Virus record (IMG/VR): IMGVR_UViG_2537561992_000024 | Span: 1 to 6,409 of that record | Length of the DNA stretch: 6,409 bases | From: a virus | Taxonomy: Duplodnaviria; Heunggongvirae; Uroviricota; Caudoviricetes | Direction: 5' to 3' (one strand) | In this document: positions 1 to 6,409 of the stretch, one piece after another | How the letters are laid out: each line of letters begins with the position of its first letter | How positions within the stretch are numbered: position 1 is the stretch's first letter | Notes under the pieces: generated by a model | Database searches by the model: none | What the model was told of the DNA's origin: nothing | Seen by the model: the letters and a program-made list of their open reading frames with translations, nothing else | Made by a program: the position numbers and the translations under genes

Positions 1-19
1 CCGAAATGGGAATGAATGA
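1..19 (+). CDS. 3' end of an upstream gene, truncated by the window edge (last codons ...R-N-G-N-E-stop, stop at 17-19); possibly a RusA-like resolvase C-terminus
   Basis: Open frame from the window edge to TGA at 17-19. The stop overlaps the next ATG (16-18) in an ATGA arrangement typical of translational coupling. Only 5 codons are visible, so identity is a guess from lambdoid gene order. Confidence 0.25.
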
Positions 20-156
20 TGTTTGAGTTTTATATGGCAGAACGTCTTCGCCACCGCTGGGGGCGTCTGCGCTTATATCGTTTCCCCGGTTCTGTTTTGA
101 CCGATTACCGAATACTGAAGAATTACGCCAAAACCCTGACAGGAGCAGGAGTATGA
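16..156 (+). CDS. Small 46-aa prophage ORF (MMFEFYMAERLRHRWGRLRLYRFPGSVLTDYRILKNYAKTLTGAGV), YlcG-like, immediately upstream of Q
   Basis: ATG at 16-18 (second ATG at 19-21), stop TGA at 154-156. Not in the ORF track because it is under 60 aa. Its position between a rusA-like gene end and Q matches the DLP12-type nin region. No strong SD is visible. Confidence 0.45.
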   Translation: MMFEFYMAERLRHRWGRLRLYRFPGSVLTDYRILKNYAKTLTGAGV

Positions 157-241
157 AGTCAGAGATAACAATCAACTAATACTGTTTCGTTGATTTTTGC
201 TTGTAATTGGCGTTCTGGTCTGATTTTTGTGGAGTAAGTTG

Positions 242-625
242 ATGCGTGATATTCAGATGGTTCTTGAGCGTTGGGGAGCGTGGGCGGCTAATAATCATGA
301 AGATGTGACCTGGTCGTCCATTGCCGCCGGTTTTAAGGGATTAATTACTTCAAAAGTAAAATCTCGCCCGCAATGTTGTGACGATGACGCGATGATCATT
401 TGCGGGTGCATGGCCCGTCTGAAAAAGAACAACAGCGATTTGCACGATTTATTAGTAGATTATTATGTAGTCGGTATGACATTCATGTCACTGGCAGGTA
501 AGCATTGCTGCTCTGATGGTTATATCGGGAAAAGGTTACAGAAGGCTGAGGGCATAATTGAAGGGATGTTAATGGCATTAGATATCCGGTTAGAGATGGA
601 TATCGTTGTTAATAACTCTAATTAA
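242..625 (+). CDS. Q: Late-gene antiterminator Q (82/21/DLP12-type Q family), 127 aa
   Basis: The track ORF 227..625 begins at TTG. The likely true start is ATG 242-244, preceded by GGAG at 231-234 (7-nt spacing), giving [22 protein letters not shown]... with the Cys-rich CCDDD...CGC and CC motifs. I recognise the sequence as the lambdoid Q (QuuD-like) antiterminator. Confidence 0.9.
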
Positions 626-658
626 TATGCCAATTGTTTACTAAAAATTATTAAGAAT

Positions 659-676
659 GGGGCGTTGAAACGCCCC
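659..676. promoter_or_regulatory. Perfect palindrome GGGGCG-TTGAAA-CGCCCC just downstream of Q; candidate protein-binding or promoter element (TTGAAA could act as a -35)
   Basis: Seen directly: a 6-bp GC stem flanking TTGAAA, followed by an A-rich stretch and -10-like hexamers (TAATAT 690-695, TATAGT 710-715). Function is not established. Confidence 0.3.
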
Positions 677-715
677 CAAAAATAAAGGGTAATATATAAC
701 AGAAGGTTTATATAG

Positions 716-764
716 TTAGAAGCAAGGTTGTGCTTCTAAAGGAAGTGGCTTGAGGGAGCCACTT
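716..764. other. Two consecutive stem-loops (716-739 with a 9-bp stem; 743-764 with an 8-bp stem) between the convergent Q and porin genes
   Basis: Inverted repeats TTAGAAGCA/TGCTTCTAA and AAGTGGCT/AGCCACTT are seen directly. Neither is followed by a U-tract on either strand, so they are not canonical terminators by themselves. Confidence 0.3.
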
Positions 765-804
765 ATATGTTGGGGAGGCAAAGCCTCCCACAACATATGT
801 TTTA
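765..804 (+). terminator. Strong intrinsic terminator (15-bp GC-rich stem with one bulge, AAA loop, then GTTTT); candidate late terminator (tR'-like), also lying just 3' of the porin gene
   Basis: ATATGTTGGGGAGGC-AAA-GCCTCCCACAACATAT followed by GTTTT at 799-803. The stem plus T-tract is canonical on the plus strand. On the minus strand the hairpin sits 10 nt after the porin stop but lacks a U-tract. Confidence 0.6.
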
Positions 805-813
805 GTAATCAAA

Positions 814-1881
814 TTAGAACTGGTAAACCATACCTACAGCAACGATATCATCGGTAGCAACGCCAGATGCTTTCGTGAAATCGCTCTTATCAATCAGGTT
901 GATTTTGTAGTCAACAAAAGTGGACATATTTTTGTTGAAGTAATAGGTTGCACCTACATCAATATATTCAACCAGGTCCTGATCACCCCAAGCACCCAAG
1001 TCTTTCCCTTTAGATTGCAGATAAGCAACGGACGGACGCAGACCGAAGTCGAACTGATATTGTGCAACTACTTCGAAGTTTTGTGCTTTGTTGGCAATAT
1101 GGTTTTTACCAAAAACAGTCATGTTTTGGGTTTCAGAATAGGTAGTAGCCAGATAGATGTTGTTCGCATCATATTTCAGACCAGCTGCCCATACTTCAGC
1201 ATTTTGACCAGATGCATTCAGGCTGTTGTTACCGTAGATAACCTGATTATTAGTGCGATCAGATTTAGCATAGGTTGCACCTACGCCGAAACCTTCATAC
1301 TCATAAGTAGTGGAGAAACCGAAACCATCACCATTAGCTTGAGTTACGTCAGTACGGTCATTTTTACCCTGATACTGAGCAGCAAAGTTCAGACCATCAA
1401 CCAGACCAAAGAAGTCATTGTTACGATAAGTTGCAACACCTGTGGTGCGACCAGTCATGAATACATCTGTTTGGGTCCAGGTATCGCCACCGAATTCTGG
1501 CAGAACGTCGGTCCATGCACCAATATCGTATGCTACACCGTAGTTACGGCCATAATCGATGGAGCCGTAGTCACCGAATTTCAGGCCAGCGAAGGCAAGA
1601 CGGGTTTTATCTTTGGAGGAACCTTGAGATTCAGCGCGGTTGCCTTTGAATTCATATTCCCACTGACCGAAACCAGTCAGTTGATCGTTGATTTGGGTTT
1701 CACCTTTGAAGCCAAGACGGGCATAAGTAGTATCACCATCATCTGCATCATTAGAGGAGAAGTAGTGCTTAGCATTAACTTTCCCGTACAGATCCAGCTT
1801 GTTACTGTCTTTATTATAAATTTCAGCTGCCTGAGCAGACATCGCCATCAGTACTGATGCAGCTACAGCAGAAATTGCCAC
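814..1881 (-). CDS. nmpC: General diffusion porin of the OmpC/OmpF/PhoE family, NmpC/Lc/OmpD-type lysogenic-conversion porin; 16-strand beta-barrel with C-terminal ...VAVGMVYQF
   Basis: The 355-aa ORF has a signal-peptide-like N-terminus ending AQA followed by [16 protein letters not shown], the conserved porin motifs ([35 protein letters not shown]), and a C-terminal Phe. The track ORF starts at GTG 1879-1881 with no SD. An SD-linked ATG at 1893-1895 is out of frame by one base (see findings). Confidence 0.9.
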
Positions 1882-2099
1882 TGTTAATTTTTCATCGTGA
1901 GCCCTTTTTTTGAACTATTATTAAAAAATGATGTCACTGCGCGATAAATATTCATCTAATCAATGTGATTATTTCAAGATGTAAGTTTTGGTTTCTCATT
2001 TGATTTGTGAAGTAGATCTCTATTTTTATCTGAACTTTTTCTATCGAATCCTATTCATGGCTCTTGGCTGAATAAAAATAAATCTATTAGCCAATTTAT

Positions 2100-2140
2100 A
2101 TTAATGGCTGTTATTTATAAGTGCCCTATAATTTGAAGGT
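2100..2140. promoter_or_regulatory. AT-rich block with a perfect TATAAT (2127-2132, plus strand) and a TTGAAC...TTATAAAT arrangement on the minus strand; candidate promoter(s) for the late/lysis transcript and/or the porin
   Basis: Hexamers are seen directly, but no good -35 lies 17 bp upstream of the plus-strand TATAAT. Strand and function are unresolved. Confidence 0.2.
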
Positions 2141-2321
2141 TCAATTTAAATCGGCTAAAAATAACGCTGGAAATTATTTGTTGGTTATTTGTTGAGATTT
2201 GTTTATGTATTTGTAGTGGTGTTTTCAATACTCGGTAGCATTCTCGCAAATATCATTTAGTGGTTTACGTACGTAAAAAATTGGTTATGCTGTTAAGAGT
2301 GGTTACTTCGTCACACAGCTT

Positions 2322-2350
2322 AAACCCGCCGTCGAGCGGGTTTTTCCATT
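2322..2350 (+). terminator. Intrinsic terminator about 130 bp upstream of the holin gene (stem AAACCCGC/GCGGGTTT, loop CGTCGA, then TTTTTCCATTTTTT)
   Basis: A GC-rich stem and U-tract are seen directly. Its placement just upstream of S resembles lambda tR'. Confidence 0.5.
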
Positions 2351-2482
2351 TTTTGAGTCTCGATATTAGCTGATAACCCAATACCTGAGTTATTCACTGA
2401 CTCCGAGTCTGTTACGTTTCTGCTTTTTTGCGATACGTTGTATTCCCTCAATTTACACCCGCTTTGTCTGCGAGGTGGGGTT

Positions 2483-2698
2483 ATGAAATCCATGGATAAG
2501 TTAACAACGGGTGTCGCCTATGGCACCTCAGCAGGTAGTGCCGGTTACTGGTTTTTACAGCTGCTCGATAAAGTCACGCCCTCACAGTGGGCAGCAATAG
2601 GTGTGCTGGGTAGCCTGGTATTTGGCCTGCTGACGTACCTGACAAACCTTTATTTCAAGATTAAAGAAGATAAGCGCAAGGCTGCGAGAGGTGAATAA
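2483..2698 (+). CDS. S: Class II holin / pinholin (S21-type) with dual-start motif MKSM (antiholin from M1, holin from M4), 71 aa
   Basis: ATG at 2483 is preceded by GAGGTG at 2472-2477, with a second in-frame ATG at 2492. The product [71 protein letters not shown] has two TMDs and a charged C-terminus. The track ORF 2438..2698 starts at an upstream ATG with no SD. The stop overlaps the next gene's ATG. Confidence 0.9.
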
Positions 2699-3195
2699 TG
2701 CCTCCATCATTACGAAAAGCCGTTGCTGCTGCTATTGGTGGCGGAGCAATTGCTATAGCATCAGTGTTAATCACTGGCCCAAGTGGTAACGATGGTCTGG
2801 AAGGTGTCAGCTACATACCATACAAAGATATTGTTGGTGTATGGACTGTATGTCACGGGCATACAGGAAAAGACATCATGCTCGGTAAAACGTATACCAA
2901 AGCAGAATGCAAAGCACTCTTGAATAAAGACCTTGCCACTGTCGCCAGACAAATTAACCCGTACATCGAAGTCGATATACCGGAAACAACGCGCGGCGCT
3001 CTTTACTCATTCGTTTACAACGTGGGTGCTGGCAATTTCAGAACATCGACGCTTCTTCGCAAAATAAACCAGGGCGATATCAAAGGCGCATGTGATCAGC
3101 TACGTCGCTGGACATATGCTGGCGGTAAGCAATGGAAAGGTCTCATGACTCGTCGTGAGATTGAGCGTGAAATCTGTTTGTGGGGTCAGCAATGA
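2698..3195 (+). CDS. R: SAR endolysin (T4-lysozyme-like muramidase, R21-type) with an N-terminal signal-anchor-release domain, 165 aa
   Basis: The start overlaps the holin stop (TAATG). The Gly/Ala-rich weak [23 protein letters not shown] is followed by the catalytic triad positions E35, D44 and T50 in [18 protein letters not shown]. Confidence 0.92.
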
Positions 3196-3653
3196 ACAGA
3201 GTAACCGCGATTATCTCCGCTCTGGTTATCTGCATCATCGTCTGCCTGTCATGGGCTGTTAATCATTACCGTGATAACGCCATTACCTACAAAGCCCAGC
3301 GCGACAAAAATGCCAGAGAACTGAAGCTGGCGAACGCGGCAATTACTGACATGCAGATGCGTCAGCGTGATGTTGCTGCGCTCGATGCAAAACACACGAA
3401 GGAGTTAGCTGATGCGAAAGCTGAAAATGATGCTCTGCGTGATGATGTTGCCGCTGGTCGTCGTCGGTTGCACATCAAAGCAGTCTGCCAGTCAGTGCGT
3501 GAAGCCACCACCGCCTCCGGCGTGGATAATGCAGCCTCCCCCCGACTGGCAGACACCGCTGAACGGGATTATTTCACCCTCAGAGAGAGGCTGATCACTA
3601 TGCAAAAACAACTGGAAGGAACCCAGACGTATATTAATGAGCAGTGCAGATAG
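3192..3653 (+). CDS. Rz: Rz inner-membrane spanin (i-spanin), 153 aa
   Basis: ATG 3192-3194 overlaps the endolysin stop (ATGA). The product has an N-terminal TMD ([19 protein letters not shown]) and a coiled-coil periplasmic domain, and is lambda-Rz-like. The track ORF starts at an upstream GTG. Confidence 0.9.
3412..3594 (+). CDS. Rz1: Rz1 outer-membrane lipoprotein spanin (o-spanin), 60 aa, embedded in the +1 frame of Rz
   Basis: GGAG at 3401-3404 sits 7 nt before ATG 3412. The product has a lipobox (LVVVGC) and a proline-rich mature region ([16 protein letters not shown]), and lies entirely inside Rz in another frame. Confidence 0.88.
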
Positions 3654-3656
3654 AGC

Positions 3657-3674
3657 TGCCCATATCGATGGGCA
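3657..3674. terminator. Short hairpin (TGCCCAT-ATCG-ATGGGCA) between the convergent Rz and bor stops; possible weak bidirectional terminator
   Basis: A 7-bp stem with a 4-nt loop is seen directly. No U-tract on either side, so confidence is low. Confidence 0.25.
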
Positions 3675-3684
3675 ACTCATGCAA

Positions 3685-3978
3685 TTATTGTGAGCAATAC
3701 ACACGCGCTTCCAGCGGAGTATAAATGCCTAAAGTAATAAAACCGAGCAATCCATTTACGAATGTTTGCTGGGTTTCTGTTTTAACAACATTTTCTGCGC
3801 CGCCACAAATTTTGGCTGCATCAACAGTTTTCTCCTGTCCAATTCCCGAAACGAAGAAGTGATGGGTGATGGTTTCCTTTGGTGTTACTGCTGTCGGTTT
3901 GTTTCCAACAGTAAACGTCTGTTGAGCACATCCTGTAATAAGCATTGCCAGAGCGGCAGAAAACAACATTTTTTTCAT
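3685..3978 (-). CDS. bor: Bor outer-membrane lipoprotein (serum-resistance lysogenic-conversion protein, Iss family), 97 aa
   Basis: ATG at 3978..3976 is preceded by AGGA. The product MKKMLFSAALAMLITGCAQQTFTV...YTPLEARVYCSQ has a lipobox (LITGC). The track ORF 3685..4026 starts 16 codons upstream at an ATG with no SD. Confidence 0.9.
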   Translation of the reverse strand: MKKMLFSAALAMLITGCAQQTFTVGNKPTAVTPKETITHHFFVSGIGQEKTVDAAKICGGAENVVKTETQQTFVNGLLGFITLGIYTPLEARVYCSQ

Positions 3979-4274
3979 CTTATTATCCTGCATTGTTAAA
4001 AACGGCAGAATCCTATGTGACAACAATTAAACGATAGTTAAATGGATTGATGAAAATTAAAACTATATAGGTGGATGCTCAGCCTATTGGAGGAGGGGGG
4101 CACTCAGAATCCTGTGGAATGAAATAAACCGCTCTATCTGTCCATTACCCTTTTAGCTGCGCTGTATCGTCGCCGTATTCCCGCATTAACCATGACCGTA
4201 GCCCGACGGGGAATTCCTTCTGCGTGAGTGTGCGGGAATAATCAAAAACGATGCACACCGGGTTTTACTGTGCT

Positions 4275-4277
4275 GAC
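4275..4277. repeat. Left copy of the 3-bp target-site duplication (GAC) flanking the IS element
   Basis: GAC lies immediately outside the left terminal inverted repeat, and an identical GAC lies immediately outside the right one (5593-5595). Confidence 0.7.
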
Positions 4278-4318
4278 TGAACCGCCCCGGGTTCCTGGAG
4301 AGTGTTTTATCTGTGAAC

Positions 4319-5206
4319 TCAGGCTGCCAGATCATCGTTTCCGATGGAAGCATAATAAGCTTTTTCTGCTTCTGCCGGAGGAGTATGGCCCAGCCTTCCC
4401 AGCAATCGTCGATTGTTATACCAGTCCACCCACGTTAGTGTGGCCAGTTCCACTTCTGCACGGTTTTTCCAGCTCTTACGGTGTATTACCTCCGCTTTGT
4501 AAAGACCATTGATGCTCTCAGCCATCGCGTTGTCATACGAGTCACCTGTACTCCCTGTTGATGCCAGCAATCCGGCTTCTTTTAGTCGCTCCGTATAGGC
4601 CAGTGACACATACTGAGAACCTTTATCACTGTGATGGACTGTGCCGGACGGCCGACGGGCCCACAACGCCTGCTCCAGTGCATCCAGCACGAATGTCGTT
4701 TCCATAGACGATGAGACTCGCCACCCCACGATACATCCGGCAAACACATCAATGATGAACGCCACACAGACGAAGCCCTGCCATGTGCTGACGTAAGTAA
4801 AATCAGCCACCCACAGCTGGTCAGGACGTTCTGCCACGAACTGACGGTTTACGCGGTCGCCTGCGGAAACGGCTTTCCGGCTGACGGTAGTACGGACCTT
4901 TTTACCCCGGAGAACACCGGCAAGTCCCATAACCGCCATGAGGCGCGCCACTGTACATCTGGCCACCCTGATACCTTCGCGTAACAACTGGCGCCAGACT
5001 TTACGCACACCGTACACCTGATGATTTTCATCGTATACGCGCTGTATCTCTCTCTTCAGCCAGTCATCGCGCTGAGCACGGGCACTGCGTTTATCAGGAT
5101 GATGTCGCTGTTGCTGACAGTGGTAATACGTTGACGGGGCAATATGCAGCTCACTGCATACCGGTCCGACCCCGTACTGCTCACGCAGCTTATCCAGCAG
5201 TGGCAT
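4319..5206 (-). CDS. IS3-family transposase OrfB (DDE/RNase-H-fold catalytic domain), 295 aa, apparently intact
   Basis: Continuous ORF carrying the catalytic residues in context: WVADFTYV (D), HHSDKGSQY (D) and DNAMAESINGLYKAE (E). I recognise it as IS629-type OrfB. Confidence 0.9.
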   Translation of the reverse strand: MPLLDKLREQYGVGPVCSELHIAPSTYYHCQQQRHHPDKRSARAQRDDWLKREIQRVYDENHQVYGVRKVWRQLLREGIRVARCTVARLMAVMGLAGVLRGKKVRTTVSRKAVSAGDRVNRQFVAERPDQLWVADFTYVSTWQGFVCVAFIIDVFAGCIVGWRVSSSMETTFVLDALEQALWARRPSGTVHHSDKGSQYVSLAYTERLKEAGLLASTGSTGDSYDNAMAESINGLYKAEVIHRKSWKNRAEVELATLTWVDWYNNRRLLGRLGHTPPAEAEKAYYASIGNDDLAA

Positions 5207-5538
5207 TATTTTTTCCAGAGGCGGTCGAACTCCGCCTTCGCAAAATAAGCGGAAGCCTGGCGAAGGATATCGTTACTGCGGCGCAGTTCACGATTTTCAC
5301 GTTCCAGCTCTTTTCAGACGCTGACGTTCAGCGCTGGTGAGCCCCACCATCACCGCCCCCCGGTATCCCCGCTCCATGCTGGCGAACCCAGACACGCAGG
5401 GTCTCCGGCGTACAGCCAATCTTTGGGGCAATGGAACAAATTGCCGCCCACTGTGAGTCATATTCATCCTGACTTTCCAGAACCATACGAATCGCCCGCT
5501 GACGGACTTACGGGGGAAAAACGAGTATTTTTAGTCAT
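5206..5538 (-). pseudogene. IS3-family OrfA (HTH plus leucine-zipper transposase N-terminal module), disrupted by multiple single-base insertions
   Basis: ATG at 5538..5536 with AAGAGG 7 nt upstream opens MTKNTRFSP, then stops after 24 codons. The OrfA motifs continue in other frames: [44 protein letters not shown] (+1), [10 protein letters not shown] (+2), and ELERENRELRRSNDILRQASAYFAKAEFDRLWKK-stop (back in frame 0). Confidence 0.75.
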
Positions 5539-5592
5539 CCTGTTTACCTCTTTCTCAGGGAGTTTAGTCTCCAGGATTTCCGGGGCGGTTCA

Positions 5593-5595
5593 GAC
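5593..5595. repeat. Right copy of the 3-bp target-site duplication (GAC)
   Basis: See the left copy at 4275-4277. Confidence 0.7.
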
Positions 5596-5655
5596 AGACG
5601 CAGGGTTACCCTCATAGTCGCTTTTCCGGTGCGATGGTGGAAGAAACCGGGATGT

Positions 5656-5850
5656 TTATTCATCATCACTTTGGATTGATGTATATGCTCTCTTTTCTGA
5701 CGTTAGTCTCCGACGGCAGGCTTCAATGACCCAGGCTGAGAAATTCCCAGACCCTTTTTGCTCAAGAGCGATGTTAATTTGTTCAATCATTTGGTTAGGA
5801 AAGCGGATGTTGCGGGTTGTTGTTCTGCGGGTTTTGTTCTTCGTTGACAT
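5656..5850 (-). CDS. Small basic protein (64 aa) with a ribbon-helix-helix-like pattern (RNIRFP strand, then helices NQMIEQINIALEQ and NFSAWVIEACRRRL); putative DNA-binding protein of the cos-proximal region (YlcI/DUF3950-like)
   Basis: ATG at 5850..5848 on the minus strand gives MSTKNKTRRTTTRNIRFPNQMIEQINIALEQKGSGNFSAWVIEACRRRLTSEKRAYTSIQSDDE. The fold is inferred from the sequence pattern only. Confidence 0.6.
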   Translation of the reverse strand: MSTKNKTRRTTTRNIRFPNQMIEQINIALEQKGSGNFSAWVIEACRRRLTSEKRAYTSIQSDDE

Positions 5851-6050
5851 GAGGTTGCCCCGTATTCAGTGTCGCTGATTTGTATTGTCTGAAGTTGTTT
5901 TTACGTTAAGTTGATGCAGATCAATTAATACGATACCTGCGTCATAATTGATTATTTGACGTGGTTTGATGGCGTAGATGCACGTTGTGACATATAGATG
6001 ATAATTATTATTCATTTTGCGGGTCCTTTCCGGCGATCCGACAGGTTACG

Positions 6051-6062
6051 GGGCGGCGACCT
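6051..6062 (+). other. cosN: the 12-nt cohesive-end sequence GGGCGGCGACCT (identical to phage lambda), with lambda-like flanks (ACAGGTTACG upstream; CGCGGGTTTTCGCTATTTATGAAAATTTTCCGG downstream)
   Basis: I recognise an exact match to the lambda cohesive-end sequence and its immediate flanks. It sits between the right-arm genes and a Nu1-like gene, as in lambda. Confidence 0.85.
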
Positions 6063-6100
6063 CGCGGGTTTTCGCTATTTATGAAAATTTTCCGGGATCC

Positions 6101-6111
6101 ATGTCCGGTTT
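6101..6111. repeat. cosB R3-like terminase-binding repeat (ATGTCCGGTTT), inverted relative to the two downstream copies
   Basis: Reverse complement of the AAACCGGACAT core repeated at 6157-6169 and 6187-6199. Confidence 0.5.
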
Positions 6112-6156
6112 CTCTTCAAGTTAACTATATGAAAAATATAAAAACAGGTCTTCTGT

Positions 6157-6169
6157 GAACCGGACATGA
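6157..6169. repeat. cosB R2-like repeat (GAACCGGACATGA)
   Basis: Direct repeat of the 6187-6199 copy, separated from the R3-like copy by an A/T-rich spacer (a possible IHF-bend region). Confidence 0.5.
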
Positions 6170-6186
6170 ACAAAAAATAGATATGT

Positions 6187-6199
6187 AAACCGGACATGA
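6187..6199. repeat. cosB R1-like repeat (AAACCGGACATGA), part of the local palindrome AAACCGG-ACATGA-CCGGTTT
   Basis: Seen directly. It lies about 45 bp upstream of the terminase small-subunit start. Confidence 0.5.
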
Positions 6200-6245
6200 C
6201 CGGTTTTGTTGTGATTGTGAGGTGAGAGTTTTTGCGAGGTGAGGA

Positions 6246-6409
6246 GTGGCTACGCAGACTGAAGTTGCCAGGCATTTAAGTCTGACCGATCGCCAGCTTC
6301 GCAGATTGCAGAAATTGCCGGGTGCCCCGATATCAAATAAGCGAGGGCAACTGGATCTGGATGCCTGGCGCGATTTTTACATATCGTATCTGAGGAGAAG
6401 TAAAAACGA
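6246..6409 (+). CDS. Terminase small subunit (Nu1-like, N-terminal winged-HTH), 5' part only; continues beyond the window
   Basis: GTG 6246 is preceded by GAGG at 6236-6239 and an in-frame stop at 6240-6242. The product (M)ATQTEVARHLSLTDRQLRRLQKLPGAPISNKRGQLDLDAWRDFYISYLRRSKN... resembles the lambda Nu1 N-terminus in pattern and sits directly after cosB. Confidence 0.6.
   Translation, partial: MATQTEVARHLSLTDRQLRRLQKLPGAPISNKRGQLDLDAWRDFYISYLRRSKN

Follow-up and report, generated by a model that had tools for sequence, protein, structure and literature searches.

An out-of-frame start in a prophage porin gene, probably owing to a single base under-called in a draft contig

Among the described systems that resemble the porin gene analysed here are the lysogenic-conversion porin genes nmpC, carried by the defective lambdoid prophage DLP12 of Escherichia coli K-12, and lc, carried by phage PA-2. 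In K-12, nmpC has the same position as our gene, between quuD and the holin–lysozyme–Rz cassette, and likewise lies on the strand opposite to these genes. K-12 nmpC is approximately 93% identical to it at the DNA level, and its 5' region (...AAGGGCTCACG-ATG-AAAAAA-TTAACAGTG) is the same except for one A, which our gene has lost from the run that follows the start codon (five A, or A5, versus six, or A6). The lesion in K-12 is of a different kind, i.e. a copy of IS5 directly 3' of the porin reading frame, which presumably truncates nmpC.

Even closer are the porin genes of finished O26:H11, O103 and related genomes of the enterohaemorrhagic E. coli (EHEC) lineage (e.g. strains 11368, 98E11 and E2865), where they are annotated as 'porin OmpC'. 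Bases 814-1880 of our sequence are 100% identical to this gene, which is intact and present as a single copy in the finished O26/O103-lineage genomes; these genomes, however, carry A6 within the coding region and A8 just upstream of it, whereas A5 and A7 are found here. At a larger distance, the general porins OmpC, OmpF, PhoE and OmpK36, i.e. trimeric 16-strand beta-barrels, match the mature protein over its full length and share its C-terminal Phe, but in contrast to chromosomal ompC our gene is borne by a prophage.

A conversion-porin gene in its prophage setting

The window, i.e. the whole stretch of 6,409 bp that was analysed, is the reverse complement of the complete draft contig ADUN01000159.1 of assembly GCA_000188755.2, which may belong to a batch of E. 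coli drafts pyrosequenced in 2010-11. Its sequence identifies it as the late part of a DLP12-like lambdoid prophage, and the best explanation for its origin is a host belonging to the O26/O103/O111 lineage of EHEC. The closest finished genomes are from the O26:H11/O103/O111 EHEC lineage, with strain 98E11 being 99.4% identical over positions 1-6095 of the window. According to the list of open reading frames and the annotation of the matching stretch in 98E11, the Q antiterminator gene quuD (227..625, plus strand) is the convergent downstream neighbour of the porin gene, and the lysis cassette of essD (holin), rrrD (lysozyme) and rzpD (Rz), which occupies 2438..3653 on the plus strand, diverges from the porin promoter region. 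The porin gene itself (814-1895, minus strand) thus sits between quuD and essD-rrrD-rzpD on the opposite strand, which is the position of a conversion porin. Beyond the lysis cassette follow bor/iss, an IS3-family element, which has the same position in 98E11, and then ylcI. A scan of both strands of positions 700-2450 for promoter consensus sequences gave no match.

At its right end, the contig departs from O26/O111-lineage sequence at 6095, and positions 6096-6409 are a 99.7% match to DNA that, in genomes of O121 and others, precedes a gene annotated as 'terminase small subunit'. The prophage may accordingly be recombinant, or else the contig may be chimeric at this end.

By sequence as well as position, the porin gene is assigned to the NmpC/Lc type of conversion porins. 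Its product as deposited, of 355 amino acids, contains the Pfam domains Porin_1 (PF00267) and Porin_4 (PF13609), and the 360-amino-acid protein that is obtained when the missing A is restored scores 517.7 bits on the NCBIfam model NF007841 'porin OmpC' (cut-off 484) and stays below the cut-offs of the PhoE and OmpF equivalog models. Sequence comparison aligns residues 19-355 with the mature chains of OmpC, OmpK36 and PhoE, for which structures have been solved, from residue 1 to the end (E approximately 1e-130). From this end-to-end match it follows that the mature part is complete and that cleavage of the signal peptide takes place after ...SAQA. On the minus strand, the coding part for the mature porin extends over 817-1827 and that for a truncated signal peptide of 18 amino acids, as written, over 1828-1881. 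Porin_1 covers the whole mature protein, which together with the end-to-end similarity to 16-strand porins places it in the general porin family, and the C-terminus reads ...VGMVYQF and so ends in Phe.

The porin start as deposited

On the minus strand, positions 1911-1879 read AAAAAAAGGGCTCACG-ATG-AAA-AAT-TAA-CA-GTG. An SD-like motif, AAGGG (1902..1906, minus strand), has its GGG spaced 6 nt from the ATG, and the same motif stands before the annotated start in finished genomes. As written, this ATG (1895-1893), which is the normal start codon of the porin, opens a mini-ORF of only three codons (ATG-AAA-AAT-TAA; 1884..1895, minus strand), which translates to Met-Lys-Asn and stops 2 nt upstream of a GTG. 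The gene's single lesion is the A5 run itself (1888..1892 on the minus strand, T5 on the plus strand), where all finished genomes examined have A6; in alignments to finished genomes, the run is one base short and nothing else is missing there. A second run, A7 at 1905..1911 (minus strand), lies just upstream of the SD motif and overlaps it; all relatives that are otherwise identical have A8 at this site, with A7 being found in more distant alleles.

The porin ORF in the list of reading frames begins with the GTG and comprises 355 amino acids (814..1881, minus strand; stop codon at 814-816). This GTG (1881-1879) is the first start codon past the upstream stop in the porin frame, the codons ahead of it reading A-H-D-E-K-L-T, and no AGGAGG-like or other SD motif was found upstream of it. 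Its product begins with MAISAV... and has no Lys in this stretch. With A6, by contrast, the ATG comes into frame and gives MKKLTVAIS, and in finished genomes PGAP annotates a porin of 360 amino acids from this ATG. As written, the sequence therefore lacks a Sec signal peptide that has a basic n-region and is translated from the SD-linked start; it regains one once a single A is restored.

An earlier note on this DNA had described an SD-linked ATG at 1895..1893 that is followed by A5 and an immediate TAA, and direct reading and translation of the sequence bear this out. That the porin frame runs as D-E-K-L-T-V-A-I-S through the same bases, and that a sixth A would fuse the ATG to it, is borne out by the alignment to finished genomes; the start MKKLTVAIS, which the note had ascribed to NmpC/Lc-type porins, occurs in thousands of annotated genes; and the list of reading frames together with the sequence agrees with its view that GTG 1879-1881 is the sole in-frame start, has no SD and leaves a signal peptide without a basic n-region. 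The A5 frameshift is confirmed, standing in the deposited sequence exactly as described, and is no chance pattern; its presence in the organism's DNA is a separate matter.

Run lengths in other genomes and in the draft contig

The comparison of run length with other alleles that the earlier note had proposed gave A6 in every finished genome checked and A5 in none. Among 5,426 finished E. coli genomes, none contained a 34-mer with A5, whereas the corresponding 35-mer with A6, which served as a control, was found in 2,808 genomes at 3,272 places (with 2,762 records being exact). The low-complexity filter of BLAST was considered as a cause of this null result and rejected, because the control was recovered from these 2,808 genomes in spite of its A-run. 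None of 3,116 records matched a 70-base query exactly over its full length, and A5 was also absent from GTDB species representatives and from metagenome contigs. In IMG/VR, the coding run was A5 once, A6 at least 120 times and A7 never. According to the earlier note, its proposal would be refuted by reference porin genes that combine A5 with a documented GTG start; such genes were sought, and none exist in finished genomes. The whole region including the IS3-family element is found, at a coverage of at least 80%, in 130 finished records, none of which can carry A5, since the A5 34-mer has no match in finished genomes.

For 122 loci, the lengths of three runs were tabulated, i.e. the upstream T-run, the A-run before the SD and the coding A-run. 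The combination was 6/8/6 at 78 loci, 6/7/6 at 40 loci and 6/6/6 at one locus; the window, which was entered twice (as such and as locus L004), has 6/7/5, and a second prophage sequence, L002, has 5/6/5. The noncoding A-run thus varies freely in nature and the coding A-run does not, which is the reverse of the pattern of a phase-variable gene. The natural polymorphism at 1905-1911 (A8 at 78 loci, A7 at 40 and A6 at one) alters the length of the A-tract that abuts the GGG of the SD motif, and might modulate porin expression. In phage PhiR68_2 (PV340576.1; locus L131, 356-1499), two overlapping coding sequences are both annotated as OmpD, and the start shows the normal A8 and A6; this 'OmpD (x2)' was considered as a second frameshifted porin and rejected as an annotation miscall, which combines an upstream out-of-frame ATG with an internal Met.

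Outside of the IS element, the contig differs from 98E11 by two substitutions and four one-base indels. The latter are a private deletion at position 7 (G3 versus G4; run at 8..10, plus strand), which lies 7 nt from the contig end in the 3' end of rusA, the deletions at 1887 (A5 versus A6) and 1904 (A7 versus A8), and an extra T at 6011, which doubles a single T. The first three of these four (7, 1887 and 1904) are located in runs of three or more. The state of the window at position 7 is shared by no other locus compared, as against 63 loci with G4, and its state at 6011 likewise by none, as against 36 with the other state; G3 at 8-10 is probably an end-of-contig error. The short A7 run is located 17 nt upstream of the A5 run. 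The upstream region 1896-2330 reaches at best 99.8% identity with finished genomes (435 versus 436 bases), and A7 accordingly lacks one base, too, compared with all relatives that are otherwise identical. A natural allele with 98.9% identity (L008) differs by 37 substitutions, and the only two indels in this comparison are the window's own.

The IS3-family element, which is IS629/IS1203-like (4100-5640, minus strand), contains an intact orfB (4319-5206, minus strand) and a good match to the ALIL frameshift pseudoknot (5135-5251; RF01497, 120 bits). In the finished O26/O103-lineage relatives, its orfA is intact and has the programmed frameshift, whereas orfA is broken in the window by six inserted bases, which are seen nowhere else and mostly lengthen C or T runs (5311..5510, minus strand). 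None of approximately 15,900 finished-genome copies of the stretch 5311-5510 reaches 99% identity, the best one being 97.5% identical (235 versus 241 bases), and for the IS body there is no exact match among approximately 29,500 copies, the best one reaching 99.2%. The sequence of the element looks like a collapsed-repeat or mosaic consensus. With approximately ten private one-base indels, but only two private substitutions outside of the IS element, in 6.4 kb, the contig resembles a poor consensus rather than a product of natural divergence. This is how run-length miscalls in draft assemblies would appear: unshared one-base changes occur mostly in runs, indels outnumber substitutions, and several genes of one short contig are frameshifted. 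Unlike such miscalls, however, the contractions in the window are spread unevenly over the long runs and cluster at the porin start.

This clustering recurs in L002 (IMGVR_UViG_2529292908_000009), the only other public carrier of A5, which represents a different prophage allele with 97.8% identity to the window. Over 13,725 bases, L002 differs from the finished genome FDAARGOS_1248 by three substitutions and three one-base deletions (99.96% identity). Each of the three deletions shortens one run of an adjacent trio beside the porin start, leaving T5, A6 and A5 (3320-3365, corresponding to 1885-1930 of the window), with the other 15 runs of at least 6 nt being unchanged; if three of the 18 runs were hit at random, this very trio would be picked once in 816. 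In the window, two of the 11 runs of at least 6 nt in the reference stretch are contracted, both of them beside the porin start and both belonging to the trio of L002. The region of the porin start has a G+C content of 28-34% and three long runs within 45 nt. A split terminase had hinted at L002 being a generally error-ridden assembly, but this was rejected in view of its 99.96% identity over 13.7 kb and of the terminase remnant being shared.

An artefact at a repeat boundary was also considered for the porin start and rejected as a cause of the clustering, because the upstream as well as the coding region is single copy in the O26/O103-lineage genomes listed. The idea had been based on four other assemblies, whose contigs end 2-7 nt upstream of the GTG; that these ends turned up at all also reflects selection, the exact 355-amino-acid product having been the query. 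These four (L003, L005, L006 and L007) are short-read assemblies with contigs ending at this site (first 10 bases), and gene callers therefore report the identical 355-amino-acid 'GTG-start' product although no frameshift is involved. Such contig ends are one way in which truncated-looking porins can enter protein databases.

Sequencing error, real mutation and their consequences

The earlier note had offered three readings, i.e. a sequencing error of one nucleotide, slipped-strand phase variation and a silenced porin. It is the first that is best supported; phase variation fails on the absence of A5 from all 3,272 finished-genome copies, the lack of A7 in IMG/VR and the shortness of the run, and a silenced porin survives only as a private and very recent lesion of a single strain. 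We thus consider it likely that A5 is a sequencing or assembly error, i.e. an under-called run length in a low-quality draft contig, because the same short contig contains several other one-base run-length errors. Taken together, the private indels, the short neighbouring A-run, the broken orfA and the inexact IS body indicate a poor consensus. Judged from these sequence data, the base is most likely missing from the deposited consensus and not from the chromosome. The run in the real DNA would then probably be A6 and the gene an ordinary intact NmpC/Lc-type porin gene, with translation from the SD-linked ATG producing a precursor of 360 amino acids (MKKLTVAIS...), whose normal Lys-Lys signal peptide would be cleaved after SAQA. 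Three observations count against an error: the fault is local, affecting two of 11 long runs with no uniform run-length bias; L002, which is independent and nearly perfect over 13.7 kb, also has A5, such that a real mutation may recur; and the region is single copy, so that a repeat boundary cannot account for the local clustering. For the clustered contractions, the likeliest cause seems to be a small number of poor reads, with correlated errors, over a stretch that is hard to sequence.

Alternatively, A5 could be a genuine -1 frameshift that is private to this strain and very young, which would make the gene a pseudogene and silence the prophage porin completely or nearly so. This we regard as unlikely, even though the deposited sequence reads exactly so, loss of the gene is apparently tolerated, as illustrated by the IS5 copy next to the porin frame in K-12 DLP12, and the occurrence of A5 also in the clean 13.7-kb contig of L002 suggests that the change may recur in nature. 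Ribosomes starting at the SD-linked ATG would in this case synthesize Met-Lys-Asn and halt at the TAA, and termination–reinitiation at the GTG, which follows 2 nt later, could yield a little porin at most; this precursor, whose signal peptide (MAISAVAAS...) is devoid of the Lys-Lys n-region, would be exported poorly. Leaky reinitiation and poor export are what translational coupling and the role of the signal-peptide n-region lead one to expect. However, A5 occurs in none of the 3,272 finished-genome copies, and none of the 130 finished records that share the whole region and the IS element can carry it. The body of the gene shows no other decay and none of its finished relatives shares A5, although one or the other would be typical of a genuine pseudogene. 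Moreover, no fewer than nine further private one-base indels are present in the contig (in rusA, intergenic DNA and IS orfA), which would not be expected from real evolution at a divergence of two substitutions, and the second contraction, 17 nt away in noncoding DNA, has no selective rationale.

A more specific variant assumes real, clustered -1 deletions in adjacent runs, with A5 having arisen or been selected independently in the window and in L002, i.e. a recurrent inactivation hotspot. An error-prone polymerase such as Pol IV, acting near a repaired break, might generate such deletions, and turning the porin off could allow, for example, escape from a phage or colicin that uses it as a receptor. 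As a whole, we consider this improbable. The co-location at the porin start in two independent assemblies may reflect either a reproducible weak spot of sequencing or a real hotspot.

Very improbable is reversible slipped-strand phase variation between A6 (ON) and A5 (OFF), with the porin being encoded by a contingency gene. Admittedly, the run is located within the first codons of a gene for a surface protein, which is a classical site for such tracts, and the OFF length is seen in two assemblies. Yet the run is A6 in all 3,272 finished copies and at no fewer than 120 IMG/VR loci, with no A7 found in IMG/VR, and the coding run shows none of the change that the neighbouring noncoding run does (A7 at 40 loci, A8 at 78), which differs among loci and thereby demonstrates that run-length change becomes visible where it is tolerated. 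Mononucleotide contingency tracts typically comprise at least 8 nt, and the run, which measures 5 nt in the window and 6 nt in its relatives, is shorter than known switching tracts; ON and OFF lengths are not both common among isolates either. In a literature search, nmpC was linked to phase variation by passing co-mention only. Finally, that A5 with a GTG start is a normal porin allele can be dismissed with near certainty: nothing but the existence of the ORF speaks for it, and it is contradicted outright by the absence of A5 from finished genomes in which the A6 control is abundant, by PGAP using the ATG with A6, and by a GTG that has no SD and a signal peptide without a basic n-region.

As the A5 run is thus probably a sequencing error, this gene provides a caution, i.e. 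that one miscalled base in a draft can fake a striking 'out-of-frame start' in a gene for a surface protein. A cheap check is to count the bases of the run in finished genomes and to search the contig for indels that relatives do not share. Should the lesion be real, a dispensable prophage porin would have been lost in yet another individual strain, which would be of minor interest. The potentially important part is that run contractions are co-located in the same 45-nt stretch of two independent assemblies.

Follow-up and report, generated by a model that had tools for sequence, protein, structure and literature searches.

Introduction

In phage lambda, late transcription begins at the promoter pR', a terminator (tR') stands before the lysis gene S, and the Q protein brings about read-through of this terminator; the terminated product, 6S RNA, is 194 nt long. 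A more compact arrangement is found in phage 21, whose Q protein, Q21, reportedly was the subject of structural work by Yin and by Shi in 2019. In phage 21 (OL657228), a sigma-70 promoter runs almost at once into a terminator. Lambda Q belongs to an unrelated protein family (PMC6606751). In both Stx prophages of strain Sakai, the primary start of PR' was mapped by dRNA-seq and the terminated 3' end by Term-seq 258 nt downstream; this 258-nt PR'-tR' transcript is StxS, and its 3' 74 nt form an Hfq-binding sRNA (PMC7547250). In the DLP12 prophage of E. coli K-12, RpoE and Q(DLP12) have been reported to control essD, with essDp as the promoter of the lysis cassette, according to the passages of PMC7918800 that cite this work (Rueggeberg et al. 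2013 and 2015).

Here we analyzed the window, the whole 6,409-nt stretch of viral DNA presented above, which holds the late-control and lysis region of a lambdoid prophage of the DLP12/PA-2/434B type. The initial annotation had proposed a late promoter and terminator just upstream of S with the spacing of the lambda 6S module. We conclude, with a probability of about 0.8, that window 2264-2350 is a complete late-control cassette of a QuuD/Q933W-type lambdoid prophage, with a 1.6-kb antisense porin insert between the cassette and Q. The cassette is an ordinary homologue of the mapped Stx PR' with the geometry of phage 21, and its kind is already known.

Results

Organization of the window

The features of the window are collected in Table 1. 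Phages 434B and 21 have homologues of the lysis genes that are annotated with the same identities, and phage 21 has the same S21-type pinholin and SAR-endolysin genes downstream of its cassette. Over 1882-2483, the spacer matches 36 sequenced phages at 91.7-98.7% identity; PA-2 and the 434B hybrid, which carries the DLP12 region, are among them. It is nearly identical to DLP12 in E. coli K-12, with 2250-2350 fully identical.

Table 1 Coordinates of the features of the window (positions relative to A2298 where signed).
Feature	Position	Strand	Basis or remark
ylcG-like short ORF	16-156		
Q antiterminator gene, QuuD/Q933W type, 127 aa	242-625	+	Pfam PF06530, E = 3.5e-53, full profile
Inserted cargo unit (porin gene, its 3' region, AT-rich promoter region)	626-2262	-	
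Terminator hairpin, 3' region of porin gene	659-676	-	
Porin gene nmpC/lc, OmpC-family, frameshifted here	814-1903	-	Pfam Porin_1, E = 3e-153
AT-rich spacer, 580 bp			between porin gene and S
SigmaE-like GAACTA-N16-TCACT	1912-1938	+	overlaps upstream promoter
Upstream promoter, -10 TATTAT, start A1928	1916-1921 (-10)	+	K-12 Cappable-seq 576081
Perfect 14-bp palindrome TTTACGTACGTAAA, candidate Q-binding element, -34 to -21	2264-2277	+	covers -35 hexamer TTTACG
-35 hexamer TTTACG	2264-2269	+	16-bp spacer to -10
-10 hexamer TATGCT of pR'	2286-2291	+	near-invariant -12T, -11A, -7T in relatives
Start-site and initially transcribed block TAAGAGTGGTTACTTCGTCACAC, candidate pause or Q-loading element	2294-2316	+	conserved in relatives
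pR' transcription start, A	2298	+	homologous starts mapped in K-12 and Sakai prophages
tR' intrinsic terminator, +25 to +48, then CCATTTTTT	2322-2350	+	terminator scans and fold
S21-type pinholin S	2483-2698	+	Pfam PF04971 / PF00959 / PF03245 set covers lysis genes
SAR endolysin R	2698-3195	+	
Rz; Rz1	3192-3653; 3412-3594	+	
bor		-	between lysis genes and IS3-family element
DUF3950 gene			beyond IS3-family element

PhiR34_1 has the same Q as the window (100% identity), Stx phages of the Sp5/933W type have a Q of 78-81% identity (78% for Stx2 phage II), and the solved Q21 structure is a distant relative (6p18/6jnx; E = 7.6e-7). A Q gene of a recognized family thus lies upstream of the cassette on the same strand. 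Two promoter-like sites fall inside Q. The first (439-466, plus strand) lies next to a start that K-12 Cappable-seq lists at about window 469. The second (491-462, minus strand) matches at 10/12 positions and occupies the place that the antisense promoter paQ has in phage 21 and lambda.

A series of hairpins follows the porin stop codon (659-676 and 718-799), and since the T-rich tail of the one at 659-676 occurs only on the minus strand, it is assigned as the terminator of the porin gene. The block 626-813 with its hairpins is presumably the ipeX 3' untranslated region of nmpC/lc, reportedly described in Castillo-Keller 2006. At the other end of the gene (1884-1903, minus strand; T-run 1888-1892), a 1-nt deletion in an A6 run at codons 2-3 gives ATGAAAAATTAA. 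The six-A run is intact in all 43 other porin-type loci examined, and the deletion could represent a frameshifted pseudogene, a slippage variant or a sequencing error. A published deletion of the nmpC promoter was made as -199 to -1 of the ATG (PMC11677980).

Further downstream, bor and the DUF3950 gene flank a minus-strand IS3-family insertion sequence at approximately 4230-5590, whose orfA region appears split into short ORFs. The ALIL frameshift pseudoknot of this element (5135-5251, 120 bits) was the sole match in an Rfam scan of the whole window, which gave no match in 626-813 or 1900-2480.

The late promoter and its start site

When aligned to Stx2 phage II, window 2263-2345 is 77% identical to the DNA that overlaps the Q stop codon in that phage. 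Nothing of window 626-2262 is shared, and homology to Q-adjacent phages resumes only at 2263. The common block comprises the 14-bp palindrome, an A-run, a TAnnnT hexamer (TATGCT in the window, TATCAT at the same place in Stx phages), TAAGAGTGGTTAC, and a hairpin with a T-run. PR' of phages Sp5, Sp15, and 933W is a direct homologue, at 77% identity over 2263-2345, with the same type of palindrome (TTTACGATCGTAAA) and with the -10 position, start context, and first hairpin shared with the window. In the Stx phages, the cassette overlaps the Q stop codon, unlike in the window.

The start site was placed through two mapped relatives. Sp5 and Sp15 each have an A 7 nt past TATCAT, and counting from it to the final T of the StxS terminator gives exactly 258 nt in either prophage. 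A2298 is the homologous base of this Sakai PR' start. The Sakai check rests on that 258-nt spacing, as the paper used an older genome version with implied offsets of 142 and 135 nt, which are plausible differences between versions. In K-12, the equivalent of A2298 is U00096.3 577229, corresponding to U00096.2 576452, and the Cappable-seq table of Ettwiller et al. holds a plus-strand start at exactly this position (PMC4782308). Its score is low, at 1.7 compared with 90.2 for the start at window 1928; a 48-nt RNA may be under-sampled by the method, and weak promoter activity is equally possible. Among the listed K-12 plus-strand starts between nmpC and essD, the sole other is 576081, at window 1928.

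We scanned viral contigs with a start-region motif, which gave 120 loci, and added previously collected loci for a total of 128. These contain 44 distinct upstream strings, with T at -12 in 42/44, A at -11 in 44/44, T at -7 in 43/44, and variable bases at -10 to -8. The 120-locus set was chosen by the start-region motif, so the conservation of that motif itself is not independent evidence. Invariant -12, -11, and -7 positions around variable ones form the pattern that would be expected of a working sigma-70 -10 element. TTTACG-16-TATGCT matches the consensus at 8/12 positions and was not called by our promoter scan. The cognate promoter of the terminator is TTTACG-16-TATGCT, with its start at A2298 and a predicted leader RNA of approximately 48 nt. 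A promoter with a mapped primary start in identical and homologous sequence lies upstream of the late genes, and the porin gene stands between Q and the late promoter, as the initial annotation had held, although the promoter is a different one from that which it named.

The TATAAT at 2127-2132

The promoter named there was a perfect TATAAT at 2127-2132, paired with the hairpin at 2322-2350. Both elements are found at these coordinates, and the stated weak point, a TATAAT with no good -35, is real: no usable -35 is present. The proposed spacing of about 200 nt is also arithmetically correct (approximately 207 nt from a start near 2139 to the end of the T-run at 2345) and is similar to the 194 nt of lambda. 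What does not hold is the lambda 6S-like meaning attached to it, as the mapped start leaves a leader of about 48 nt and the TATAAT is without a listed start in K-12. A lambda-type 6S module, with a discrete RNA of about 194 nt, would need a promoter about 190-200 nt upstream of the terminator, and among the listed K-12 starts none fits one. The leader of about 50 nt in phage 21, the structurally characterized relative, indicates that about 50 nt is the norm for this Q family and that lambda, with its 194 nt, is the wrong standard of comparison.

Could the TATAAT nevertheless be the late promoter, giving a 6S-like RNA of about 207 nt with the terminator as the target of Q? The hexamer is perfect, and it is kept in K-12 and in 41 of 45 porin-type relatives (TATGAT in three, TGTAAT in one). 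This retention matches that of the surrounding DNA, which is 92-98% identical. The window contains two copies of TATAAT compared with 4.2 +/- 2.1 expected from shuffled sequences, the GC content around this copy is 26-33%, and a consensus scan of 1880-2500 called no sigma-70-like promoter (2.6 expected in shuffles). The segment is part of the porin insert and is missing from phages that have the same Q family and lack the porin unit. A hypothetical 214-nt RNA from the TATAAT start folds no better than shuffled sequence (z = 0.10). Among the listed K-12 Cappable-seq plus-strand starts, none lies between the equivalents of window 1928 and 2298, so promoter activity in 2050-2200, on which the initial annotation had staked its proposal, is provisionally absent. 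We consider this model very improbable and already largely refuted. The TATAAT is a chance hexamer, at chance frequency, in the AT-rich promoter region of the porin insert.

A possible late promoter directly after Q

A second proposal puts the late promoter directly after Q, in 626-813, with late transcription running antisense through the porin gene to the terminator at 2322. This is the canonical position, as in lambda, and 637-665 bears a loose resemblance to the cassette (GTTTAC..TAAAAAT..TAAGAATGG). The resemblance is lost on alignment, and in other phages that carry an insert no comparable sequence follows Q; a promoter relic at 637-665 was rejected on these grounds. Among the listed K-12 starts, no plus-strand one falls in U00096.2 573563-573751, and the hairpin at 659-676 is the terminator of the porin gene, read on the minus strand. 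A promoter directly after Q is thus highly implausible.

The upstream promoter and essDp

The serious rival locates the lysis promoter upstream of the cassette, at the start at 1928 and/or at the sigmaE promoter essDp with its +1 at approximately 1945. Q would act there, 2264-2291 would be a minor relic, and the terminator would sit about 400 nt into the leader. This promoter has the strongest plus-strand start in the K-12 spacer (score 90 versus 1.7): the Cappable-seq start at U00096.2 576081, with a score of 90.2 (PMC4782308), maps to window 1928. It certainly fires, and it must send transcripts of about 400 nt into tR'. The RNA from 1928 to the terminator at 2322-2345 would be approximately 418 nt and antisense to the porin promoter region; between 1928 and 2345, the plus strand holds no ORF of at least 40 aa, and the short ones are 23-37 aa.

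The published control of essD by RpoE and Q(DLP12), in the form in which PMC7918800 cites it, also favors this rival. From the -121/+650 amplicon and the primers given in that source, we placed the essDp +1 at about window 1945, and the sigmaE-like site at 1912-1938 would then be the published essDp. essDp shares its locus and its downstream genes with the window cassette, from which it lies about 350 bp upstream, within the porin insert. The site reads GAACTA-N16-TCACT, compared with a GGAACTT-N16-TCAAA-like sequence, and the sole mapped start nearby, at 1928, falls within its spacer in a Cappable-seq sample that was not under sigmaE induction. That start fits the sigma-70 -10 TATTAT and not the +1 near 1945 of the published numbering, at least as far as the amplicon and primers in PMC7918800 define it; the two positions are 16-17 nt apart.

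Three further points weigh against Q action at this promoter. The porin insert contains it, and it has no counterpart in Q-adjacent relatives, including Stx phages whose Q is 78-81% identical; the element linked to the Q subfamily is at -34 to -21 of the 2298 start and not near 1928; and loading of known Q proteins is confined to a binding element next to a promoter-proximal pause (PMC6606751). Together, the placement in the insert, the absence from Q-adjacent relatives, and the distance from the Q-linked element lead us to favor Q action at 2298. We regard Q action at the upstream promoter as unlikely, while recognizing it as the one rival to be taken seriously.

The terminator tR'

The hairpin at 2322-2350 had been read as the late terminator preceding S, and this reading is borne out. 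An intrinsic terminator stands between the promoter and the first late gene. Its sequence is AAACCCGC-CGTCGA-GCGGGTTT, followed by TT-CC-ATTTTTT, with the hairpin itself at 2322-2343, eight pairs of which five are G-C and a predicted hairpin contribution of about -12 kcal/mol. It is the lone terminator-like site in 1880-2500 (one found, 0.4 expected), and the same scan gave no second terminator between tR' and S. The T-run ends at 2345, or +48 from A2298, which places the end of the terminator about 50 nt past the start, in the compact manner of phage 21.

This motif and its position are conserved among relatives. In 56 of 62 distinct downstream variants, which have at least five different stem sequences, the T-run of a terminator-like hairpin ends at +47 to +61, and the remaining six carry the same hairpin with one mismatch. 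In PA-2 and 16 other loci, GCTGG replaces GCGGG in the 3' arm (equivalent to 2336-2340), producing a mismatch in the stem. The recurrence of GCTGG across many independent contigs marks it as a real variant, one whose terminator is weaker. The 3'-end supplements of Adams 2021 have no entry at K-12 577273-577277 or for essD.

In Stx phages, transcription passes the first hairpin and continues to a second terminator at +258, yielding StxS (PMC7547250). The window shares only the first 48 nt or so of StxS, as homology ends at 2345; no StxS sequence follows, and the window has no StxS small RNA locus. The first hairpin after PR' in Stx phages (locus L004, 6980-7006; locus L008, 676-702) is a strong-looking terminator at +24 to +50 with 7 U. 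Set against the published 258-nt transcript, it is either leaky or gives a short product that was missed by detection. Since this homologous hairpin is evidently passed without Q, termination there appears to be incomplete. The window terminator has 5 U where the Stx hairpin has 7. Given this shorter U-run and the lack of a further terminator ahead of S, the lysis genes can be expected to show some basal expression.

The initially transcribed region

Besides the window, Stx2-II, PhiR40_1, and SfII all have the block TAAGAGTGGTTACTTCGTCACAC, and mEp390 has it with a single mismatch. A small RNA hairpin is predicted at +2 to +17. The sequence at +1 to +12 is AGTGGTTACTTC, in which the best -10-like candidate is TACTTC, without the final T; in Stx phages, it is TACATT. 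A clear -10-like pause element was not seen at +1 to +12 of the window. In phage 21, by comparison, a TAAGCT pause element lies at +2 to +8 downstream of a promoter with a consensus -35, TTGACA, where the window has TTTACG. A promoter-proximal pause would nonetheless be expected after pR'. We also considered TAAGAG (-4 to +2) as the pause element, by analogy with the phage 21 TAAGCT at +2, and rejected it: the start would then have to lie 5 nt further upstream, which contradicts both mapped starts as well as the invariant TAnnnT hexamer.

In the 1986 PA-2 GenBank record, the second annotated "CRP binding site" falls on window 2298-2318, within the conserved initially transcribed region. Its TCACA half-site reads CCACA in most relatives, and the likeness to a CRP site is probably due to chance.

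A candidate Q-binding palindrome

The palindrome that covers the -35 varies with the Q protein. Among 105 loci with nine Q clusters, the palindrome class agrees with the Q cluster in 105/105 cases without exception, and the center of the palindrome is constant at -27.5/-28 in all classes. Where Q is at least 77% identical to that of the window, the palindrome is TTTAC(G/A)..CGTAAA; more distant Q clusters have GCGTACGC, GCGGTCCGC, TGTTATAACA, TGGAATTCCA, or ATTCGTTACGAAT. The Q proteins of different clusters diverge at residues ~62-100, a predicted helix-turn-helix, and the N-terminal 60 residues are conserved. This concordance makes the palindrome a candidate site for Q binding, and co-inheritance on the same element could account for part of it.

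The window element differs from that of phage 21 in several respects. The QBE of phage 21 is a direct repeat (ATTGAGCA/AATGAGCA) at -27 to -12, and the window element is a palindrome further upstream, over the -35. Direct repeats of (A)TTGAGCA are absent between the -35 and -10 of the window, whose spacer TACGTAAAAAATTGGT contains no TGAGCA. Q21 is in the same Pfam family as the window Q, PF06530, and the two share about 30% identity over 80 residues, with the window Q 35 residues shorter. The phage 21 terminator spans +3 to +50 compared with +25 to +48 in the window, and its cassette abuts Q, whereas the window cassette is separated from Q by 1.67 kb of antisense cargo.

Cargo between Q and the late promoter

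Across 105 loci, the gap between the Q stop codon and the start site falls into two ranges, 9-44 nt and 630-2465 nt. This bimodal distribution indicates that the cassette has often been split from Q by inserted genes. The gap is a cargo hotspot in which genes are almost always antisense, for example at loci L019, L028, L056, L006, and L049 and at window 626-2262. The cargo includes the porin (35 loci), a Kiwa KwaB homologue, a PDC-S20 KAP-type NTPase, and a PDC-M68A HNH protein, as well as lipoproteins, an esterase-like protein, and many unknowns. The cassette itself was found in 2656/5426 complete E. coli genomes. In 8/8 records among the matches listed, no annotated feature lies under the cassette match.

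Discussion

The cassette at 2264-2350 follows the regulatory logic of lambda, with a leader of about 48 nt here compared with 194 nt there. In the mechanism we propose, RNA polymerase with sigma-70 would begin at A2298 from TTTACG-16-TATGCT. In the absence of Q, the hairpin and U-run (+25 to +48) would stop most transcripts, and the product would be an RNA of approximately 48 nt. Q supplied by the early operon would recognize the promoter via the palindrome TTTACGTACGTAAA (-34 to -21) and load onto the promoter-proximal complex, and polymerase would then read through the terminator into S, R, and Rz/Rz1. In this scheme, read-through of tR' would depend on Q.

We also put forward a broader reading, tentatively and at somewhat below even odds: short Q proteins of the QuuD/Q933W group may recognize their promoters through a subfamily-specific palindrome near -28 that overlaps the -35. 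Recognition of a palindrome would imply symmetric, two-fold docking of Q, unlike at the direct-repeat QBE of Q21. Q would then work entirely in trans on a cassette of about 85 bp that is complete in itself, and this could be why the gap between Q and the cassette became a general landing site for antisense cargo. On the same tentative reading, the essDp model would target the wrong promoter for Q.

The DLP12 lysis genes, which the cassette would control, are linked to biofilm and vesicle formation, and a homologous cassette controls the expression of Shiga toxin 2. As a caution, it was by coincidence that AT-rich acquired DNA held a perfect TATAAT here and that its distance from a terminator looked familiar. 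With the promoter, the start, and the likely Q site placed, experiments on Q specificity have a precise target, and the parts most worth following are the palindrome as a candidate Q site and the hotspot for cargo that separates Q from pR'. What has been published as the sigmaE promoter is a different site from the promoter linked to Q, and should the palindrome reading be true, the published sigmaE/essDp model of the DLP12 lysis genes aims at the wrong promoter for Q action. The arrangement also explains how a porin or defense gene can lie between Q and the late genes without upsetting late control.

Follow-up and report, generated by a model that had tools for sequence, protein, structure and literature searches.

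IS629/IS1203 elements are found in the genomes of EHEC O157, O26, and O111 strains and in Stx phages. The insertion sequence (IS) described here has the same inverted repeats (IRs) as these elements, the same 3-bp target-site duplication (TSD), and the same orfA/orfB layout, and it also shares with them the A6 run and ALIL pseudoknot at the gene overlap as well as the DDE catalytic domain. It differs from them in two respects: (i) six extra bases in orfA occur in the window record only, and (ii) its orfB is a mosaic of known variants with a few private changes (Y147C). The window, i.e., the whole 6,409-nt stretch of DNA that was analyzed, represents the late region of a DLP12-like lambdoid prophage. 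In the DLP12-like prophages of strains 98E11 and E2865, the insertion site, the orientation, and the neighboring genes (quuD, porin, essD, rrrD, rzpD, bor/iss, IS, and ylcI) are as in the window, and the prophage flanks are 99.9% identical to those of the window. Unlike the window record, both strains have a continuous orfA.

Over 100% of its length, the IS is 97.3 to 98.6% identical at the nucleotide level to copies that bear the annotation IS3-like element IS1203 family or IS629, the upper value being reached with annotated copies in complete E. coli genomes. This full-length identity bears out an earlier reading made from the DNA letters only (here, the sequence-only reading), in which the element was called IS629-like and its 1315 bp were set against a canonical 1310 bp. 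The reference copies are 1310 and 1309 nt long, and the A-run at the right end, which is one A shorter than in the 1310-nt copies, is common to the window and EH031 IS1203. The left repeat (IRL) is TGAACCGCCCCGGAAATCCTGGAGA and the right repeat (IRR) is TGAACCGCCCCGGGTTCCTGGAGA; they are imperfect, have 5'-TG...CA-3' ends, and both match those of the reference copies. Phages PhiR34_1 and Turner and a second prophage of E2865 contain the empty site, TTTTACTGTGCTGACAGACGCAGG. All of the tested hallmarks of the IS3 family (IS629/IS1203 group) were found, except a continuous orfA.

Because the IRs, the 3-bp TSD, and the ALIL pseudoknot are intact and the orfB variation is mostly synonymous, an old relic copy is ruled out, and the window IS is an ordinary, recently inserted, and therefore young IS629/IS1203 copy. 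A separate insertion event at the same site is also ruled out, since the junctions and the TSD are identical to those of O26-lineage loci, and so is a divergent form of the IS whose orfA differs naturally, since repair of the gene yields 100% of the reference OrfA. The features of the window are listed in Table 1.

Table 1. Positions of genes, element parts, and single-nucleotide indels in the window
Feature	Position	Strand	Remark
Homopolymer undercall G4->G3	8-10	+	Private
ylcG	about 16-156		
Antiterminator quuD	227/242-625		
Prophage porin (OmpC/NmpC-like), open frame	814-1881	-	
Homopolymer undercall T6->T5	1888-1892	+	Private; equals A6->A5, porin codons 2-3
Homopolymer undercall T8->T7	1905-1911	+	Private; upstream of porin gene
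Holin essD, lysozyme rrrD, spanin rzpD with embedded Rz1-like frame	2438-3653		
bor/iss	3685-3978/4026	-	
TSD GAC, copy 1	4275-4277	+	
IS629/IS1203-type insertion sequence (IS3 family)	4278-5592	-	1315 nt in record = 1309 + six inserted bases
Right end with terminal inverted repeat	4278-4317	-	Reverse complement TGAACCGCCCCGGGTTCCTGGAGAGTG...; from alignment to references
orfB	4319-5206	-	295 aa, DDE transposase catalytic part; open
ALIL pseudoknot RF01497	5135-5251	-	-1 frameshift stimulator at orfA/orfB overlap with A6 run; intact
orfA	5206-5538	-	HTH_Tnp_1 transposase N-terminal protein; broken by six 1-nt insertions
AAA->AAAA	5311-5314	-	From alignment
GGG->GGGG	5342-5345	-	From alignment
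GGGGG->GGGGGG (G5->G6)	5356-5361	-	From alignment
GGG->GGGG	5367-5370	-	From alignment
G->GG	5374-5375	-	CATGAGC -> CATGGAGC; from alignment
Inserted T (A on + strand)	5510	-	After TTTTTCCCCCG, CCCCCG[T]AAG; sole insertion not extending a run
Left end with terminal inverted repeat	5553-5592	-	TGAACCGCCCCGGAAATCCTGGAGACT...; same as references
TSD GAC, copy 2	5593-5595	+	
ylcI	5656-5850	-	
Overcall T->TT	6011-6012	+	Private; 560-nt query matched 559 nt at 99.5% in listed records
Start of terminase small-subunit region	right of ylcI		

The minus strand of the element was aligned to three copies annotated as intact programmed-frameshift transposases, namely, those of O111:H8 8E and O157:H7 ECP19-598 (both 1310 nt) and EH031 IS1203 (1309 nt). 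Relative to all three, orfA of the window IS has exactly six 1-nt insertions, five of which extend a run, and no deleted base. Seen on the plus strand, four of the six are extra C's within 5342-5374, and the alignment thereby confirms both the number and the position given in the sequence-only reading. Translation likewise agrees with the earlier frame analysis: starting from the ATG at 5538, frame 0 terminates after 24 codons, and the OrfA motifs resurface in frames 1, 2, 0, 1, 2, and 0 in turn. The net shift of +6 brings the 3' part of the gene and the frameshift site back into frame 0.

Once the six bases are taken out, orfA encodes the 108-aa reference OrfA with zero amino-acid changes. 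After this repair, the first 420 nt of the element retain two nucleotide polymorphisms, of which one also occurs in EH031 and the other in each of the three references; the stretch thus has 6 insertions, 0 deletions, and 0 private substitutions. As written, the record contains no continuous orfA encoding an HTH_Tnp_1 protein, and the recorded OrfA fragments match no Pfam family, whereas the repaired OrfA matches PF01527 at 47 bits. We attribute the discontinuity to sequence error and do not regard the element itself as being at fault. An exact-protein match to a 52-aa fragment of orfA exists on the source contig alone.

The second gene of the element is undisrupted. The 295-aa frame of orfB is open throughout its 888 nt, as had been read from the letters, and its 32 runs of at least 3 bases show no indel. 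The product matches rve (PF00665; 90 bits), HTH_21 (65 bits), and rve_3 (45 bits), and the OrfB motifs WVADFTY, HSDKGSQY, and AESINGLYKAE are all found; when OrfA is conceptually repaired and fused to OrfB, the OrfAB product reaches 358 bits with NF033516 (IS3 family transposase; cutoff, 160). The ALIL pseudoknot is matched over its full length (1-117) with 120.3 bits versus a gathering score of 50, and it is annotated at the equivalent place in the reference copies. With respect to the 3' portion of orfA, orfB is read in the -1 frame, and a frameshift at the overlap is predicted. Comparison of orfB with O111 8E gives nine synonymous and two nonsynonymous differences, and comparison with O157 380-94 gives four and three, respectively. 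These differences represent variation among functional copies and not decay.

Among the 5,426 complete E. coli genomes, none has a copy that exceeds 98.9% identity for orfB together with the right end, and exact-protein look-up located the OrfB sequence on the source contig alone. The IS body is mosaic, with nine mostly synonymous differences from the O111/O157 reference copies at 4544-4652 (codons 185-221); part of this patch is common to the copy in O157:H7 380-94. The Y147C change in OrfB (4767) is present in none of the four copies compared.

The locus itself is common. About 130 complete genomes match the window at a coverage of at least 80%, with identities of ~99.3 to 99.4% for window positions 1 to 6095, and the matches listed belong largely to the O26/O111:H11 lineage. 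In the two loci that were read (98E11 and E2865), the IS is located at the same site and is annotated as an intact programmed-frameshift transposase. The window IS body differs from these two at 24 to 31 substitution sites, and the two also differ from each other inside the IS: seven positions are different (locus 6476-6656) between these closely related genomes, whose flanks are identical. IS copies may thus have undergone gene conversion or have been mixed during assembly. In related strains, the median number of IS places per genome is 4, and the maximum is 52.

The orfA allele of the window was not encountered elsewhere. The allele counts are based on 5,426 complete E. coli genomes, in which ~8,200 to 22,700 IS copies were matched. 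When a 95-nt sequence containing the cluster of five insertions was used as BLAST query, complete E. coli genomes yielded 8,201 matched places, plasmids 1,096, and phages 120; most commonly, the identity was 94.7% (five gaps), the highest value was 95.8%, and no match reached 99%. With a 91-nt query for the inserted T, none of 22,679 places in complete E. coli genomes matched without a gap, the best identity of 98.9% corresponding to one gap. Exact scans gave the same result: a 43-mer spanning the cluster is absent from species-representative genomes, viral contigs, and metagenome contigs, a 26-mer across the inserted T is absent from species-representative genomes, and a 28-mer across three of the G insertions is absent from metagenome contigs. 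A reference orfA with the nucleotide sequence of the window is thus carried by none of the E. coli genomes, plasmids, and phages searched.

Two finished records share some of these changes. The PNUSAE008406 chromosome has a +1 change at a G3 run (G3->G4, equivalent to 5367-5370) and is annotated as frameshifted (L009, 1501-1591), and the plasmid p1ColV5155 of IMT5155 has G3->G4 and G5->G6 at the same orfA runs and is also annotated as frameshifted (L010, 1501-1592). These copies, flagged by PGAP, have one or two changes versus six in the window, and neither has the window's combination. Because two finished records carry +1 changes in the same runs, indels recur at these G-runs, either through polymerase errors in vivo or through errors in sequencing.

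The remainder of the contig also contains private differences. The record is an entire draft WGS contig (ADUN01000159.1; 6409 bp) of assembly GCA_000188755.2. Its ~4.8 kb outside the IS differ from the 98E11 and E2865 loci by two substitutions (3393 and 3488) and four 1-nt indels, all four of which are changes in homopolymer length and private with respect to three to five comparators each; between 98E11 and E2865, only substitutions occur in the compared region, as derived from the two difference lists. One of the four affects the porin gene. The run at 1888-1892 has a length of 6 in 98E11, E2865, L012, and L014 and of 5 in the window, so that the ATG at 1893-1895 has A5 behind it in place of A6 and the frame from this true start ends at MKN*; for this reason, the porin open frame seems to begin at a downstream GTG. 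Addition of one A restores the porin N terminus.

Over its whole length, the contig shows ten private indels, of which nine are run-length changes, versus two private substitutions outside the IS. Six of the ten indels are located in orfA, i.e., within 333 of 6409 nt (binomial P of ~3e-6), and five are located within 64 nt (P of ~2e-8). In the sequence-only reading, the intact orfB was taken to mean that the sequence is not uniformly noisy. The noise is indeed nonuniform, being clustered, but it extends beyond the IS, as the four homopolymer indels in the flanks demonstrate.

Several further observations concern the flanks. The two substitutions in rzpD are both private T->C changes; one of them changes Rz (Y68H), and the other is silent in Rz (C99) but causes V26A in the Rz1-like frame embedded at 3412-3594. 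The RzpD protein of the window is found on the source contig alone in the look-up collection. At 6095, the right end of the contig departs from the O26-lineage DLP12-like locus (compared with the 98E11 locus from 7592 onward), and 6096-6409 follows the terminase small-subunit region of the second E2865 lambdoid prophage (L013, 1747-2059). This second prophage shares ~3 kb (rrrD to ylcI) with the first, without the IS, and positions 3032-6409 of the window minus the IS are within five differences of it. The switch at 6095 reflects either genuine mosaicism between prophages or the joining of a contig at a repeat.

We conclude, with a probability of about 88%, that the six insertions in orfA stem from erroneous base calling or consensus building in a draft contig and are not mutations of the organism. 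Six insertions without any deletion or substitution in ~200 nt are a pyrosequencing-type or read-tail error profile and not that of neutral decay. As would be typical of an artifact, this one record alone has the differences, which are missing from independent sequences of the locus, and an indel-dominated, homopolymer-linked spectrum is also seen elsewhere in the record. Localized homopolymer-type assembly errors had been one of two alternatives offered by the sequence-only reading, and it is this one that is favored by the private homopolymer indels, the near absence of private substitutions, and the draft status of the contig.

Such errors would have arisen during sequencing or assembly as run-length overcalls plus one spurious single base, gathered where read support was locally poor. 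Poor read support is plausible here, as the contig sits on repeats (a multicopy IS within a ~3-kb segment common to two prophages). The real genome would then be expected to have an intact 108-aa orfA, and OrfAB would be made by -1 frameshifting at the A6 run, with the ALIL pseudoknot stimulating it. The host would be an E. coli strain of the O26/O111:H11 lineage carrying the IS in the late region of its DLP12-like lambdoid prophage.

The probable sequencing platform is consistent with these errors. The genome with the neighboring prefix ADUS (strain RN587/1) was sequenced at IGS Maryland using 454 Titanium with 8-kb paired ends and Celera assembly (PMC3715677), and we infer that ADUN belongs to the same batch and platform (454); a literature search returned no paper naming ADUN00000000 or GCA_000188755. 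Errors of 454 Titanium are mostly insertions and deletions that are tied to homopolymers and increase toward read ends, and they are strongly nonrandom by position and can exceed 50% at particular positions (PMC3116506). The private differences of the window resemble 454 draft-assembly errors in that they are indel dominated, with insertions prevailing in the cluster and positions being strongly nonrandom.

However, several of the affected runs are short (1 to 3 nt), which implies very low or poor local read support in the consensus. Consensus errors at runs of 1 to 3 bases are unusual at normal coverage. The much higher density of insertions in orfA than elsewhere in the contig, given above, is a point against an artifact, as is the clean orfB; therefore, a local cause, namely, a dip in read support over ~5300-5520, must be assumed. 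Real slippage is possible at those G-runs that show +1 changes in two other records.

If all six mutations were genuine, the window would contain a decayed copy that makes neither OrfA nor OrfAB and that, with its ends intact, is movable only in trans via other IS629 copies. This was the other alternative of the sequence-only reading, and we consider it very improbable. It requires six independent +1 events in ~200 nt without a deletion or a private substitution, although there is no selection for the next five once the first frameshift has occurred. The insertions are tightly clustered in the record, and orfB, the IRs, and the pseudoknot are intact, as they might be in such a copy, but the flanks are only two substitutions in ~4.8 kb (~0.04%) away from strains with an intact copy. 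Similarly, frameshifted IS629 copies do exist in finished genomes, including those with +1 at two of the same G-runs, but the allele of the window is missing from thousands of IS copies, and the record that holds it is a draft contig with four other private homopolymer indels, one of which breaks a conserved porin gene. A burst of clustered +1 slippage in the G-runs that wrecked orfA of a young IS629 copy and left orfB, the frameshift signal, and the ends intact is just as improbable. The least probable case is a mixed one, in which one or two of the G-runs truly expanded by slippage at recurrent hot spots and the remaining insertions are errors, with orfA still being defective: +1 changes are found in the finished records of PNUSAE008406 (G3->G4) and IMT5155 p1ColV5155 (G3->G4 and G5->G6), but these records may hold run-length errors themselves, nothing in the window sets these two insertions apart from the other four, and the syntenic copies that were read have short runs.

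Neither the element nor its insertion site is new, as both occur in many complete genomes. The clustered breakage of orfA is neither novel nor surprising because it is most likely not a real feature. If the insertions were real, the element would be a nonautonomous copy mobilizable in trans and would hint at a localized insertion-prone mutational process; even then, a defective IS copy that depends on help in trans would be modestly interesting. With base-calling errors as the preferred explanation, our findings call for caution: draft-era contigs on repeats can hold clustered run-length errors that mimic pseudogenization of mobile elements, and in this contig, a private homopolymer indel likewise breaks a second gene, the porin gene. 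If copies of this kind were scored as decayed IS elements or as pseudogenes, the resulting figures for IS activity and for gene decay in EHEC/EPEC lineages would be biased.

Follow-up and report, generated by a model that had tools for sequence, protein, structure and literature searches.

Among lambda-like phages, three packaging specificities have been documented, those of lambda, phage 21, and N15 (Feiss and co-workers 2015, PMC4669245). R3 of lambda occupies bp 50-65 (PMC9026076), and the annotation of phage 21 record M81255 places R3 at bp 50-65, the IHF site I1 at bp 72-86, R2 at bp 107-122, and R1 at bp 150-165. The module considered here is already known as sequence from the prophages Sp4 and Sp14 of O157 Sakai, whose cos and Nu1 were aligned with those of lambda by Asadulghani et al. 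in 2009 (Fig S8, PMC2669165); as far as that figure extends, the Nu1 N-terminus MATQTEVARHLSLTDRQLRRLQK is identical to ours and cos is identical through ...CCGGGATCCATGT. The same report describes that Sp4 DNA was packaged despite a disrupted nu1, presumably in trans by the Sp14 terminase, and that packaging of Sp14 itself was undetected. The alignment ends at the first repeat, and R sites, cosB, or a distinct specificity are mentioned neither in the passages considered nor in Fig S8 (PMC2669165). We found no description of these R sites in the open-access literature, where the cosB of this module appears to be undescribed.

In the window, by which we mean the whole 6,409-nt stretch of DNA analysed, we recognize the late genes of a lambdoid prophage from E. 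coli. The genes follow one another in the order quuD-like antiterminator, ompC/nmpC-like porin gene (minus strand), essD holin, rrrD lysozyme, rzpD with Rz1, bor/iss, an IS3-family insertion, ylcI (DUF3950), cos, and the first 54 codons of terS. We consider it probable, with good confidence in this explanation as a whole, that positions 6021-6409 represent the packaging-initiation region (cosQ-cosN-cosB and the first part of terS) of a lambda-like prophage belonging to the type of Sp4 and Sp14 in O157 Sakai. Sequence comparison supports its interpretation as a natural specificity cassette of a lambda-type terminase system, which would operate by an ordinary mechanism. The features are the following:

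6021-6027, plus strand: cosQ heptamer GGGTCCT, a packaging-termination element, located at bp -29 relative to the left cohesive end.
6051-6062, plus strand: cosN cohesive-end sequence GGGCGGCGACCT, 12 nt; position 6051 is bp 1 of the predicted left end of the virion DNA.
6063-6095, plus strand: right flank of cosN (bp 13-45), 100% identical to lambda, ending at the mosaic boundary 6095/6096.
6080-6094, plus strand: I2 IHF-type element TATGAAAATTTTCCG, within the right flank of cosN.
6100-6111, minus strand: R3-equivalent predicted TerS site CATGTCCGGTTT, bp 50-61, matching R3 of both lambda and phage 21 in position.
6122-6134, minus strand: I1-equivalent IHF-like site TAACTATATGAAA, bp 72-84, with two mismatches to YAANNNNTTGATW.
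6157-6168, plus strand: R2-equivalent predicted site GAACCGGACATG, about bp 107-118, inverted relative to R3 and 100% complementary to it over 11 nt.
6187-6198, plus strand: R1-equivalent predicted site AAACCGGACATG, bp 137-148, a direct repeat of R2.
6195-6206, minus strand: degenerate fourth half-site R1' CATGACCGGTTT, overlapping R1 and resembling a terminator hairpin together with R1 and a T-run.
6246-6409, plus strand: 5' part of terS (54 codons), starting with GTG at 6246 and running off the window end; it encodes a predicted winged-HTH DNA-binding domain.

Up to bp 45 the locus is closely related to lambda. BLASTN against the circularised lambda junction aligned 457 bp (5639-6095) at 95.8% identity, with cosQ inside this segment and 100% identity over the last 56 bp. 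The first-pass annotation had claimed that cosN and about 33 bp of flanking sequence match lambda, and this holds exactly: 6040-6095/6096 is 100% identical in lambda, HK629, HK630, DE3, and others, a stretch comprising the 12-nt cohesive end with 11 bp on its left and 33 bp on its right. The cohesive end itself is identical in lambda and phage 21. Homology to lambda stops precisely at 6095, bp 45 from the left cohesive end, and the sequence is unrelated to lambda from 6096 onward, the bp 45/46 boundary coinciding with the border between cosN and cosB. In ten related loci, cosQ is found at bp -29 in eight and at bp -28 in the other two, and it is so labelled in the Sp4/Sp14/lambda alignment (Fig S8, PMC2669165). 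That figure has I2 at the position where we find it, and I2 is annotated at the matching place in the phage 21 record M81255. The 12-nt cohesive end, the cosQ heptamer, and the R3/IHF/R2 layout are all present, by which the predicted cos belongs to the lambda-like type.

That the join at 6095/6096 is an assembly artefact was considered and rejected, since the same join is native in O26 11368, PhiR12, and Sakai Sp4/Sp14. The link between the DLP12-like left arm and the cosB/TerS cassette in the window may reflect either an assembly chimera across a 500-bp repeat or an inversion or conversion between prophages. The prophage copy itself may be defective or rearranged, considering the IS3-family insertion upstream, the terL pseudogene of the O26 orthologue, and the undetected packaging of Sakai Sp14.

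On the far side of the boundary, the repeat core ACCGGACATG occurs at 6100-6109 (minus strand), 6159-6168 (plus), and 6189-6198 (plus), with a one-mismatch copy at 6195-6204 (minus). By chance, 0.30 matches would be expected in the window, and none of 200 shuffled sequences reached four. The full repeat unit, CATGTCCGGTT(T), spans 11-12 bp and is longer than the core initially proposed; in the orthologous prophage of O26, of which 14.5 kb were searched, it is confined to the cos spot. Three copies had been reported at first, one inverted and two direct. These orientations stand, whereas the count becomes four, the additional copy being unconserved in relatives. The A/T-rich spacer announced between the inverted and the first direct copy is present at 6112-6156, and an A-rich tract follows the IHF-like site to about 6144. 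The fourth half-site reads GCGG in loci L117-L121, although R1 is kept there, and is probably incidental; as functional parts, this half-site and the terminator-like hairpin were rejected because relatives do not conserve them.

As had been claimed, the repeats are unlike the R sites of lambda, which read CGTTTCC(T/G)TTCT as opposed to CATGTCCGGTT in the window, and yet a single-base insertion separates them from the R core of phage 21 (CATGTCGG compared with CATGTCCGG in the window). The window shares with lambda cosQ, the 12-nt end, bp 13-45, the order R3-I1-R2-R1, and the start of R3 at bp 50. Lambda packaging specificity is not apparent in the window: no lambda R sequence follows bp 45, and the predicted recognition helix reads TDRQLRRLQK instead of SIRTIQNWQEQ.

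The positions of the predicted sites are conserved along with their sequence. Alignment with phage 21 showed an identical cosN and placed R3, the IHF-like site, and R2 of the window at the coordinates of R3, I1, and R2 of that phage, and the window motif lies about 3 bp nearer to cosN than the phage 21 motif. We compared ten loci that have the TerS N-terminal sequence MATQxEVAxHL in common, namely the window, PhiR12_1, a Klebsiella locus, a second E. coli type, two Salmonella loci, a Citrobacter locus, Enterobacter kobei, and two read-archive contigs, and that cover the genera Escherichia, Klebsiella, Salmonella, Citrobacter, and Enterobacter. The comparative set was drawn from exact-protein look-ups and two viral-contig scans; a genome-contig scan contributed 12 loci, few of them enterobacterial. 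In 10/10 loci, the CCGG core of R3 lies at bp 55/56 and that of R2 at bp 110/111, 55 bp apart. The best IHF match falls at bp 72/73 on the strand used by lambda and phage 21, with zero to two mismatches, in nine of the ten (five times perfectly), the exception being Enterobacter L029, which has its best match on the other strand, at bp 84. Lambda's own best match to the IHF consensus, at bp 74, likewise has two mismatches. R1 is less constant. Where present, its CCGG core is located at bp 153 or, as in the window type, Enterobacter L029, and L117-L124, at bp 140, and several Salmonella and Citrobacter relatives lack it, having R3 and R2 only. In the window, R1 is oriented like R2 and thus opposite to R1 of lambda and phage 21.

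More distant relatives, such as Aeromonas phiARM81ld, Pseudomonas LPPA33, and loci from Azospirillum and other metagenome-assembled genomes, carry a simple cosB consisting of TTCCGGTTCCGGTT directly before terS; the phiARM81ld record begins at a GGGCGTTAGACC end. N15 and Monarch, with their simple versus complex cosB, follow the same principle as the window in combining a lambda-like cos with another R3 and another recognition helix. The N15-like simple form is found in the distant TerS relatives, whereas the window form is complex and tripartite, and the sequences differ.

Two IMG/VR scans yielded 77 close relatives, which collapsed to 41 distinct sequences; conservation was scored over 40 rows, made up of the window, PhiR12_1, and 38 of these sequences. 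Variable columns numbered 0/12 in the cohesive end, 0/12 in R3, 3/12 in R2 (all rare variants), and 2/12 in R1, compared with 41% in the R3-R2 spacer (22 nt adjoining R2) and 61% in the R2-R1 spacer (Fisher p=0.012 for R sites versus spacers). Within the intergenic region, conservation is highest at the repeats. Substitutions between PhiR12_1 and the window are clustered next to the repeats, and none lies inside them. The order R3 > R2 > R1 mirrors the functional hierarchy in lambda, where R3 is the critical site (PMC9026076).

Three site variants were found between genera, CATGTCCGG, CATTTCCGG, and CACTTCCGG, and R3 and R2 of one locus share the same variant. Throughout the R sites of a locus, the base 2 nt before the CCGG core is G or T in step with TerS residue 20: arginine (..LRRLQK) accompanies G in five loci, and aspartate or asparagine (..LRDLQK or ..LRNLQK) accompanies T in the other five. 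This base occupies the motif position of bp 56 of R3, which is T in lambda and G in phage 21 and belongs to the two base pairs genetically shown to set the discrimination between these phages (PMC4669245). The states of residue 20 follow two clades of the DNA-binding domain, with 69-76% and 56-70% identity to the window domain, respectively, and the covariation may therefore reflect only one or two evolutionary events. A contact between residue 20 and the variable base is proposed tentatively, since genetic work on lambda and phage 21 pairs bp 56 with residue 24 rather than 21.

These data also bear on the question of whether the inverted repeats are TerS sites at all or instead form a nucleic-acid structure, such as a hairpin in RNA or DNA or a terminator of the late transcript ahead of terS. 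Pairing of R3 with R2 is indeed predicted for the RNA (minimum free energy, -31.7 kcal/mol; z = -2.6), R1 and R1' with the T-run look like a terminator, and the concerted changes in the R3 and R2 arms would preserve complementarity as well. However, a hairpin has no use for R1, a direct repeat, and it is R1 that is kept in L117-L121, from which R1' and the terminator-like stem have been lost. The distant relatives carry tandem direct TTCCGGTTCCGGTT repeats with no inverted partner, the positions are those of R3/I1/R2 in lambda and phage 21, covariation links the variable base to a residue of the TerS protein, and a 45-nt loop holding an IHF consensus site suits protein-bent DNA better. We consider a hairpin or terminator function very improbable and favor the reading of the repeats as TerS sites. 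A sigma-70 promoter scan of 5850-6409 found none.

The GTG at 6246 corresponds to the start of RefSeq WP_000235436 in O26 11368. The full-length orthologue has 169 amino acids, 12 residues fewer than lambda Nu1, and is a member of the Nu1 family (Pfam Phage_Nu1, PF07471; 67.9 bits versus a cutoff of 30), with the match limited to residues 49-150 (profile positions 62-163). PHROG 57 matches residues 1-169 of the orthologue and also the 54-aa fragment in the window (E=1.2e-9). BLASTP to lambda Nu1 and phage 21 gp1 aligned only the C-terminal part, from residues 49 and 64 on, at 40% identity, so that the C-terminal two-thirds are shared with lambda while the window-type DNA-binding domain was detected neither by BLASTP nor by the Pfam Nu1 profile. 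Fold comparison predicts a winged-HTH of the Nu1/Rpp type, also known from MerR-family regulators, for this N-terminal domain, and hhalign pairs TerS residues 5-35 with Nu1 residues 6-36. The predicted recognition helix comprises residues 15-22, DRQLRRLQ. NCBIfam gave no match to TerS or the 54-aa fragment, and a PDB sequence search with the family profile gave chance matches only, missing even the DNA-binding domain of lambda Nu1; an AlphaFold model of the full-length protein was of middling quality (pLDDT 69.5) and was left out of the fold search. The winged-HTH of MerR/Nu1 type is recognizable at the N-terminus, and the domain is a strongly diverged homolog of the Nu1 DNA-binding domain. 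The first-pass annotation was right in assigning a different HTH region to the small terminase as far as sequence is concerned, but the fold is the same, and the domain is homologous and not foreign.

In the orthologous loci L001, L002, and L018-L029, a gene for a gpA-type large terminase with GpA_ATPase and GpA_nuclease domains, which lies outside the window, overlaps the end of terS, and the order downstream of cos is terS, terL, W, portal, protease, D, E. TerL of PhiR12_1, encoded downstream of TerS, is 66% identical to lambda gpA.

With both the sites and the domain in hand, the relationship to phage 21 can be weighed. The cosB may be real and its specificity that of phage 21, or cross-reacting with it, considering that the R cores are nearly alike: the phage 21 sites TTTCATGTCGG(A/G)CC and the window motif xCATGTCCGGTTx share CATGTC..GG and are one inserted C apart, I1 and R2 of phage 21 stand at the coordinates of the window sites, and the recognition helices have R16/17, R20/21, and Q22/23 in common. 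N15 terminase, moreover, packages lambda DNA despite its divergent system (PMC4669245). Nevertheless, one extra base midway through a 9-bp site would displace half of the contacts, the DNA-binding domains cannot be aligned by BLASTP, and the motif differs in its offset of about 3 bp and in its flanks (GGTTT versus GGxCC). The likeness to phage 21, whose gp1 type also includes the noh genes of DLP12 and Qin, is one of cosN and of the R3, I1, and R2 coordinates; the sequence class of the DNA-binding domain, the site flanks, the orientation of R1, and the motif offset set the two apart. The phage 21 core (T/C)(A/G)TGTCGG and helix DPRTIERWQSQ were not found in the window, where the core has an extra C and other flanks. 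We regard a shared or cross-reacting specificity as improbable, and a separate TerS specificity remains our preferred reading, with orthogonality to phage 21 less certain than orthogonality to lambda.

Comparison of prophages shows how the segment behaves as a module. One DLP12-like prophage of EHEC strain E2865 has exactly the window sequence between about 5590 and 6095 and then continues into a lambda-type cosB, with a Nu1 that is 98% identical to that of lambda, while a second prophage of the same strain carries the window-type cosB/TerS cassette. The IMG/VR loci L117-L121 encode the window-type DNA-binding domain and have R3/R2/R1 at bp 55/110/140 behind other cohesive ends, e.g., GGTCGTAGGACG. 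Conversely, the window-type TerS C-terminus is also fused to a Nu1-type DNA-binding domain (P0063 and P0067) and to a third domain type starting with MAxLLNK (P0069, P0073, and P0076). The occurrence of the cassette with other cohesive ends and of three domain classes on one TerS C-terminus indicates that the module is swappable, and from these sequences the exchangeable unit is predicted to be cosB plus the part of terS coding for the DNA-binding domain. The same segment was swapped in the Feiss laboratory to generate 21- and N15-specific lambda hybrids (PMC4669245). The layout that had been proposed at the outset, a packaging-specificity swap with the same nicking site, another recognition site, and a cognate divergent TerS, is thus borne out by comparison.

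Alternatively, the repeats might be bound by a different protein, for instance a regulator of the prophage or a redirecting factor like Rpp, while TerS recognizes something else. This appears scarcely plausible, as the winged-HTH domain belongs to TerS and accompanies the repeats in every locus examined, no rpp-like gene adjoins cos, and the sole upstream gene, ylcI, also precedes the lambda-type cosB in the sister prophage. Unlike the PICI cos1 system with Rpp (EcCICFT073), the window has its reader domain at the N-terminus of TerS, in a complete head-gene operon; terS directly follows cos, and no rpp gene was found in the orthologues, which sets the locus apart from a PICI-type, Rpp-dependent cos.

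From the anatomy of the sequence, its positional conservation and concerted variation, the predicted fold, and the modularity, we infer binding by TerS, binding by IHF, and orthogonal packaging as parts of one scheme. The N-terminal winged-HTH domain of TerS would bind the CATGTCCGGTT repeats, namely R3 (bp 50-61) and the inverted R2, across an IHF-induced bend centered near bp 72-84, and R1 would serve as an accessory site. A gpA-type large terminase, positioned by the small subunit, would then nick at the lambda-identical cosN. Since both the R sequence and the recognition helix differ from those of lambda, such a terminase would be expected to package its own DNA but not DNA of the lambda type, and the lambda enzyme would show the opposite preference. 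The specificity unit would comprise about 330 bp, from bp 46 to about terS codon 55-65, and it recombines separately from both of its neighbors, cosN and the TerL-binding half of TerS.

In a polylysogenic cell, the DNAs that enter capsids are determined by packaging specificity, and EHEC harbor many lambda-like prophages that complement, recombine, and mobilize one another, virulence cargo included. It is an evenly balanced proposition, in our view, that the window represents a fourth lambda-like cos packaging specificity after those of lambda, 21, and N15, orthogonal to all three and divided into at least two sub-specificities through TerS residue 20 (Arg versus Asp/Asn) reading G versus T, and that it insulates co-resident prophages from mutual packaging while the shared segment still acts as a hotspot of recombination and inversion. 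The latter part of this proposal rests on the coexistence, in single EHEC genomes, of the cassette and lambda-type prophages, with a 500-bp ylcI-cosQ-cosN segment that is identical in both. The predicted R sites, the IHF site, the cassette boundaries, and the candidate contact may help to predict trans-packaging among prophages, and they provide a ready-made candidate for an orthogonal cos/TerS pair in cosmid or phage engineering.

The cassette is abundant in pathogenic E. coli. If distinct, this candidate specificity would be much more abundant than the documented ones, with the known mechanism unchanged. Among 50,697 phage records, only 13 contain the window-type DNA-binding domain. Five PhiR12 phage records carry the module, their listed hosts being K-12 MG1655 or E. 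coli C, which speaks for a function in vivo, as does the packaging of Sakai Sp4 DNA with its window-type cos (PMC2669165); the status of PhiR12 as viable phages is taken from these GenBank host fields, and we found no paper on the PhiR12 series in the open-access literature. At least 80% of window positions 5850-6409, which take in cos, cosB, and the beginning of terS, is carried by 707 of 5,426 complete E. coli genomes.

Among the complete E. coli genomes of the collection searched, none carried the entire window as a single continuous stretch. It was matched best by O26/O111 EHEC strains, in which a DLP12-like prophage (for example E2865, 624,638-630,728) aligned with window 1-6095 at 99.3-99.4% identity. 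Past 6095, these DLP12-like matches change over to a lambda-type cosB and Nu1, and window 6096-6409, carrying the cosB repeats and the divergent DNA-binding domain of TerS, matches a second prophage of the same strains, which in E2865 lies at about 3.06 Mb in inverted orientation. The two prophages are identical across about 500 bp, from ylcI through cosQ and cosN to cos bp 45 (window 6095). Since the two arms match different prophages that share this repeat, the window looks like either an inter-prophage recombinant, generated by inversion or gene conversion, or a chimeric assembly joined at the repeat. This junction and the other features considered here are as follows.

Features of the window
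814-1881, minus strand: ompC/nmpC-type porin gene, with the Q-like antiterminator on one side and the lysis cassette on the other
about 4200-5520, minus strand: IS3-family insertion resembling IS1203 that separates bor/iss from ylcI; contains orfA/orfB and a programmed frameshift
crossover within about 5590-6095: switch between arms 1-6095 and 6096-6409, placed by matches to two separate prophages
6187-6216: 7-bp stem in which R1 pairs with its degenerate inverted copy, followed by TTTTGTTGTG, just upstream of terS
6215-6226 and 6232-6243: Shine-Dalgarno-like block, TTGTGAGGTGAG / TTGCGAGGTGAG, duplicated in tandem before the GTG codon that starts terS

The cosB and DNA-binding domain are also found beside other cohesive ends. 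In five IMG/VR contigs (L117-L121), they adjoin the differing ends GGGCGGCAGACG, GGTCATAGCACG, and GGTCGTAGGACG (cos bp 1-30), followed by CGCAAAAACGCGCTATTTATG. Such combinations imply that TerL nicking preferences would co-vary with the cohesive end or that variation in cosN would be tolerated. The C-terminal module of TerS is similarly joined to further N-terminal domains. Alignment of its relatives (A5) revealed fusions to a third N-terminal class, starting MAxLLNKSDMASSIGISVQAF, in Klebsiella, Salmonella, and Edwardsiella (P0069, P0073, and P0076). In Salmonella, P0063 and P0067 combine the module with a DNA-binding domain of the classical Nu1 type. From these protein sequences, this diversity suggests that more uncharacterized cosB specificities may exist.

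In the orthologous locus of O26:H11 11368 (L001), cos/terS is 99.5% identical to that of the window and adjoins a large terminase gene (7877-9805) whose annotation marks it as a pseudogene, interrupted by an internal stop. Thus, at least some copies of the module reside in packaging-defective prophages, and for these packaging would be possible only in trans.

Just upstream of terS, the R1 stem together with TTTTGTTGTG resembles an intrinsic terminator. This likeness is probably incidental, because L117-L121 do not preserve the stem. The duplicated Shine-Dalgarno-like block is kept in close relatives.

O26/O111 strains carry the same IS3-family insertion between bor/iss and ylcI in their DLP12-like prophage. 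The position of the porin gene, labeled 'porin OmpC' by RefSeq in matching genomes, is likewise shared with DLP12. In K-12, nmpC is interrupted by an IS5 insertion; the porin gene of the window appears intact.
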